Assembly: GCA_949373075.1 (NCBI GenBank) | Contig: CASIBX010000005.1 | Location: 5,873-69,872, forward strand | Direction: 5' to 3' | Source of the DNA: Candidatus Poseidoniaceae archaeon | GTDB lineage: Archaea > Thermoplasmatota > Poseidoniia > Poseidoniales > Poseidoniaceae | Length of the DNA: 64,000 bases | Shown: positions 1-64,000 of the stretch, one piece after another | Layout: each line of letters starts with the position of its first letter | Position numbering within the stretch: the first letter of the stretch is position 1 | Program-made: the position numbers and the translations under genes | The notes under the pieces: generated by a model | Seen by the model: the letters and a program-made list of their open reading frames with translations, nothing else | What the model was told of the DNA's origin: nothing | Database searches by the model: none

Positions 1-135
1 TTCTACCTTGACATTCAGAGTACCTGGCCAAGCACTTTGACCAATGATTTGTTTGAATTGTTCCTGATAGTGTTCTTGCGACATGAAAATGTGGGCTCGA
101 CCAAGTCCAGATGAGACAATACCCTCGATGCGCAT
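1..135 (-). CDS. ribK: CTP-dependent riboflavin kinase, N-terminal 45 aa (partial, runs off left edge)
   Basis: Not in the ORF track (<60 aa). The minus-strand frame from the ATG at 135 reads MRIEGIVSSGLGRAHIFMSQEHYQEQFKQIIGQSAWPGTLNVKVE. This matches the archaeal riboflavin kinase N-terminus (GxVxSGLGxG ... PGTLN). An in-frame stop lies just upstream at 154-156. Confidence 0.6.
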   Translation of the reverse strand, partial: MRIEGIVSSGLGRAHIFMSQEHYQEQFKQIIGQSAWPGTLNVKVE

Positions 136-214
136 GACTCGGCGAAAGGCCTCTCATTGATGACTGTTCTGTAACTTGGGGAAACAACATGTAGAACAAC
201 CACTTGGGTCCAAC

Positions 215-1396
215 ATGGCAGGAGACCTATCTTGGATGGAAGAGCGATATTCGCATCTTGAAGAACAATCTTTACTGTGGGAACCTCCAACACTTGAAGG
301 AGCGAATCAACCGCGCTGTATGATGGATGGAAAGCCTACAATCATGCTTTCGGCTAATAATTACCTTAACCTAACCACACACCCTAAGGTGGTTGAAGCA
401 TCGATTGCAGCCACTAGGAAATATGGTGCTGGAAGCGGTTCGGTCAGAGCGATTGCAGGAACGATGGATATTCACTTGGAAGCAGAGGATAAAGTCGCAG
501 AATTCAAGGGAGTTGAATCATCACTAATTTATTCTGCAGGATATACTGCAAATGTAGGACTAATTCCTTCTTTGGTTCAAGGCAAGCAGGATGTAATTAT
601 TTCAGATGCCTTAAATCATGGCTCAATTATCGATGGTGTACGATTAACAAAAGCACAACGTGCGGTTTTTCCTCACAATGACATGGGTGCTTTCGAGCAA
701 GTTCTCAAAGAGCATGAAAGTGCTGACCGTAAACTCGTAATTGTTGACGGTGTTTTCTCTATGGATGGAGATATTTGTCCTCTCGATGAATTAACCGCAC
801 TTGCGGAAGAGTACAATGCCATGGTGATGGTTGATGATTGTCATGGTGAAGGTGTTCTTGGGGATGGAGGCAGAGGAATTGTAGACCATTTCAAACTTCA
901 GGGAAGAGTTGATTTTGAAGTAGGTTCATTCTCTAAAGCACTTGGAGTGCAGGGTGGAATTCTAGCCGGTAAAGAAATCGTTAGGAAGCACGCATTGAAT
1001 CACTCTCGTTCATGGTTACTTTCCGGTTCGCAACCCCCAGGCGTTGCAGCAGCACAGAAAGCGGCTGTTGAAGTGTTGATGGATGAACCTGAGCATCACG
1101 CTAAATTATGGGAGAACACTGAATACTTCCGTGGTGAAATGCAATCATTAGGATTTGATACTGGTGTTTCGACTACACCGATTATTCCTGTAATGTGCGG
1201 TGAGTCTTCAGTTGCTAAAGGCCTTTCAAATGAGATGCTAAAGCAAGGTGTAATGGCTGGAGCAATAGTTTTCCCAATGGTTGCTAGAGACAAAGCAAGA
1301 GTTAGAACACAAATGTCTGCTGGTCTTACCCGTGAAGACTTAGATGAGGTTCTACGGATCTTTGAGGGCGCAGGTAAGACTGTTGGCCTAATTTGA
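215..1396 (+). CDS. kbl: 2-amino-3-ketobutyrate CoA ligase (glycine C-acetyltransferase), PLP-dependent
   Basis: Near full-length resemblance to Kbl/BioF class-II aminotransferases: ISDALNHGSIIDGVRL, DGVFSMDGD, VDDCHG, the SFSKALG PLP-lysine motif and ARVRTQMSA. The track ORF starts at a TTG at 176. The ATG at 215 (MAGDLSW) is the more likely start. Confidence 0.85.
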   Translation: MAGDLSWMEERYSHLEEQSLLWEPPTLEGANQPRCMMDGKPTIMLSANNYLNLTTHPKVVEASIAATRKYGAGSGSVRAIAGTMDIHLEAEDKVAEFKGVESSLIYSAGYTANVGLIPSLVQGKQDVIISDALNHGSIIDGVRLTKAQRAVFPHNDMGAFEQVLKEHESADRKLVIVDGVFSMDGDICPLDELTALAEEYNAMVMVDDCHGEGVLGDGGRGIVDHFKLQGRVDFEVGSFSKALGVQGGILAGKEIVRKHALNHSRSWLLSGSQPPGVAAAQKAAVEVLMDEPEHHAKLWENTEYFRGEMQSLGFDTGVSTTPIIPVMCGESSVAKGLSNEMLKQGVMAGAIVFPMVARDKARVRTQMSAGLTREDLDEVLRIFEGAGKTVGLI

Positions 1397-1435
1397 CGGC
1401 TAAACCTTTATCGAGAAAAGCAATAACCATCTGGT

Positions 1436-3631
1436 ATGGTCGAAATTGAAAGGATATTATCTCAGAGGGACCGATTTATACTTTGGACTCCAATATTGGC
1501 TCTTCTTCTAGTGTTAGCGATGGAGTTCAGCCCATTTTACCAGGTAGAATTCTATGAAACAGACACCGATCTATCGGATGGAGAGAGAACAGTCACTTTC
1601 GATTCCTATGACGATTATCAGAGTGTGCATGGTTCATCAGAGGACTATATTGGTTTAAATCAAAGCAGCGAATATTTCGGGGGTAGTATGCAGAATGTCT
1701 ATGAAATTACTGATCCTGATGATGAAGACTACCTAGGTCTAATGATGGTCGAAGTAGATTCTAAATTATCCACTTGGTTAACAATCTCACTGATTCTTGT
1801 TCTCCTTATTATCGTAGGTACCAAGGAGAAAATAAATTTCAATAAATATGTAAATCACGAAACAATCAATGGTGCATCACTAGCATTCATCTCTATAACG
1901 AGTCTATTTCTAATTTTCAGTATCATGGGATATGGATCTGAATTTTCGGATCCGTACGGAGATATTGACGATGGTGATTCTAATGAATTCGAGTACAATG
2001 ACGGGTTCTGGGGAGGATTATATCTCGAAGATGAAAGCTCTGAAGGTGATGTAATCAAGAATGAAATTACATGGGGCCCACATATCGGTTTTCTGCTCAT
2101 AATTTTCTTATTCACCATTACACTAATAGGCTCGATTTTTTCATTCATTACTCTGTTTGAACAGTTTGATGTTGAACAAAAACCCGAATGGATTTTTTCA
2201 GATGAAACATCTGATAAGATCGCAAAAGGCCTCGAAAAACTACCTTCGATTATGATTGCTGCAACAGTAATTTTAGCGATTTGTTCCGTGTTTACTCCAT
2301 GGTACCAAATCGATCAGACATGGGAAGGTTCGCATGGGGGTGAAGAAAACCGAACGACTCATGAGTTTGCTTGGACGTTATCACCGTTCCTTGTTGTGTT
2401 TGATAATCAATCAGGACTTGATGATAAAGTTGCAGGAGAAAAAAGCACTAGTTACGACTCATATTCCGAACATCCAGAATTAGAAAATATTGCTGAGCCT
2501 TTGTTAGAACTGAAATGGCCTTTAATCTGCATATTTATTCTTTGCATGCTCGCAGTAACTAAACGCATGTCAAGTAGAATAACCGAAGCCATTGAGGGCG
2601 AGGAAAAGTGTTGGAACACATTGTTCATTGCTGCAATTGTCATCTCGATTTCCTTAACTAACTCAGCGTTCGAGGATGGTATATTTGGGAAAGCCGAAGA
2701 CGACCTAGACGACATGTCAGCGTCATATTACACAAAACCGATGTTTGACGGTGCAAGAGACTCAAATTTCGGACAACAGTACACAGTGGTCACCAATGGC
2801 TCCTGGTGGTTGGGAGAAAACGTCTCGACATACCAAGTAGAGATTACATGGGCTAATTCGATTGGTGCAAAATTCGCACAACTCTCCGAGTTAATTGGGT
2901 TGTTGGCAATTGCGCTGATTTGGGCACCGTTCACAATCCGACACATTAATCAAACCAAATTTCCAAAGTTAGGACAAGAACAACTGGAATTGTGGAAAGG
3001 ACGACCTGCAATTGGAGTAATGATAAGTGTTCTACTAATCACATCACTGGGAGGAGGTGTTGGGGAACTAATTGCATCATCAGAATCCTCTGCACCAAAA
3101 AGTATTCTGAAATGGAATATCGATTGGGAAAACACTAATGGAAATATTGACGGATCAGCAACGATGTCTGATGGAGAGAGTATCGAAATAAAGATTGATA
3201 CCAGTGAATTCGAGTTGGGTAACGTCACGTTTGTTGGGGTTTACATCGTATGCGCTGAGGGTGATCAGCAATCACAATTCGACAGCTTCGATTCATTAAC
3301 TTGGGAGTTAACTGCACCTGAGGGAGTAAATACATCTGGGCTTACAACACAAGGTGATATTACTTGCAGCAACCAAAATCCAGGAGAAGATTACGTATAT
3401 TGGTTTGGTGATTGGGAATATCCGAGTGGAGAGATTTATGCTCAAAGTTCAGAAGAGGTCCTCAAGATGTTCAAATGGATAAGTTTAGGGGATGGAGTGT
3501 GGACCTTAACCCTGACAGCTTCTATCGGAGAGGATTTTAGCCCAATTCAAGATGATGATTCATGCCAACCGAGTTGGGAGATTCAACTCGGTGGAATTGA
3601 TGGAGTAAGCGCTCTCGTAGATGAAGAATGA
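1436..3631 (+). CDS. Hypothetical polytopic membrane protein with long acidic extracytoplasmic loops
   Basis: 731-aa ORF with several hydrophobic helices separated by D/E-rich loops. An x-W motif recurs just before helices (STWLTISL, ITWGPHIGF, FAWTLSPF, ITWANSIG). I recognise no family. Confidence 0.6.
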   Translation: MVEIERILSQRDRFILWTPILALLLVLAMEFSPFYQVEFYETDTDLSDGERTVTFDSYDDYQSVHGSSEDYIGLNQSSEYFGGSMQNVYEITDPDDEDYLGLMMVEVDSKLSTWLTISLILVLLIIVGTKEKINFNKYVNHETINGASLAFISITSLFLIFSIMGYGSEFSDPYGDIDDGDSNEFEYNDGFWGGLYLEDESSEGDVIKNEITWGPHIGFLLIIFLFTITLIGSIFSFITLFEQFDVEQKPEWIFSDETSDKIAKGLEKLPSIMIAATVILAICSVFTPWYQIDQTWEGSHGGEENRTTHEFAWTLSPFLVVFDNQSGLDDKVAGEKSTSYDSYSEHPELENIAEPLLELKWPLICIFILCMLAVTKRMSSRITEAIEGEEKCWNTLFIAAIVISISLTNSAFEDGIFGKAEDDLDDMSASYYTKPMFDGARDSNFGQQYTVVTNGSWWLGENVSTYQVEITWANSIGAKFAQLSELIGLLAIALIWAPFTIRHINQTKFPKLGQEQLELWKGRPAIGVMISVLLITSLGGGVGELIASSESSAPKSILKWNIDWENTNGNIDGSATMSDGESIEIKIDTSEFELGNVTFVGVYIVCAEGDQQSQFDSFDSLTWELTAPEGVNTSGLTTQGDITCSNQNPGEDYVYWFGDWEYPSGEIYAQSSEEVLKMFKWISLGDGVWTLTLTASIGEDFSPIQDDDSCQPSWEIQLGGIDGVSALVDEE

Positions 3632-3641
3632 GTCATTCTTC
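3623..3641. terminator. Perfect 9+1+9 inverted repeat spanning both convergent stop codons (possible bidirectional terminator hairpin)
   Basis: The sequence is gaagaaTGA g TCAttcttc. The two arms encode the Glu-Glu-stop ends of the + and - strand genes. The stem is AT-rich (3 GC in 9 bp), so any structure would be weak. Confidence 0.25.
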
Positions 3642-4274
3642 TTCTGATTCGAAGGACTCAACTACTTCCATCAGATCTGAATCATCCGATGCAATTTCTT
3701 CCCCTTGCTCTTGGAGATATTCTTTCGCTGGTATGTCCTTAAATGGATTGTTGCCATCCTCAATCAAACATAAAATCCTCCAACGAGGAGCCCAAGACAA
3801 ATGTATGTAAAATGGCCCTGGAATCATCAGTAAACCCCATGAAAGATATTGGGTGTAATCGTTAGATGCCAACAAATCTGTATGAATTAGGGTGAAAAGA
3901 GTGAAGCCAATGAAAGGCATTGGGTAGAGCAACTTCCTGTTTACCGACATCGGCATACGTTTTGTAAATGCATTGATTAAACGACTGAACATACCCAGGA
4001 AAGCTGTAGCAAACATCAGTAAACTGGCATGGAGTATCCATAATGGGAGCCAAAACTCTTCAGTCATGTAGTATGGTAAAATCAATGCGAGAGATACCAA
4101 AAGGCCGTAAAATGCTCCAATATTAGATGGATGCGAAAGCCAAAGTGGAAGATTGGAAAAGCGCTTAGAAAGCCCTCCTCCAGAAACCAATTCGTGTTGG
4201 GATTCAGTAAGCGTAGAAGTTCGCTCATCCCAGGCAACATCTTCGCCCATAGCCTGCATGGTGATGAATTGCAC
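3633..4274 (-). CDS. Hypothetical membrane protein with acidic C-terminal tail
   Basis: 213-aa ORF with about 4 hydrophobic helices and the C-terminus ...SDDSDLMEVVESFESEEE. It is convergent with the previous gene, with only 1 nt between the stop codons. Confidence 0.5.
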   Translation of the reverse strand: MQFITMQAMGEDVAWDERTSTLTESQHELVSGGGLSKRFSNLPLWLSHPSNIGAFYGLLVSLALILPYYMTEEFWLPLWILHASLLMFATAFLGMFSRLINAFTKRMPMSVNRKLLYPMPFIGFTLFTLIHTDLLASNDYTQYLSWGLLMIPGPFYIHLSWAPRWRILCLIEDGNNPFKDIPAKEYLQEQGEEIASDDSDLMEVVESFESEEE

Positions 4275-4410
4275 ATTTGAAGGTACGGTGAAGAATTACC
4301 CAACTTAGTGCTATTCTCATTCGGATGAAAACATTCTAGATATCGGACCTTGGATTTCTAATTCTTCTTCAGGTAGCCATTCCCTTTCTAACAAAGTTGA
4401 ATCTTGCGAC

Positions 4411-4929
4411 TCACGTTCTCATCGCATCATCAAACTCATCTTTCGATTCATTTATTGCGTTGTTTAATGAAATCGCTTGATTGATGATGGCGAGTTGTTT
4501 TGATAATGATTTTAGATTTTTGTTAGTATCCCATATCGATAAGATTGAATGTTCCCCATCCTGCTTATGGATGAGAATACCACTTACAGGGTCCTTCACT
4601 ATTTTCAGACGATGTATCCCTGGGTCAATCCATTCATCAGTAAATCTAACCATTATCTCTGAGTTATCTACTGCACCTGCTTCCATAAAGGGATGATTGA
4701 GGTTCACCGCTAAGGGTATGGATGAGATTCCATTAAATCTTAGGAATGCAAAAAATGAAAATACCAGACAGATTAGTGCTAAAAATATCAACTCAAAGTA
4801 AAAGATGCTACAAACTAATGAGACACAAGTTAGAATCGAGAATACCAGTATCTGCTGTTTGTTAGAGTGATTGGCTTCTACAGAAACTGGGGTTTTGGAA
4901 AAATGAATCAGCCCTTTCGGCTCGTCCAT
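4411..4929 (-). CDS. Hypothetical membrane protein
   Basis: 172-aa ORF with two adjacent hydrophobic helices (ILVFSILTCVSLVCSIFYF / LIFLALICLVFSFFAFL) followed by a soluble domain. I recognise no family. Confidence 0.45.
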   Translation of the reverse strand: MDEPKGLIHFSKTPVSVEANHSNKQQILVFSILTCVSLVCSIFYFELIFLALICLVFSFFAFLRFNGISSIPLAVNLNHPFMEAGAVDNSEIMVRFTDEWIDPGIHRLKIVKDPVSGILIHKQDGEHSILSIWDTNKNLKSLSKQLAIINQAISLNNAINESKDEFDDAMRT

Positions 4930-4970
4930 ACCTTCGCCAAACGCAAGAAGGACATGAAACCCTCGTCACA

Positions 4971-6713
4971 ATGCTAATACTACCCCCATCATTCAAGAAG
5001 GGTGGAATTACCAACCACCCCGTAGGGGTGTCTATGGTCGAGTTGCCACAAGGTAATATCATTGAAGAAAGGCGCGGAGGCGCCGGCATTCTTGCGACCT
5101 TGGTTAATGAGATGATCAAGATAGGCACTGATGGCTACATCAGATGCGAAAGAACGCCTACTGAGGCTATGCCGAGGGTTGGCCAAGTAGTGGTCAGCAA
5201 CGGCACAGTAGCTGCTGCCATTCATGAAAGTGATGCCATATTGGAATCTGTTGACGCCCTTATTGAAATCGAATCGGACTCAATAGAATTAGATTGTATC
5301 TTACAATTGATTGAAGATGTAGATACTTACAGGATTTTAGACTTACACCCCAATGCTAGATTGAATATCGATAATCCAGAAGAGAGCCGTTCATCGAAAT
5401 GGTGGGATGATGTCAGCAATACCACATCGGGATGGACTAAGGCTAGCAGATTACCAAGCATTGAATCATCAGTAGAGGCTCCCGAATTCATTCAAGCAAA
5501 AGCCGCTGCCATGGTACAGCGGCAAGTCATTGGCGGCAAATATCTCAAACCCGGCAGTGTTTATTCCAATGAGAGTGATGAACTGTTCACTTTAGCTTCG
5601 AATCTGAAAAACCACGGCAGGCCATTACTGGTAATCAGTCGAAGAAACCGAGAAGATTTGGTAGTGAATTACAATTTGCCCACAGAAGATTGCCTATGGT
5701 TATCACAAAAGGAGACTGAAGGAGTACAATTTGTGGATATCGATGCAATAAAAGGCACAGTGTATGGGTTCCTAGAAGGTAATTTGCGCGCTGTATTATT
5801 GCTCGATGGCTTAGAGTACTTGGCTAATATTTGTGGGGCAAAAGAAGTCATTGAGATGGTTCGTGAACTTGCAGATAGAATGAGGTTTGAAGATGACTGC
5901 CTCCTAATCTCTTGTGATAGAAAGGCTTGGAGCGATTCTGATGCAGCGCAAATTACGCGTGCAGCACCTTACCTCGATACAGAAATTATCGAAGCATGGA
6001 ATAGCGACCCTGAATACATACTAGACCACCCACTAATGGCGCCTCCAACTGAAGATGAATTGCTTAGATTAGCAGAATACTTGCAAGCAAACACTCCTGA
6101 AACATTCGAAAAACCAGAAATTATCGAACTGCCGGCTAAGGCAATCGAGTCGGAAGAAATACTCATCGAGGTAGTCGAAGAGGAAATCGTCTTCACTGAA
6201 GACGAAGAAGAGGTAGTTGAGGAGGAAGAGATTTTGGTAGAAATTTCTAAAGGTCCACGAACTCCTCAAACTGTGAAGAGAAGGAGATCAAAACATCCTC
6301 AAATCATGAGTGCAAGGGCCGCTAAGAATGCAGGTTTAGCAGCGGCAAAAGAAGGCACAATTGATGCTGAAATTCCAACTAATTCCAATATTCCAAAAAC
6401 GGCAATTGGCCAAGGCAGAGAAGGTAAACTTCCAAGTATACCAACAGTCATTCGAAATGAACTCAGTGATGCAGTTCGACAAGAGGTCACTCAAAGGGTA
6501 AGTAAACTGCCAGATACTAAATTAGCACCTAAGATTGATGCTGCAGCGAAAGAGCATGATACTCGTAAAGAAGCGATTAGCCCAGTTGCCGCTAGAGGAA
6601 TTAAAGTTCAAAGGAACGTTTCAAAGCGTTCGCAAGCATCTAGTGTTCCACAAAGAAAAATCGACCTTGAAAAAGAGTTAGATTCTTGGAAATTTAAGGA
6701 GGGAGATTCGTGA
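4971..6713 (+). CDS. DUF835-type domain protein with PATAN/DUF4388-like N-terminus and long charged low-complexity tail
   Basis: The central region matches the archaeal DUF835 pattern as I recall it: GRPLLVISRRNREDLVVNYNLPTEDCLWLSQ...AVLLLDGLEYLANICGAKEVIEMVRELADRM...CLLISCD. The N-terminus (GYIRCER...GQVVVSNGTVAAAIHE...ESVDALIEI) resembles PATAN-like domains. The true start may be M22 at 5034. Confidence 0.6.
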   Translation: MLILPPSFKKGGITNHPVGVSMVELPQGNIIEERRGGAGILATLVNEMIKIGTDGYIRCERTPTEAMPRVGQVVVSNGTVAAAIHESDAILESVDALIEIESDSIELDCILQLIEDVDTYRILDLHPNARLNIDNPEESRSSKWWDDVSNTTSGWTKASRLPSIESSVEAPEFIQAKAAAMVQRQVIGGKYLKPGSVYSNESDELFTLASNLKNHGRPLLVISRRNREDLVVNYNLPTEDCLWLSQKETEGVQFVDIDAIKGTVYGFLEGNLRAVLLLDGLEYLANICGAKEVIEMVRELADRMRFEDDCLLISCDRKAWSDSDAAQITRAAPYLDTEIIEAWNSDPEYILDHPLMAPPTEDELLRLAEYLQANTPETFEKPEIIELPAKAIESEEILIEVVEEEIVFTEDEEEVVEEEEILVEISKGPRTPQTVKRRRSKHPQIMSARAAKNAGLAAAKEGTIDAEIPTNSNIPKTAIGQGREGKLPSIPTVIRNELSDAVRQEVTQRVSKLPDTKLAPKIDAAAKEHDTRKEAISPVAARGIKVQRNVSKRSQASSVPQRKIDLEKELDSWKFKEGDS

Positions 6714-8458
6714 GCACCTCGCATCAAGAAAAATTACAACTTGCGCTTGCAAACGCTCGAACTGCGTTGGGTAAAGGTGCTATTGAGGGCAGGCCGGCTC
6801 TTTCAAAATTGAATAGATTGAGGGGGGTGGAATCTGTAAGTGACACCCGTGGTGGAGATTTAATTACCCGAACCAGAGTTAAAACACGACCTGTATTCGA
6901 CATGGTTGCAGATGAAATACTCGGTGAAACTGCTCCTTGGACCCCAAGTATTGACCTCGAAGATGGCGATAGCAGTTTAGCACAAATTGCTGCAAGAAGA
7001 ATTAATCAAATGAGAGAAAAGCAGGTTACTGAAGAAATAAGTGAAGACCTTCTTGGAGACTCTGTCGGAGTTCTGAAGGACGGACGTCCGATTTGGGCAG
7101 AAGTTTTAGATTCACAACGAGGTTACTCGATCAATGCTACCGATTATGGTTTGAAAGATTTATCGTTTAGACCAAAGTGGCCACCTATTCAGAATATGTC
7201 TGAGCACAACACATGGAAATCATGGCATGTTATCGAAGAAAATAGTAGAGCATCCATGGCTTGTGAAAAAGTAATTGCCAAACCGGGAATTACGATGAAT
7301 CCATTACTGATACTAGGCGAAAGTGGCAGTGGTAAGTCTCACATTTTGAGTGCTGCAACTCAAGCGATGATCAGGAGACAGGATGGGAATGTACACTTGT
7401 TATCCACCACTGCAATGCGGGGCTGGGAATCTTTACCAGATGGATGGGAAGAGGCGGTTGCACATGCTAATCTAATCGCTATTGACGACTTACACCTCGC
7501 AGAAGAGAGAATTGCGACAGAGATTGGCCTGATGATTGACTATGCATTGAATTTAGGCGTTCAAGTGATTGCCACTTCAAGAATGGATTCCAATGAATGG
7601 CAAGCAAGAAGGTTGTGGGAGGTGATGCGTTCTGCAACTAGCATTTGGTTACGAAAGCCGAGTGCTTCGTCCCTCATGACACATTTACGTAGAGAAGCGA
7701 GTGGAAGAGCTCTTTTGCTTGATGATAGCATGCTTGCAAGGATAGTAAAGCATGGAAATGGTGATTGGAGAAGCACAGATGCTGCATTTGAGAAAGTCGC
7801 ATTGGGCATCGAATCAGGCGAAAAAATCATTTCTAGTGAAGATGTAACTCACATCTTGGAAGATGTTCCAATACCAATAACTGAACTGGAAAGGTTCGCT
7901 GAAAGAGAAGACTTGGAAGATGTTGCATCCAGAGTAATCAGTAAGACACTGGACCATGTTTACACAGGGACTGACATTGGAGGTGTTGAGATCCATGCAC
8001 CTCTACCAATAATGAGTGACGACTGGGAAGTTCCCGAACTAACAATACAAGAGAAAGACGAACTTCATCAATTGTTAATCAGTGAAAACCTGACACCACA
8101 CGTCACAACTACACTTACGCTTGATGAGAGAGAAGAGTTCTTAGTTCAATCAGAGCAGAAAATCAGAGGCTTAGATAACGTAAGGGCTCGTGAAACGGCC
8201 GCTAGCATCAGTAACATAACAGATGAGATGTTTGAAGAAATGAGCCGTGAACATTTGGACAAATCAAATCAGTTAGCTGAACTTGAAAGCGAAATGATGA
8301 GATTATCTGAAATTAGCAAGGATGCTAGTGTTGAAGAATTGATAGAAATCGCCGATAGGGTAGGCGATATTGAATCATTGTTGGGAGAGATTTCAGGTGA
8401 AGCACATTATGCTAGTTTGACACCCATTACTGTCCTCACACCAACGGGTGAAGAATAA
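6710..8458 (+). CDS. DnaA/Hda-like AAA+ ATPase (DnaA domain III homolog without the domain IV HTH), acidic coiled-coil C-terminus
   Basis: Collinear with DnaA domain III. NPLLILGESGSGKSHILSA is Walker A (compare NPLFLYGGTGLGKTHLLHA). NLIAIDDLHL is Walker B. IGLMIDYALNLGVQVIATSR compares with [21 protein letters not shown]. The lid region is LLLDDSMLARIVKHGNGDWRSTDAAFEKVAL. The GTG start overlaps the upstream stop (GTGA). Confidence 0.7.
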   Translation: MSTSHQEKLQLALANARTALGKGAIEGRPALSKLNRLRGVESVSDTRGGDLITRTRVKTRPVFDMVADEILGETAPWTPSIDLEDGDSSLAQIAARRINQMREKQVTEEISEDLLGDSVGVLKDGRPIWAEVLDSQRGYSINATDYGLKDLSFRPKWPPIQNMSEHNTWKSWHVIEENSRASMACEKVIAKPGITMNPLLILGESGSGKSHILSAATQAMIRRQDGNVHLLSTTAMRGWESLPDGWEEAVAHANLIAIDDLHLAEERIATEIGLMIDYALNLGVQVIATSRMDSNEWQARRLWEVMRSATSIWLRKPSASSLMTHLRREASGRALLLDDSMLARIVKHGNGDWRSTDAAFEKVALGIESGEKIISSEDVTHILEDVPIPITELERFAEREDLEDVASRVISKTLDHVYTGTDIGGVEIHAPLPIMSDDWEVPELTIQEKDELHQLLISENLTPHVTTTLTLDEREEFLVQSEQKIRGLDNVRARETAASISNITDEMFEEMSREHLDKSNQLAELESEMMRLSEISKDASVEELIEIADRVGDIESLLGEISGEAHYASLTPITVLTPTGEE

Positions 8459-8922
8459 TGAGCAAGCCTTGGTGGATGGCAGGAGTGCCTTTCACTTGCC
8501 AGTCCAATTGTGGAAAATGCTGTGATGAGCCAGGTGGAATTGTTTACCTTAGGCCAGAGGATGCCAAAATAATGGCATCTCACCACGAAATGGATGTAGA
8601 AGAGTGGCTGGAAAGAGATGGCCGTCAAACGCTCGATGGAAGATGGGTTCTCAAATCTGATCCGGTTACCGAGGTTTGCATTTATTTGGATGGAGAGAAG
8701 AAATGTACAACTTATCAGGCTCGACCTGCACAATGCCAATCATATCCATTCTGGGCCGAAAATGTACGCTCAGACCGATCTTGGAAAAAAACAGTTAGCG
8801 AATGTCCAGGACTAGAATCTGAAGAGGCCTTTATCATCGATGGTGACACTATTCGGAGGAAAATTCTGGAAGATAGAGATGCATCCAGAGGATTCAGAGA
8901 ATGGCCTCCTAAAAGAATGTGA
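8458..8922 (+). CDS. YkgJ-family zinc/iron-chelating protein (CxxCxxCC, UPF0153)
   Basis: CQSNCGKCCDEPGG, then VCIYLDGEKKCTTYQARPAQCQSYPFW, which is the typical bipartite Cys pattern of this family. The start ATG overlaps the upstream TAA (TAATG). Confidence 0.75.
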   Translation: MSKPWWMAGVPFTCQSNCGKCCDEPGGIVYLRPEDAKIMASHHEMDVEEWLERDGRQTLDGRWVLKSDPVTEVCIYLDGEKKCTTYQARPAQCQSYPFWAENVRSDRSWKKTVSECPGLESEEAFIIDGDTIRRKILEDRDASRGFREWPPKRM

Positions 8923-9055
8923 TTTTTACTTAAAGACACGACTCCCATTGTAGAACACTAAGTGTTTCTAGCAACACCTAATCTGGATTTAATTGAAAAA
9001 ATTAGCGTCGCACTTATACAGAAGTGACTCTTCCCTGTGCTTGGATGGTGATTTA

Positions 9056-10222
9056 ATGAGTGAAGATAAGTCACTGTTGAACTTGACCACCGCCCATCTC
9101 AATACCGGTCTAAGAGGAGTTCCTGTTGGCACCTGTAGAACGTCCTATGTCACTCCGGGAGAAGGGGTCCATTATTGCGGATATCCGATTGGTGAATTAG
9201 CCATGATGTCACCAGAAGACATTGTGTTTTTGCTATTCCACAAGGAACTTCCAACGCTCGAGGAATCAGTTGAGTTCAGAAAGAATCTACAATCCCGAGG
9301 GGACATCCCCGACGGTATTGAACAAGTTCTTGCTACATTACCTAAAAATGGCCACCCAATGGATTGGCTTTCTATCGGTATCCACACTTTAGGGATGTTA
9401 GGTGGAGTCGATGATTGGAGAGAAGATTCATTGAATCTGATAGCAAGAATGCCGAGACTAATGGGTCTTATTTTCCGATATCGTGAAGGGAGAGAGTCCA
9501 ATATTCCAGCAGATGACTTGTCCCTTCCACTAGTTGGTAGATTTACTAATACTCTAGACTTAGATGGTATCGATAAAGCCGTAATGAACAGAGTACTTTC
9601 GACATATCTTGTACTTCACATGGACCATGGAGGAGGCAACCTGTCTACCTTTGCAGGGAAAGCTGTTGCAAGCGGTCACGCTACAGTGTATTCATCGATG
9701 GCTGGAGCAATGAATGCTTTGTCTGGACCATTGCATGGCAGAGCAAACCAGTCCTGCTTTGAATTCGTTCAGCGAATTGGAACATCTGACCCTGCTGAAG
9801 TCGAACGCTTTGTTCGTGGAGAATTAGAATCAAAGAGACCTGTCTTTGGATTTGGACATGCTGTTCTAAGAACCGAAGACCCACGTGCATCTGCTCAGTT
9901 TGCACTTGGTGAAGAGATCTGTCCAGATGACGAATATTTCAGAATCATTAGAGTTCTAAGAGAGATTGCTCCAATGGTGCTTTCTGAAAATCCAAAAATC
10001 AGTAATCCTAATGCAAATGTCGACATCGCCAGTGGCACTCTTCTCAACTTCGTTGGGTTGCAAGATTCTGAGTACTACACTACATTCTTCGGATGGGCAA
10101 GAGTAGCAGGAATTGGTGCGCAAATTGTTGATGAAAGAACGGTTATGCGTGGAGGAAAAGGAATTCCAATCTACAGACCAAAGTACATTGCAGAAGAACA
10201 GACTTTGCGTCATCTTGAATGA
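9056..10222 (+). CDS. gltA: Citrate synthase
   Basis: Motifs LHMDHGGGNLST, GPLHGRANQ and the GFGHAVLRTEDPRA signature. The track ORF begins at a TTG at 8993. The in-frame ATG at 9056 (MSEDKSLL) gives 388 aa, a typical archaeal/bacterial length. Confidence 0.9.
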   Translation: MSEDKSLLNLTTAHLNTGLRGVPVGTCRTSYVTPGEGVHYCGYPIGELAMMSPEDIVFLLFHKELPTLEESVEFRKNLQSRGDIPDGIEQVLATLPKNGHPMDWLSIGIHTLGMLGGVDDWREDSLNLIARMPRLMGLIFRYREGRESNIPADDLSLPLVGRFTNTLDLDGIDKAVMNRVLSTYLVLHMDHGGGNLSTFAGKAVASGHATVYSSMAGAMNALSGPLHGRANQSCFEFVQRIGTSDPAEVERFVRGELESKRPVFGFGHAVLRTEDPRASAQFALGEEICPDDEYFRIIRVLREIAPMVLSENPKISNPNANVDIASGTLLNFVGLQDSEYYTTFFGWARVAGIGAQIVDERTVMRGGKGIPIYRPKYIAEEQTLRHLE

Positions 10223-11247
10223 AAAATTGGCCTGGTTGTTTTACCACAACCGCGATGACCAATCATTCTAACAGCACTCCATCCTAATTGTTCATCACTA
10301 ATTTCATGCCAAGGTGTCACATCTTCTGGATTGAGACCTTTCTCTAAATCCAACCATTGCCTATCTGTCAATGGCATTGTAGCCGGCCTCAACCAACGAC
10401 TGCTTCCACATGGTAATTTCAGATCAGGATCAGCAAAATCAGTGAGGATAGACAATCCAGCACTAAGTAAATCTCTTTCCAATTCAGGGTGACCAGGCCA
10501 TACGTAGACTGGGAAACCATCTCTTATTTTTGTCAAGCGTTTCAATTGTCTACCCTTGAGACCGACTGGTCTACCAAAATGTAAGAACCTCTTGATGCCC
10601 TCAAAATAATCTACTGCACAAGGCATCATTGGAGCGCCAGATTTCTTTTGCGAATGCAATAATCTCCTAAATGAATTAGTGATGAATTCAGGAGCTGCTC
10701 GGAGTCTCTTGCTATTATGTGAACCAGTTCTAGGAACGATTGGTAATAATCTAGACCACGGTCTTTTCGAACCAGATATCTTAGCAACTTCCGACATCTT
10801 GCGATGGAATGCATAGAATACAGCCGCTTGGTCATGTATTCCAGCCTCATCTACCATTTCAGTCGCCAATTCCATAACTCGAGCCAGTCGTTTAGTTGGA
10901 TCTTTAGTAATCTCAGGTAAACTACGTTTGATTTCGAGGCATGCCACTTTGGAATGCTCTTGCCAAGGCAGAAGCCAGTCTTTGTCTGACATTAATTTTT
11001 CAAAAGAGCAAAAACCAACTCCCTCTAAGTCTGCTAAATCCCATTCTTCAACATTTTTAGGACGCCCATCAAACATGTCGGGTGATATTGAAACTGTGTG
11101 GTCGTGGTGAACTACTAGTTGGTCGTCGGCTGTAAGGCGTAAGTCGAACTCGACACCGTCCATACGTTGCATAGCCTCAACCAAAGAAGCATGAGTATTC
11201 TCAGCAGGCTGACTCCACCCCATCGGTACGGCTTGGTATGATTTCAT
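10210..11247 (-). CDS. Glycerophosphodiester phosphodiesterase (GDPD) family protein, atypical
   Basis: QPAENTHASLVEAMQRMDGVEFDLRLTADDQLVVHHDHTV matches the GDPD PENT...E.D...HHD core. The N-terminal HRG motif is absent, and an IGHRGCG string sits at the extreme C-terminus. Confidence 0.65.
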   Translation of the reverse strand: MKSYQAVPMGWSQPAENTHASLVEAMQRMDGVEFDLRLTADDQLVVHHDHTVSISPDMFDGRPKNVEEWDLADLEGVGFCSFEKLMSDKDWLLPWQEHSKVACLEIKRSLPEITKDPTKRLARVMELATEMVDEAGIHDQAAVFYAFHRKMSEVAKISGSKRPWSRLLPIVPRTGSHNSKRLRAAPEFITNSFRRLLHSQKKSGAPMMPCAVDYFEGIKRFLHFGRPVGLKGRQLKRLTKIRDGFPVYVWPGHPELERDLLSAGLSILTDFADPDLKLPCGSSRWLRPATMPLTDRQWLDLEKGLNPEDVTPWHEISDEQLGWSAVRMIGHRGCGKTTRPIFHSR

Positions 11248-11314
11248 TATTGAATCATGTGCCGGTTAACTAATCCGGCCCAACCATCATAAGCAAACAT
11301 GCAGGTCATCACTT

Positions 11315-13081
11315 ATGGCAGAAGACCAACGCGTACGAGGATATTGTGCATATGATTGGGGAAAGAGCGCTTTTGAAACATCGGTTACAACTGCTGTTTT
11401 CCCTGCGTGGTTCGCCTATTTATTTGCTGAAGCGAATGGTATTTCCACCAAATTCTTGGGCTCAGAATGGACAGCAGATACAATGTTTTCAGCTGCAGTA
11501 ATGATTGGAGCACTGATTGTTGCAATATGTGCTCCGTCTTTGGGAGTTATTGCCGACCGTAGAATGATCAAGATGTGGTGGCTTAGGATACTGACGATTT
11601 TAGGTTCAGTATCTTGTATTCTGCTAGCATTATCCACACAATTACCTGTCTCTATGGGGTGGATTTGGGCTTTGATAATGTTCATGGTTGCGAATGTTGG
11701 TCTGAATGGAGCAGGAGTATTCTATAATGCACTCTTACCACATATGGGCGAGAATTCTGAAATGGATTCCATCTCAAACAAGGCCTTTGCAGCAGGTTAC
11801 CTCGGCGGTGGTCTTCTCCTAGTAGTCCACCTAATAATGGTGCTAAACTTAGATGGCGACTGGGTTATTCCATTCGTTATGGCATCGTCCGGACTGTGGT
11901 GGCTTGGATTCGCTCAAATGACATTCAGAATGATACCTGAACCCCATATCGAAAATGAAATGGAATCGATGGGGATTGTTGATTCAACAAAGATGGCCCT
12001 TGGTGAAGTTAAATCCACATTAGGCGACATCAAGAGTTTCAAGACGCTATTCATCTACATGATAGCATATTTCTGTTTCATCGATGGAATAAATTCGGTT
12101 ACAGCACTTGCTGGAGTGTTTGGAATCGTGGTATTGGGCCTGACCACTACCGGACTAATCCTAACAATCTTAATCATTCAATTCGTAGCAGCACCTGCCG
12201 CTATTGGATTCACAAAGTTAGCAGAGAAATGGGGAACTAAGAGTGCTTTACAATTTTCACTCGTTTGCTGGTGCTTCGTAATTGTCGGAGCCCTATCATT
12301 CGCACCACTAGAACTTGAGAACCATGACGAATACGATGTGCAGTACACCTGGGATGAAGATGCAAGCATATACATTGCAGAAGCAAGAGAAGGTGTAAAC
12401 AACATTGCAGCACTTCCAGATGATGATGAACAGAAATGGGCATTAGAACATGAAGACATTCTGCCAGTCGAGCAGAATAATGATGTGAAGAGACAGGGTT
12501 ATTCGGTCAAATGGGCATTTGATGGTGATGATGAGGCGGTCCCGATAGAAGTAGTATTGACTGCAGAAAACCTCGAAGCTCTGAAGTCTACTATGGATGA
12601 ATCAAGATTCTCATATAGCGTAGAAGGGGGCGAATTTGACGGCCAAACTGGATTGGGTGTAAACCACCCGTCTAGCCTAGGTGATGGAACATTAGATGTC
12701 ATTCCAGAAACTGTTCGCTCAATGGTATGGGCGCCACTCGGAATGACTGTATTCTTCCAATTCTTACTTCTCGGAGTATTTGCAGGAGCGCTACTTGGCG
12801 GATCTCAAGGCCTAGCACGCTCGATGTTTGGACAGATGGTTCCTGAAACTCGTTCTGCAGAATTCTTTGGATTCTTTGGATTCTTTGGTAAGGTTGCAGC
12901 TTTACTCGGGCCGCTAATTTACATGCTAATGACACTCTGGTTTGATTCTAGAGTTGGTATTTTCGCACTATCAATACTTATTATTGCAGGAGCGATTATA
13001 CTGCGCAAGGTCGATGTTGAAGATGGAATCGCAGTTGCCAAAGCAGAGGACGAAAGAAACCGTTCAGCCTCTACTGAGTGA
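11315..13081 (+). CDS. MFS transporter, UMF1/Atg22-like family, with a ~140-aa acidic soluble insertion
   Basis: The N-terminus YCAYDWGKSAFETSVTTAVFPAWF is typical of the UMF1 family, and there are multiple TM helices. An acidic non-membrane segment (about 12300-12725) sits between the two helix bundles. Confidence 0.7.
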   Translation: MAEDQRVRGYCAYDWGKSAFETSVTTAVFPAWFAYLFAEANGISTKFLGSEWTADTMFSAAVMIGALIVAICAPSLGVIADRRMIKMWWLRILTILGSVSCILLALSTQLPVSMGWIWALIMFMVANVGLNGAGVFYNALLPHMGENSEMDSISNKAFAAGYLGGGLLLVVHLIMVLNLDGDWVIPFVMASSGLWWLGFAQMTFRMIPEPHIENEMESMGIVDSTKMALGEVKSTLGDIKSFKTLFIYMIAYFCFIDGINSVTALAGVFGIVVLGLTTTGLILTILIIQFVAAPAAIGFTKLAEKWGTKSALQFSLVCWCFVIVGALSFAPLELENHDEYDVQYTWDEDASIYIAEAREGVNNIAALPDDDEQKWALEHEDILPVEQNNDVKRQGYSVKWAFDGDDEAVPIEVVLTAENLEALKSTMDESRFSYSVEGGEFDGQTGLGVNHPSSLGDGTLDVIPETVRSMVWAPLGMTVFFQFLLLGVFAGALLGGSQGLARSMFGQMVPETRSAEFFGFFGFFGKVAALLGPLIYMLMTLWFDSRVGIFALSILIIAGAIILRKVDVEDGIAVAKAEDERNRSASTE

Positions 13082-13117
13082 AAACGCTCATAGCCACTGG
13101 CCATGGGAGGGTGAGAT

Positions 13118-14548
13118 ATGAGTCCGTATTGGGTGATGATGGGATTAATCCTTGTCCTCACACCAATTATCTGTTGGTTGTTCACTTTAGGGAGAGAGCA
13201 TACACGCACCCCAATGGGAAAAGCATTCGAAGTCATACATCAGAAAAGGTACTATCTCCACGCTCTAGGATATCTTTTCATCATCAAATGGAAGGCGACC
13301 ACAGATGACCTGAATGAGCCTATCAAGCAACGTACAGGCAACTGGACTGAATGGATATATTCACTTGAAGGCGACACTACCCTTTGGGTACAACAGACAT
13401 TTGAGAATGCTTGGTTGACTGAGTTTTTGAATTTCCATTATTTGTTTATTTACTTATTTTTGATATACATTACTACTGTTTATTTTGCCTATGTTGGCGA
13501 GAGAGATATGACAGACAAAGTAACTCTCAATTATTTGTTGATATATGCGATTGCAGTTCCATATTATCTGTTTTTCAATGTCGAAGTCACATCATCTTGG
13601 ATTCCAGGAATGAAGGCGTTGCTCTATCATGATGGATGGTATACCGCATTCTATGCCACCCATGACCCATTGGACAATGCCGTACCTTCACTTCACGTCG
13701 CAATTCCATTTGGAATAATTCTCCTTAATTGGCTACATTGTAAAGAGAAGGGTATCAAGATGCGTGAATGGACACATTGGCCTTACCACCTATTCATTGT
13801 ATTCAACACCATACTATTCGTATTCACTATTGCATACCTCGGAATACATTGGCTAATCGATATCCCATTGGGAATGATAGTGGGAGGGATCGGGGCATTA
13901 TTCATTCATCACCTCCAACCAAGAATGCGTAATGACCACGGTAAAATGTTTGAAGGAGTTACCAAAAAGAAAGTTATCAATCATACGTTCTGGGAAGGTG
14001 CTGCAACTCTGATAATACTCTTCCTAGTTCTTTCAGCGGTTTCATATCAAGAAAATAATGTCGATGATAGAGTCTCGATGAGATTAGGTGGAGGGGATTC
14101 CACCTATGAGATTCTAACACCACTATCTTATGGAGAAGAAGTTACCACCACAATTACTAATTTAGATGATTCGTTAACGCTCCAATTCACAATTATTTGG
14201 GTTGACGACTCTGTGTCGGCAATGAACCAAGGCGTGATTGACTGGTCTGTTTTAGAAAAGAACCACACCATCTATGAAGTTGAACCTGGAGGTGAGACTT
14301 CGGTTACAGTTACAGATGAAAACAAATGGCATCTAGTGATATTACATAATGATGCAAGCGATACTAATGATGTAATCGAGGTTCGAATTATCAATGATTA
14401 TGGCGATGACCAAATGACCAAAGCTATCGCATTATCACTTCCATCCATGTGGATGACTGGTTTCGTTTTGCATCGTTTGAAGAGACTAAAGGTGGCTGGA
14501 AGGTCATGGATTGACTCGACCCCATCCCACATGTGGGAGGAAGAGTAG
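13118..14548 (+). CDS. PAP2-superfamily-like integral membrane protein with C-terminal extracytoplasmic beta-rich domain
   Basis: Polytopic N-terminal half with NAVPSLHVAIPF and HWLIDIPLG, resembling the PAP2_3/inositol-phosphotransferase type SxH...H..D motifs. A GGAGGGTGA SD-like element lies upstream of the ATG. The family assignment is tentative. Confidence 0.45.
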   Translation: MSPYWVMMGLILVLTPIICWLFTLGREHTRTPMGKAFEVIHQKRYYLHALGYLFIIKWKATTDDLNEPIKQRTGNWTEWIYSLEGDTTLWVQQTFENAWLTEFLNFHYLFIYLFLIYITTVYFAYVGERDMTDKVTLNYLLIYAIAVPYYLFFNVEVTSSWIPGMKALLYHDGWYTAFYATHDPLDNAVPSLHVAIPFGIILLNWLHCKEKGIKMREWTHWPYHLFIVFNTILFVFTIAYLGIHWLIDIPLGMIVGGIGALFIHHLQPRMRNDHGKMFEGVTKKKVINHTFWEGAATLIILFLVLSAVSYQENNVDDRVSMRLGGGDSTYEILTPLSYGEEVTTTITNLDDSLTLQFTIIWVDDSVSAMNQGVIDWSVLEKNHTIYEVEPGGETSVTVTDENKWHLVILHNDASDTNDVIEVRIINDYGDDQMTKAIALSLPSMWMTGFVLHRLKRLKVAGRSWIDSTPSHMWEEE

Positions 14549-15301
14549 ATGGACGAGTTGCCACAAATAGATCCTGAAATAAAGAATCTATTCAACCAAA
14601 TATCTAACCACATCAGAAGCAGAATCAAATTAATTGTGATTCTCTTCATTATAGGATTGGCATTGGGCATTCCAATAGCTCACAGAGTCATTGATTGGCT
14701 ACTAAATGCAGACTTGCTCCCAGTCGATGTGAACATCATAGTCCTAACACCCGTTGAATTCATCATGCTCCAAGTTAGGGTAGGCGCATGGCTTGGTGCA
14801 GGACTGGCACTATTGGCCCTAATAATTGATGGTGCTTGGAAAAGTGAGCTATCTTCAAAAGTTCCCAAGCCAGGAAGAATGGTGGGTCTAGCGATAGCCT
14901 GTTCTGTTATCTTATCGATTTCGGGTTTGCTATACTCATGGCATCTCCTAACTCCTATGCTGCTAGACTACCTAGCAAGCGATGCTCAGGCTGCCGGATT
15001 GTCTACAGAATGGCGCCTTTCATCATTCATCGGATTTATCGTAAGCCTGTGTCTTGCTTGTGTTATCGGATTTCAAGCCCCACTCATCACATTGTTAGCA
15101 TTGCATAGTGGAGCGATTGATAGGGTGACATTACTAGCGCACAGAAGACATATTTGGTTTACTACATTTGTTCTAGGAGCGGCGTTTTCACCACCAGACC
15201 CACTGTCTCTATTCCTTGTGGCTGTACCAATTATTCTGCTGTTTGAAGCAGCGATAATTTGGGATGGTTTTACGGGCGGAAACAAGCATGTAGATGCTTG
15301 A
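14549..15301 (+). CDS. tatC: Twin-arginine translocase subunit TatC
   Basis: 250 aa and about 6 TM helices. It has the hallmark FSPPDPLS motif and a conserved N-terminal amphipathic region. The ATG directly abuts the upstream TAG. Confidence 0.8.
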   Translation: MDELPQIDPEIKNLFNQISNHIRSRIKLIVILFIIGLALGIPIAHRVIDWLLNADLLPVDVNIIVLTPVEFIMLQVRVGAWLGAGLALLALIIDGAWKSELSSKVPKPGRMVGLAIACSVILSISGLLYSWHLLTPMLLDYLASDAQAAGLSTEWRLSSFIGFIVSLCLACVIGFQAPLITLLALHSGAIDRVTLLAHRRHIWFTTFVLGAAFSPPDPLSLFLVAVPIILLFEAAIIWDGFTGGNKHVDA

Positions 15302-16094
15302 TTGGAACTGCCATCTTACCAGGAGATGGTCGTCTTTCGGTACCATGTGAATCTCCACCCACTGTAATTGGCATTCCTTGTTGCATTAACTCCCAGCGAT
15401 AAGAATCCGCATGCGAATTATGTACTGCTTCGATACAGTCTACCCCTAACCTCAGCAATTCAGGTACTAGGACTTCCATACTTATACCGTAATATTTTGG
15501 GTGTGCCAATGAAGTGATTCCACCTGCTTGTTGAACTGCTCCAACCGCCTCTAAGATACTGGGGAGTGGTCGCTCTCTAAATGCAGGACAACCATCGCCA
15601 ATCCATTTTGTAAATGCTTCGTCTACCGATTCAACAATTCCACACTCGACCATGGCTCTTGCCAAATGTGGTCTTCCTAGTGACCCTTCTGCATTTTTCT
15701 CAACATCTTCAAGTGCAATATCATGACCGTGTTCTTTGAGAGCTTTCAACATTAATTTCATTCGAGGAACTCTCGCTTCACTTAATTCCATAAGCCAACT
15801 TGTAAATTCACTAGATGCACCATCAGGGAAATAGGCGAGTAGGTGCCAAGAGGTTGGTTCATGAGTCTCGCTCTTTAGCCCAACTTCACAGGTAATCTCA
15901 ACGCCAGGAACGAATCGTATTCCTAATTTATCACATGCCTCTTGAGCTTCTTTCCAACCACTATTGGTGTCGTGATCTGTCAAAGCCCAAACCCTTACAC
16001 CTGAATCAAAAGCTCTTTGAGCCATTTCACTAGGTGCCCAAAGGCCATCACTATGCCATGAATGACAATGGAGGTCAACGCTTTCAGTCCACAT
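15270..16094 (-). CDS. PHP-domain phosphoesterase (TrpH/YciV-like)
   Basis: N-terminal DLHCHSWHSDG...ALTDHDT and C-terminal VGGDSHG metal-binding motifs of the PHP family. Confidence 0.75.
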   Translation of the reverse strand: MWTESVDLHCHSWHSDGLWAPSEMAQRAFDSGVRVWALTDHDTNSGWKEAQEACDKLGIRFVPGVEITCEVGLKSETHEPTSWHLLAYFPDGASSEFTSWLMELSEARVPRMKLMLKALKEHGHDIALEDVEKNAEGSLGRPHLARAMVECGIVESVDEAFTKWIGDGCPAFRERPLPSILEAVGAVQQAGGITSLAHPKYYGISMEVLVPELLRLGVDCIEAVHNSHADSYRWELMQQGMPITVGGDSHGTERRPSPGKMAVPIKHLHACFRP

Positions 16095-16103
16095 TATAAC
16101 TCC

Positions 16104-16781
16104 TCAAAAGTCAGGTAATTCGGGTAAGTCAAGGGGAGGTGGTGCGGCTGAAGCAGCATCTTCTTGCAGTAAATCATCCAAGTCAGGCATAGCAGGTAGG
16201 TCTGCCATTGCAGGTAATTCGGGAAGTTCTAGAGCAGGAACAATGGGTAGTGGGATTGAATCCACCCCGTCTGTCTGGAAGCCTCTTGAATCAAAATTAT
16301 CTACATTCACTTTGGTGTGGTCAATATCATTGTGAACTACTGCTGCGGCCGAAGAGGCTCCTATTTCGCCAGAAGTTAGGGTGTTGATAGCATTGGACAC
16401 TGCATTATCCTCTTGGATTGTTTCAGTCCCGATTATAGAAGCGATTACAGCCGCTGTGTTTGGATTTACTAACTCTTTAGCACTATCTAGGTTCACCATC
16501 GTTGGTAAATCTTCCATCGCTTCATATTGGTCAGCAGAAGTACCGTGGGCATGAACTACTGGGATTTCATTTTCCCTTTTAGCCCAGTAAGATAAACCCC
16601 AACTCGCAGCTATCGAGACTGCTAAAATAGTCTCAACAATGGCCCACCCAGTAGGTGTTCCGATCGGCAAAAATAATGAGAACAGTAAACCGATTGCAAG
16701 CACTAAAGCGCATGTATTTGCAGCAAAGGCGACATTAGGGTGTCTTGGGTCCACAATTGGGTACTGGAGTGTCGAACTCAA
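16104..16781 (-). CDS. Hypothetical membrane protein with Pro/acidic LPELP-type C-terminal repeats
   Basis: Two N-terminal helices. The C-terminus is LELPELPAMADLPAMPDLDDL...LDLPELPDF. The DNA repeat caggtaattcggg recurs at about 16112 and about 16211. The only start candidate is a TTG overlapping the folD stop. Confidence 0.45.
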   Translation of the reverse strand: MSSTLQYPIVDPRHPNVAFAANTCALVLAIGLLFSLFLPIGTPTGWAIVETILAVSIAASWGLSYWAKRENEIPVVHAHGTSADQYEAMEDLPTMVNLDSAKELVNPNTAAVIASIIGTETIQEDNAVSNAINTLTSGEIGASSAAAVVHNDIDHTKVNVDNFDSRGFQTDGVDSIPLPIVPALELPELPAMADLPAMPDLDDLLQEDAASAAPPPLDLPELPDF

Positions 16782-17644
16782 GAATGTTGGCTTTCTGCCG
16801 ATGTTACAGTATTGGCCATCAACATCGCTACAGTCATTGGCCCAACACCACCAGGAACTGGTGAAAGAAGGGATGCTATATTTGCCACATCCGGATGAAC
16901 ATCACCCGCTAATCTCCAGCCTCTTTCTCTGGTCTCGTCATCGATACGATTAATTCCCACATCAACAACAACAGCGCCTGGTTTAACCCAATCTGGCATT
17001 ACCATTTCAGGCCGACCTACTGCGGCGATAACAATATCTGCAGACAAACATTCAGCCTTTGCATCCTTTGTTCGGGAATGAACGATAGTGACTGTAGCAT
17101 CGGCTCCTTTTGCAGCTAATAGCAGAGCCTGAGGCATTCCAACATTGAATGAACGACCAATTACTACGGCCTTCTTTCCAGACATTTCAACATCAGCCCA
17201 CCTCAACATTTCCATCACTCCTGCCGGGGTGCAAGGAATCATTCCGTCAAGCCTTCCCTGTACAATACGGCCCAAATTAGCAGGATGAAAACCATCTACG
17301 TCCTTGCTAGGGTCTATCAAATCTGTAAGTGACTCCTCATCCATGTGGTTTGGAAGGGGAGACTGGATCAAGATACCATGCAGGCTTGAATCATTGTTCA
17401 GAGAGATTATTGCCTCTCTAACCTCTTCTTCAGAAGCTTCACTTGGAAATTCAATATGAGTGGATTTGATTCCTAACCTTTCACATGAGCGGACCTTGTT
17501 GCGAACATAAACATGAGATGCAGGGTCATCTCCAACTATTACCACTGCAAGGTGAGGCGTTACGCCGCACTTAGAAATTCGTTGCTTTAGCCTCTCTTCT
17601 AGGTCTGCTGCACACGCTTTACCATCCAAGCGAATTGCTGCCAT
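16778..17644 (-). CDS. folD: Bifunctional methylenetetrahydrofolate dehydrogenase/methenyl-THF cyclohydrolase
   Basis: From M87 of the track ORF (MAAIRLDGKACAADL...) the protein is 288 aa. It has the FolD motifs VGDDPASHVYVRNK, GILIQSPLP, DVDGFHP, PCTP, GRSFNVGMP and PGGVGPMT. Confidence 0.9.
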   Translation of the reverse strand: MAAIRLDGKACAADLEERLKQRISKCGVTPHLAVVIVGDDPASHVYVRNKVRSCERLGIKSTHIEFPSEASEEEVREAIISLNNDSSLHGILIQSPLPNHMDEESLTDLIDPSKDVDGFHPANLGRIVQGRLDGMIPCTPAGVMEMLRWADVEMSGKKAVVIGRSFNVGMPQALLLAAKGADATVTIVHSRTKDAKAECLSADIVIAAVGRPEMVMPDWVKPGAVVVDVGINRIDDETRERGWRLAGDVHPDVANIASLLSPVPGGVGPMTVAMLMANTVTSAESQHS

Positions 17645-17699
17645 ATGATTGGCGAGAGGACCTATGGTGATGAGACTTGCGTATTTGACAAAAGCAAAA

Positions 17700-18077
17700 T
17701 CACTCTTCTTCAGAATGCCATAATTGACGGTTACATGCCGGACAAATGTATTCTTCTGGCTTGGCTCCTTCAACTGTTTGCAAATTACCGCATGGTCCAC
17801 ACAAAATTGTCGATTTAATGGGCTCGTCCATCGTAACATCGACACGATACATGAATCGGCCAGCATCAGGAAGACGCTCCATTGAAGGAGTCCATGCAGC
17901 AACTGCCTCCGGACTCATACTCAGGTCTGTAGGGGTAGACATCCCAATGAAGAAACAAATAATTCCACTAAGTCCTGAAATAGCACCCATGACAATGTTT
18001 ACTGCTAGGGACATCAATGCCCCCATAAGAATCAAGACAATTCCTGATATCAGGAAATTTTCCCTCTTATTTTTCAT
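17700..18077 (-). CDS. Small membrane protein with C-terminal zinc ribbon
   Basis: Two N-terminal helices, then CGPCGN...x16...CPACNRQLW (a CxxC...CxxC pattern). It occupies the region that the over-long folD ORF would otherwise claim. Confidence 0.55.
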   Translation of the reverse strand: MKNKRENFLISGIVLILMGALMSLAVNIVMGAISGLSGIICFFIGMSTPTDLSMSPEAVAAWTPSMERLPDAGRFMYRVDVTMDEPIKSTILCGPCGNLQTVEGAKPEEYICPACNRQLWHSEEE

Positions 18078-18081
18078 CGTA

Positions 18082-19401
18082 TCAACTCGATGCTTTGGCT
18101 AAGGCTTCCGCAACTTTTGGCATATCCGATTCTGAAAGTGCGCACAATCCAATACGTACTCCACCGGTTAACGGAACTAAATAGACGTCCATCTCTGCAC
18201 ATGACTCGGCAAAAGTTTCAGGATCCTCAGTTTCAATCCAAGCAAAGAATCCGTCCATTGTTGGATTTAAATCGACATTCAGTTTTTTGCATTCGACTTT
18301 GAGGTTGTTTCTTCGGTCATCAAGAAGTTTCTTCAAGCGATCTCTTTCTTCTCCCCAAGCAATACCGCCTTCTTCTGTGGAATGCATCTCACTAACACAA
18401 TACTGTGCTACACGAGGAGCAGCACTCCATGTTTGACGGCCAGTCACACTCATCACTGTACTGATTCTGTCAATTACTTCCTTTTCGGGATGAATACTGA
18501 CAAGGGCTCCAGTTCTGAGCCCGTAAATTGTATGAGATTTTGAAAGAGAGATTGCAATGCATATCAAAAGATTCTCTGGCCATGGCATTCCGGAATTTAG
18601 TGCATCCAGGATAGTATCTGCCCAAGCATGAGGTTCCTCTGCATATAGAGAATAAGCAGAGTCTATCAGAAGTGTATGTCCGATTTCCGCATTATTTAAT
18701 GCTGAAGTTACAAACGATGAAAGGCATGCTGCGCGCCCCTCCACCCCTAGTGACAGTCCGGTAGGGTTGTGTGCAGGGTCATTGAGCCAAACCATGATTT
18801 TATCTTGCTTGGAACATAGTTGGTCAAGTTGGTCCTCAAACTCATCAGCCGCAAAATAGGGATGCACAGCATGACCGTTTGGAGGCAATAATGGCCAAGT
18901 CACAAAATCGATTCCATTATTCTCGAGGAATCCTTTGTATGGGCCCCAATGTCTATCTCGAAGCAGAGCAGTTTGGCCGCGTTCTAGTAAATTATTTGCT
19001 GCCAAGTACAGAGCACCGCTGCCACCAGGTGTTGCAGTAGATGCTAAGTGGAACCCAGATTCTTCAAAGATGGATCTCGCATCTCCAAGTGCTAATGTTT
19101 TCGATAAATCAAGGAAAGCAGGGAGGCCTGCTAAAGGAGCGTATGCAGCTATCTCAACTTCAGGTGCTACTCTAACCGCAGCATCAACAGCTTTGTTGAT
19201 TGCCAGATTACCATCATCTTCAAGCAATGCACCGATGGTTCCGTTAACTGCATCCCTACCTTCGGCCTTCGCACTTTGGTACCTAGCCCACCAACTGAAG
19301 ATGGTGTCACTACCTTGCTTAGCGATGCCAGCAGCGTTCAACATATGCTCTCCAGCCATATATCTCGCACCATGTTGGAGGATATTGTACTGCCGACGCA
19401 T
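18082..19401 (-). CDS. aspC: Aspartate/aromatic aminotransferase (class I, AspC-like)
   Basis: Collinear with the AspC subgroup: TPGGSGALYLAA, NDPAHNPTG, IDSAYSLY, SLSKSHTIYGLRTG (PLP lysine) and VRIGLCAL. Confidence 0.85.
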   Translation of the reverse strand: MRRQYNILQHGARYMAGEHMLNAAGIAKQGSDTIFSWWARYQSAKAEGRDAVNGTIGALLEDDGNLAINKAVDAAVRVAPEVEIAAYAPLAGLPAFLDLSKTLALGDARSIFEESGFHLASTATPGGSGALYLAANNLLERGQTALLRDRHWGPYKGFLENNGIDFVTWPLLPPNGHAVHPYFAADEFEDQLDQLCSKQDKIMVWLNDPAHNPTGLSLGVEGRAACLSSFVTSALNNAEIGHTLLIDSAYSLYAEEPHAWADTILDALNSGMPWPENLLICIAISLSKSHTIYGLRTGALVSIHPEKEVIDRISTVMSVTGRQTWSAAPRVAQYCVSEMHSTEEGGIAWGEERDRLKKLLDDRRNNLKVECKKLNVDLNPTMDGFFAWIETEDPETFAESCAEMDVYLVPLTGGVRIGLCALSESDMPKVAEALAKASS

Positions 19402-19432
19402 TCATCAATAGAATGTGGCTCGGCCGGTATGC

Positions 19433-19508
19433 GCCAACGTAGCATAGCTGGTAGTGCTTCGGATTTGTAATCCGACGGTCGGGGGTTCGAGTCCCTCCGT
19501 TGGCTCCA
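19433..19508 (+). tRNA. tRNA-Thr (anticodon TGT), genomically encoded CCA
   Basis: Hand-folded cloverleaf. Acceptor GCCAACG/CGTTGGC. D arm GCAT-AGCTGGTA-GTGC. Anticodon arm TCGGA-TTTGTAA-TCCGA. Variable loop CGGTC. T arm GGGGG-TTCGAGT-CCCTC. Discriminator T, then CCA. Confidence 0.9.
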
Positions 19509-19636
19509 TTAGTTCTAGTGCATTTGCCATTCAGTATGCGCTTTTTGTAATCGCTAAATTATTTAGCATTCGAAAATAGTTGTAAAATGATTTACTTTGC
19601 CAAGGTATTCAAGACCTATTTCTTCCACGACGGGGC

Positions 19637-21097
19637 ATGGCGGAGTTAACCAATCCCGAAAGGCGCATGCTCCGCACCTTACAAAACGACAATAAAAAAT
19701 GGACATTGGACGAGGTTTTGGTTGCCTGTGAGTGGGATGACCAAGCGATTGCTGTTGCAGCAGGTCATGGTTTGACAAACCAAGGATTTCTAAAGACTCA
19801 CGAGACAAGTAATAGAGACGTCATACTTGGAAGCGAAGGCGAAAAGGCAGCCGTTGACGGGCTCCTTGAATCTCGGCTATGGCAATTTATCCAATCAAAC
19901 CCCGATTCTACAATGAAAGATTTATCTGCAAACTTTGAGAAACATGAGGCAGGACCAGGAATCGGCTTGCTCAAAGGATTAGGAGTCACCATACAAGGTG
20001 GGAAATTTGCAACAGATAATCCAAGTTCTGTCTCAAGCAAAATCGAAGAGAGAACTGAATATATTCTATCTCCTTCAATAGACCATGAGTTATTTGAACA
20101 TTTTAAAGGCCGGAAAAAACTGATTGAAGTTGTCGAATTAGTTTCTAGAACATGGACAGTCACTGAAAATGGCAATAGTATAACTTCTGAAGATTTAGAA
20201 GAAGTGGTTAAGGTTGCAGAGATAACTCCCGAATTGCTTCAAAGTGATGATTGGAAAGAGGCACAATTCCGTCCATATGATGTATCACTAGAAGCGTCTA
20301 TGCCACGTTCAGGCAGAAGCCACCCAATGCAGGCATTGATAGAGAGAATCCGCTCTATATTTTTGGAGATGGGATTCTCAGAATTGGTTGATGATTATGT
20401 TCAAACCGCTGGTTGGAACATGGACTCATTATTTATCCCACAAGACCATCCTGCAAGAGAAATGCAGGATACTTTCTATCTTGATGAACCAAAGAAGATT
20501 ACACTTGACCCGAAATTATTAGCGGATTGGAAAGCAATTCATGAATATGGAGGAGACACTGAATCTACAGGATGGGGTGGACAATTTAGCGAAGATATTT
20601 CTCAAAAAGGATTACTTCGCACCCACACTACAGTAAACACAATCCAGTATTTGGCACAAAATCCTACTGACCCATGCAGAGTATTTGCAATCGACAGAGT
20701 ATTCCGTAAGGAAAGCATAGATAGAACGCACTTGCCTGAATTCCATCAAATCGAAGGGATTATCATGGAACCTGGAGCGAACCTTGGGATGCTAGTTAGC
20801 ACTTTGAAAACATTCTATGCCAAAATGGGTTATCCTGAAGTCAGAGTTAGGCCGGCTTATTTCCCTTACACAGAGCCTTCGCTTGAGGTTGAAGTCAAGT
20901 GGCGAGGTAAATGGTTAGAACTTGGTGGAGCGGGTATTTTCCGACCTGAAGTAACTGAGCCGTTAGGAATTAAGGACCCTGTATGTGCATGGGGTATGGG
21001 GTTAGAAAGGCTAGCAATGCTAGTTTTGGGATTAGATGACATCAGGCAATTGTACATCTCAGATTTAGAGTGGCTACGCAATCAACCAATCTTGTGA
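19637..21097 (+). CDS. pheS: Phenylalanine--tRNA ligase alpha subunit, archaeal/eukaryotic type
   Basis: 486 aa with a long N-terminal extension. Class II core motifs: HPAREMQDTFY, LLRTHTT, FRKESIDRTHLPEFHQIEG and GMGLERL. Confidence 0.9.
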   Translation: MAELTNPERRMLRTLQNDNKKWTLDEVLVACEWDDQAIAVAAGHGLTNQGFLKTHETSNRDVILGSEGEKAAVDGLLESRLWQFIQSNPDSTMKDLSANFEKHEAGPGIGLLKGLGVTIQGGKFATDNPSSVSSKIEERTEYILSPSIDHELFEHFKGRKKLIEVVELVSRTWTVTENGNSITSEDLEEVVKVAEITPELLQSDDWKEAQFRPYDVSLEASMPRSGRSHPMQALIERIRSIFLEMGFSELVDDYVQTAGWNMDSLFIPQDHPAREMQDTFYLDEPKKITLDPKLLADWKAIHEYGGDTESTGWGGQFSEDISQKGLLRTHTTVNTIQYLAQNPTDPCRVFAIDRVFRKESIDRTHLPEFHQIEGIIMEPGANLGMLVSTLKTFYAKMGYPEVRVRPAYFPYTEPSLEVEVKWRGKWLELGGAGIFRPEVTEPLGIKDPVCAWGMGLERLAMLVLGLDDIRQLYISDLEWLRNQPIL

Positions 21098-21101
21098 TCA
21101 T

Positions 21102-21749
21102 ATGGACATTGATTCGATTAACAAACATAGCCCTTGGTGGGCTAGAATAATTGCAATAGTGTTTGGATTCATTGTCTTAGGCTCTATTGTCAATGTATTC
21201 TATTTAGAGTATTTTGGGATTGCAGGCATCAATCATTACTCCTTTGATAATGAGCCTGAAAACCCAGGAGATTACCCCCTTAACGGGACAGACGATGAAC
21301 AAAGAAATTACAATTGGTCACTTCAAGAATGGGAAGATTATCTTTCATATCAATCGATGGTTCAGGATTTAGAAGAATCCAATGTCAAAGAAATTTCACA
21401 AGCTTTTGCGGCTCTATCCATCATGATAGGAATACCTGCTATCGCAATGTTTTGGACACAAAATGAAAAAATGCTTCATTTTGGAATTGCATTTGGTACT
21501 GTTAAAGTCGTGGGGGATGTTTTGACTGCCTACATTTCATCGGGAATTGTTGCAAAATATATGGAGAGTTTCCCCGGAGGAGGGGATTATTCTTGGATTG
21601 CAAAAACTTCAGTCTTCTCATCAGCATGCTGTGGATTGTTTTTCATTGGTCTTGCAGTAGTTCTGTCCAATATGTATCATTCATCTAAAGAAATACCAGA
21701 TAGTGGATTTCACCTAAAAGTTAATTTGATTTCAAACTCCGAGGAATAG
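21102..21749 (+). CDS. Hypothetical membrane protein
   Basis: 215-aa ORF with 4 hydrophobic helices and an acidic loop. The start is 4 nt after the pheS stop. No family recognised. Confidence 0.5.
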   Translation: MDIDSINKHSPWWARIIAIVFGFIVLGSIVNVFYLEYFGIAGINHYSFDNEPENPGDYPLNGTDDEQRNYNWSLQEWEDYLSYQSMVQDLEESNVKEISQAFAALSIMIGIPAIAMFWTQNEKMLHFGIAFGTVKVVGDVLTAYISSGIVAKYMESFPGGGDYSWIAKTSVFSSACCGLFFIGLAVVLSNMYHSSKEIPDSGFHLKVNLISNSEE

Positions 21750-21750
21750 C

Positions 21751-22080
21751 ATGGAGACAATAATGACATCCAACACTGAGACGATTCCCGGATTCACGAT
21801 TAACCAATCTTTGGGGATTGTAACCGGTTCAACCGTACGTGCCAAGCACATAGGGAAAGATATCCTCGCGGGTCTAAAAAACATCGTAGGTGGAGAACTA
21901 AAAGCATATACTGAGTTGCTTATGGAAGCCCGTACTGAAGCGCTAGGACGAATGATGATGGATGCTTCACAGCGTGGTGCAAATGCTGTCGTTAATGTCA
22001 GATTCGCCACGAGCAGTGTAGCAGGCGGAGCTGCAGAATTATTTGCATATGGAACCGGCGTAGTTGTCACACAAGGGTGA
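21751..22080 (+). CDS. YbjQ/UPF0145 family protein
   Basis: Full-length family pattern: GIVTGSTVRAKHIGKDILAGLKNIVGGELKAYTELLMEARTEALGRMMMDASQRGANAVVNVRF...AYGTGVV. Confidence 0.8.
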   Translation: METIMTSNTETIPGFTINQSLGIVTGSTVRAKHIGKDILAGLKNIVGGELKAYTELLMEARTEALGRMMMDASQRGANAVVNVRFATSSVAGGAAELFAYGTGVVVTQG

Positions 22081-22606
22081 TCTCTTGACAACTGGTGAGA
22101 TTGGTGAATTGATTGGTCTTGTGGCCATCGCTGTAACTGTATTTTTGTTCATAGCATTCCCTACTCTGGCGTTTATTTATTCAATGATTTTTGCAAGATT
22201 TCATCAAGACAAATACCAGAAGCAACTTTTAACTCGTGAAAAACTTGTTATGCAGCAGTTAGGAAAAGACAACCTGAGCACACTTTCTAAGCCAGTACCT
22301 GAGCGTAAAATCAATCAAACTGGATTAGTTATGTCCAACATTACGGTTTCACCATCTTGGTGGCAATTATTCCTAGGTTCTATTCGGTCTATTTTCGGAG
22401 GAAATATCGTCTCTTTCGATAAAGTTCTGGCTTACGGACGTAATGAAGTAATGCAGAGGCTGCGTGAACAGGCTATTGGCGATGGCTGGGAAGAAGTTGT
22501 CAATGTAAGAGTTGAGACATCTATGGTCATGAACAAAGTCAGGGGTGGCAAACAAAACAAGATGGGCACCCTCGAGTTCCTTGCATATGGAACCGGAATA
22601 CGCTGA
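22064..22606 (+). CDS. Membrane-anchored YbjQ/UPF0145-like protein
   Basis: An N-terminal helix, then a divergent YbjQ domain (GGNIVSFDKVLAYGRNEVMQRLREQAIGDGWEEVVNVRVETS...LAYGTGI). The start is uncertain, with in-frame TTG candidates at 22064 and 22085. Confidence 0.6.
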   Translation: MSHKGDLLTTGEIGELIGLVAIAVTVFLFIAFPTLAFIYSMIFARFHQDKYQKQLLTREKLVMQQLGKDNLSTLSKPVPERKINQTGLVMSNITVSPSWWQLFLGSIRSIFGGNIVSFDKVLAYGRNEVMQRLREQAIGDGWEEVVNVRVETSMVMNKVRGGKQNKMGTLEFLAYGTGIR

Positions 22607-22660
22607 AATAAGGAGATTACATAGAGAGTGCTTTAGTGCTCGATGCTCCGAGAATGTAAC

Positions 22661-24100
22661 ATGAGAAGAACTCGCGTTGTTGCCACTGTCGGCCCATCTT
22701 CGTGGGACTCTGATAATTTGAGTGCATTATTTGATGCAGGTGCGGATGTATTTCGGCTAAATTATTCACATGGAGAACCGGAACACAAAACTGAACTCTA
22801 TGAAAAAATACGTTCACTCGAAACTAGTGAAAGAACCACTTGTATACTTGCAGATTTACCTGGACCAAAACTTAGGTTAGGCGAATTTGATGGCGTTAGA
22901 TTACTCAGAAACGGAGATATTGTTCGACTGATTTGTGGTAAAACCAGCTATGATGGTCCAGAACTACCAGTCGAGTATGATGGCCTTTCTGCCGAGTTGA
23001 AGGTAGGTGATGCTATTCTTTTAGCGGACGGATTAATTCGCTTGTCAGTAAAAGAAACCAGTGGAGTTCGCGCATCTTTTGTCGATTGTTTGGTAGAAGA
23101 TGGAGGTCCCTTAACAAGTCGCAAAGGAATTAATGTCCCTGGAACTACAATCGATTTACCTGCTATCGGTCCCAAAGATGAGAAAGCATTGGCGCATGCT
23201 ATTGAGGCGGGAGCGGACTGGATTGCAGTATCCTATGTTCGAACTGCTGAAGATATTCGCCCCGCTAAAGATGCGGTAAGAGCAGCCGGTCTGCACACTC
23301 CGATTATTGCCAAAATCGAGCACCCATCTGCATTGAAGAATCTCCATTCGATATTAGAGGCTGCAGATGGAGTCATGGTTGCCAGAGGAGATTTGGGTGT
23401 TGAAATCCCTCTAGAGTTGGTACCTCTAGCTCAACAGAATATTATTGATGCTGGTTTGATGAGAGGAATGATTGTCATAGTCGCTACTCAAATGTTAGAG
23501 TCTATGACATTGAACCCCCGCCCAACCAGGGCCGAAGTTAGCGATGTTTCAACAGCTATTCGCCAAGGTGGAACCGCTGTAATGTTGTCTGGAGAGACTG
23601 CATCAGGCGAACATCCAATCAAGGCAGTAGAGACGATGGTACGTATTGCCAAAGCGACCGAAGATGGGTTGGCCAATTCTGGAGGGACACCTGGTGCTCT
23701 TTCGAAATTCCGTTCAACACGAGCAGTTGCTCACGCAGGGGTTGAACTTGCAAGAACATCGGGTGCAAGACACATATTGGTCGCTACTCAACATGGCAAT
23801 GCCCCTAGGTTAGTTTCAGGCTACAGGCCAGATATGGTAGTTACCGCAGTTACTGACCGAATAAGAGCCGCAAGGAGAATGAACTTGCTCCCCGGAGTTA
23901 AATCTGTAATGGTAGATGAGTATGAGAGAGGTTCTCAAACTATGCAGGAAGCCATTCGCATACTTGCAGCGGAAGGTTCGATAAAATCGGGAGAGAGAAT
24001 CGTTGCCATATCTGGCTCACCATTAGCGATGCGTGGCGCTACTAGCACTATTCGACTTTACAGATTAGAGCCCGATGGGACAATATCTGGTACAGAGTGA
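22661..24100 (+). CDS. pyk: Pyruvate kinase
   Basis: MRRTRVVATVGPSS, FRLNYSHG, KIEHPSAL, MVARGDLGVEIP and ATQMLESM motifs. The track ORF starts 6 codons earlier, at 22643. Confidence 0.9.
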   Translation: MRRTRVVATVGPSSWDSDNLSALFDAGADVFRLNYSHGEPEHKTELYEKIRSLETSERTTCILADLPGPKLRLGEFDGVRLLRNGDIVRLICGKTSYDGPELPVEYDGLSAELKVGDAILLADGLIRLSVKETSGVRASFVDCLVEDGGPLTSRKGINVPGTTIDLPAIGPKDEKALAHAIEAGADWIAVSYVRTAEDIRPAKDAVRAAGLHTPIIAKIEHPSALKNLHSILEAADGVMVARGDLGVEIPLELVPLAQQNIIDAGLMRGMIVIVATQMLESMTLNPRPTRAEVSDVSTAIRQGGTAVMLSGETASGEHPIKAVETMVRIAKATEDGLANSGGTPGALSKFRSTRAVAHAGVELARTSGARHILVATQHGNAPRLVSGYRPDMVVTAVTDRIRAARRMNLLPGVKSVMVDEYERGSQTMQEAIRILAAEGSIKSGERIVAISGSPLAMRGATSTIRLYRLEPDGTISGTE

Positions 24101-24138
24101 GATTGTAGCCCTTTTTTCTGCGCAAGGTTCAATGCTGA

Positions 24139-27093
24139 ATGGTTCTCTCGAGAATCATGGGTATCAAGCCAATTAACTTGACAATGGTAATCGCCGGCTT
24201 CATAATGGTCACTTTGAACTTAGCAGTTTTGGGACCGATGGCGACAAGTGCCGTACCAGATGCGGTACGTGATGCGGTTGCAACAAAAGTGAAAGACGAC
24301 ATCTGTAATGATGTAATGTGCAGAGATGTCAATGAGGATTGGACAGAATCTACTAGTCAGAGAGATTTCTATGCTTGGCACATAACCAATGTTGATGATG
24401 TAATAGCGAATTACACCGAACCAGAATATGAGATGGTTGGGCCTGTAACTTATGATGTCACTCTGAAAAGAGTAGTAGATAATTACGATATCAAGAACGG
24501 ATTGCTAACTTACAAACAAACTACTTCCTATGCATGTGCAGAAAACACTGAAGTTCCTTGTTCTACTGAAATTTCACAACTTAATATTGCCTTCACCCCA
24601 CAAGTTGTAGGAGCTACAGGAACTGCTATTGATGCAGTGATGGGAATCACGAAAGTTGGATTCGCAAAAGGGGTAATCGACATTCATTTCAAGCAGGTTT
24701 CAGCTGCACATAATGTTTCAGACTACAATTCATACAATGTTGAAACTCTACAACAGGTAGAAGGAAACTACCCGGGAGCAGTAGTAGATACCGACTTAGG
24801 AAATACTGCAGAGTCATATTTCCTCGATGGTATGTTTGATCTGGTGGATGAAGCATACGGAGATGCTTTCCTCGATGATGACACAAAAACATATCTCGGT
24901 GAAGGCGGAGTAATGCCACAATGGGCAGAAGGTACTTGGAACGACAACGGAAATGGAATTCTCGATAAAGATGAACAATGGATTTACGATGGAAATGGCC
25001 AATACTTTAGCGGCGATGAGAACAACAATTCGATTGAAGATTATTATGGCGAGATTGACAGTTTTGAGCCTCTTCTAGATTTAGAATATGCATTTAATCA
25101 TGCAATTGGACCAGATGGTGAGAATATTTCGCTCTACAACTACATGGGACCTCTAGTTTATGCTGCAATGGGAGAGCCAGAGAGTATTGAAGAAATTCAA
25201 GCAGACCCTGAGAATTCAGTTACACTTGAGCGTGCTGAACTTTGGAACTTCACCCACCCTAGTGACCTAAACATTACACTCGCACGTGATTGGACTCTCT
25301 ATGGTGGAATGGGTAAGTTGATGCTCGACAATGGGGCTGGCGATGACGATTATCTAACCAATGATGATGAAGATTCTATCGACTTTTCACAGCGGTTTGA
25401 ATGGCTAATGGATTTAGAAATTGACAATGAGGTTGCTAGAACATTATTGACTCTTGGAGATGGAACTGATGAACCATTAGGGATTCTAGCGGTTAGTGAA
25501 TCAGGAACATCATTTGGCCTAGCGGAATTCCTTGACATGTCCCGAGATGAAGCCAAAGCAACTTATGGAATAAACAATAATCAACACACTCAACTGAAAC
25601 AATTTTGTGGAGATTGGGTTGATGATGTATCCGCCCTACCTCTAATCTTAGTCGGCGGTGAAGGTTACATCACTGCCTCAGAGTTTGTTAACCAGACATT
25701 CGGCTCGATAAACCCAATCGATGACACATACATGGAATATTCATTGAATGCTGGCGGAATGTGGGGTAGCGGTATACTTGGCTTCCCAGAAGGCGATATC
25801 GTTGACTTAACTCAAGAGGAAAGTGCGAACATGTTGTATGGTGAATATGGGTTGACTACTGCAGAAGGAGCAGGAATTTTCCTTTATGGAGAACTTAGTG
25901 GAAAGAGCATCCCAATCAACTTCACCACTGGAGAAAGTGCAGATGCAATTGAATGGAATAACAAAACTGTGGCAGACATATATGGTATTGACGAAAACGC
26001 AGCGGGTGCTGCAAGACTATTGATGATGGAAGTCATTTTCAAGAACTTCGTACCAGACTTCCTAATCGATTCATTTGGAACTTCCCGCTACCTTACTCAA
26101 CCAATGAATAATTGGATTTTGGGCTGGCATGACCCAGTTAATGCGTACTTAGAGAGCGACGACTCTGAGGACATGACTGTTGGATGGACTAGTCTTGAAG
26201 CCAATGAGACATTCTATGGCTCTGACCAATATGTCGAGGGAGGGATCTCGACAGGAGAGCCAGGTACAATCACAATTTGTACCGGGGAAACAGACCAGTG
26301 CGATAAGGGTGAAACCGTAAGAGTAGGAGATAGCGATTACATTAGTTGGAAATCCCTTGAAAAAGAGATTGCCACATACGGATTAATCACGGCTGAAAAA
26401 CAGCAAGACACGATTGGCGGATTCATTACAGGAGATGGCGATTTAATCGACCTATCAGGATATGGTACTGTTGATGTTGTTTGTGATAAGAAAGGAACCC
26501 TGAAAGGAATACCTGTCGATGTATGTTCAGCATCGATGGACCCTCTTACAAGTCCAATCCAAGCTAAGTTGGTCAACAAGGGAGATTTACTTGATGCAAC
26601 ACCAGGAGCACTTCCTGTATACTTCGGTAGCGTTGTTGAATTACAGGCTGAACAACTCAGTGGAGTGGTACTCGCCGGTAATTCTGAATCTACATTCTGG
26701 CTAGACACCAGACCTATTTGGGAGCAACAAACACAACCTACAGTGGCAGACATGCAACAAGTTTTCGTTATCAAATCAGAAGCGATGGTAGATGATGAAA
26801 CCGCTGAGGCATTGGAGTCATCTATTGTTACCAATCAGGACTCTTTGACCTATTGGACTAATTTTGATACAGACGGATCTGCATTCTACATTGACCAAGT
26901 TACAGCGGTATTCTACGTATTAGGATTGATATTCTTACTCGCAGGGGTAACTATGATTTTCATGTCAAGAGATAAAAATGAAACTACAGAATCGAAATGG
27001 GATGAGGATTTGACACAGCCTGAGACGATGACACCGGAACCTGAGATTGAGGAAGCCAATACAGAGGATTCTGCAGAAGAAATTAACGAATAG
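24139..27093 (+). CDS. Large acidic two-pass membrane protein with CD36/LIMP-2/SR-B-like ectodomain motifs
   Basis: Hydrophobic helices at both termini (about 24184-24243 and about 26905-26965), which is the CD36 topology. [32 protein letters not shown] (24364-24459) compares with [13 protein letters not shown]...[24 protein letters not shown] (26113-26151) compares with LLWGYKDEIL. The CDS is solid but the family call is tentative. Confidence 0.45.
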   Translation: [984 protein letters not shown]

Positions 27094-27098
27094 AGTTC

Positions 27099-27126
27099 GA
27101 TATTAAAGTGATATCACTACGATATC
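27099..27126. promoter_or_regulatory. Three GATAT(T/C) direct repeats phased exactly 11 bp apart, upstream of the SPFH operon
   Basis: GATAT starts at 27099, 27110 and 27121. The middle copy lies within the palindrome TGATATCA. An AATAAATA TATA-like element follows at 27127-27134, 22 nt before the ATG at 27156. Confidence 0.25.
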
Positions 27127-27155
27127 AATAAATACGAGATGGGTGTGGCCAAAAC

Positions 27156-28076
27156 ATGCAGCCAGCGGCCGTAACAATACCTGCGCAATCAGCAATGCCA
27201 CCAAATGAGCCACAATTCAAAGATAAAGAAGCGAATTCAATCAATGGATTCGTGGGTTTGCTAATCCATTTAGGACTTAGCGTTTTCAATTTAGCACTTT
27301 TAGCAACTGGCCCTGGAGCATTTCTACTAATCATCACCGGGCCAATCTGGCTGGTAATGTGGAATTCTTATGTAATCGTCAATCCAAATGAAGCAGCTGT
27401 TTTACAATTTTTTGGGAAATACAAAGCCACACTCAAGACTGAAGGTTTCAGGTTTTTCTTGAATCCATTGTACCAAAAAACGAAGATGTCATTCAAGATT
27501 AACAACTTTGAATCCAGTAAGCTAAAAGTGAACGATGTCAATGCCAACCCAATCGACATTGCAGCAGTAGTTGTATGGCGGGTTTATGATGCGGCGGAGG
27601 CTATGTTCGAAGTAGAGAATTATGGACACTATGTCCAAATTCAAAGTGAAGCAGCACTTCGTGAAATGGCTACAAAGCACCCATACGATGCTATCGAAGA
27701 GAAGGATATCGGAGGAATCACACTCTCAAGTCACCAAGATGTAATCGCTAAGGAACTCCAAAAGTCAGTTGAGGCTCGCCTGGCACGTGCTGGTATCCAA
27801 GTTCTTGAAGCAAGAATCAGTTACCTCGCATATTCTACTGAAATCGCACAGGCAATGCTACGCCGTCAACAAGCAAGTGCTGTTGTAGCAGCACGACACG
27901 AGATCGTTGCTGGTGCAGTTGGAATGGTCGAATTGGCCCTTAATCAACTGAGTAGCAAAGGTATTATTGATCTCGATGAAGACAAGAAAGCAACAATGGT
28001 CAGTAACCTACTAGTTGTCCTTTGTTCTGAATCCGACACAACACCTGTAGTAAACACAGGAACTCTATACCAGTGA
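27156..28076 (+). CDS. SPFH/band-7 (stomatin/prohibitin-like) domain protein
   Basis: An N-terminal helix pair, then the SPFH pattern: VIVNPNEAAVLQFFGKY...NPIDIAAVVVWRV...EAALREM...GIQVLEARISYLAYSTEIAQAMLRRQQA. Confidence 0.8.
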   Translation: MQPAAVTIPAQSAMPPNEPQFKDKEANSINGFVGLLIHLGLSVFNLALLATGPGAFLLIITGPIWLVMWNSYVIVNPNEAAVLQFFGKYKATLKTEGFRFFLNPLYQKTKMSFKINNFESSKLKVNDVNANPIDIAAVVVWRVYDAAEAMFEVENYGHYVQIQSEAALREMATKHPYDAIEEKDIGGITLSSHQDVIAKELQKSVEARLARAGIQVLEARISYLAYSTEIAQAMLRRQQASAVVAARHEIVAGAVGMVELALNQLSSKGIIDLDEDKKATMVSNLLVVLCSESDTTPVVNTGTLYQ

Positions 28077-28894
28077 GGTGGATGATTATGCACACAGCAG
28101 CAAAAGTACTTCTCATCATTGGAACGATTGCAACGGTAATAGGAATTGGAGGCTTTGCAATAGGTGCTGGCCAAGTCGATGATATAGGGGACAGTTGGAA
28201 TACGTTTGAATTTGAAGATGCAACAAATGGTACAATCACAATTGAAGACACAGACGGAATGGGCGACATCGGATTGACATTTTGGGTCAAAGGTGTATAT
28301 GAAGACAAAGATGGAGACGGAACCTGGGATGTCTGCCAAAACACCAATGTTACTATCACAGAAAGTCCTGATGTGAACAATTCTTGGGAATGGGCTGAAA
28401 TTTTGGATGGCAATTTCTACAACGAAGTTCAAGCAAACCAAGGATGTGATTCTAACGATAAAAACATCAATAATGATCGAGAAGCTAAGGGTCTAGCCAA
28501 AATTGGTCGTGCATGCTGGGGTTGTTATGCAGGAAACGTTTCATTTGAATCCAATCAAAGTGTCTGGGTAACCTATGAGGAAAAAGTTGGTGAAGAATTG
28601 GGTGAGGACGTAGGAATACTAATCCTAGGGTTCATTGGCGGTTTCGGCGGTGTTTGCTGTGGTGTTTTGTTCTTGATAATTGGTGGAATCATGGCATTAA
28701 CCATGAAAGATAACAAGCAGGAAATGATGTATGCCCCACCTGCTGATAACCAAATGATGATGGTGAATAATCCTACTACCACCCACATGTCTAGTCCGCA
28801 ATTTGGAGAGTCAGACCAACCTCAAATGAATGCTCCAGCTACAACACATATGTCTCAACCCTCATTTGAGAAACCGCCACAAGGTGGCCTTTAA
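28073..28894 (+). CDS. Hypothetical membrane protein with acidic ectodomain and Q/M/P-rich tail
   Basis: GTG at 28073 overlaps the SPFH stop (GTGA). In-frame ATGs at 28082 and 28088 follow a GAGGTG SD. The protein has N- and C-proximal helices. The tail carries the duplicated motif TTHMSSPQFGE / TTHMSQPSFEK. Confidence 0.55.
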   Translation: MRWMIMHTAAKVLLIIGTIATVIGIGGFAIGAGQVDDIGDSWNTFEFEDATNGTITIEDTDGMGDIGLTFWVKGVYEDKDGDGTWDVCQNTNVTITESPDVNNSWEWAEILDGNFYNEVQANQGCDSNDKNINNDREAKGLAKIGRACWGCYAGNVSFESNQSVWVTYEEKVGEELGEDVGILILGFIGGFGGVCCGVLFLIIGGIMALTMKDNKQEMMYAPPADNQMMMVNNPTTTHMSSPQFGESDQPQMNAPATTHMSQPSFEKPPQGGL

Positions 28895-28906
28895 TCGGGG
28901 GATTAA

Positions 28907-29116
28907 ATGATTGAAATCAGTTCTTTGATGAATTTCATAGGAGCGGCTCTTATGCTGCTTTATGTGGGATATTGCTGGGTTAACCAGGGTTGCCACCACA
29001 AAGGAAAAGGGTGGAGGACAAGAGAAGAATCTCCAAAGGGATTCTGGTTTACAATCGTGCTTTGGTTAGTGATAAGTACTGTAACAATCGCTTCGGGTCT
29101 ATTCTTTAAGAGGTGA
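28907..29116 (+). CDS. Small hypothetical two-helix membrane protein
   Basis: 69-aa ORF with two hydrophobic segments, tightly packed within the operon. No other support. Confidence 0.4.
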   Translation: MIEISSLMNFIGAALMLLYVGYCWVNQGCHHKGKGWRTREESPKGFWFTIVLWLVISTVTIASGLFFKR

Positions 29117-29121
29117 AGGGG

Positions 29122-29358
29122 ATGAAGAGTGGTAAATGCCCCAAGTGTGGAAGTATTAGTTTAACAACAGAAAGGAAAGCCAGATTTCAAGGAACTGAAG
29201 GACTGATGATGATTTCATGTACACAGTGCAGGTACGTGGAATTATATGTCCCAGATGTTCAAGAAAAGTCCAAACAAAAAAGAAATATGTGGCTGATTCA
29301 CCTTTCGATTTGGGGTTCAATGTTTGCAATAATTTTCATATCGGTAATAGCTAATTAG
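29122..29358 (+). CDS. Zinc-ribbon protein with C-terminal TM helix (paralog 1)
   Basis: MKSGKCPKCGS...CTQCRYVELY, then the helix WLIHLSIWGSMFAIIFISVIA. An AGGTGAAGGGG SD precedes the ATG. The track ORF starts at a GTG at 29113. Confidence 0.6.
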   Translation: MKSGKCPKCGSISLTTERKARFQGTEGLMMISCTQCRYVELYVPDVQEKSKQKRNMWLIHLSIWGSMFAIIFISVIAN

Positions 29359-29369
29359 AAGGTGAGATA

Positions 29370-29630
29370 ATGAAGGATAGAAAATGCCCCAAGTGTGGAA
29401 GTTCAGACCTAAAGGCCCCCAGGCACATTCGAGCGAGAGGTGTAACGTCTGCAAAGACTGCGGATTTGAACATAATTACTTGTAGGAAATGCATGTACAC
29501 CGAGTTTTACGAGCTAACTGAAGGCGAAGTGGCTCCTATCGACAAAAAGGCTGGCATGATCTTCCTTTTTGCTGCAGTACTGCCAACTCTGATTGGTATT
29601 GGAGTTTCAGTTTGGTTGATTTGGGGATGA
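29370..29630 (+). CDS. Zinc-ribbon protein with C-terminal TM helix (paralog 2)
   Basis: MKDRKCPKCGSS...CRKCMYTEFYE, then the helix MIFLFAAVLPTLIGIGVSVWLIW. It has the same architecture and KCPKCGS motif as the upstream gene. An AGGTGA SD lies upstream. Confidence 0.6.
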   Translation: MKDRKCPKCGSSDLKAPRHIRARGVTSAKTADLNIITCRKCMYTEFYELTEGEVAPIDKKAGMIFLFAAVLPTLIGIGVSVWLIWG

Positions 29631-29675
29631 AGATTACACAACAAATGAAGTAAGAATTAACAAAAATGGGTGGGG

Positions 29676-29837
29676 ATGATGGATAAGAAAAAGATTCTTC
29701 TGAGGCTTGACCCTAAGCTTCACGAAGCCCTAAGACGATGGGCTGAAGATGAATTTAGGTCTGTTAATTCACACATAGAGTTCCTACTGAAAAAATCACT
29801 CAAGGACAACAGGCAATCCGATTCAAGTGAAGAATAG
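29676..29837 (+). CDS. Arc/MetJ-type ribbon-helix-helix DNA-binding protein
   Basis: Not in the ORF track (53 aa). The translation is MMDKKKILLRLDPKLHEALRRWAEDEFRSVNSHIEFLLKKSLKDNRQSDSSEE. It fits the Arc-like RHH pattern (beta strand LLRLD, then L..A....RS.N..I..LL...L). A GGGTGGGG SD lies upstream. Confidence 0.65.
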   Translation: MMDKKKILLRLDPKLHEALRRWAEDEFRSVNSHIEFLLKKSLKDNRQSDSSEE

Positions 29838-29857
29838 AGGCTATGGGTCAATGGTGA

Positions 29858-30277
29858 ATGAACTCTGAACCAAGAAATACACAGTTTGAAGTATTGATTT
29901 CCTTACGCAGAGTCATGTCGATACAGAAGAATGCCTTAGGCCAAGATATAGGAGAATGCTCTTGCAAGCCGATGACTGGCTGGTATAGAGACGGAAGTTG
30001 CAAAACCGACGAGATGGATAGAGGCTCGCATACAGTTTGCTGCATAGTTAACGAAGAGTTTCTAGAATTTGCACGCTCTAAGGGCAATGACTTGATCACA
30101 CCCGCTCCGCAATTCAACTTTCCTGGATTGAAGCCAGGAGATTCATGGTGCGTCTGTGCAAGAACTTGGCTAGATGCTCTCAACCATGGTAAAGCATGCC
30201 CTGTAGACCTAGAAGCTACAAACATCAAAGCCCTGGAAATCATTCCACTAGAACTACTCGAAGATAGAGCAGTTTGA
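29858..30277 (+). CDS. DUF2237 family protein
   Basis: NALGQDIGECSCKPMTGWYRDGSCKTDEMDRGSHTVCCIVNEEFLEF...GNDLITP...FPGLKPGDSWCVCARTW matches the conserved DUF2237 pattern along its length. Confidence 0.75.
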   Translation: MNSEPRNTQFEVLISLRRVMSIQKNALGQDIGECSCKPMTGWYRDGSCKTDEMDRGSHTVCCIVNEEFLEFARSKGNDLITPAPQFNFPGLKPGDSWCVCARTWLDALNHGKACPVDLEATNIKALEIIPLELLEDRAV

Positions 30278-33073
30278 TTATTCACTCTCACTTACAGGTT
30301 GATTGACCATAACAGATGCCCCTGATTCAGTTGCTAACTTTCTAGCGTCTTGCTTTAGGAAAGGCGTGTAAAGAGCAGGCAATAAGAACAGGCTTGAGAC
30401 GAGTGCCAGAACTATTGCAACAACGAAAACTTGTCCAAACAATTGCAGAGGTACAAGAGATGAGAAGTTCAGAACAGAGAATCCACCTGCAGTAGTAATA
30501 GCAGCACCAAACATAGCACGCCCTGTTGTAGCGGCAGATTTTGTAGTCCATTCTGAAGGGTTAGCATTTGGAGCATGCTCAACCTCTTCTTCCATCCTTG
30601 TAGTGAAATGTACCGCATAATCAACACCCAAACCAAGTGTCAAAGCACCTATCGTAACCGTCTGTGAATTGAGTTGATATCCAGTTAGGCCCATTATTCC
30701 ATAAACCCAAACAACAACTACCATCAAAGGAATCCAAGTCACAAATCCTCTTGCTGCACCACGTACGAAATTCTTCTGACGCGCAGTGTTTATTCCAACA
30801 AGCATCACCAAAATAACTCCTGCAACTGTTGCAGTAGAAATTACAGCAGAATCCGCAACGTCTGCGGTTATTTGGGCAGTAATTAGTGAGCGTCCAGAGA
30901 TTTGAATCGAATAATCACCAGCCATATATCCTTCTAGTTGTGATAAAGCATCACTTAATTCGTCTTCAAAGATTACTGTTGCTCCCCAATCAAGAGTTGC
31001 CGCTTGGAAAGAAATTACAGTTTGTGTAGCATCAGAATTGAGGTTTCCAGAAGATATATTGCGTCCAGCATCACTCAATAACCAGGTTTTTAGCATGTCC
31101 CATGAAGCCTCTGAACCATCTAACTGAATCAGCAAATTATCGAGTTCATCATTTGATGAACGTGATTCTTCTAATATGCCCCAAATACCAATTGGTAAAC
31201 CATTTATTTCATCCGTACCAGATAACTCTTCGATGATAAGAGCATAGATTAATCTCCCTTCAGGTGAGATAATATCTCCATCTAAAACGACATACAGAGG
31301 AGAAGGACTGCTCTGGAATTCATCTGCAATCATCAAGAAATCGGCAACCACCGGAACTGAATCATCAAAGTTGTCTCTAGTATCAAAACCGACTTCCAAC
31401 TGTTGGAAACCGATGAACATAGGAACCGAAATTATCACTGTAACAATAACGACAATTACTGGTGTTTCTGTTAGAGAACCTATCCATTTTGAAATCGGAC
31501 CGATTTCATTTTTCCCAGATTTAGCCAGTGGTAATTTCTTGGGTGGAATAATCATCATCAATGCGGGGAGGGCAGTAATACTCAGTAGATAGATGAAGAA
31601 CAATCCAATTGCAATTACTGTTCCAAAGGAGACTAAGAATTGCTGAGATGAAAATCGGAAGGAGAGGAATCCTACCATGTCGGTAAAGATAGCAACCATA
31701 AGTGCAGCAGAAGTTAAAATTGTACCTCTACGAATTGCTAACTTCCTTGCTTCTAAGGAGAAATCACGCAGTGTTTCCCTTCCCTGGGGGTCATTCTTCT
31801 CTTGGTCTTGCAACTCTTCTCTAATTCTGGCAACTACGTGTAAGCCGTAGTCGACACCAATTGCAAGAAGTAAAATTGGAATAGAATTCATCGCCGCATT
31901 AAATACCATATTTGCGCCTAATAAAGTAAGCAAACCAGCCATACCATATGTCGCCAAAATCGCGAATACAGTCAGTATCAGTACATTCGCAGTATCTCTT
32001 TTACTTCGGAATTTAGTCCATAGAATGAAACCAAGAAGTAAAAGACAAATCGAGTTAAGAATCCCTAATTCTTTGCCAAGATTCGCATTTTGCCCAGTAG
32101 ATAATTGTGAAAACGAAAACACAGACACTCCAGAATCACCCGTCTCTTCAGCTGCTTGTTTGGACAAATCGTCTGCCCACAATGTGACTTTCTCTTGAAC
32201 ATCTCCTATTACTTCGACTCCGTGTTCAGCAGGATCGGTTACAACAACGAAGGTAGTCAAGACTGGTCCATCAGAGGACCAAGGGTCATCGGAATCATCT
32301 GCTGGAAGGTTCGATACCATCATCGAACGATAATCAATAGATTGTAACCCAGTCAGCAAACCTAACTTCCCAGAGATTGGCCCAGTGACTGCCGAGATAT
32401 CAGTTGCATTGGGGCCTTGATTCAAAGCATTAAGTTGACCAATCATTATCCCTAGTGATTGAGATAAGTTGTCACCTGAATCTAATCTATTTAGCCAAAT
32501 CGCTGGGTCTTCTGGCTCCCATGAACGTAATTCATCTGCGCTAACAACGCCAGGAGAAGGAATCGAGTTACCGGTTGTAAAGAGAACATCCAAATTGGCT
32601 TGCAAGGTTGAATTATTAGAATTTGCAACATTAGAAATGGCTGAATTCATTTCCAAAATCCAGCCCGAAGCTGTGTCTTGATCTTGCAGATTATGCCACT
32701 GTATTGCAGAACTAGCCATACCATTGTTCGCCTGTACTCCAAATAGCGGATATTGGTACTGATTCAAATCAGGGTTTTCAATAAGGATTGCTTCAAGGAT
32801 TGCCAATTGTTTCCATGTTGAATCGATGTACAAATCGCCAGACTCTATCTCATCAATGAAACGAATAAAGTCGATTGACGCTTGGTATTCATCCTCAACG
32901 TCATTTAGCAGTCTAACAGTTTCATTGTCAGGGAAAAAGGCGTCTTCGCTATTGTCAAAATTAATGAACATTGCATTTGGAGTCAGCGCCAGTAAGAACA
33001 CAACTATAATCGCGAGAGCGGTTTTAGGACGTCCCACACTGAAATTGGTCATCTCATTGAAAATATTCTTCAT
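30278..33073 (-). CDS. RND-superfamily exporter (MMPL/COG1033-like, two SSD-type 6-TM bundles)
   Basis: 931 aa. Its layout is N-terminal helix, large periplasmic-type domain, TM bundle, second soluble domain, second TM bundle. Motifs are GVDYGLHVVARIREE and GLGVDYAVHFTTRMEEE. Confidence 0.75.
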   Translation of the reverse strand: MKNIFNEMTNFSVGRPKTALAIIVVFLLALTPNAMFINFDNSEDAFFPDNETVRLLNDVEDEYQASIDFIRFIDEIESGDLYIDSTWKQLAILEAILIENPDLNQYQYPLFGVQANNGMASSAIQWHNLQDQDTASGWILEMNSAISNVANSNNSTLQANLDVLFTTGNSIPSPGVVSADELRSWEPEDPAIWLNRLDSGDNLSQSLGIMIGQLNALNQGPNATDISAVTGPISGKLGLLTGLQSIDYRSMMVSNLPADDSDDPWSSDGPVLTTFVVVTDPAEHGVEVIGDVQEKVTLWADDLSKQAAEETGDSGVSVFSFSQLSTGQNANLGKELGILNSICLLLLGFILWTKFRSKRDTANVLILTVFAILATYGMAGLLTLLGANMVFNAAMNSIPILLLAIGVDYGLHVVARIREELQDQEKNDPQGRETLRDFSLEARKLAIRRGTILTSAALMVAIFTDMVGFLSFRFSSQQFLVSFGTVIAIGLFFIYLLSITALPALMMIIPPKKLPLAKSGKNEIGPISKWIGSLTETPVIVVIVTVIISVPMFIGFQQLEVGFDTRDNFDDSVPVVADFLMIADEFQSSPSPLYVVLDGDIISPEGRLIYALIIEELSGTDEINGLPIGIWGILEESRSSNDELDNLLIQLDGSEASWDMLKTWLLSDAGRNISSGNLNSDATQTVISFQAATLDWGATVIFEDELSDALSQLEGYMAGDYSIQISGRSLITAQITADVADSAVISTATVAGVILVMLVGINTARQKNFVRGAARGFVTWIPLMVVVVWVYGIMGLTGYQLNSQTVTIGALTLGLGVDYAVHFTTRMEEEVEHAPNANPSEWTTKSAATTGRAMFGAAITTAGGFSVLNFSSLVPLQLFGQVFVVAIVLALVSSLFLLPALYTPFLKQDARKLATESGASVMVNQPVSESE

Positions 33074-33160
33074 ACGCTATCCTTTACCGCTGCATTATTC
33101 TCAGTTATATTGACTTGTTTGAAATCGAGGGTGATGACATGGAATGATGTGCATTAGCAA

Positions 33161-33293
33161 TGGTGCCGGGAGCGGGGCTTGAACCCGCGACCTTCGGATG
33201 TCTCAGACACGAGAAGGGGCTTTGGTACGTCTCAATTAGCTCGTTAGAAGCTGCCCTATGAGTCCGACGCGCCACCAACTACGCCACCCCGGC
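33161..33293 (-). tRNA. Intron-containing tRNA with CAT anticodon (elongator Met, or Ile2 if C34 is modified), encoded CCA
   Basis: Minus-strand fold. Acceptor GCCGGGG/TCCCGGC. D arm GCGT-AGTTGGTG-GCGC. Anticodon stem TCGGA...TCCGA with loop CTCATA|intron|A. Variable loop AGGTC. T arm GCGGG-TTCAAGC-CCCGC. Discriminator A, then CCA. G1:C72 and the absence of a GGG/CCC anticodon stem argue against an initiator. Confidence 0.85.
33200..33256 (-). other. 57-nt tRNA intron at the canonical 37/38 position
   Basis: Removing GGGCAGCTTCTAACGAGCTAATTGAGACGTACCAAAGCCCCTTCTCGTGTCTGAGAC restores a 7-nt anticodon loop and a 73-nt body. The exact boundaries (+/- 1-2 nt) need a bulge-helix-bulge fold. Confidence 0.7.
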
Positions 33294-33440
33294 AAGTAGT
33301 CCGCCCACCGTACACCCCTCTTTGAAGGATGCGGACTCGCAAGACAACGGTATATACAATTGAATATCAAGATTTATTTTCCGAAAACACAGTTTATTTT
33401 GACCACAGCCTTCATTCACCGGCAACCATCCGCTTAACTG

Positions 33441-34286
33441 ATGGTCGACATCAATACCGCTATGGCCGCCGCCGCTACAGAGCGACGCAATCGAGGCACT
33501 GGTGACAAGGAGAGGAAGAAGAACCGCTCTGGTGCAGACATGGGAATTGAAGCATTTGACCCTGTCAAACATGTAGAGAAAGAAAAGGCAGATACATTTT
33601 CAATGTGGTTAGTAATTACTTTTGCAGCATCCATGGCATTGATTATGAGATATGTAGCCATGCCCAGCGCTCAAGACAATGCAGACATGCTTTGGTTTAT
33701 TCCAATGTTAGCAATATTTTTGCTACCTTCGGTTCACAGAGCAATACTGTCGGAAAAACTTGTAGAGCACTACACCAAGGGCACCTGGTTCAAAGCATCA
33801 TTCCTACATATTTTCACTTGGCTTGCGATAACTTTCCTACTGACTAATGCACCTTTTGCAGATATTGTTGCACCACAAGTGGATGATGGATGGGGCATGA
33901 TTTCTGTTAATGAAGAAGGTGAGTATGATTATGTCAAATCAAGTAAAATAAATCTCACTGAAGGATATACTGGCGAGCATTACCTCGTCCTCGCATTCTC
34001 AGATAACAAGGATGCATCAGACTCTAAATATACGATTTCACTGAAGGACAGTGAACTTCCATTGAACAATTCTTGGGAAGATGTCGAGGCGATTGATGAC
34101 TCTGCATTAGACTCCGTAAGAAAGCATGATGATATCGACCATCCTTTCGCAATCCGAGTACCAGATAACTTAGACGCTGGAGAATATACAATGCTAATCA
34201 AAGTCGTTGAGAATGGAGACCCATGGAAAAACACCCGAACAGTAAAACTAGATTTCACCATCAAAGAAATTGAAGTTGAAGACTAA
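33441..34286 (+). CDS. Hypothetical membrane protein with basic N-terminus and acidic C-terminal ectodomain
   Basis: 281-aa ORF with 4 hydrophobic helices followed by a beta-rich acidic domain. The start is uncertain, with an alternative M34 at 33540. Confidence 0.5.
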   Translation: MVDINTAMAAAATERRNRGTGDKERKKNRSGADMGIEAFDPVKHVEKEKADTFSMWLVITFAASMALIMRYVAMPSAQDNADMLWFIPMLAIFLLPSVHRAILSEKLVEHYTKGTWFKASFLHIFTWLAITFLLTNAPFADIVAPQVDDGWGMISVNEEGEYDYVKSSKINLTEGYTGEHYLVLAFSDNKDASDSKYTISLKDSELPLNNSWEDVEAIDDSALDSVRKHDDIDHPFAIRVPDNLDAGEYTMLIKVVENGDPWKNTRTVKLDFTIKEIEVED

Positions 34287-35251
34287 CCTAGCAATTGAGA
34301 AAGCCTTGCTGTAAGAGCATCGAGTTGAATTGCTTCCCCTCCGCCTTCAACCAATCTGAAATCAATTTCAGCCATCAATTCAGTAAGCTCAAGTTTCTGA
34401 ATCTCTGAAAGGAAATCTGCACCGTATAATTCACGATGAAGCTGATTTACAAAATCAGTACCTGCAAGACCATAACGATCTAACAATTCGCGCAATCTCC
34501 TTCTTGCTGCATGAAACCCATCTTGCCTGCATGCCATCAAATATTGATGCAATGATTCAGGAGGAGCGGTTGCGCTGGTCTCATAAATCAAATTGCGTGT
34601 TACATCTTTTTCTAGAGCAGCAGCAACTTGGAGAGCAGTGATGGCTTTCCTCAAATCGCCTTGAGAAATTCTGACCAATGCTTCAGCAGCCTCATCATCT
34701 AAGCCAATACCTTCCAATTTCGCAACAGCCTTGACCTGATCTAAGACATCAACATCCGCTAAAGGCCTAAATCTGAAAACTGCACATCGACTTTGAATTG
34801 GTTCGATGATTTTACTTGAATAATTGCATGAAAGAATGAAACGACATGTTTGAGCATACTGTTCCATAATTCTTCGCAAGGCACCTTGTGCATCATGTGT
34901 TAATGCATCTGCCTCATCCAAGAAAATAATTTTGAAATCTGCACCGCCATAAGGAGCGGTTCTTGCGAATTGCTTTACTTTGGTTCGAATGCTCTCGAGT
35001 TTACGCTCATCACTAGCATTCATTTCAAGCAAGTTATTTCTGAAATCTGTACCGAATACATCTCTGGTCAAAGCCATGGCAGCAGTTGTTTTACCAGTGC
35101 CTGGCGGTCCAGCAAACAGCAAGTGAGGGAAGTCTGCAATCTTAGCATAAGATGCCAATCTTTGAACTACAGAAGCCTGACCACGGATATCTCCAACCGT
35201 TCGAGGACGGTGACGCTCTACCCAAAGTTCACTCATGCGAATCAAGGTCAT
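34283..35251 (-). CDS. rfcS: Replication factor C small subunit
   Basis: WVERHRP, FAGPPGTGKTT (Walker A), FLDEADALT (Walker B/DEAD), ILSCNYSSKIIEPIQSRC (SRC motif). The 322-aa length is typical. Confidence 0.92.
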   Translation of the reverse strand: MTLIRMSELWVERHRPRTVGDIRGQASVVQRLASYAKIADFPHLLFAGPPGTGKTTAAMALTRDVFGTDFRNNLLEMNASDERKLESIRTKVKQFARTAPYGGADFKIIFLDEADALTHDAQGALRRIMEQYAQTCRFILSCNYSSKIIEPIQSRCAVFRFRPLADVDVLDQVKAVAKLEGIGLDDEAAEALVRISQGDLRKAITALQVAAALEKDVTRNLIYETSATAPPESLHQYLMACRQDGFHAARRRLRELLDRYGLAGTDFVNQLHRELYGADFLSEIQKLELTELMAEIDFRLVEGGGEAIQLDALTARLSQLLG

Positions 35252-35303
35252 AATAGGACGAACTTGAACCTTCGCTTTGCTAGAGTTCAGACCTCATTTC
35301 TCC

Positions 35304-35322
35304 GGCCACCCTACGGGTGGCC
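35304..35322. promoter_or_regulatory. GC-rich perfect hairpin in the divergent rfcS / giant-gene intergenic region
   Basis: GGCCACCC-tac-GGGTGGCC is an 8-bp stem (7 GC pairs) with a 3-nt loop. It lies 48 nt upstream of the ATG at 35370 and just before an AAACTATA TATA-like element at 35333-35340. Confidence 0.25.
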
Positions 35323-35369
35323 AGCCGAAAGGAAACTATACCACCTCTGTCAATGGTTACCCGAGCCCA

Positions 35370-38300
35370 ATGTCAACGAACACCCGCGACCGCCGACGAA
35401 TCGCAAGTTCACTCTTGCTCGCTATGATGTTTTTATTTGCTGATTTGGCACTTCCACAAGCAGTGCCCGACTGGACAAATGAGGTACTAGAAGATGAAAC
35501 CACCGTATTTCAAACTGTATCCACATTTAGTCCATCGAAGGATACAGCTATCGATTCGTCAAATCCTATGTCGAACTATGGCTCTGATGAAACTGTAAAT
35601 TTGGGTTCAACATTCACAGGAGAATCAAAAATCTTGATTTCATTCAACAATACTGTTCCGGGAACTGACTTAGTTACAGATGCTGTATTGAAATTAACCT
35701 GTGGAGTCGACCCCTTAGATTTAGGAGCCATAAATATTTACAACTCACGCCTCCTAAAATCTTGGGATGAAGGAAATTCGACATGGGAAGACGCTGCCAA
35801 TGGAGTTTCATGGGAATTACCAGGGGCGGAAGGAACTTCTGATTATGACTCTTGGGAACCACCATTCTACGGATATGCAAACAATACCTTTTCAATTAAC
35901 GTAACCGCTGTTGTTCAGGACGCTGTAGCAAACTCACGCAGTACAATCGAACTTATCCTTGCAGCAACGGGAACACAGTATGAATGCCAGATGTCTGAGT
36001 CTCCAAACAGTGGTGGCCTACCGTATCTAGAGATATCACACCAAACTGGAAGCCATACTAACGGAGGCTCTCTAACACCTAACTTTGTAGAGGATGGAGC
36101 TGCTTTGATGGATGACAGTCAATTCGTTCTTAGTGCGGCGGCTAATCCTGAATTGTCATGGGAAGGGCTAACTGGAAGTCATGCACAAATCCAACTTTCA
36201 ATGTCAGAAAATTTCTTGTCAAGTGACGACGACAATTGGTATTACAATACCAAAGATAACTCTTCTATATTCACACTTAATTCGGGTGATGGAGAAATGA
36301 CTGTACCTACGGGAGATGAACTTTCGAACTCTTCGACTATGCATTACAGAATGCGTTCAATAGACAGTAACGAAACCATTGGCTCTTGGGTCACAGGATA
36401 TTTCCACCTACCTGGCCATAGTATCACGATGAGCGGCAATTATGGTACGCTATCCGTTGGGTTTGATGATCTAGGGTTAACTGAAAATACAATCGAAGAT
36501 ACCTTCATCGATTCAAATGACAAGAACACCAATCTGGGCAGTGAAGAGAACTTTACTGTTGGTTCATCATCGAGTTCAGACCAGTATGGGTTAATGCGCC
36601 TGAACCTAGATGACCTCGGATTGCATCATAATTCCTCTATTATTTCGGCTAACATAGTGATGACAAGAGACTCTTTCAGCAGTTCAGCAGATGTTAGTCT
36701 ACATGTGATGGACGGTGAAGATTGGACTGAAGATAGCGTTACTTGGCGAAAGTATGATGGTACCAACAACTGGAATGATGGCGGAAGAGTTCCATCGATG
36801 TCTGTAGGTAATTTCACTGGTTCACAATCCAGTTCAACTATTGAAGTTGACATCGCAGTGGCCTTACAACATTGGATCGATGAGAATAATGACGCTATAC
36901 AAGCGGGGTTGTCGCCTGAAAGTTCACTTGATTTGCTCATGGTAGCCTCTACCTTTGGAATCGAAGAGTTGAGCACACAATCTGTGAAAATTTGTGCAAC
37001 AGAATCATTAACTTGCAATCAACCAAAAATCGAGATAACCTATGATTGGGATAGTAACGGACCTCCTGAGATCCCAACACATGTCGCTCCACTTGACGGG
37101 CATGGCGTGTGGGATTTAATCGGAGACAACCTAACTGGAGATACCAATCCAACACTTAGTTGGAATGGTTCGATCGTTTGGAGTGGCGACATGATCATGC
37201 AGGTTGCAAAAGACCCAGAGTACCGCGAAATCATACATTCGTTTAACACAGGAGATTCCTCAACATCGTTTGCTTCATCAGATGGAAATTGGACTGTCAG
37301 CAGTACAGATACACTTCAAGATGGTGTGATGTACCATTGGAGATTAGCACAACAAGACTCCACTACTAACCATCACTCTTGGTGGGAAACATCTTCATTC
37401 CTTGTATCTGGATTAGAATCAGAGTACATTCAGGATGATGAACATCGCTTACGATTATCTCATGGTAACGCAACCACTGCAGGGGATTCTCCTGACTGTG
37501 GCGACACATACATCGACAGTGGAACACCAAACAGCAACTACAACGGCGAAGATGATATGCAAGTATCATACAACACATTCCCATCTGAAACCTCGATTAT
37601 CCTCGGTTGTGATTTGACAAGTCATCTACTTCCATCTGGCTATGCTGTGCAAACTGCAACACTGAAAATGCGACTATCTGACTACCCTATTGGAAGTCCA
37701 AAGATTGGAGCATGGGAAAGTCGACAGCACAATTGGACTGAAGAAGGAGCAACTTGGCAATCTTATGACGGAAATTCTGCAAACTCTTGGGGCACCTCGG
37801 GTGCTAAAGGCTGGGAGCGTGCTGGATTATTGGATTCAATAACACTTGGCGGTACTTATTCTGCAGGAGATTGGGTAGAGTTCGATATTACCCTCGCTGT
37901 GCAAAATGCAATGCGAGAAGATAGAGCAGTAGATTTGGTTCTGGGTATTGTTGGAGTAGGTAGTGGCGTTGATAGAGACGCTTTGTTCTATCCAAATAGT
38001 GCCTCCTCTTCGAACCGTCCTGAAATATCTTTCATCTATGTACCTGGTTCAGATGCTTTACCTTCAGAACCGGTACCACAATCACCTCTGAATGGATCCT
38101 GGTCAGTCGAAAACGGAATTAATCCAGCGCCTGAACAATCCCCTCAATTATCATGGAATTTCTCATCGACAGCTGTTACAATAGGTGGATGGTCAATCGA
38201 ATTAGACACATCTCCTAATTTTGACTCGGCCGACTTATTGATGGCTACCAGTTGGACGGACTCTGGATTTGACATTACGAACCAAACATACGACATTGCT

Positions 38301-41300
38301 AGCCCACTTGATACAGGTGAAACTTGGCATTGGAGGGTAAGAGCTACCAGTTCAACCAATCAAATTGGAAACTGGTCGAATTCGTTCCACTTTTTACTCC
38401 CAGACATTACGACTTGGAGTATCGATTCAAATTCAGCGGCAGTTGAATTGCACCACAGAGAAGCAATGCCTTCCCTGAACATACCTAATTTCATCGACTC
38501 TTGGGTTGCAGATTCAGGAATCGGCTCCACTGCAGACCAATCTTCATCCTCTTCGATGAAGGTAGGCACAGATAGTAACGGAGCAAATGCCACAGGGTTA
38601 CTAAAGATACCTTTGACAGAGTTACCTAATCCACAAAACGCACACATTGCGAATGCTGTACTGAACTTGTATGCCGAATTCGGTTCAGATACTGGCAACT
38701 CAGTATCGATTCATCCAGCACTTGTTGCTTGGAATACAAGTGCTAATGGCACGACCTATGATGGAGTGAATAACTGGTCCTCACCAGGTGCCATGGGTAC
38801 TGGCGACAGAGGATTGTTAGTTGATGTTCAAGATAGTGGGTCTGCTACTTGGATGAGCTTTGATGTAACTGAATTAGTTCAAGCGGCCTTTGCAAATGGA
38901 GATTCACACGTATCTTTGTTAGTTGTAGGATCTGTGGATGAGGGACAGACAACGTTCACCACTACCGAAGGAACCAGTAGCGATAGGCCATGGATAAACA
39001 TGACTTGGGCCACAGGAAATGCCTCATCTCCTGAAAGCGCAGGTAGCAATTCAAACCCAACGCCCAATCAAATAATCTGGGACACATCGACACACGCATT
39101 ACTTCCTGGAAGCACCCCGAGTCTTACATGGACCCATTCTAATCCATCGAATGTAGATGATTGGAGAGTATTCATCTGGAATGATTATTCAGATGAAAGA
39201 GCAGGTTGGACTGTATATGATAGCCGAGATTCTTCTAATGGATGGGATATTGCCAACCTAACTTGGACTTCGCCTTCGAGTCTTTCAGCCGGAGATTCAT
39301 ACGAATGGTTTGTCCAACCGATTACCAATGACATCCTTGGTTCTCGTGGCACTGACACTATATTCCACATACCAGCAAGTACTGGTGCATCCATCAATTC
39401 CACAGATGCTTACATCACTTTACAAGAAGGCCAAATTGTAGAGGCATTAAATTATCCAGCCATATTCATGGATACTTATCTTGATTCAGGTAATGCAAAT
39501 TCCGCCTATGAAGGGGGAACTGAACTGATAATCGGACGTTCAAACTATACTACTGCACAGAACCATTACACAGAGTCGATGATAATGGTGGATTGGTCGA
39601 CACTACCTATTCCAAGTTCTCACGAATTCTTTGATTCGGAATTGACACTGCACAAGGTTAGCGGTGGAGATATAAATCAAGAATCAGTTAGAATCGCAGT
39701 TTGTGAAGTACAAGATACCTGGAATCAAAGTGCTACTATGAATGGACCAACAGGAGCTAATTCGACTTGGACCAATCCTAAATGCGACATTCCGTTTGAA
39801 ATAAAAACTATGGATTATCAAGATAACACCATCGATTTAGACATCACATATGCTGTCCAACATGCTCATGCTGCAGGTTTAGACAAAGTGAATTTATTGT
39901 TCAAAATCGTTAGTGATACCGATGAAGAGTGGCACTTCGCAAGCAGTGACTATACCGATGATGAAACAAAGCGTCCTGAAGTCAAACTTGAATGGAGAAC
40001 TGGTACTCAATGGCTGCCATCACCTGCAATGAGCCTGCTACCTGCCGATGGTTCAACGATTTGGAATGAAACTTCATCTAGGCCTCGTGGTGCTGATGAT
40101 GTAACCATGAATTGGACGGGTGTTGAATCTAATGAAACACGCTGGGTTATGCAATCCTCAACTTCTGCTCATTTCACAAATGAAAATGAGACTTGGTTGA
40201 TGGACCTTACAGATAATAATACGTTCAACGGAACATGGGACTATTCCAGCCTCGCTTACACAACCAGCGATAATATCGAATGGGGAGATTATTGGATATA
40301 CTGGAGAGTTAGGGCTGAGCAAGACCACCGCTTAGGAACATGGTCCAGTGTCAACTCATTCCGAGTGCCAGGAATTCTTGGAAGTGACGACGGCGCTGGA
40401 AACAATACTATCGTACTGTATGATGGTTCTGTATTCAACCAAACCTCATCTCTGCCAGGCGTTCCAGATGCAACAATCGATTCCAGTCGTTCCAATAATT
40501 CTCTAGGCAATAATGGCGAATTAGACTTGGGGATCTCTGCAGGCGGCTCAGGAGAATCTATGATATTACTAACATTTGATTTGTCAGAATTACCATTCCC
40601 TTCTGCTATGACTCCTACAAACGTTCTGCTATCACTATACAGGTATGATGTCAATGGAACATCATCTCAAACTGTAAGTGTTCATGCCTGTGATACATTC
40701 AATGAAAGGAGTGTAACTTGGAATACAGCACCTTCGTGTTCGAGTACTGAAGTCACTCGCACTACATTGCTAATATTCCCTCCAGATGGTTGGCAGGAAT
40801 GGGACCTTACATCATTGGCTCAATCTAATATTGCAAATGGAAATAACACTCTGTCCATTATGCTAAAATCAGTTGGAACCCCGACTTCAGGGCACTCATT
40901 CTATGATAATTCATACAATGATTCGATTAAGCCTAAATTGATTTTAGAATATGTTGACAACGTTGACGGAGTTATACCTCCTTCTCAACCAGTACTAAAC
41001 AATCCAATCGATGGAGCTATTCTGTATAACACAACTAATTGGGTATTAGAATCTCTTGACAAACCTGAATTAACTTGGAATTCTGTAACAAATGCAACAG
41101 GATATGTCGTGACTATTGCAAGCACAGGTGGCCAATTAAAGTACAAATCTTGGGAAGATAGTGAGATTAACGGAACTACATTCACTTTCAGCCAGGACTT
41201 GGTAGAAGGTAGCGTTTACAGTTGGTGGGTACAAGCCATAAATGGATCTATACCTGGACCTTCTTCAAGTCGAAGGTCGTTCGCAATTGGTTCTCCTGTC

Positions 41301-44300
41301 GATAACACGTACAATGACGACCATACGTGGACATATAATTTCCAAACCGGCAATGAAGTTGCTGATTTAGGTCACACCAATATCAGAGACTCATACATTG
41401 GTAGTGGATTCGCAAACCAAAATCATGGTTCTGAATCAATGATGGTAGGAACAAATTGTGAAGGCGCTAATACAGAATGTCGCATGATTATCGCTCTGGA
41501 TAACGACCAAGTTCCTCTACCACCTGGTGCTAAAATCCATTCCGCATCAATCAAATTAAGTACAGAATCTCCTTTGGTTGGTAATTTAACTTTGAACGTT
41601 CATCGTCTGCTAACAAATTCATGGACGCAATCTGGTTCGACTTGGAATAACTCAGCTGGTGGAACTCCATGGTCTGCAGCAGGAATGACTGCGGGAGTTG
41701 AATATGAAGCATCACCAATTTATTCGAAAACCATTAATCCGGCTGTGAGTGAAGTTTGGTTAGAATTAGGACATTCTGGAATGTTGATAGATGGAGACCA
41801 TGCTTGGATAGTAATTGGAACTTCAACTGTAGGAGCACCAGGCTGGATTGAATTCTTTTCAAGTGAAAGTTCTCTGGATTATAGGCCTACGATTCTCATA
41901 AATTACACAGATGTCCATTCTGCATCAGTATCACCTACAGGGACTACTACTGATGCTGACACGCCAGTACAATTCTCACATATCCTGAACGATGCTGCAG
42001 GAGGAAATGTAGCAGAAGACGTAGTATGGTCTACGACTGATGGCACAATTAACACGACTGGAATGTTTACTCCTAAACAAATAGGTACGCACAGCATTAC
42101 AGCATGCTTTGGAGTTATTTGCGCTACTGAGCAAATCACTGTAACGCCGGGGCTGCCGGTAACTCTGATTGTTGAAGATGTAGAGGAAACAATAACCGCC
42201 GATGATACATTTACTGTAATAGCAATGGTACATGACCAACATGGAAACATTGTTCCAGGCCAGACTATCTCGTACACTCCATCTAATGGAACTATGAGTG
42301 GTAGCACATACTATCCATACAGTTCTGGCAACCAGGTTGTAAGCGTATTCTGGAATGGTCAAAGCATTGCTGTGAATATTGAAGTGGTTGGCGGAATACC
42401 AACCCATTACGTTACAACAGGATGTGAAAGCGTGGTCAATGCAGGAGAAACTTGTCAACTAAATTGGACATTGCACGACCAATTTGGCAACATGCTAGAT
42501 CTAGCAGTTGGTGGCGGAATCACATGGACTACTGGAGGCGGTGTTTTCACTGAAGCCAACGGAACTTACTACGCAACCACCGTAGGAGATTACAACATTA
42601 CAATGCAATCAACTGGCGGAATAAGCCATGTAATCCCTATTACAGTGGATCATGGAGAGATGGTGAGCCTAGAGATTATCGCATCTGAAACCTTCGTTAC
42701 AGCGGATGACACTGTGTGGTTGAACACTACAAGAATTGACATAATGGGTAACAGGTTGTCCGTAGAGTTACCACTTGCAAACTGGACGGTAAGTGATGGA
42801 CTATTGGTAGAAGGCTTACCTGCAGAGTGGCATGCTCAGCGCCGTGGTTCTAAGACGATTACCGGAAGTTATGCTGGAATGGAAAGTAGTGTCGTCATCC
42901 AAGTAGTTGAAGGAGCGATTACTGGATTAGTATTGGTTATCGACTCTGAAGATTCAACTAACTCATTGCAAGAGATTACTGCTGATGATGAGATTACTAT
43001 CAAGGTCAAAGCTCATGATTCAGATGGAAACCGTTGGACTGAGAATGTCGCTTGGACTATTGAGCACATTCAATTTAGTGACCAAAGCGTACTGCAAGAG
43101 ATGACTTATGGAAGCACGACAATGTTTGTACCTGTGTTCTCATCTGATTCTACTTACACACTACGTGCCACTTATACAGACTCAAACATCACGCTTGATG
43201 TCACACTAGACATATCAGTGGCGCACGGATACTTGGTAAATGTAGCATTAGAACTCCCTAATTCATTGTCACAGAATATTGATGCTGACAATAATCTGCA
43301 GTTCCTTCCTAAGTTAACAGACAGTGATGGAAATATAATCGATTCATCCATTGTGTCTTACTCTTTGAAGGACTTAACTTCAAGAAATGTGACTAACATT
43401 ACCGATATCATCGTTGGAAACGGTGGTGTTTGGGAAGCTAGTACTGTTGGTGATTGGGAGATCACCGCATGGGCAATGTCTGGAAATGGCTACATGATCA
43501 ATGAGACTGTTTCGATTACAGTCCAGCATGGAGATGCAGTTAGTGTTGCAATCGATGTGATTGCAAATACGGCTAAGGCAGGAGACCAGTATAGTCTAAC
43601 TATTACTGGAACTGATTCTGATGGAAACACGTTTTTGGAGAGTGTACTATGGACGCAAAACAACAAGGCTGTACCATCTTCCACAATCTATGGAAATTCA
43701 GGTGAATACAACTGGAATGCCACAACTGCAGGTGATCACACCTTCAAATTCCGCTCACCGAGCGGGGCCGAGAATGAATGGACTGTGACTGTATCTGCAC
43801 ACCAGACAGTCTCAAGAATTGAATTGACCATTGCTGATGAAACAGTGCAGCAATTAGAGACCTTTGAAATCGAAGTGCATACTTTCGATGCGTGGGAAAA
43901 TGAAATCCCTGTCCCTCCTGAAACTCAAGTTGAATTAACTGGTCGCATGACTGCAGAAGCCGGAGAGAATGGATTCTGGACAATCACTACATTGGATGAT
44001 GAGAAACAAACTGTAACCATCAAGGTACACAGTGTCGAGGCATCTAGTACTATTGTTGTTGAAGGAAATTTCATGGGCTTCTTTGAATCCGGTGGAACTC
44101 TTTACTATGCAGGAGGAATTTTGGCTATTCTAGTTGTGATTGTTCTGTTAGTGGTTATCGTTATGGTATTCCGTTCCGGAAATTCCGAATATGAGGATGA
44201 AGATGAGGATGATGACGGTTACTACCCGGAAGAGAAATCTGAACAGAGTCCTGCGGCTGTAGGCCCTGGACCTAGCGGCCCTCCACAGGTGAAAACTGGC

Positions 44301-44423
44301 AGAGAAGATTGGATGTCAGACTATCGTGTTGAAGACGACGGTACTGAATGGGCTGAAGATGGTGAGGCATCTTGGTGGTTCCGTGATGCTGGAACATCTG
44401 AATGGCAAGAGTGGACCGATTAA
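35370..44423 (+). CDS. Giant (3017-aa) surface protein: 7x [DNRLRE-like + FN3-like] super-repeat, ~8 Ig-like (Big_2-like) domains, TM anchor, acidic/Trp-rich tail
   Basis: The start is taken at MSTNTRDRRRIASSLLLAMMFLFADLALPQA, a signal that may be Tat-type. D(T/S)xIDS...N.G motifs begin at nt 35541, 36498, 37503, 38496, 39471, 40466 and 41388. Interleaved modules end in W/Y-x-W-R-V. Ig-like repeats delimited by ITVxxG run from about 41920 to 44050. The TM helix is at about 44098-44172. Confidence 0.85.
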   Translation: MSTNTRDRRRIASSLLLAMMFLFADLALPQAVPDWTNEVLEDETTVFQTVSTFSPSKDTAIDSSNPMSNYGSDETVNLGSTFTGESKILISFNNTVPGTDLVTDAVLKLTCGVDPLDLGAINIYNSRLLKSWDEGNSTWEDAANGVSWELPGAEGTSDYDSWEPPFYGYANNTFSINVTAVVQDAVANSRSTIELILAATGTQYECQMSESPNSGGLPYLEISHQTGSHTNGGSLTPNFVEDGAALMDDSQFVLSAAANPELSWEGLTGSHAQIQLSMSENFLSSDDDNWYYNTKDNSSIFTLNSGDGEMTVPTGDELSNSSTMHYRMRSIDSNETIGSWVTGYFHLPGHSITMSGNYGTLSVGFDDLGLTENTIEDTFIDSNDKNTNLGSEENFTVGSSSSSDQYGLMRLNLDDLGLHHNSSIISANIVMTRDSFSSSADVSLHVMDGEDWTEDSVTWRKYDGTNNWNDGGRVPSMSVGNFTGSQSSSTIEVDIAVALQHWIDENNDAIQAGLSPESSLDLLMVASTFGIEELSTQSVKICATESLTCNQPKIEITYDWDSNGPPEIPTHVAPLDGHGVWDLIGDNLTGDTNPTLSWNGSIVWSGDMIMQVAKDPEYREIIHSFNTGDSSTSFASSDGNWTVSSTDTLQDGVMYHWRLAQQDSTTNHHSWWETSSFLVSGLESEYIQDDEHRLRLSHGNATTAGDSPDCGDTYIDSGTPNSNYNGEDDMQVSYNTFPSETSIILGCDLTSHLLPSGYAVQTATLKMRLSDYPIGSPKIGAWESRQHNWTEEGATWQSYDGNSANSWGTSGAKGWERAGLLDSITLGGTYSAGDWVEFDITLAVQNAMREDRAVDLVLGIVGVGSGVDRDALFYPNSASSSNRPEISFIYVPGSDALPSEPVPQSPLNGSWSVENGINPAPEQSPQLSWNFSSTAVTIGGWSIELDTSPNFDSADLLMATSWTDSGFDITNQTYDIASPLDTGETWHWRVRATSSTNQIGNWSNSFHFLLPDITTWSIDSNSAAVELHHREAMPSLNIPNFIDSWVADSGIGSTADQSSSSSMKVGTDSNGANATGLLKIPLTELPNPQNAHIANAVLNLYAEFGSDTGNSVSIHPALVAWNTSANGTTYDGVNNWSSPGAMGTGDRGLLVDVQDSGSATWMSFDVTELVQAAFANGDSHVSLLVVGSVDEGQTTFTTTEGTSSDRPWINMTWATGNASSPESAGSNSNPTPNQIIWDTSTHALLPGSTPSLTWTHSNPSNVDDWRVFIWNDYSDERAGWTVYDSRDSSNGWDIANLTWTSPSSLSAGDSYEWFVQPITNDILGSRGTDTIFHIPASTGASINSTDAYITLQEGQIVEALNYPAIFMDTYLDSGNANSAYEGGTELIIGRSNYTTAQNHYTESMIMVDWSTLPIPSSHEFFDSELTLHKVSGGDINQESVRIAVCEVQDTWNQSATMNGPTGANSTWTNPKCDIPFEIKTMDYQDNTIDLDITYAVQHAHAAGLDKVNLLFKIVSDTDEEWHFASSDYTDDETKRPEVKLEWRTGTQWLPSPAMSLLPADGSTIWNETSSRPRGADDVTMNWTGVESNETRWVMQSSTSAHFTNENETWLMDLTDNNTFNGTWDYSSLAYTTSDNIEWGDYWIYWRVRAEQDHRLGTWSSVNSFRVPGILGSDDGAGNNTIVLYDGSVFNQTSSLPGVPDATIDSSRSNNSLGNNGELDLGISAGGSGESMILLTFDLSELPFPSAMTPTNVLLSLYRYDVNGTSSQTVSVHACDTFNERSVTWNTAPSCSSTEVTRTTLLIFPPDGWQEWDLTSLAQSNIANGNNTLSIMLKSVGTPTSGHSFYDNSYNDSIKPKLILEYVDNVDGVIPPSQPVLNNPIDGAILYNTTNWVLESLDKPELTWNSVTNATGYVVTIASTGGQLKYKSWEDSEINGTTFTFSQDLVEGSVYSWWVQAINGSIPGPSSSRRSFAIGSPVDNTYNDDHTWTYNFQTGNEVADLGHTNIRDSYIGSGFANQNHGSESMMVGTNCEGANTECRMIIALDNDQVPLPPGAKIHSASIKLSTESPLVGNLTLNVHRLLTNSWTQSGSTWNNSAGGTPWSAAGMTAGVEYEASPIYSKTINPAVSEVWLELGHSGMLIDGDHAWIVIGTSTVGAPGWIEFFSSESSLDYRPTILINYTDVHSASVSPTGTTTDADTPVQFSHILNDAAGGNVAEDVVWSTTDGTINTTGMFTPKQIGTHSITACFGVICATEQITVTPGLPVTLIVEDVEETITADDTFTVIAMVHDQHGNIVPGQTISYTPSNGTMSGSTYYPYSSGNQVVSVFWNGQSIAVNIEVVGGIPTHYVTTGCESVVNAGETCQLNWTLHDQFGNMLDLAVGGGITWTTGGGVFTEANGTYYATTVGDYNITMQSTGGISHVIPITVDHGEMVSLEIIASETFVTADDTVWLNTTRIDIMGNRLSVELPLANWTVSDGLLVEGLPAEWHAQRRGSKTITGSYAGMESSVVIQVVEGAITGLVLVIDSEDSTNSLQEITADDEITIKVKAHDSDGNRWTENVAWTIEHIQFSDQSVLQEMTYGSTTMFVPVFSSDSTYTLRATYTDSNITLDVTLDISVAHGYLVNVALELPNSLSQNIDADNNLQFLPKLTDSDGNIIDSSIVSYSLKDLTSRNVTNITDIIVGNGGVWEASTVGDWEITAWAMSGNGYMINETVSITVQHGDAVSVAIDVIANTAKAGDQYSLTITGTDSDGNTFLESVLWTQNNKAVPSSTIYGNSGEYNWNATTAGDHTFKFRSPSGAENEWTVTVSAHQTVSRIELTIADETVQQLETFEIEVHTFDAWENEIPVPPETQVELTGRMTAEAGENGFWTITTLDDEKQTVTIKVHSVEASSTIVVEGNFMGFFESGGTLYYAGGILAILVVIVLLVVIVMVFRSGNSEYEDEDEDDDGYYPEEKSEQSPAAVGPGPSGPPQVKTGREDWMSDYRVEDDGTEWAEDGEASWWFRDAGTSEWQEWTD

Positions 44424-44473
44424 TCGGTAACTTAGATAATCTAAGAATGTGATTTTAGAATGGAGATGGTGTA

Positions 44474-47044
44474 TTGGACAAACGGATTATCTCCATCATG
44501 TTAGTTATCTTGATGGTACAAATCTCAGTTCCAGTGCATGCTGCAAACCCTGCAAGTATCAATATTGATTCACACACTCAAAGTGTTAGCGCTGACCAAG
44601 CAGTTCGTTTTTCTGCGGTGGTGAAGGATTCATCTGGAAGTCCGATAAATGAACCTATTATTTGGTCAGCAAGCTCAGGGTCAATCGATTCAGAGGGGTT
44701 GTTTACACCTGGCGTTGTTGGACAGACAATTATTACTGCAACTAGTGGAAATGTAAATTCTTCAACTACGATTAACGTCGTGGCTGGTTGGCCTGTTGGA
44801 ATACAATCGGGATTCAATGGTACTGAGATCAGTATTGATGATGAAATTCAGTTGAATGCATCTCTTATCGATAGAGCGGGTAATATGGTCGAAGGTGAAC
44901 TAAGTTGGCGTTGCCAAAATGGAGTTATTGACTATGATAACAACACATGGAAACCCGAAGAAATAGGTAACACAACAATGCGAATTATTCACTTAGAATT
45001 AGAAGAGCGGGTAATATTTCATGTAGTTCCTGGAAGTCCTGAAACACTTGAGATTCCTTACGGATTAACTGTACAAAGTGGTACTACTCAGCATGTTATA
45101 CCAATAGCAAAAGATTCTCAAGGTAATGAAGTCGGTATTTCTAAAGCAGGTATTCTAACTTGGTTTGTAGAAAACGGTTCAATCTCTCAAACTGGATTAT
45201 TCTTTGGTGGAGCACCGGGCCTATGGAATGTTAGTGTTAACAGTTCATCTGGAGCCTCGGGAGTAGGAGTTATTCGAGTACTACCTGCTCAAGCCACAGG
45301 ACTAGATATTGAGATGGATGTAGAACAAGCAAGAACTGGCTCACCAGTAATCATTTCAGCCATAAGAACTGACGTTCTGGGTAATTCTGGTGAAGTCATT
45401 TTACCGTTAGCAAATTGGACAGTCCCTACTGGTTCACTATCGATGGATGGAGATTCAGTCATCTGGATTCCTTCTAAAATTGGTGAATGGACGATTGGGG
45501 TATCCGACCAAGGATTCTCTGCAACTATGCAAGTGAGTGTCTCTCAAGGAATAATCATAGGAATTGATGTATTGCTCTCAGAAGAGGTTTTACGCTCAGG
45601 AGATTCGATTGTTGCATCGATTTCAGCCTATGATGCTGCGAGTAATCAAAGATCTGTGGATGGTGCATGGACCATCGATAGCGAACTTGGTGCAGAAGAG
45701 CAAGATGGTTGGATGCAATTGAGACCGGGCCCTACAGGTGACTTCGCAATTTCTGCAAACTGGTTTGACAATGAAACTCAAATTGTGCATGAAGTCGATG
45801 TGGTTCTAAATGTCTCAACGGGAGAATTAGCTAGGATTGTTTTACCAACGAGTGGAACAAGAGTGCCCTCTGACGGCGTGCTAGACCTTTTGCCAACCTT
45901 TGAGGATGAATACGGCAATCATCTTGATGACGTACTAGTCAATTGGGTTATTGATGGCAATGACATGACTATGGAAATCAGATTAGCAGGTGAGAAATGG
46001 GCGCCATCTTCTCTTGGAATGCATGAAATACGGGCTATGGCTCAAGGTGTATTTGCGATTACTGACGTCGAGGTTATTGCAGGCACTGCAAGGCATATTA
46101 CAACTGACTACGATGGTGGAATTAACGTCACAAGTGGAGAAGAAGTTGAGATTACTGTGTCAACATTAGATGTTCATGGCAACATTGCTTTAGCATCGGA
46201 TATCATTTTCGAATTCGATGACCAACAAGGATTGATTTCTCCTTCATCTAAAGGTGATGGGTACTGGATGATTGAAGGTGGAGATGAAGGCGATTGGAAT
46301 TTACGTATGACTACTGGCTCTGCCGTACGAGACATCACAGTAAGTGTCACGCCAGGGGAACCGATTCGACTACTAGCTGAGATTCCAGAACAAAATCCCG
46401 AAGAAGGTAGCAAGATGATAATCAGGATATATGCTATTGACCAAGCAGGGAACAGAGTTGAAGTTCCGTCTGATGAGATTACCATTCAATGTACCGTAGG
46501 TTCAGTAAAACACCTATCTGATGATACGTATGAGGTATCAGTAGACCAAGCAGGTCAATCCCAATCTTGTAATGCATATTGGAATGACCTCGTCGCACAG
46601 AGATTTTTCGATGTAAATGCAGTACTATTTGGTGGGGGGCTGGGCAACACCAATACTGCTCTCACAATGGTATCAATCATAGTTTTCTTATTCATATCGA
46701 TAATGTTAGTTTTGATTCGCCGAATCAAGAGTGAACAAAGTGATGATGAATATTGGGAAGATGAGGAAGAAGATGATGAGGATTACTCCGAACCTGAAGT
46801 CGAACCCGAAACTGTAACTGAGATAGTTCCAAGAGAAAAAGAAGTTACTGTAGAAGAAGATTCTAGTGAACTGAAATCTAAGGAAGATCTACGTCAACAC
46901 CTTGCAGATGAAGCGAAGAAAACTGGTGTAATGCAAGCAGCACCTGGAACTGAGCAAGGAAAAACGGGATGGTACATCGATTCAAGCGGAGAACTAACCT
47001 CATGGTTGGTTACGGAAAGTGGAGAATGGACTAGGATGTCCTAA
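44474..47044 (+). CDS. Surface protein of ~8 Ig-like (Big_2-like) repeats with signal peptide, C-terminal TM anchor and acidic/Trp-rich tail
   Basis: A TTG start with GGAG 8 nt upstream gives the signal peptide MDKRIISIMLVILMVQISVPVHA. Repeat borders are INVVAG, FHVVPGSPETLEI, IRVLPAQATGLDI, VSVSQG, LNVSTGELARIVL, VEVIAG and VSVTPGEPIRLLA. The TM helix is at about 46658-46717. Confidence 0.8.
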   Translation: MDKRIISIMLVILMVQISVPVHAANPASINIDSHTQSVSADQAVRFSAVVKDSSGSPINEPIIWSASSGSIDSEGLFTPGVVGQTIITATSGNVNSSTTINVVAGWPVGIQSGFNGTEISIDDEIQLNASLIDRAGNMVEGELSWRCQNGVIDYDNNTWKPEEIGNTTMRIIHLELEERVIFHVVPGSPETLEIPYGLTVQSGTTQHVIPIAKDSQGNEVGISKAGILTWFVENGSISQTGLFFGGAPGLWNVSVNSSSGASGVGVIRVLPAQATGLDIEMDVEQARTGSPVIISAIRTDVLGNSGEVILPLANWTVPTGSLSMDGDSVIWIPSKIGEWTIGVSDQGFSATMQVSVSQGIIIGIDVLLSEEVLRSGDSIVASISAYDAASNQRSVDGAWTIDSELGAEEQDGWMQLRPGPTGDFAISANWFDNETQIVHEVDVVLNVSTGELARIVLPTSGTRVPSDGVLDLLPTFEDEYGNHLDDVLVNWVIDGNDMTMEIRLAGEKWAPSSLGMHEIRAMAQGVFAITDVEVIAGTARHITTDYDGGINVTSGEEVEITVSTLDVHGNIALASDIIFEFDDQQGLISPSSKGDGYWMIEGGDEGDWNLRMTTGSAVRDITVSVTPGEPIRLLAEIPEQNPEEGSKMIIRIYAIDQAGNRVEVPSDEITIQCTVGSVKHLSDDTYEVSVDQAGQSQSCNAYWNDLVAQRFFDVNAVLFGGGLGNTNTALTMVSIIVFLFISIMLVLIRRIKSEQSDDEYWEDEEEDDEDYSEPEVEPETVTEIVPREKEVTVEEDSSELKSKEDLRQHLADEAKKTGVMQAAPGTEQGKTGWYIDSSGELTSWLVTESGEWTRMS

Positions 47045-47051
47045 TCCGTAA

Positions 47052-48692
47052 TCACTCGAATTGAGCGGTAAACTCTACAATATCGATTACGCCATTTTCA
47101 TCGGTGTCTATTTCATGGAAAATGACTCGGCACTCAGCATCGTCATATGAGAAACCTAAAGCATGCATTGCAACTTGGAACTCTTTCAAAGTCAGGTGAC
47201 CTTTGCCACCCATATCGGCTGCATTGAAGGCAACTTCTCTTCTATCATGTTCGGTTTCACTTGGATTTCTAAATTCAGAACGGAATGTATCAAACGGAGT
47301 AGTTCTTGGGTGAGCGTGGTTTTTACCATATAGTTGGTAAACAATCAAACCCATTACTATAGCAGCTACTGCTCCTATGATTGCCTTTTCTCCCATGATA
47401 TATACCAGAGCCAAACCAGATAAGATTCCCCAAATGTGAATTAAAGGATAAAGTGGAGCCCTATACTCAGGGTTCCATTCGTGTTTGTAACTAGTCTGAC
47501 GTAGAATGATTACACATGAATTGATCATAATGAATATCATTATTTTGAACCCTGATGCTAGTTTTGCAACATCCTTTACAGGAAGTAAAAGAATTGTCAA
47601 ACCCATTGCTGCTGCAGTCAAAATAATTGGCCAATGAGGAGTTTCATATTTTGCATTGACTTCCTCTAAGGATTGAGGAAGTAAACCATCTCTAGCCATT
47701 GCAAACAAAAATCGAGATGCGGCTAAGATTCCTGCAAGAGCCATGGAAATCATAGTGAGAACCGCTAAAATGGCTGCAAACACACCGATTTTTGAACCTG
47801 CAACCGATTCTACAAATTTGTAAATTGGGTCTTCTATTGCATCTCCGCTACTGTTCACCCACCACTCTCCGGGGATTGCTGCCATCATCATGTAGGTGAT
47901 GCTACAATAGAGAATGGTTGCTATTATCAAAGAAATTAGGATTCCATAAGGCAAATTCTTTCCAGGGTTTTTGACTTCACCCCCAATCGCAGCAACCTTG
48001 GTAACACCTGCATAAGCGACGAAAACAAAGGCAGCAGTTTCAGCAATTGTCCACGGGTCTGTATCCCATGCCGCATTCCATGGCCCAGACATATCAGTCG
48101 AATCAGCGAATAAAGCCATCACTGAGACAATTAACAAAAGACACAATGTAAATCCTAAAATTGGAGCTTGTATTATCTTGACTTTCTTAACCCCGAGAAT
48201 ATTTACTACTGTGATTAATATTAGTGCCGATAATGAAACGATGTACGTATTCAGTTCAATATCAAAATAAGTAGTAACAGTGTACATGTAGGCAGAGAAG
48301 CCAATTAGAGCAAATGAAGATTTTAACAAAAATGATGCCCATAATCCTAAACCGCTAATCGTACCAACAAGTGGACCATAGGTTCGCTCCAAATAAACGT
48401 ATGAACCCCCACTAGAAGGCATTCCTGAAGCCAATTCTGATTTTGAAAGAGCACCAGGCAACACAACAGATGCAGCGAGTAAGAATGCTAACCAAATACC
48501 TTCACCCATTATCATTGCTGCAAAGGATGGTAAAACGAATAACCCCGAACCAAGCATTGCTGAAAGTGAAATAATAATTACACCAACTAGACCCACCGAG
48601 CGCTCAATCTGGACCTTTACGTCCTCGACAACACCCCGTACATCACCTTTCAGTAATTTGTTAGCAGTTGATCTGATATCGATTGTAACCAC
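47052..48692 (-). CDS. APC-superfamily amino acid permease fused to a C-terminal EF-hand pair
   Basis: About 12 TM helices with the APC-type motifs MLGSGLFVLP and GGSYVYLERTYGP. The C-terminal 70 aa has a degenerate EF loop (DMGGKGHLTLKE) and a canonical one (DTDENGVIDIVE, 47073-47108). The start is a GTG. Confidence 0.8.
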   Translation of the reverse strand: MVTIDIRSTANKLLKGDVRGVVEDVKVQIERSVGLVGVIIISLSAMLGSGLFVLPSFAAMIMGEGIWLAFLLAASVVLPGALSKSELASGMPSSGGSYVYLERTYGPLVGTISGLGLWASFLLKSSFALIGFSAYMYTVTTYFDIELNTYIVSLSALILITVVNILGVKKVKIIQAPILGFTLCLLLIVSVMALFADSTDMSGPWNAAWDTDPWTIAETAAFVFVAYAGVTKVAAIGGEVKNPGKNLPYGILISLIIATILYCSITYMMMAAIPGEWWVNSSGDAIEDPIYKFVESVAGSKIGVFAAILAVLTMISMALAGILAASRFLFAMARDGLLPQSLEEVNAKYETPHWPIILTAAAMGLTILLLPVKDVAKLASGFKIMIFIMINSCVIILRQTSYKHEWNPEYRAPLYPLIHIWGILSGLALVYIMGEKAIIGAVAAIVMGLIVYQLYGKNHAHPRTTPFDTFRSEFRNPSETEHDRREVAFNAADMGGKGHLTLKEFQVAMHALGFSYDDAECRVIFHEIDTDENGVIDIVEFTAQFE

Positions 48693-48792
48693 CCCGGATA
48701 ACTACAGTTAATTTACCGCTAAACCGGAGCATGGGCGAAGAGTAGTTATTGTTTGCCACCTTTTGAGGCAACTAAACCCCGGAATATGGAAG

Positions 48793-50178
48793 TCAAACTT
48801 TAGCGATAACCTTCATTTCAACAGCGATTGGTGTAGGAAGGGCCCTAATTGCTAAAGTCGTCCTAGTAGGACCTACTTTACCCAATGTCTCAGCCCAAAC
48901 TTCGTTGTAACCGGAAAAGTCACGATCCATGTCCACCAAAAATGAAGTTACATCAATCACCTTATCGAGTGAAGACCCTGCTTCCTCTAGTATTCTTGCA
49001 ATGTTGTTGACTACTGCTTTTGTTTGAGCTTTGATATCATAATCAAGTGGATTGCCATTCGAGTCTTTGATAGGCCCTCCTGGAATTGAGTTGTCACCGG
49101 GCTGTCTTGGCCCAACACCTGAAAGATAGAGTAAATCCCCTTCTCTTCTGGCATGAGGGTATGCTCCAACTGGCTTAGGTGCCTTGTTGGTATTAACCGT
49201 ATTTTTACCTTCTACTGGGTCATATAATTTCGGCCCAGAATTAGTTGAAGGTGAGGAATCATCCTCGCCTGAGTCGAGAACATTTCTGTCGCCTCCATAG
49301 AAGTCAACATCGTCTTCATCATACTCTTTGTCGCCAGTTCCATTAGATTCGGGGTCTAGTACAACTACGGCAGCACCCGCACCATGAATTGGCTCATAGG
49401 CCAATACCTTGCCAGTTAGATCATTCCTATTACCATTCATTGCAGATAGCCACCACATCGGTTTGAAAGCAACCACTTTCTTGACACGTATTTGGTCATG
49501 TATAGTTCTACTCAGTTGTCCAATATCTTCCAAGCGACCTTCTGAAAGGAACTCGAGTATTTTTTGATTCCATTCATCATCTTTGAGAGAATGTATGCGG
49601 TCCTCATGTGGTTCAATAGGTTCTGTAAACATGCGGTTAGACAAAGACATTACTGAAACAGCGACTACTTTCTTTCCTTGTGCCTTAATCACGTCTTGGC
49701 AAGCCTTAGCTAAAACCGTGGTTTCAGCACGATTAGAATATACATTTGTTGAACAAATTACTGCAGGAATACGATTGTTGGGATTTAGTAACTCAAGCGC
49801 AACTACGGAACCAACGTCTACTGGAAATCCTTCGTAAGCGACCGTACGTGATTCTAATCCTCTTGCGAGATTCGCCTTATTCCATGCATGAGAAAAATCA
49901 GAATCGATGCGGAGGGAATAATGAATGCTGCCTAGGTCATGGAAATCTGCATCGACCATAACCCATTTGGGATTGGGGTCTGCTTGGATTTGATGACCAA
50001 TAACACTAGGCCATAGAGTCGAGTAAATGATTATCAAATCAGCATCGCTTTCTTCGATTTGGCGTCGAGCCTCATCATAAGCATCACGAATGCGTTGCCA
50101 TCCCTCATTCTTCTCCGGACAAAGTACGGGATGTGGATGTGCAGGAACGATTAGGGATTTGATTACCTCTCCTGACAT
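48793..50178 (-). CDS. Fusion: LigB-family dioxygenase alpha-like subunit (AmnA-like) + RidA/YjgF domain (AmnD-like 2-aminomuconate deaminase candidate)
   Basis: The N-terminal ~285 aa are a LigB-superfamily domain without the HPPH metal motif (PAHPHPVLCP). An acidic linker follows. The C-terminal ~128 aa (about 48796-49180) are RidA: KPVGAYPHARREGDLLYLSGVGP...IDVTSFL...RTTLAIRALPTPIAVEMKVIA. The ATG at 50178 follows GGAGGAG and the upstream TGA. Confidence 0.7.
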   Translation of the reverse strand: MSGEVIKSLIVPAHPHPVLCPEKNEGWQRIRDAYDEARRQIEESDADLIIIYSTLWPSVIGHQIQADPNPKWVMVDADFHDLGSIHYSLRIDSDFSHAWNKANLARGLESRTVAYEGFPVDVGSVVALELLNPNNRIPAVICSTNVYSNRAETTVLAKACQDVIKAQGKKVVAVSVMSLSNRMFTEPIEPHEDRIHSLKDDEWNQKILEFLSEGRLEDIGQLSRTIHDQIRVKKVVAFKPMWWLSAMNGNRNDLTGKVLAYEPIHGAGAAVVVLDPESNGTGDKEYDEDDVDFYGGDRNVLDSGEDDSSPSTNSGPKLYDPVEGKNTVNTNKAPKPVGAYPHARREGDLLYLSGVGPRQPGDNSIPGGPIKDSNGNPLDYDIKAQTKAVVNNIARILEEAGSSLDKVIDVTSFLVDMDRDFSGYNEVWAETLGKVGPTRTTLAIRALPTPIAVEMKVIAKV

Positions 50179-50180
50179 AT

Positions 50181-51074
50181 TCACTCCTCCCATGAATGGC
50201 ATGGCCATTCCATTATTGCATTACCAGTTCCAATAATTGTCCCATAACCATGTAGAATTGCAGGCTGTTCGGGGACATCTAAAGCAGATAGTAGCCAAGT
50301 CAATGCCCCACCATCTGCTTCAGCGATTGCTTGTTCACAGAATTCTGGCATTTCATCGATTAACTGTTGAGATTTACCTTGCCTCATCATTTCGATCATT
50401 CGCATATCCCAAAGGTGCATTGCATGACTAGCAATATGCTCTTTACTCATGTCTTCAGGGGGATTGGTTTCAGTTACGAAATGGCGATGCGATAGAGAAT
50501 TACTAGCCAAAAGTAAGCACTTCTTGCCACTTTCTTCTATTGCCTTGGCGGTTGAACGTCCAAGCTCTAGCATCATTTCTTGCATTACTTCAACCGAATA
50601 ATAGGATAGGCTGCGGTTAGATGAAATCGAAACTATCGGTTTATCCCACTCTGGCCTGACCATATGACAAGATACGATTGTGCCATAATCGACGCGGAAA
50701 TCGGGGTTTTCCATCATCTTTACAGCCATTCCTTGAGATTCGGCTTGGTCATGAATTGCACGTGCAAGTTCAACATCGATATTCAAATCATAATTGAATC
50801 TGAATAGATTTGGGAAAACGGGGTCTACACTTTTTGAAGTACACTTTTCTACTCCAATAAAGTGAGTTCCAACATAGGTTTGCCAATGAGGAGATAGTAC
50901 AACTATTACATCGTAGTCGATGTTTTTCAAGGATTCTCTAAGACGCTCATAACCCCAGCGTAATTGTTCCCAGCCACCTTCGGAAACCGGTTCATTTTGC
51001 TCGGGGTTTTCCGCATAAACAAGATGAGGTGGATGAGGAGCAAGGCAGCCTGCAACAATAGAACCCTTCGCCAT
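50181..51074 (-). CDS. Extradiol ring-cleavage dioxygenase, LigB family, catalytic beta subunit (2-aminophenol 1,6-dioxygenase AmnB-like)
   Basis: IVAGCLAPHPPHLVYAENPEQNEP, SPHW, SVDPVFPNLFRFNYDLNIDVELA, FRVDYGT, ASNSLSHRHF, WDMRMIEMMRQGK and GYGTIIGTGNAIMEW. The protein closely recalls AmnB along its whole length. Confidence 0.75.
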   Translation of the reverse strand: MAKGSIVAGCLAPHPPHLVYAENPEQNEPVSEGGWEQLRWGYERLRESLKNIDYDVIVVLSPHWQTYVGTHFIGVEKCTSKSVDPVFPNLFRFNYDLNIDVELARAIHDQAESQGMAVKMMENPDFRVDYGTIVSCHMVRPEWDKPIVSISSNRSLSYYSVEVMQEMMLELGRSTAKAIEESGKKCLLLASNSLSHRHFVTETNPPEDMSKEHIASHAMHLWDMRMIEMMRQGKSQQLIDEMPEFCEQAIAEADGGALTWLLSALDVPEQPAILHGYGTIIGTGNAIMEWPCHSWEE

Positions 51075-51117
51075 GTCATAACCAAGAGGTTCCGCATCTT
51101 CTATTCATCGGCGACGC

Positions 51118-51540
51118 TTGGGCCAAAATATGGGAAACGGTGTCGACCTCAAATTCCGCCATGTTTTGTGGCCTACTGTTTTTGGAATTGGCGTTGTATC
51201 TTTGTGCGCATATACATTAGAAATACATAATCTCCCGCCTATGGTTCTTGCATTGTTACTAATGGTATTATTTTCACCAGTACTAGGAGTTCTAACCAAA
51301 TCGGGCGACCTTCGTGAACATGCCATCGGGGTAGCAGTTGTCTGCATCCCAATGGCTGGCTTATGGGCACTTGGAGGTAATTATTTTAATATTGCAATAC
51401 CTTTCTTAATTTGGATTTGGCAATGTGCATCATGGTCAAAAAAGAACCTGCCCCCGTTTAGATATGGGATTTGGCACGGATTTGGTATTGCATTCAGCAT
51501 AGTACCTGGTGCAATGTTGTATGCTGGAATATTTCAGTAG
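51118..51540 (+). CDS. Small hypothetical 4-helix membrane protein
   Basis: 140-aa ORF that is hydrophobic throughout. It is the only + strand gene inside the minus-strand catabolic cluster and overlaps the panB 3' end by 7 nt. Confidence 0.4.
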
Positions 51541-52349
51541 GACTCTTCTTCATTTGGGAAATCGCCACTACGGACATCTTCACAATACTGTTGCACTGCT
51601 CCCGTAATTTGAGTTTCCAAATCGAGATATCGTCTCAGGAACCTTGGACTGAAATCAGTAGTAATTCCTAGCATATCGTGTAAAACTAGAACTTGACCAT
51701 CACAATCTTGACCAGCCCCTATTCCAATAGTTGGAATGGAAATTGCCTCACTAACTTGTTTTGCTAGATGCGCAGGTATCTTTTCGAAAACTATTGCAAA
51801 GCAACCAGATTCTTCTAGCAACTTAGCATCTTCAATTAATTTTGCAGCTTCTTCCTCTTCTTTAGCCCTAACTGTGTAGGTTCCGAACTTGTAGATTGAT
51901 TGTGGAGTTAGACCAAGATGCCCCATTACTGGAATACCTGCACTCAAAATTCTTTGAACACTTTCAACTATTTCGGAGCCACCTTCAAGTTTCACAGCGT
52001 GGCCTCCTGATTCTTTCATTATGCGAATAGCGCTTTCGAGGGCTATTGCAGAATTGCCCTGATATGTACCAAATGGCATATCGACAACGATTAGAGCACG
52101 GTCAACCGCTCTCTCAACACATTGTGCATGATAGATCATATGGTCTAGACTCATTGGAACGGTTGTATCTCTACCAGCCATAACGTTTGACGCTGAGTCT
52201 CCAACAAGAATTACGTCAACACCACCTCGGTCAACCAGTTTAGCAAGGCTGTAATCATAAGCGGTTAGCATAGTGATTTTTTCACCCGCTCTCTTCATTT
52301 CCTGAAGGGTGTGTGTAGTCACTTTGCGAGCGTTTGAATGGACGGACAT
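51534..52349 (-). CDS. panB: 3-methyl-2-oxobutanoate hydroxymethyltransferase (ketopantoate hydroxymethyltransferase)
   Basis: [51 protein letters not shown] and IVFEKIP motifs. Confidence 0.9.
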
Positions 52350-52386
52350 ATGATTACCTCGATTTGTGCGAAAAGGTGTTCAGCCT

Positions 52387-53766
52387 TCAATCTTCCATAA
52401 CGCAAATATTGACCGCTTCACTGAAGAAACCGACGGACCACATACCACCTTCCCTACCAACACCGCTATCTTTCACTCCACCAAAGGGTACGCGCAAGTC
52501 GCGGTGCAACCAAGTGTTGACCCAAACCATTCCAGAATCTATTTTTTCGGCTATCACACGGCCTTTATTCTTCGACCAAACGCTGCCGGCTAATCCGTAC
52601 TGAGTTGAATTTGCCATTTGTATTGCTTCATCATCAGAATCAAACTGGTGAATTGTGACTACTGGTCCAAATATCTCTTCAGTTGCTGTGCGTGATTTAT
52701 GTGAAAGGCCACCTATCACAGTTGGCTCTATCCAGGAGCCTGGTTTATCTGGAATATTTCCTCCAGCCAATATGTGGCCTCCTTCTTGTTTTGCTAATTG
52801 AACATAAGACATGACTTTGTCTCGATGGCTATCATTAATCACAGGACCTATTTCGAAACTCTGAAGTTGTTCGAGGTACTTTGACATGAAGTCCTCATAG
52901 ATAGAGGAATGAACCAGAACTCTAGAACCACACAAACAAATTTGTCCAGAGTTAAGGAATGACGCTCTTAGCACCCCTGGAACTGTAATCTCTAGGTCTG
53001 CATCTTCCATAATTATGGATGCATTCTTACCGCCTAATTCAAGACTTAATTTCTTGAACATAGGAGCTGCCGTGGCTGCAACTATTTTCCCTGTGGCTGT
53101 GCCACCTGTAAACGAGATTGCCTTGATTTTAGGATGCTCAACTATTGCTTGTCCAATCTCTGGCCCGTAACCATGTACAATGTTTAGCACCCCATCTGGC
53201 AACCCTATATCAGTGCAAACTTTGCCCAAAAAGTGAGCTGTGATTGGAGTTATTTCGCTAGGTTTAGCAATAATGGTATTCCCCATCAACAGTGCAGGAG
53301 CAACTTTCCAAGATAGAAGGTATAGTGGGAGGTTCCAAGGTGAAATTAAGCCGACTATTCCGATTGGTTTTCTCATGACATAATTTGTTGCATCTGGCAT
53401 CTCGAAGGTTTCCGATTTCATATTCCTACCAAATTCAGCAAAGAATCTGAAATTATTTACAGACCGGTCTGCGTCTACATTGAGAGCTACATGATGCGGT
53501 TTACCAGTATCCAATGATTCCAGTCTGGCAAGTTCGTCTATTTGTGATTCCAAAGAGTCTGCAATTTTGTCTAGCCAGTCACAACGTTGCAGTAAACTTA
53601 GTCCACTCCATTGCGATTGTGCTTTTTCAGCAGCAGTTACCGCTCCTTCAACATTCTTAGTACGAGGAATCGTTGCAATTACAGTACCATCTAAGGGTGA
53701 GATATCATCAAAGAATTCAGTGGGGGAAACAAACTCTCCCCCAATCAAATTCTCTATTCGAATCAT
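52387..53766 (-). CDS. NAD(P)-dependent aldehyde dehydrogenase (2-amino/2-hydroxymuconic semialdehyde dehydrogenase-like)
   Basis: ALDH superfamily motifs: SPWNLPLYL, FTGGTATG, LELGGKNA (catalytic Glu), GQICLCGSR (catalytic Cys) and EEIFGPV. Specificity is inferred only from the neighbouring amn-like genes. Confidence 0.8.
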   Translation of the reverse strand: MIRIENLIGGEFVSPTEFFDDISPLDGTVIATIPRTKNVEGAVTAAEKAQSQWSGLSLLQRCDWLDKIADSLESQIDELARLESLDTGKPHHVALNVDADRSVNNFRFFAEFGRNMKSETFEMPDATNYVMRKPIGIVGLISPWNLPLYLLSWKVAPALLMGNTIIAKPSEITPITAHFLGKVCTDIGLPDGVLNIVHGYGPEIGQAIVEHPKIKAISFTGGTATGKIVAATAAPMFKKLSLELGGKNASIIMEDADLEITVPGVLRASFLNSGQICLCGSRVLVHSSIYEDFMSKYLEQLQSFEIGPVINDSHRDKVMSYVQLAKQEGGHILAGGNIPDKPGSWIEPTVIGGLSHKSRTATEEIFGPVVTIHQFDSDDEAIQMANSTQYGLAGSVWSKNKGRVIAEKIDSGMVWVNTWLHRDLRVPFGGVKDSGVGREGGMWSVGFFSEAVNICVMED

Positions 53767-54878
53767 ACGTCGACCTCATAATGCCAGCGGTCTTGATCAG
53801 GGTCCCATTCATCCCAAGTGGGAATTGTTTCTAGTACATCATGTAGATTGTCAGGAACGATTCCTGAGACGATGAATGCTTTTTGTCTGTGAAGCGGGTA
53901 AGGATTTCTCAATTCAATTCCGAGGCAACCCAATATTGCTCTGGCAACATACCATGTTGCTTGAGAATTCCATCCATGCGCAATTTTCACCACGATTCCT
54001 AACCCCTTAGGGTAATCAGGATGCTCAATCGCCATTCCCAGTAAACCATCTGCGCCTTCTTTAGCGATTACCTTACCATTGCCAATTTTTAGAATTGTAG
54101 AATCTAGCCTGTTAAATCCGCCAACTAAATCGGGATGGCGACACATTGCTTCCCAAATCCAATCCTCATCTTTGTCCCTAACCAGTCCAGCGTAAATTTT
54201 AGCCAACTCTGCAACTGTGTTTGAGACGGTAGGAAGACCACAACCATCTTTTGCAATCCTTAGTGGATTCCAATCATCGCCCAAATACTTCCTTATCTGC
54301 TCCATATAGGCATGAAATACCTCGTGATTAGGCAAGGTATAGCCGGCTCTGCCCCATCCTTTTGCACGGCAACCTGCTAGAATTGCAGCATGTTCACCAC
54401 TACAGGTATGATACCATCTTCTTGGACGTCTTACTTGGCGTCCAAATTGAATAAGAGGAACATCTACTGGAGTGAGCATAAGGGGCCATTCCGCTTCATA
54501 AAGTAAAGATTGAGCGGCAGCTACATGTTCAGTATCGCCATTATGGCTAGCGACAGCAATTGCTTTTTGTTCCCAAGTGTGGTCTTTTAATTCCTCAGTA
54601 AAGGCCTTGAGCATGAAGGGCTTCATCATTGAACGACCATAACACAGTACATTGCCTCCAAATGAATGTACTACTTCGTCACCGTGGCACCATGCAACAG
54701 CACCATGTATTGTGGTTTCTGAAACACCATTGCGACGGTAATCGACCAACGGCTCCCATTCAACATCTCTTCCGGTGGGAATGCCTTCTACATCCTCCCC
54801 TAATGGTGAATCGGGATAGATTGCAGACCCTGGTTTGCCCGGTGCTACTGCTGAATTAGGGTCGTGTCTTAATCCCAT
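53763..54878 (-). CDS. Asparaginase II (PF06089-type) family protein
   Basis: RSMMKPFMLKAF, ASHNGDTEHV, HTCSGEHAAILAGC and DGCGLPT match the family's S.xKP / SHxGE..H / CSGKHA / DGCG series. The start overlaps the ALDH stop by 4 nt. Confidence 0.65.
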   Translation of the reverse strand: MGLRHDPNSAVAPGKPGSAIYPDSPLGEDVEGIPTGRDVEWEPLVDYRRNGVSETTIHGAVAWCHGDEVVHSFGGNVLCYGRSMMKPFMLKAFTEELKDHTWEQKAIAVASHNGDTEHVAAAQSLLYEAEWPLMLTPVDVPLIQFGRQVRRPRRWYHTCSGEHAAILAGCRAKGWGRAGYTLPNHEVFHAYMEQIRKYLGDDWNPLRIAKDGCGLPTVSNTVAELAKIYAGLVRDKDEDWIWEAMCRHPDLVGGFNRLDSTILKIGNGKVIAKEGADGLLGMAIEHPDYPKGLGIVVKIAHGWNSQATWYVARAILGCLGIELRNPYPLHRQKAFIVSGIVPDNLHDVLETIPTWDEWDPDQDRWHYEVDV

Positions 54879-54882
54879 TTAA

Positions 54883-56109
54883 TCACTCCAACAAAGGTAC
54901 TACTTCGTGCCACCATGCTTCCATATTACGGATAACTCGGTCGCTATCGTGATTAAAGAAATCAAACCAACACATTAGACGGTCTTCAGGATGAAAACGC
55001 TCTTTGACCTGAGATGCTACCTCGCTGGCATTCCCAATTAGTGCATTATCTGCTGCCTTCTCGACCTTAGATGGGTCCAGAGTGCCTTCGAGTGCTTTCC
55101 AATACTCTCCTAATGCTTGCCTAGCCTCTTCGTGAGCAGCAAGAGATTGCTCCTCAGGAGAAAGTCCCTTCTCGGAATTAAGGAATACAAATGTAGTCCG
55201 AGGCATATCCCTACGTTGCCATTCGCCCCCATCCGAATGAAACATTTCGCTCATTCTTTGGTGGGTCGAATCAATAACTTCGGGAGAGGTTATAGAGAGA
55301 TTGAAAACTTTGACTGGCATGAATTTGTTGACAAACTCTTGGGCCTTAGGATCGTGAGTTCCCGCAACCAATTCTAATTGGGATCTAGGCCATTGTTTAG
55401 GAACTATTGAAATCTCTTCGAAATTATATCTCCTTTCAACCTCTATACTTCCCACAGTCGATTCTCCGGATGTTTCCTCTACTGCAAGTTGGACTTTGTC
55501 CCAATCTTCGTCACTACGGAAATTATCTCGAGTCAATATGGTTTCTCTTATGTCATCAGAATGAATCGTATCACCGCGTAGTAGTCGCAAGAATATCTCG
55601 CTTGCTTCCATGAAAATCTGACCGCGCAAAGCTGGCCATGCTGCTTCTTCGATTGGATTACGGGGGACGATTCCATATGGACGTGCCATGAATTCAAATC
55701 TGCCAGCACTAAAACCAACATGCAATTTCCTTTTGGAATCCATGTGGGAAAGGAATTGTACGGTGTTAGCAACTCTTTCGGCTTGAGCGATTGGACCACC
55801 ACTAGCCAGTATACTGACTACTGCCGAGCCAACATCAATTCTTTTTGTCCTTCTAAAAGATTCCATTGCTAATTGACAAAAGTCAGTACATAAACCAACT
55901 TCGCCTTGCCAATGAGGAACCACTGGCTTGGAGTTATCCTGTTGTGTTTGGGTCGATAAATGAGCCTGAGCTATCCATGCAACTCCGAACCCTAAACGGT
56001 CTGCTGCATCTAATTGTGCGTAGTAATTAGAGAACATTTCGGACTCGCTAGGTGTGAATCCATTATGGTCTGGAGTCTGTGATATCGAGAAGAATATGTC
56101 GTACTCCAT
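54883..56109 (-). CDS. Luciferase-like (LLM class) flavin-dependent oxidoreductase, with an internal insertion
   Basis: DAADRLGFGVAWIAQAHL and RIDVGSAVVSILASGGPIAQAERVANTVQFLS...HVGFSAGR resemble the LLM N-terminal barrel. The ATG at 56109 (MEYDIFFSI) is preferred over the track start at 56154. Confidence 0.5.
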   Translation of the reverse strand: MEYDIFFSISQTPDHNGFTPSESEMFSNYYAQLDAADRLGFGVAWIAQAHLSTQTQQDNSKPVVPHWQGEVGLCTDFCQLAMESFRRTKRIDVGSAVVSILASGGPIAQAERVANTVQFLSHMDSKRKLHVGFSAGRFEFMARPYGIVPRNPIEEAAWPALRGQIFMEASEIFLRLLRGDTIHSDDIRETILTRDNFRSDEDWDKVQLAVEETSGESTVGSIEVERRYNFEEISIVPKQWPRSQLELVAGTHDPKAQEFVNKFMPVKVFNLSITSPEVIDSTHQRMSEMFHSDGGEWQRRDMPRTTFVFLNSEKGLSPEEQSLAAHEEARQALGEYWKALEGTLDPSKVEKAADNALIGNASEVASQVKERFHPEDRLMCWFDFFNHDSDRVIRNMEAWWHEVVPLLE

Positions 56110-56153
56110 GTAATCCCTCTCCCTAGGGAGAGGGGCTCTATGTATCAATATCA

Positions 56154-56951
56154 CTATTCGGCTGTTAGTTTAGAGACACGTTCTCTAACTGGCTCAGGAA
56201 CTACTTCTCCTGCTTCCATGAAAACGGTCATGATGTCTGAAAGTTGAACCATTGCCTCATCGGGCTGATTCGAAATTTCGGCTAAATCTGCTAATCCCCA
56301 TCGAGCAACTAATATCCCGGAGAGGTCATTAATTTCAGTTGCTATCGTAAGAGACTGAATGAGTAATTCTTGAGATTGTTCCAACTCACCTAGCGTAGAA
56401 TGGGAGTGCGCTAAATCAGCAAGTGCTTCCATTTTCTCAAAACGCTCTGATTCGGGAATGAGTTCCAATCTCTTTCGAAGATGGAGTTGACTCTTTTCAA
56501 ACTCGCCATCTTCTTTTGCAATATGGGCAATTAATGCATGACCGTAAATCATGCCCTCTAAGTCCTCGGCTTGTTCACGAAGTCGCATTGAGCGGTTTGC
56601 AAAAACACCTGCATCTTCGCTGCCCAATGAGATCAAGGACACATGGTGAAAAATACCTGCCGCTAATCCAGGTAGTCCTTCATTTTCAGAAACCACACCT
56701 AGACCTATCAATTCATCCTTACTCGCACCATTGTGCTTCAGTAGTTCGAATTGGCACCAACCTTGGTCTTCAGGATTCAATGAAACCTTAGCAGCATGGT
56801 CTAGTAACCTAGCGACAAGCGCATCTCTTCCCAAGTCGCGTGCTAATTCAACAAGATGTAATGCTAGACTTGTGTTTACCGATTCCAAACCTTCGCCTTC
56901 GGCGAACATCTCTAGAACTTCTTCTGCTTGTGTTGGACTCATTTCTGGCAA
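56154..56951 (-). CDS. Hypothetical all-helical TPR-like repeat protein
   Basis: 265 aa with recurring ~34-aa helical-hairpin periodicity (for example ALADLAHSHSTLGELEQSQELLIQSLTIATEINDLSG). No catalytic motif. Confidence 0.4.
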   Translation of the reverse strand: MPEMSPTQAEEVLEMFAEGEGLESVNTSLALHLVELARDLGRDALVARLLDHAAKVSLNPEDQGWCQFELLKHNGASKDELIGLGVVSENEGLPGLAAGIFHHVSLISLGSEDAGVFANRSMRLREQAEDLEGMIYGHALIAHIAKEDGEFEKSQLHLRKRLELIPESERFEKMEALADLAHSHSTLGELEQSQELLIQSLTIATEINDLSGILVARWGLADLAEISNQPDEAMVQLSDIMTVFMEAGEVVPEPVRERVSKLTAE

Positions 56952-56960
56952 GTTCTCACC

Positions 56961-57746
56961 TCAGATTGAACGCATTCGTCCGCCGTCGACAGCTAAGGAG
57001 ACACCACGAATACCGCCTGCTATGGGCATGCAAAGATATGCGATTGCAGCACCGGTTTCCAATGGGTCGATCAATCGGCCAATTGGAACCTGAGTCATCC
57101 ACCCAGAATGTACATCTTCCACACTCTTTCCTGTCTTTTCATTGATGGAAGCCGCCAAGGAACCTAGACGGTCAGTATCTGTAAACCCAGGAAGGACATT
57201 GTTGATGGTAATGCAAGATGGTAATTCGCTTGAAAGCGTTTTCGACCAAGATGCCATTGCTCCACGAAGTGTATTGGAAAGTCCAATGTTTGGAATTGGT
57301 TCTCTAACTGAAGTAGAGATGACATTGACTATCCTACCCATTCCTGCGTCTTCCATCATCGGAGCGATTCCTCTGACTAAAGTGTGGGCGGCGTGAAGAT
57401 GACGCTTGAAAGGTGCTTCAAAGTCTTCGATGTCATTATCCAGAAGTGGACCTCCTGGCGGACCTGCTGCATTATTGATTAAGATGTGACATTCGCCAAT
57501 TGAAGAAATGAATTCGGCAATTGCTTCTTGGTTTTCCAAATCGAGACTAACTGCTGTATGTCCTGAGCCTGATAGTTTGGAAATTAAGTGCTCAGGATTC
57601 CTACTAACTGCAGTTATTTTTGCTCCTGCTTTTGCCAGCATTTGGGCAGTTGCAGCACCGATTCCTTTGGATGCCCCACAAACAATTGCATGTTTGCCAA
57701 CTAAGGCCGTAGTTGAGAAGGGGTAGTCGTCTCCTAGCCAGTCCAT
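56961..57746 (-). CDS. Short-chain dehydrogenase/reductase family protein, atypical active site
   Basis: GKHAIVCGASKGIGAATA (TGxxxGxG-like), NNAAG, PGFTDT. The usual YxxxK position reads SNTLRGAMASWSK, with no Tyr, as in the BKR-like SDR subgroup. The start is taken at M25 to avoid overlapping the upstream gene. Confidence 0.75.
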   Translation of the reverse strand: MDWLGDDYPFSTTALVGKHAIVCGASKGIGAATAQMLAKAGAKITAVSRNPEHLISKLSGSGHTAVSLDLENQEAIAEFISSIGECHILINNAAGPPGGPLLDNDIEDFEAPFKRHLHAAHTLVRGIAPMMEDAGMGRIVNVISTSVREPIPNIGLSNTLRGAMASWSKTLSSELPSCITINNVLPGFTDTDRLGSLAASINEKTGKSVEDVHSGWMTQVPIGRLIDPLETGAAIAYLCMPIAGGIRGVSLAVDGGRMRSI

Positions 57747-57778
57747 GCCAATGCCAAGGGGCGCACAGTATTGAACCT

Positions 57779-58369
57779 TCACAGCCAGTCTCGAATAGTT
57801 TCTACTTGCGCTAACCAATCATCACTGGCTACATCGATGATTGAAAAATGGTCGCCAGGCAACCATAACTTCTGAATTTCTACTCCCTTAGCATCCATGG
57901 CTCTAGCGTATGATTCTGATTGTGTCCAAGGGACTTCATCATCCGCTTTACCATGCATTACTAGGACTGCTGTTCGAGGGGGATTATCTACTGGATTAAT
58001 CCGCCTCCAAACCTCCTCATTACCTTCTGGCTTACAACCGACCCATCGGCGCACTGCATCTCCATCATCAGATAATTTAGCATGATCTGCTGCAACTAAA
58101 TCTGTGATCGGAGCTTGAGCGATAGTTAGCCAAGGTTTTCGATCTGCAACTGCAGCCATCATCAAAGCAAGATGACCACCAGCAGAATGACCCATTATCA
58201 TTGAGCGAACAATGTCGATTCCGGGTAACAAAGCAAGTTGGCCCCACGCACGCATGACGTCAGATAAAGTATCAACCCAAACGCCTTCATCACCTTCTGA
58301 CCATCCTTTGAATTCGATATTCCATGCCGCTATTCCTTGCTCAGCAAGGTCTTCAGCAATCGGTGCCAT
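57779..58369 (-). pseudogene. Alpha/beta hydrolase (esterase/arylformamidase-like), 5'-truncated at the compositional breakpoint
   Basis: GHSAGGHLA nucleophile elbow and C-terminal HGKADDEVP / GDHF. Upstream in frame the sequence reads ...FGFFLNNGGFWKTEYTLEL, the oxyanion-hole HGG region. There is no ATG or GTG there, and the frame hits a stop at 58469-58471, inside AT-rich foreign-looking DNA. Confidence 0.55.
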
Positions 58370-58446
58370 CAATTCCAGAGTATATTCAGTCTTCCAAAAA
58401 CCACCATTGTTGAGGAAAAATCCAAAACTCCTAGAAATCGATATTA

Positions 58447-59360
58447 TGAATTCAGGATCAGCTTCTGACTATAGAATTCTAGATTTTAGAAAACCTATGA
58501 TTCGTTTTTGCAGTCAAGAAAGAAAACTCCATCAACAAGTTCAAGACTTTCCTGTCTTTAATGGAAAATATTCAACAACATGCTACTTAGATGAAACATT
58601 GCATGCCCTAGATGACATGTATAACAAAAGAAAACTAAATCCGATTAAGTATCTACGCTCTCTTCAAACTGTGTTTATGCACAGGCCTTACAGAAAAATG
58701 CCAGAAACTGGTCTTGCCATCGCTTATCTCTTTGCGCTCTCCACGGGTGATTCCGATGATCGAGCTGAACTCACATCATATTGTTATGAAGCAGGAATTG
58801 ATCCCGTTAAAGTCATAAATGAAATGCAAGAATACTCACCAGATATAAAAAATCTAGCCAATCCAACAGATCTTAATAATGAAGCCTTCCCAATGACAAT
58901 GGCCATATTTAAAATATTCAGAGCCTCAAGACATTATCGTAGGGAAGTTTTAGATAAGATGGCTCTAGGAAGTGATACGATGTTAGATCTTGGTAATCTT
59001 TATACAGCTGCTTTACCAGCATGGATAGCAGCTGGTATAGAACAAGCATTAATAGAGAATATAGATCTCACTGGTACTGAAATTCTCACTCTTGGATATG
59101 GCAGTGGCGATGCCGCAGAAGTAATACCTTTTAAAGTCTGTAAAGGATGGAAAGACGCTGCAAAAAACATTCAATTTTCTAAAGCTATGTCATTCACAAT
59201 AGATATTAATAAAGAGCAATATATTGATCTTCATAACGGGAAGTCCCTAGAAAGATTAAATTATGAATTAAAGAACGAATTTATTATTGAGCGTGTAGGC
59301 AATTCAGCACAAAAAAATTATCAGGATATAGGTATCGAGTATCATCGATATATTAAATAA
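58447..59360 (+). pseudogene. mvaS: HMG-CoA synthase (bacterial MvaS-type), C-terminal ~300 aa only; the catalytic-Cys N-terminal third is missing
   Basis: KNPKLLEIDI..SDYRILDFRKP compares with NPSILAL..DVYDFWRP. FPVFNGKYSTTCYLDE compares with YPLVDGALSKDAYI. Also present are FMHRPYRKM, GNLYTAALP and LGYGSGDAAE. The upstream part of the track ORF (58212-58446) is antisense to the hydrolase and has no MvaS similarity. Confidence 0.6.
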
Positions 59361-59371
59361 TTGAATAATTT

Positions 59372-59941
59372 TTATGGGCTTGTCTTTAATAGCTCACTAT
59401 GATCTGAATTAATTCGCTCCCACTCCATAATGAACCATGGAGTATAAATACCCTCTCTCTTTAACAAGGTCGTTATATCTTTTGAATTTAAAAACTTAAA
59501 GTCTGCAATTTCATTCAGATTAATTTCTATCTTTTGGTCTATTTTGCCAATAAAAACATGACATAGTTCATTTTCAGAACCAACATCTTTATATTTAGCT
59601 GTATATGAAAATTTATAAATATATTCTAAATCAACAGCTTCAATACCCAATTCATCAAGCAATCTTCTATTCACAGCTTCAGTTATATTTTCACCCTCTC
59701 GTGGATGACTGCAACAACTGTTTGACCAAAATAAAGGCCATAATTTCTTTAATGCACTTCTTTGCTGTATCAGAAGTTCTCCTTTTGCATTGAATAAAAA
59801 AACCGAAAAAGCACGATGTAATCTTCCTTCACCTTGATGACAATCAATCTTACTCATTGTACCAATTTCATTATCAAGTGAATCAACGAGTATTAATCTC
59901 TCGCTATCAAACGAAACTATATTTTTATTTAATTTATGCAT
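59372..59941 (-). CDS. idi: Isopentenyl-diphosphate delta-isomerase, type 1 (Nudix)
   Basis: HRAFSVFLFNAKGELLIQQRSALKKLWPLFWSNSCCSHPREGE...AVNRRLLDELGI matches the IDI-1 core, including the catalytic Cys/Glu region. Confidence 0.85.
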   Translation of the reverse strand: MHKLNKNIVSFDSERLILVDSLDNEIGTMSKIDCHQGEGRLHRAFSVFLFNAKGELLIQQRSALKKLWPLFWSNSCCSHPREGENITEAVNRRLLDELGIEAVDLEYIYKFSYTAKYKDVGSENELCHVFIGKIDQKIEINLNEIADFKFLNSKDITTLLKREGIYTPWFIMEWERINSDHSELLKTSP

Positions 59942-59953
59942 TTATTTAGGCCA

Positions 59954-62197
59954 TCAAGATGAATTTATTGAAATAATTTTATAACCTGCTAACTCAAAAG
60001 TCTTTGCTATTTCTTCTTCTTTTCCTGGACAGAGGATAACGATTGATCCTCCACCACCGGAACCAGTGATCTTTGCCCCCAGCGCACCCTCTGATCTGGC
60101 TAAATTTACCATTTTCTCAAGCTCTGAATTTGATACTCCTATGGCGTTAAGCAACCCATGTGCCACATTCATTAATATTCCAAGCTCATCAAAATTACGA
60201 TCTTTTATTGCAGCTAAACCCTTCGTTGACAACTTTCCAAGCTGCATAAATATATCTGTATAAATATTTTTATTTTTTTCATACCTTGAACAAACTTCAT
60301 TGATTACATCGATAGTTTTTGATGATTTATTGCTTACTGCAATAATTATAGGAAGAGATTTAATATCATCAAAATCAATATTTTTAACGCCATCTTTTCT
60401 ATTATATAAAATTGGTTGAGCATAGCAGGCAACCGTATTATCAATACCAGAGGGATTTCCATGAGACAATGTTTCACACTCATACGCAATATCATTAATC
60501 TCCTTATCCGTTGATGTTAGATTAAATAAATCAATTAATCCTCTTATTAAAGCGACAGCATATGAAGCTGATGCTCCTAATCCCATGGAGAGAGGTATGC
60601 GAGAAAAGATTTTGATCTTATATTTCCCTCGATCTATTTTTAGTAAATCGGATATCATTTCTATCATTCGAACCAGATATGTATATTCATCAGAATTATT
60701 ATCAAAAAAACTATTTGAGTTTCCATTAATAATAAATTGATAATCTCCTTCTATTTCTTGCAGCTCAACTTTAACGGCCTTTTCAATAGGAATGGCTATT
60801 GCATAATGATCATAAACAACAGCATGTTCTCCAAATAATATTATTTTTCCTGCAGAAAAACCAAATCCTATTGGTCCAGTATCATCCTGAGAATCATCAG
60901 GCATAGTCTCTTTTAGCTTTATCGAGTCAAAAATCTCTTGAGCCTTCCATGCTTTAATTTCATTACTTAAAATTAAAGCATCCAAAACTTTAGAAAAGTA
61001 TCTCTCAGGAACATTAATACTCATCACCACACTTTTTGCGTGTAATTTCATATGGCCTTTTTGAATACCATAAGTTGTTAAAGCCCTTAATGCAGCTAAA
61101 TTTTGTGCTAGACCTACGGAGCCCATAATTATTGCTAACTCATTTGAATTTTTGGCAGCTGTTATCTTTAATCCTAACTGAGCGCCTGGATTTGCCTTCA
61201 AAGAACTGCCAACAATACCAACTTTAATCGGCATTTTTAGCTCGCCAACCAGATCACCATCAGCATCAACAAACCACTTTGTCAGTGATCTATATCTACC
61301 ATCTTGACAAGCATAAGCATGGGCCGCTGCTTCAATTGAGCGCCAATCGTTCCCAGTAGCAATCGCAACAGCATCAATTCCATTCATAATGCCTTTGTTA
61401 TGTGTTGTTGCACGATATGGATCAGAATCAGCAAAATCAGTCGCATTTATTATGCCATCACGAACCTCTGGGCCATCATAATCGTCTTTAGTCAAATATT
61501 GGTGAGGTATTTTCACTTTAATATTAATCAGAGATCGATCAGTCAAATTGGACAATATTTTCAAACCAACTCTGCAACTGGTTAATTCTGATAAATCATC
61601 TGCCAGAGACTCACAAATTGTATTTACCAAATTAGCTCCCATTGCATCTTTAGTGTCTATCAACAGATGTAATACAACTATTTGCTTACTTTTTTGCTTT
61701 ACTATTCGAATCTCAATATCTTTAACACCACCTCTTCTTTTAATTAAATTTGGTTGAGATAAATTTGCTGAATGAATTAATATTTTTTTGTTCTGCTCAA
61801 GAATGCCAACCGTATCTGCTATATTTTTAACATCAAGAAGCTGGATTTGCCCAATCAATAGAGACTCATGAATGGATGCAATAAATCCTCCTGACTTTCT
61901 AATAATCTTGGCAGCACTACTAACACCAGCAACTATGGATGGCTCTTCTACTACCATTGGCACTAAATAATCTTGATCATTAATTAAAAAATTAGTAGCT
62001 ATTGAGAGGGGTAACCCAAAAACACCTATTACATTTTCACTCATATTATCAGCAGTATGAGTCAGAATTACTTGATTTCCTGATTTGAGCAGTTGAGATT
62101 CCTCAGAAGTTAATATATCAAGATTAGATAGCACCTCAATCCTTTCGGCAATCGTCATTTTATAAAAGCCAGTTATATCTGATTTATTCATGATCAA
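59954..62197 (-). CDS. Fusion protein: class II HMG-CoA reductase (N-terminal, ~430 aa) + mevalonate kinase (C-terminal, ~300 aa)
   Basis: HMGR-II motifs: VEEPSIVAGVSSAAK, DAMGANLVNT, THNKGIMNGIDAVAIATGNDWR. MVK/GHMP motifs: GKIILFGEHAVVY, PLSMGLGASASYAVAL, KITGSGGGGSIVIL. It is a single uninterrupted 747-aa ORF. Confidence 0.85.
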   Translation of the reverse strand: MIMNKSDITGFYKMTIAERIEVLSNLDILTSEESQLLKSGNQVILTHTADNMSENVIGVFGLPLSIATNFLINDQDYLVPMVVEEPSIVAGVSSAAKIIRKSGGFIASIHESLLIGQIQLLDVKNIADTVGILEQNKKILIHSANLSQPNLIKRRGGVKDIEIRIVKQKSKQIVVLHLLIDTKDAMGANLVNTICESLADDLSELTSCRVGLKILSNLTDRSLINIKVKIPHQYLTKDDYDGPEVRDGIINATDFADSDPYRATTHNKGIMNGIDAVAIATGNDWRSIEAAAHAYACQDGRYRSLTKWFVDADGDLVGELKMPIKVGIVGSSLKANPGAQLGLKITAAKNSNELAIIMGSVGLAQNLAALRALTTYGIQKGHMKLHAKSVVMSINVPERYFSKVLDALILSNEIKAWKAQEIFDSIKLKETMPDDSQDDTGPIGFGFSAGKIILFGEHAVVYDHYAIAIPIEKAVKVELQEIEGDYQFIINGNSNSFFDNNSDEYTYLVRMIEMISDLLKIDRGKYKIKIFSRIPLSMGLGASASYAVALIRGLIDLFNLTSTDKEINDIAYECETLSHGNPSGIDNTVACYAQPILYNRKDGVKNIDFDDIKSLPIIIAVSNKSSKTIDVINEVCSRYEKNKNIYTDIFMQLGKLSTKGLAAIKDRNFDELGILMNVAHGLLNAIGVSNSELEKMVNLARSEGALGAKITGSGGGGSIVILCPGKEEEIAKTFELAGYKIISINSS

Positions 62198-63195
62198 ACC
62201 TCACGATTGAAGCCTACTTTATCTAACCCTAGGCACAATGGTACAAAACCCTTTTGTTTTGCTAATTCTTTAAACTCATTCAATAATTTATCAGATGAAG
62301 AAATACAAATACCAATGTCACCACCTGCACCACAGGGTTTGTAGACTAAATCGCTATTTTTCTTTGCTAAATCTAACAGCATATTATGCTTATTCCCAAA
62401 GATATTTAAATCATATTCAATACTAAATTCCATCAAAGCATTGGTATATTCATCGAGACAACTCAAGAATAGTTTGCTTGTGCCCCGCTCCCATATTGAA
62501 GCAAATTGTAAGGCTTTTTTGTTTAGATTTGAAAAACTTTGTTTTGAGAATGTTGTAATTTTAGACAATTGCCTAGGAGTACTAACCGGTATGCCACTCC
62601 AAAAAATTTTAAATTTTAAATTATCTGGAAAGTTCAAAGAAGTTGTAACTTTATCTTTACTACGAAAGTATTTAATAATTCCACCTTCTATTGAGGTGGC
62701 AATATCCACACCACTGCCATTAGCATCTTGAAACTCTTGGTGAGTTTTTAATGCCAACTCTTTTACTCCAATTGATAATTTGAAAGTGTCAATAAAAACA
62801 CTAGCCATAGAAACCGTGAGTGCTGCGCTAGAACCTATACCATATTTAAGCCCAGTAATTTCATCATAAAAACCACTGGTATCTAAGACGAATTGATAAA
62901 AAGCAGTAGGAACAATATTTATTTGTCGCCAAAAACACCCAAAAAATAATCTAATAGAATTATCATCCAATTCAGCATCTAACCATTCTATTTTTCCCTT
63001 GTCATTTACAATAAATGATAGTTCTCTATCTTTAAAACCCATAGTTTTTAAGATATGCCTTTTCTGACCATGCTCCGTGATAGAAGCAATTGCTCGTTTA
63101 TTAATAGCCATTGAAATTGCAGGAGCTTCAGCTAATACTGCAAATTCACCGGCAATAATAATTTTACCTGGCGCGCTTGCCTTAAAAGTTTTCAT
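62194..63195 (-). CDS. mvaK2: Phosphomevalonate kinase (GHMP type)
   Basis: SAPGKIIIAGEFAVL (compare PGKLFIAGEYAVV), YGIGSSAALTVS and YKPCGAGGGDIGI. There is a 4-nt ATGA overlap with both flanking genes. Confidence 0.7.
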   Translation of the reverse strand: MKTFKASAPGKIIIAGEFAVLAEAPAISMAINKRAIASITEHGQKRHILKTMGFKDRELSFIVNDKGKIEWLDAELDDNSIRLFFGCFWRQINIVPTAFYQFVLDTSGFYDEITGLKYGIGSSAALTVSMASVFIDTFKLSIGVKELALKTHQEFQDANGSGVDIATSIEGGIIKYFRSKDKVTTSLNFPDNLKFKIFWSGIPVSTPRQLSKITTFSKQSFSNLNKKALQFASIWERGTSKLFLSCLDEYTNALMEFSIEYDLNIFGNKHNMLLDLAKKNSDLVYKPCGAGGDIGICISSSDKLLNEFKELAKQKGFVPLCLGLDKVGFNREV

Positions 63196-64000
63196 AATTG
63201 GGTACTAGAAGTAGGAGCTTCCCCCAGACTTGATGTCATTATAGATTCTACACCATCTATTTCTGCCAATCTTTTTATGATTCTTGTTTCATTCTCAGGC
63301 AGACATACCGCTTTTATTTGTGGTCCAGCATCCATTGTAAAAAAAACAGGTTCACCACTTTGCTGTAAATCTCGAATAGCATGCATACAGTTAAGAGTTG
63401 CAGCATTCCAATAGACAACAGAGGGCTTAGTAGTCCACATAACAGAATGCATTTTCAAGCAATTATGCTCAGAAACCGCCGCTAATTTTGCAAAATCTTT
63501 CTCTTTTACAGCTAATCTTGCTTCATTCATATCTGGAGATTGATTTTCAATCCAAGCTGAATAAAAAGGAGAAGAATGCGAACTTAAATTCATTGCCTTT
63601 GATGATGAAATACTTTTTTTATTTTTATCAGTGATAGCAATCACCACACTCAATGGCCATCGTGTAACATTTGATAATTGTTTTATTTTAATAGTATTCG
63701 ATATATTTTTAAGTTCTACGATACCACCCAATAAAGATCTTGCTGCGGAACCTGAAATATTTCCTGCTTGCGAAGCGAATAGCTGAGTGTCTGATTTTTT
63801 ATTCATCACTGCATTTGCAGCAACAACTAAGGCAGAAAATGAAGAGGAGGAGGATGCCAGTCCAGCTGAAATAGGAAAATTACATTCACTAATGATCTTA
63901 GCGAATTTTCGATTTTTACCCATAACAAGATCCAAACATTGGCTAACACGTGATAAATTTGACTCATTATTGACACCATTTATGATTAATTCATCACATT
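63192..64000 (-). CDS. mvaD: Diphosphomevalonate decarboxylase (partial, N-terminus beyond right edge)
   Basis: FPISAGLASSSSSFSALVVA, HSSPFYSAW and FFTMDAGPQIKAV. The frame stays open upstream of the track's M at 63935 (…DELIINGVNNESNLSRVSQCLDLV) to the window end. Confidence 0.8.
   Translation of the reverse strand, partial: CDELIINGVNNESNLSRVSQCLDLVMGKNRKFAKIISECNFPISAGLASSSSSFSALVVAANAVMNKKSDTQLFASQAGNISGSAARSLLGGIVELKNISNTIKIKQLSNVTRWPLSVVIAITDKNKKSISSSKAMNLSSHSSPFYSAWIENQSPDMNEARLAVKEKDFAKLAAVSEHNCLKMHSVMWTTKPSVVYWNAATLNCMHAIRDLQQSGEPVFFTMDAGPQIKAVCLPENETRIIKRLAEIDGVESIMTSSLGEAPTSSTQL

Follow-up and report, generated by a model that had tools for sequence, protein, structure and literature searches.

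Contig C5 is very probably a chimera in which archaeal DNA, ending at position 58407 of the 64,000-nucleotide stretch of the contig analyzed here (the window), is followed by a 5.9-kb fragment of a co-occurring, Woeseiaceae-labelled bacterium that carries a classical mevalonate operon with an HMGR-MVK fusion; the archaeal sequence truly continues in contig C26, which belongs to the same MAG. The features on both sides of the joint are as follows.

52536-58407, no strand: native Poseidoniaceae (marine group II archaeon) DNA, last archaeal base 58407
57779-58407, minus strand: alpha/beta hydrolase (prolyl-oligopeptidase/BD-FAE type; Pfam PF00326/PF20434), 5' end cut
58407-58408, no strand: chimeric joint, from the three-way alignment of C26, C5, and the bacterial contig L005
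58408-59360 (about), plus strand: 3' part of mvaS (HMG-CoA synthase), residues ~177-493 of 493, PF08540 only
59372-59941, minus strand: type-1 isopentenyl-diphosphate isomerase (IDI), 189 aa, TIGR02150 and NF002995 above cut-off
59954-62197, minus strand: class II HMGR-MVK fusion, a single open frame, both halves above Pfam/NCBIfam cut-offs
62194-63195, minus strand: GHMP-family kinase, probable PMK, 333 aa, with TIGR01220 as best model, below cut-off
63192-64000, minus strand: MVD (diphosphomevalonate decarboxylase), last 268 of 320 residues, gene cut by the window edge

The archaeal side of the joint ends in ...CCACCAT and the bacterial side begins with TGTTGAGG, the run of A residues after the joint being one A longer than in the bacterial contigs. 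The hydrolase and mvaS, which face each other, are both truncated at this point. In the window the hydrolase is missing ~34 N-terminal residues of 243, including the histidine of the HGGFW motif, and its frame runs upstream into nonsense beyond the joint. What remains of mvaS is the C-terminal 317 residues, with the catalytic N-terminal domain missing. The GC content falls from 0.46 to 0.33 within 200 nt (~45% to 34%). The tail, with which contig C5 ends after another 5.9 kb, has a GC content of 0.339, whereas 253 MAG windows of the same size average 0.442 ± 0.015 (z = -6.9). The tetranucleotide distance of the tail (z = 8.6) lies above the maximum of the MAG windows, and the tail matches the remainder of L005.

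Both sides of the joint continue elsewhere. The segment from 56751 to 58407 (C5:62623-64279, 1657 nt) is 100% identical to C26:58622-56966, and past the break C26 displays an intact hydrolase, which reads ...VMLIHGGFWKTEY, along with AspRS and MetK. Five independent contigs (L097-L101, from Tara, ENA, and Logan) are 97.6-99.95% identical to the window from 52536 to 58407. All five matches end exactly at 58407, beyond which the contigs carry the intact hydrolase, AspRS, and MetK as in C26. The gene order AspRS-hydrolase-SDR is retained in seven of seven congeneric genomes, and the hydrolase is full-length in all seven.

On the other side, the bacterial contigs L005 (14.8 kb) and L006 match the tail at 99.86-99.92% identity, and the end of C5 aligns to L005:499. 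The mvaS gene is intact in both (493 aa, PF01154 and PF08540). Past the tail, L005 proceeds through the intact mvaS into DUF4399, FadE, Mdh, GshA, and IlvE-like genes. The 90% clusters of these continuation proteins are named Woeseiaceae, and the mvaS cluster mates at 90% identity or more carry the name 'HMG-CoA synthase [Woeseiaceae bacterium]'. From 58408 to the contig end the DNA is a fragment of a marine gammaproteobacterium of low GC content, to which NCBI gives the label Woeseiaceae, and the archaeal DNA after 58407 continues as C26. The first-pass annotation had described the cluster as bacterial in both content and composition, and so it is. Its placement next to an archaeal genome does not hold: the two are joined only by the chimeric contig end, with which C26, the five archaeal contigs, L005, and the Logan contigs of four runs all disagree. 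Hence there was no transfer, and the question of a donor does not arise.

Among the contigs of four public runs (Logan contigs, which drop rare variants), none crosses the joint. Loose contig ends are found in these runs at 58407 and 58417, and loose ends reproduce the C26 and L005 continuations. The depths of the two sides differ by ~3-fold in run X5. No run was listed as containing the 66-nt joint, a result that is uninformative, being based on two sampled words only. A search for integrase or transposase ORFs and for repeats at the joint revealed none, and a mobile element or prophage at this position was rejected on those grounds. According to ARAGORN the window contains a single tRNA, and nothing in that scan bears on the joint. 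As in other chimeric MAG contigs, the composition switches at a contig end, the genes on both sides are truncated, the depths are unequal, and both sides continue elsewhere. Unlike in such contigs, the two sides have next to no repeat in common at the joint, the microhomology amounting to only 1-2 nt. Given this near lack of a shared repeat, the joint may have arisen from a chimeric read or from an error in scaffolding rather than from a repeat-mediated graph error.

A real and recent event might also be envisioned, in which bacterial DNA was inserted, or recombined illegitimately, into the chromosome of an archaeal subpopulation, destroying the 5' end of the hydrolase and leaving a nonfunctional mvaS fragment. 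The deposited contig does contain the joint, and the archaeon and the bacterium are present in the same samples. We nevertheless consider such an event very unlikely. The foreign piece lies at a contig end, never with archaeal DNA on its far side, and the uninterrupted allele is found within the same MAG on C26. The joint is absent from the contigs of all four runs and from all five independent archaeal contigs. At 99.9% identity to bacterial contigs, the tail shows no trace of amelioration, the depths are unequal, mobile-element genes and repeats are lacking at the joint, and the fusion is missing from 40 relatives. A horizontally acquired genomic island, which would have host DNA on both sides, was likewise set aside, as the contig ends inside the foreign piece and no contig of the four runs spans the one junction.

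Vertical inheritance of the cluster as a native feature of the archaeal genus deserves practically no credence, as no point in its favor was found. The fusion and its cluster are absent from 40 of 40 related archaeal genomes (24 congeneric and 16 of the same order), the composition of the cluster is an extreme outlier, and every genome checked has AspRS as the native neighbor of the hydrolase. A native Poseidoniaceae segment was rejected on these grounds together with the divergence of C26 and the five contigs at 58407. By the yardstick of the first-pass annotation, best matches and gene order in other Poseidoniales genomes would have marked the cluster as vertical; both are instead bacterial, not those of Poseidoniales. 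The archaeal relatives have a stand-alone HMGR in 40 of 40 genomes, with ~43% identity to the HMGR of the fusion. The MAG itself (G000) encodes its own stand-alone HMGR (43% identical), MVK, and IPK, which answers the earlier question of whether archaeal-type genes lie elsewhere in the genome. A type-2 IDI (TIGR02151) gave no match in the MAG, which is only ~60% complete.

With the chimeric contig as the preferred explanation, the tail can be examined as bacterial DNA. Profile searches located all of the genes that had been proposed for it, namely MVD, the GHMP-type kinase, the HMGR-MVK frame, type-1 IDI, and the truncated MvaS. The MVD scored 191.5 bits against TIGR01240 (cut-off 171.35), although the product is truncated, and fell far below the cut-offs of the archaeal-variant decarboxylase models (81 versus 475 for NF040704 and 41 versus 560 for NF040847). 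The gene begins outside the window, within the last 285 nt of contig C5, and in L005 it is called as a 320-aa gene at 630-1592. The IDI scored 161.3 bits with TIGR02150 and 174.9 bits with NF002995 (cut-offs of 105.8 and 127, respectively). For the 333-residue GHMP kinase, the best model was that of the Gram-positive PMKs, TIGR01220, at 76.6 bits, which is under the cut-off of 165.7. Its sole PDB match was Listeria innocua Lin0012 (3k17, E 6e-14). A GHMP kinase slot between MVD and HMGR-MVK is kept in most related loci. On the basis of its operon position and weak similarity, the protein is probably a phosphomevalonate kinase, and the earlier proposal of a classical PMK and MVD route stands with that qualification. 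Two ATGA overlaps had also been reported. That between MVD and PMK at 63192-63195 is indeed ATGA, whereas the letters at 62194-62197 are TTGA; the database gene call for the fusion starts at the ATG at 62191, 2 nt past the PMK stop. In the bacterium the genes belong to a conserved operon, ordered MVD-PMK-(HMGR-MVK)-IDI1 and accompanied by a divergent mvaS. The operon would cover the classical mevalonate route, starting at acetoacetyl-CoA and yielding IPP/DMAPP.

The fusion protein is 747 residues in length when read from the TTG and 745 from the ATG at 62191. It is composed of an HMGR domain delineated by residues ~3-426, a linker of ~18 residues (~427-443), and an MVK domain formed by residues ~444-746. 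The HMGR half is complete (TIGR00532, class II, 367.5 bits versus a cut-off of 259.95), and residues 6-426 align with the full-length class II HMGR structures 6dio, 5wpj, and 1qax. The motifs EEPSIVAG, HNKGIMNG, GNDWR, and GHMKLHA are readable in this half, and we take their catalytic roles to be those of the P. mevalonii enzyme. The MVK half is also complete (TIGR00549, 238.1 bits versus a cut-off of 163.05); residues 444-746 align end to end with the MVK structures 8teb and 2hfs, and the motifs GKIILFGEHAVV, GLGASAS, PSGIDN, and ITGSGGGG are found in the alignment. As judged from these similarities, a single polypeptide should catalyze the conversion of HMG-CoA to mevalonate and of mevalonate to mevalonate-5-phosphate. 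The two parent enzymes both occur as dimers.

That HMGR and MVK constitute one protein, as the first-pass annotation had it, is upheld by independent sequence data. Sequencing or assembly might have created such a frame artificially, by losing a stop codon or shifting the frame where one gene gives way to the next, and Bacillaceae and Archangium do carry HMGR and MVK in this order as adjacent yet separate genes, which are candidates for the state before fusion. The identical 745-residue protein, however, occurs in two independent assemblies, and the domain junction is covered by gapless, stop-free contigs from four public runs of several studies. Moreover, the same continuous frame is present in 40 species-representative genomes from several phyla, and the same three-domain architecture in at least 119 clusters at 90% identity. 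The likelihood of an artefact is consequently minute.

The fusion is widespread in bacteria. It is encoded as a single frame in 40 of the 46 species-representative loci checked, which range from Gammaproteobacteria to Actinomycetota, and the best 120 matches all share its architecture. At 50% identity the sequences fall into ~20 clusters. Proteins of ~745 residues with the HMGR-MVK arrangement are found in Woeseiaceae, Rhodanobacteraceae, Pseudomonadales, Calditrichaceae, Cryobacterium (for example the cultured Cryobacterium psychrotolerans CGMCC 1.5382), and others, and the operon order MVD-PMK-HMGR/MVK-IDI is usually kept in fusion-bearing loci. Among the representatives, some architectures place HMGR at the C-terminus. 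The nearest named relative is a protein of a Woeseiaceae MAG (P0004, 72% identity). The database name of the fusion is simply 'HMG-CoA reductase, degradative'. The database search proposed by the first-pass annotation thus shows that an arrangement regarded as unusual and undescribed is not rare; the second part of that view fared better, as no published description of a natural HMGR-MVK fusion, nor enzymology of any such fusion, was found in the literature searched, most subscription journals lying outside the search. It is possible, and is suggested here tentatively, that HMGR-MVK is a widespread, biochemically uncharacterized bifunctional enzyme of bacterial mevalonate operons in several phyla, with HMGR-MVK-IDI triple fusions in some lineages, that has been annotated only as a 'degradative HMG-CoA reductase'.

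Classical bacterial operons, as in the Gram-positive cocci, contain mvaK1-mvaD-mvaK2 plus mvaS/mvaA, and the cluster of Paracoccus zeaxanthinifaciens is ordered mvaA-idi-hcs-mvk-pmk-mvd. The operon described here shares with them the six enzyme families HMGS, class II HMGR, GHMP MVK, GHMP PMK (here a probable one), MVD, and IDI, four of which (HMGR, MVK, MVD, and IDI) are identified by above-cut-off models. It differs in that HMGR and MVK form one polypeptide, in that the PMK is divergent and falls under its cut-off, and in that the IDI is of type 1 (Nudix) rather than the type 2 of Gram-positive cocci. In Enterococcus faecalis MvaE, an acetoacetyl-CoA thiolase-HMGR, a class II HMGR is also fused to an enzyme of the same pathway. 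Here, however, HMGR is N-terminal and its partner is the next enzyme, MVK, rather than a thiolase. An MvaE-type fusion was considered and set aside, as no thiolase family match was obtained and the partner domains are GHMP_kinases_N and GHMP_kinases_C. With respect to the bacterial HMGR-MVK proteins of ~745 residues, the architecture, length, and operon are the same, there is no essential difference, and the protein is one more member of that group.

The MAG is a species representative with a reported contamination of 0.54, and marker-gene contamination estimates did not reveal the 5.9-kb bacterial stretch of a contig that is archaeal elsewhere. Taken at face value, C5 would suggest the acquisition of a bacterial mevalonate pathway by a marine group II archaeon, and studies of gene transfer and of how archaeal lipids and isoprenoids evolved would be distorted by this reading. 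C5 should be trimmed of its tail (C5:64280-70157) and the remainder joined to C26. HMGR-MVK itself, which is common and under-annotated, offers no sequence-level surprise and is a reasonable target for enzymology and pathway engineering. If it is the bifunctional enzyme suggested above, with both predicted activities, it could couple the rate-limiting reduction to the first phosphorylation, and the presumed benefit of the fusion may lie in channelling or in stoichiometric co-regulation.

Listed below are the mevalonate genes at the right end of the window (58447-64000), where open reading frames were called with translation table 11.

Mevalonate genes at the right end of the window
63192-64000, minus strand: MVD, open at its 5' end (TIGR01240, 191.5 versus a cut-off of 171)
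62194-63195, minus strand: GHMP kinase of 333 aa, below the PMK cut-off
59954-62197, minus strand: HMGR-MVK frame of 747 aa (TIGR00532 and TIGR00549 above curated cut-offs)
59372-59941, minus strand: type-1 IDI (Nudix protein) of 189 aa, from family models
near 58408 to 59360 (frame end), plus strand: mvaS remnant, meaningful part only, with the C-terminal HMGS domain alone

The same open reading frames had been reported in the first-pass annotation, and the family models agree with its gene list. In a profile search, the long frame scored 367.5 with the class II ("degradative") HMGR model TIGR00532 (cut-off 260) and 238 with the MVK model TIGR00549 (cut-off 163), and the MVD product came nowhere near the cut-offs of the archaeal-variant decarboxylase models. 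The model closest to the 333-aa kinase is that of the Gram-positive PMK, but the score of 76.6 lies under the cut-off of 165.7 and the sole PDB relative is Lin0012 (3k17); we thus infer from its position that it is a PMK. ATGA start/stop overlaps had been proposed at both ends of this gene. That at 63195-63192 is indeed ATGA, but the second site reads TTGA, and in the database gene call the fusion starts at an ATG 2 nt past the PMK stop.

The joining of HMGR to MVK in one reading frame, also proposed earlier, is borne out. The frame is without a stop, the same protein occurs in two independent assemblies, and gapless contigs of four public runs extend across it, domain junction included. Solved class II HMGRs align over their whole length with residues 6-426, as do solved MVKs with residues 444-746; the protein thus consists of two complete enzymes fused head to tail through a linker of ~18 residues. 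The active-site motifs expected of HMGR and of MVK are readable in the sequence, and we take their roles to be those of the motifs in P. mevalonii HMGR and the GHMP kinases.

The window corresponds to positions 5873-69872 of contig C5, which is 70157 nt long. The GC content, 0.42-0.46 along the window, changes to 0.34-0.36 from ~58400, and the low-GC stretch is therefore the final 5.9 kb of the contig. Compared with 253 equal-sized windows of the MAG, this tail has a GC z-score of -6.9 and a tetranucleotide distance z-score of 8.6, the latter above their maximum. Two head-on genes meet at the break, each without its 5' part: a minus-strand alpha/beta hydrolase is missing its N-terminus and with it the His of HGGFW, and mvaS lacks its first ~176 codons. 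A three-way alignment places the switch from archaeal to bacterial DNA between 58407 and 58408, with a common sequence of at most 1-2 nt. The A-run beside this joint (58417-58421) has 5 A in C5 versus 4 A in all bacterial contigs; the extra A shifts the mvaS remnant into a different frame from that of its first few codons, which would fit a chimeric read with a low-quality end.

Both sides of the joint continue elsewhere. C5:62623-64279 (window 56751-58407) is 100% identical over 1657 nt to C26:56966-58622, the end of another contig of the same MAG. C26 runs on past the break as ...CCACCATGGATTAGCATG..., yielding an intact hydrolase (VMLIHGGFWKTEY) followed by AspRS and MetK. The window is matched at 97.6-99.95% identity by five independent public contigs, of which two are Tara scaffolds, two are Logan contigs and one is from another ENA assembly; in all of them the match stops exactly at 58407 and the continuation is as in C26. 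The order AspRS, full-length hydrolase, SDR is found in 7/7 congeneric genomes, and cluster mates of the hydrolase-region proteins bear the names Candidatus Poseidoniaceae or Euryarchaeota. The archaeal DNA of C5 truly continues in C26; the assembly is thus redundant at the overlap, and the two contigs could be joined. The bacterial side leads to an ENA contig, L005 (14.8 kb, GC 0.35), and a Logan contig, L006, which encode a protein exactly matching the 745-aa database call of the fusion. C5:64279-70157 is 99.86% identical to L005, whose remainder is similar to the tail in composition, and 99.92% identical to L006. Both carry an intact mvaS (493 aa), beyond which L005 encodes DUF4399, a FadE-type acyl-CoA dehydrogenase, malate dehydrogenase, GshA and a class IV aminotransferase. 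NCBI entries with the name Woeseiaceae bacterium, their contigs reaching 167-311 kb, fall in the 90%-identity clusters to which mvaS and FadE belong.

Two further features of C26 were observed. The S-adenosylmethionine synthetase adjoining AspRS in Poseidoniaceae (L096:4115-5344, the C26 locus; L097:4741-5970, an independent archaeal contig) has Pfam domains S-AdoMet_synt_N/M/C, those of the bacterial/eukaryotic MetK type and not of an archaeal-type family. L096:720-4091 encodes a predicted surface protein of 1123 aa with an extended GGNNT repeat tract and, at the C-terminus, poly-Glu plus a Cys-rich tail.

The mevalonate gene cluster, fusion included, is genuine and comes from a marine bacterium resembling Woeseiaceae. 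That it lies next to an archaeal genome, as first described, is very probably the result of an assembly chimera. Read-level evidence was taken from Logan contigs of four runs from two studies. In each run, one contig follows the archaeal DNA as far as 58407 and passes into C26 sequence, a second covers the bacterial side from 58417 and passes into L005 sequence, and the joint is crossed by none of the Logan contigs; depths in run X5 were ~6 versus 16-24. A genuine, rare insertion of bacterial DNA into the archaeon is accordingly very improbable. A cluster native to the archaea was rejected, as the fusion is missing from all 24 congeneric and all 16 same-order genomes, each of which has a stand-alone HMGR (~440 aa, ~43% identical) and a stand-alone MVK. 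The MAG likewise has pathway genes of its own, namely HMGR on C6, MVK on C3 and, on C14, an archaeal isopentenyl phosphate kinase that passes its cut-off; type-2 IDI had no match in this MAG, which is only ~60% complete.

The architecture, of which the first-pass annotation knew no description, is common: a database search revealed it in all of the best 120 clusters at 90% identity (one a partial sequence), and ~20 representatives at 50% identity match the fusion end to end. A single frame covers both domains in 40 of 46 species-representative loci, from Woeseiaceae, Rhodanobacteraceae, Pseudomonadales, Salinisphaera, Rhodospirillaceae, Myxococcales, Calditrichaceae, Balneolaceae, Acidobacteria, Nakamurella and cultured Cryobacterium. 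Five Bacillaceae (L058, L064, L068, L070, L073; Virgibacillus, Oceanobacillus and Paucisalibacillus) and Archangium (L052) have HMGR and MVK as neighbors in this order, each in a frame of its own, possibly a pre-fusion or post-fission state. The order MVD-PMK-[HMGR-MVK]-IDI is kept in most of these loci, with mvaS often near on the opposite strand.

Triple HMGR-MVK-IDI(Nudix) fusions, with the same gene order in one polypeptide, were observed in P0192 (928 aa) and P0194 (952 aa). Class II HMGR is also the N-terminal part of P0231 (1453 aa), P0251 (1162 aa), P0240 (1253 aa) and P0225 (932 aa), across which the partners are of three kinds: polyprenyl synthase plus squalene/phytoene synthase, SQS_PSY plus an epimerase-type reductase, and a terpene-cyclase-like domain. 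Within isoprenoid pathways, HMGR seems to be often fused to other proteins. A literature search found no description of an HMGR-MVK fusion; it is likewise missing from a 2026 review on the diversity of bacterial isoprenoid pathways, which does mention IspDF fusions (PMC13001223).

The bacterial operon would produce IPP and DMAPP by the classical route, with the fused protein predicted to catalyze steps 3 and 4 of the pathway; its benefit may be fixed stoichiometry or mevalonate channelling. The fusion itself adds a further member to a family that is large and under-annotated.
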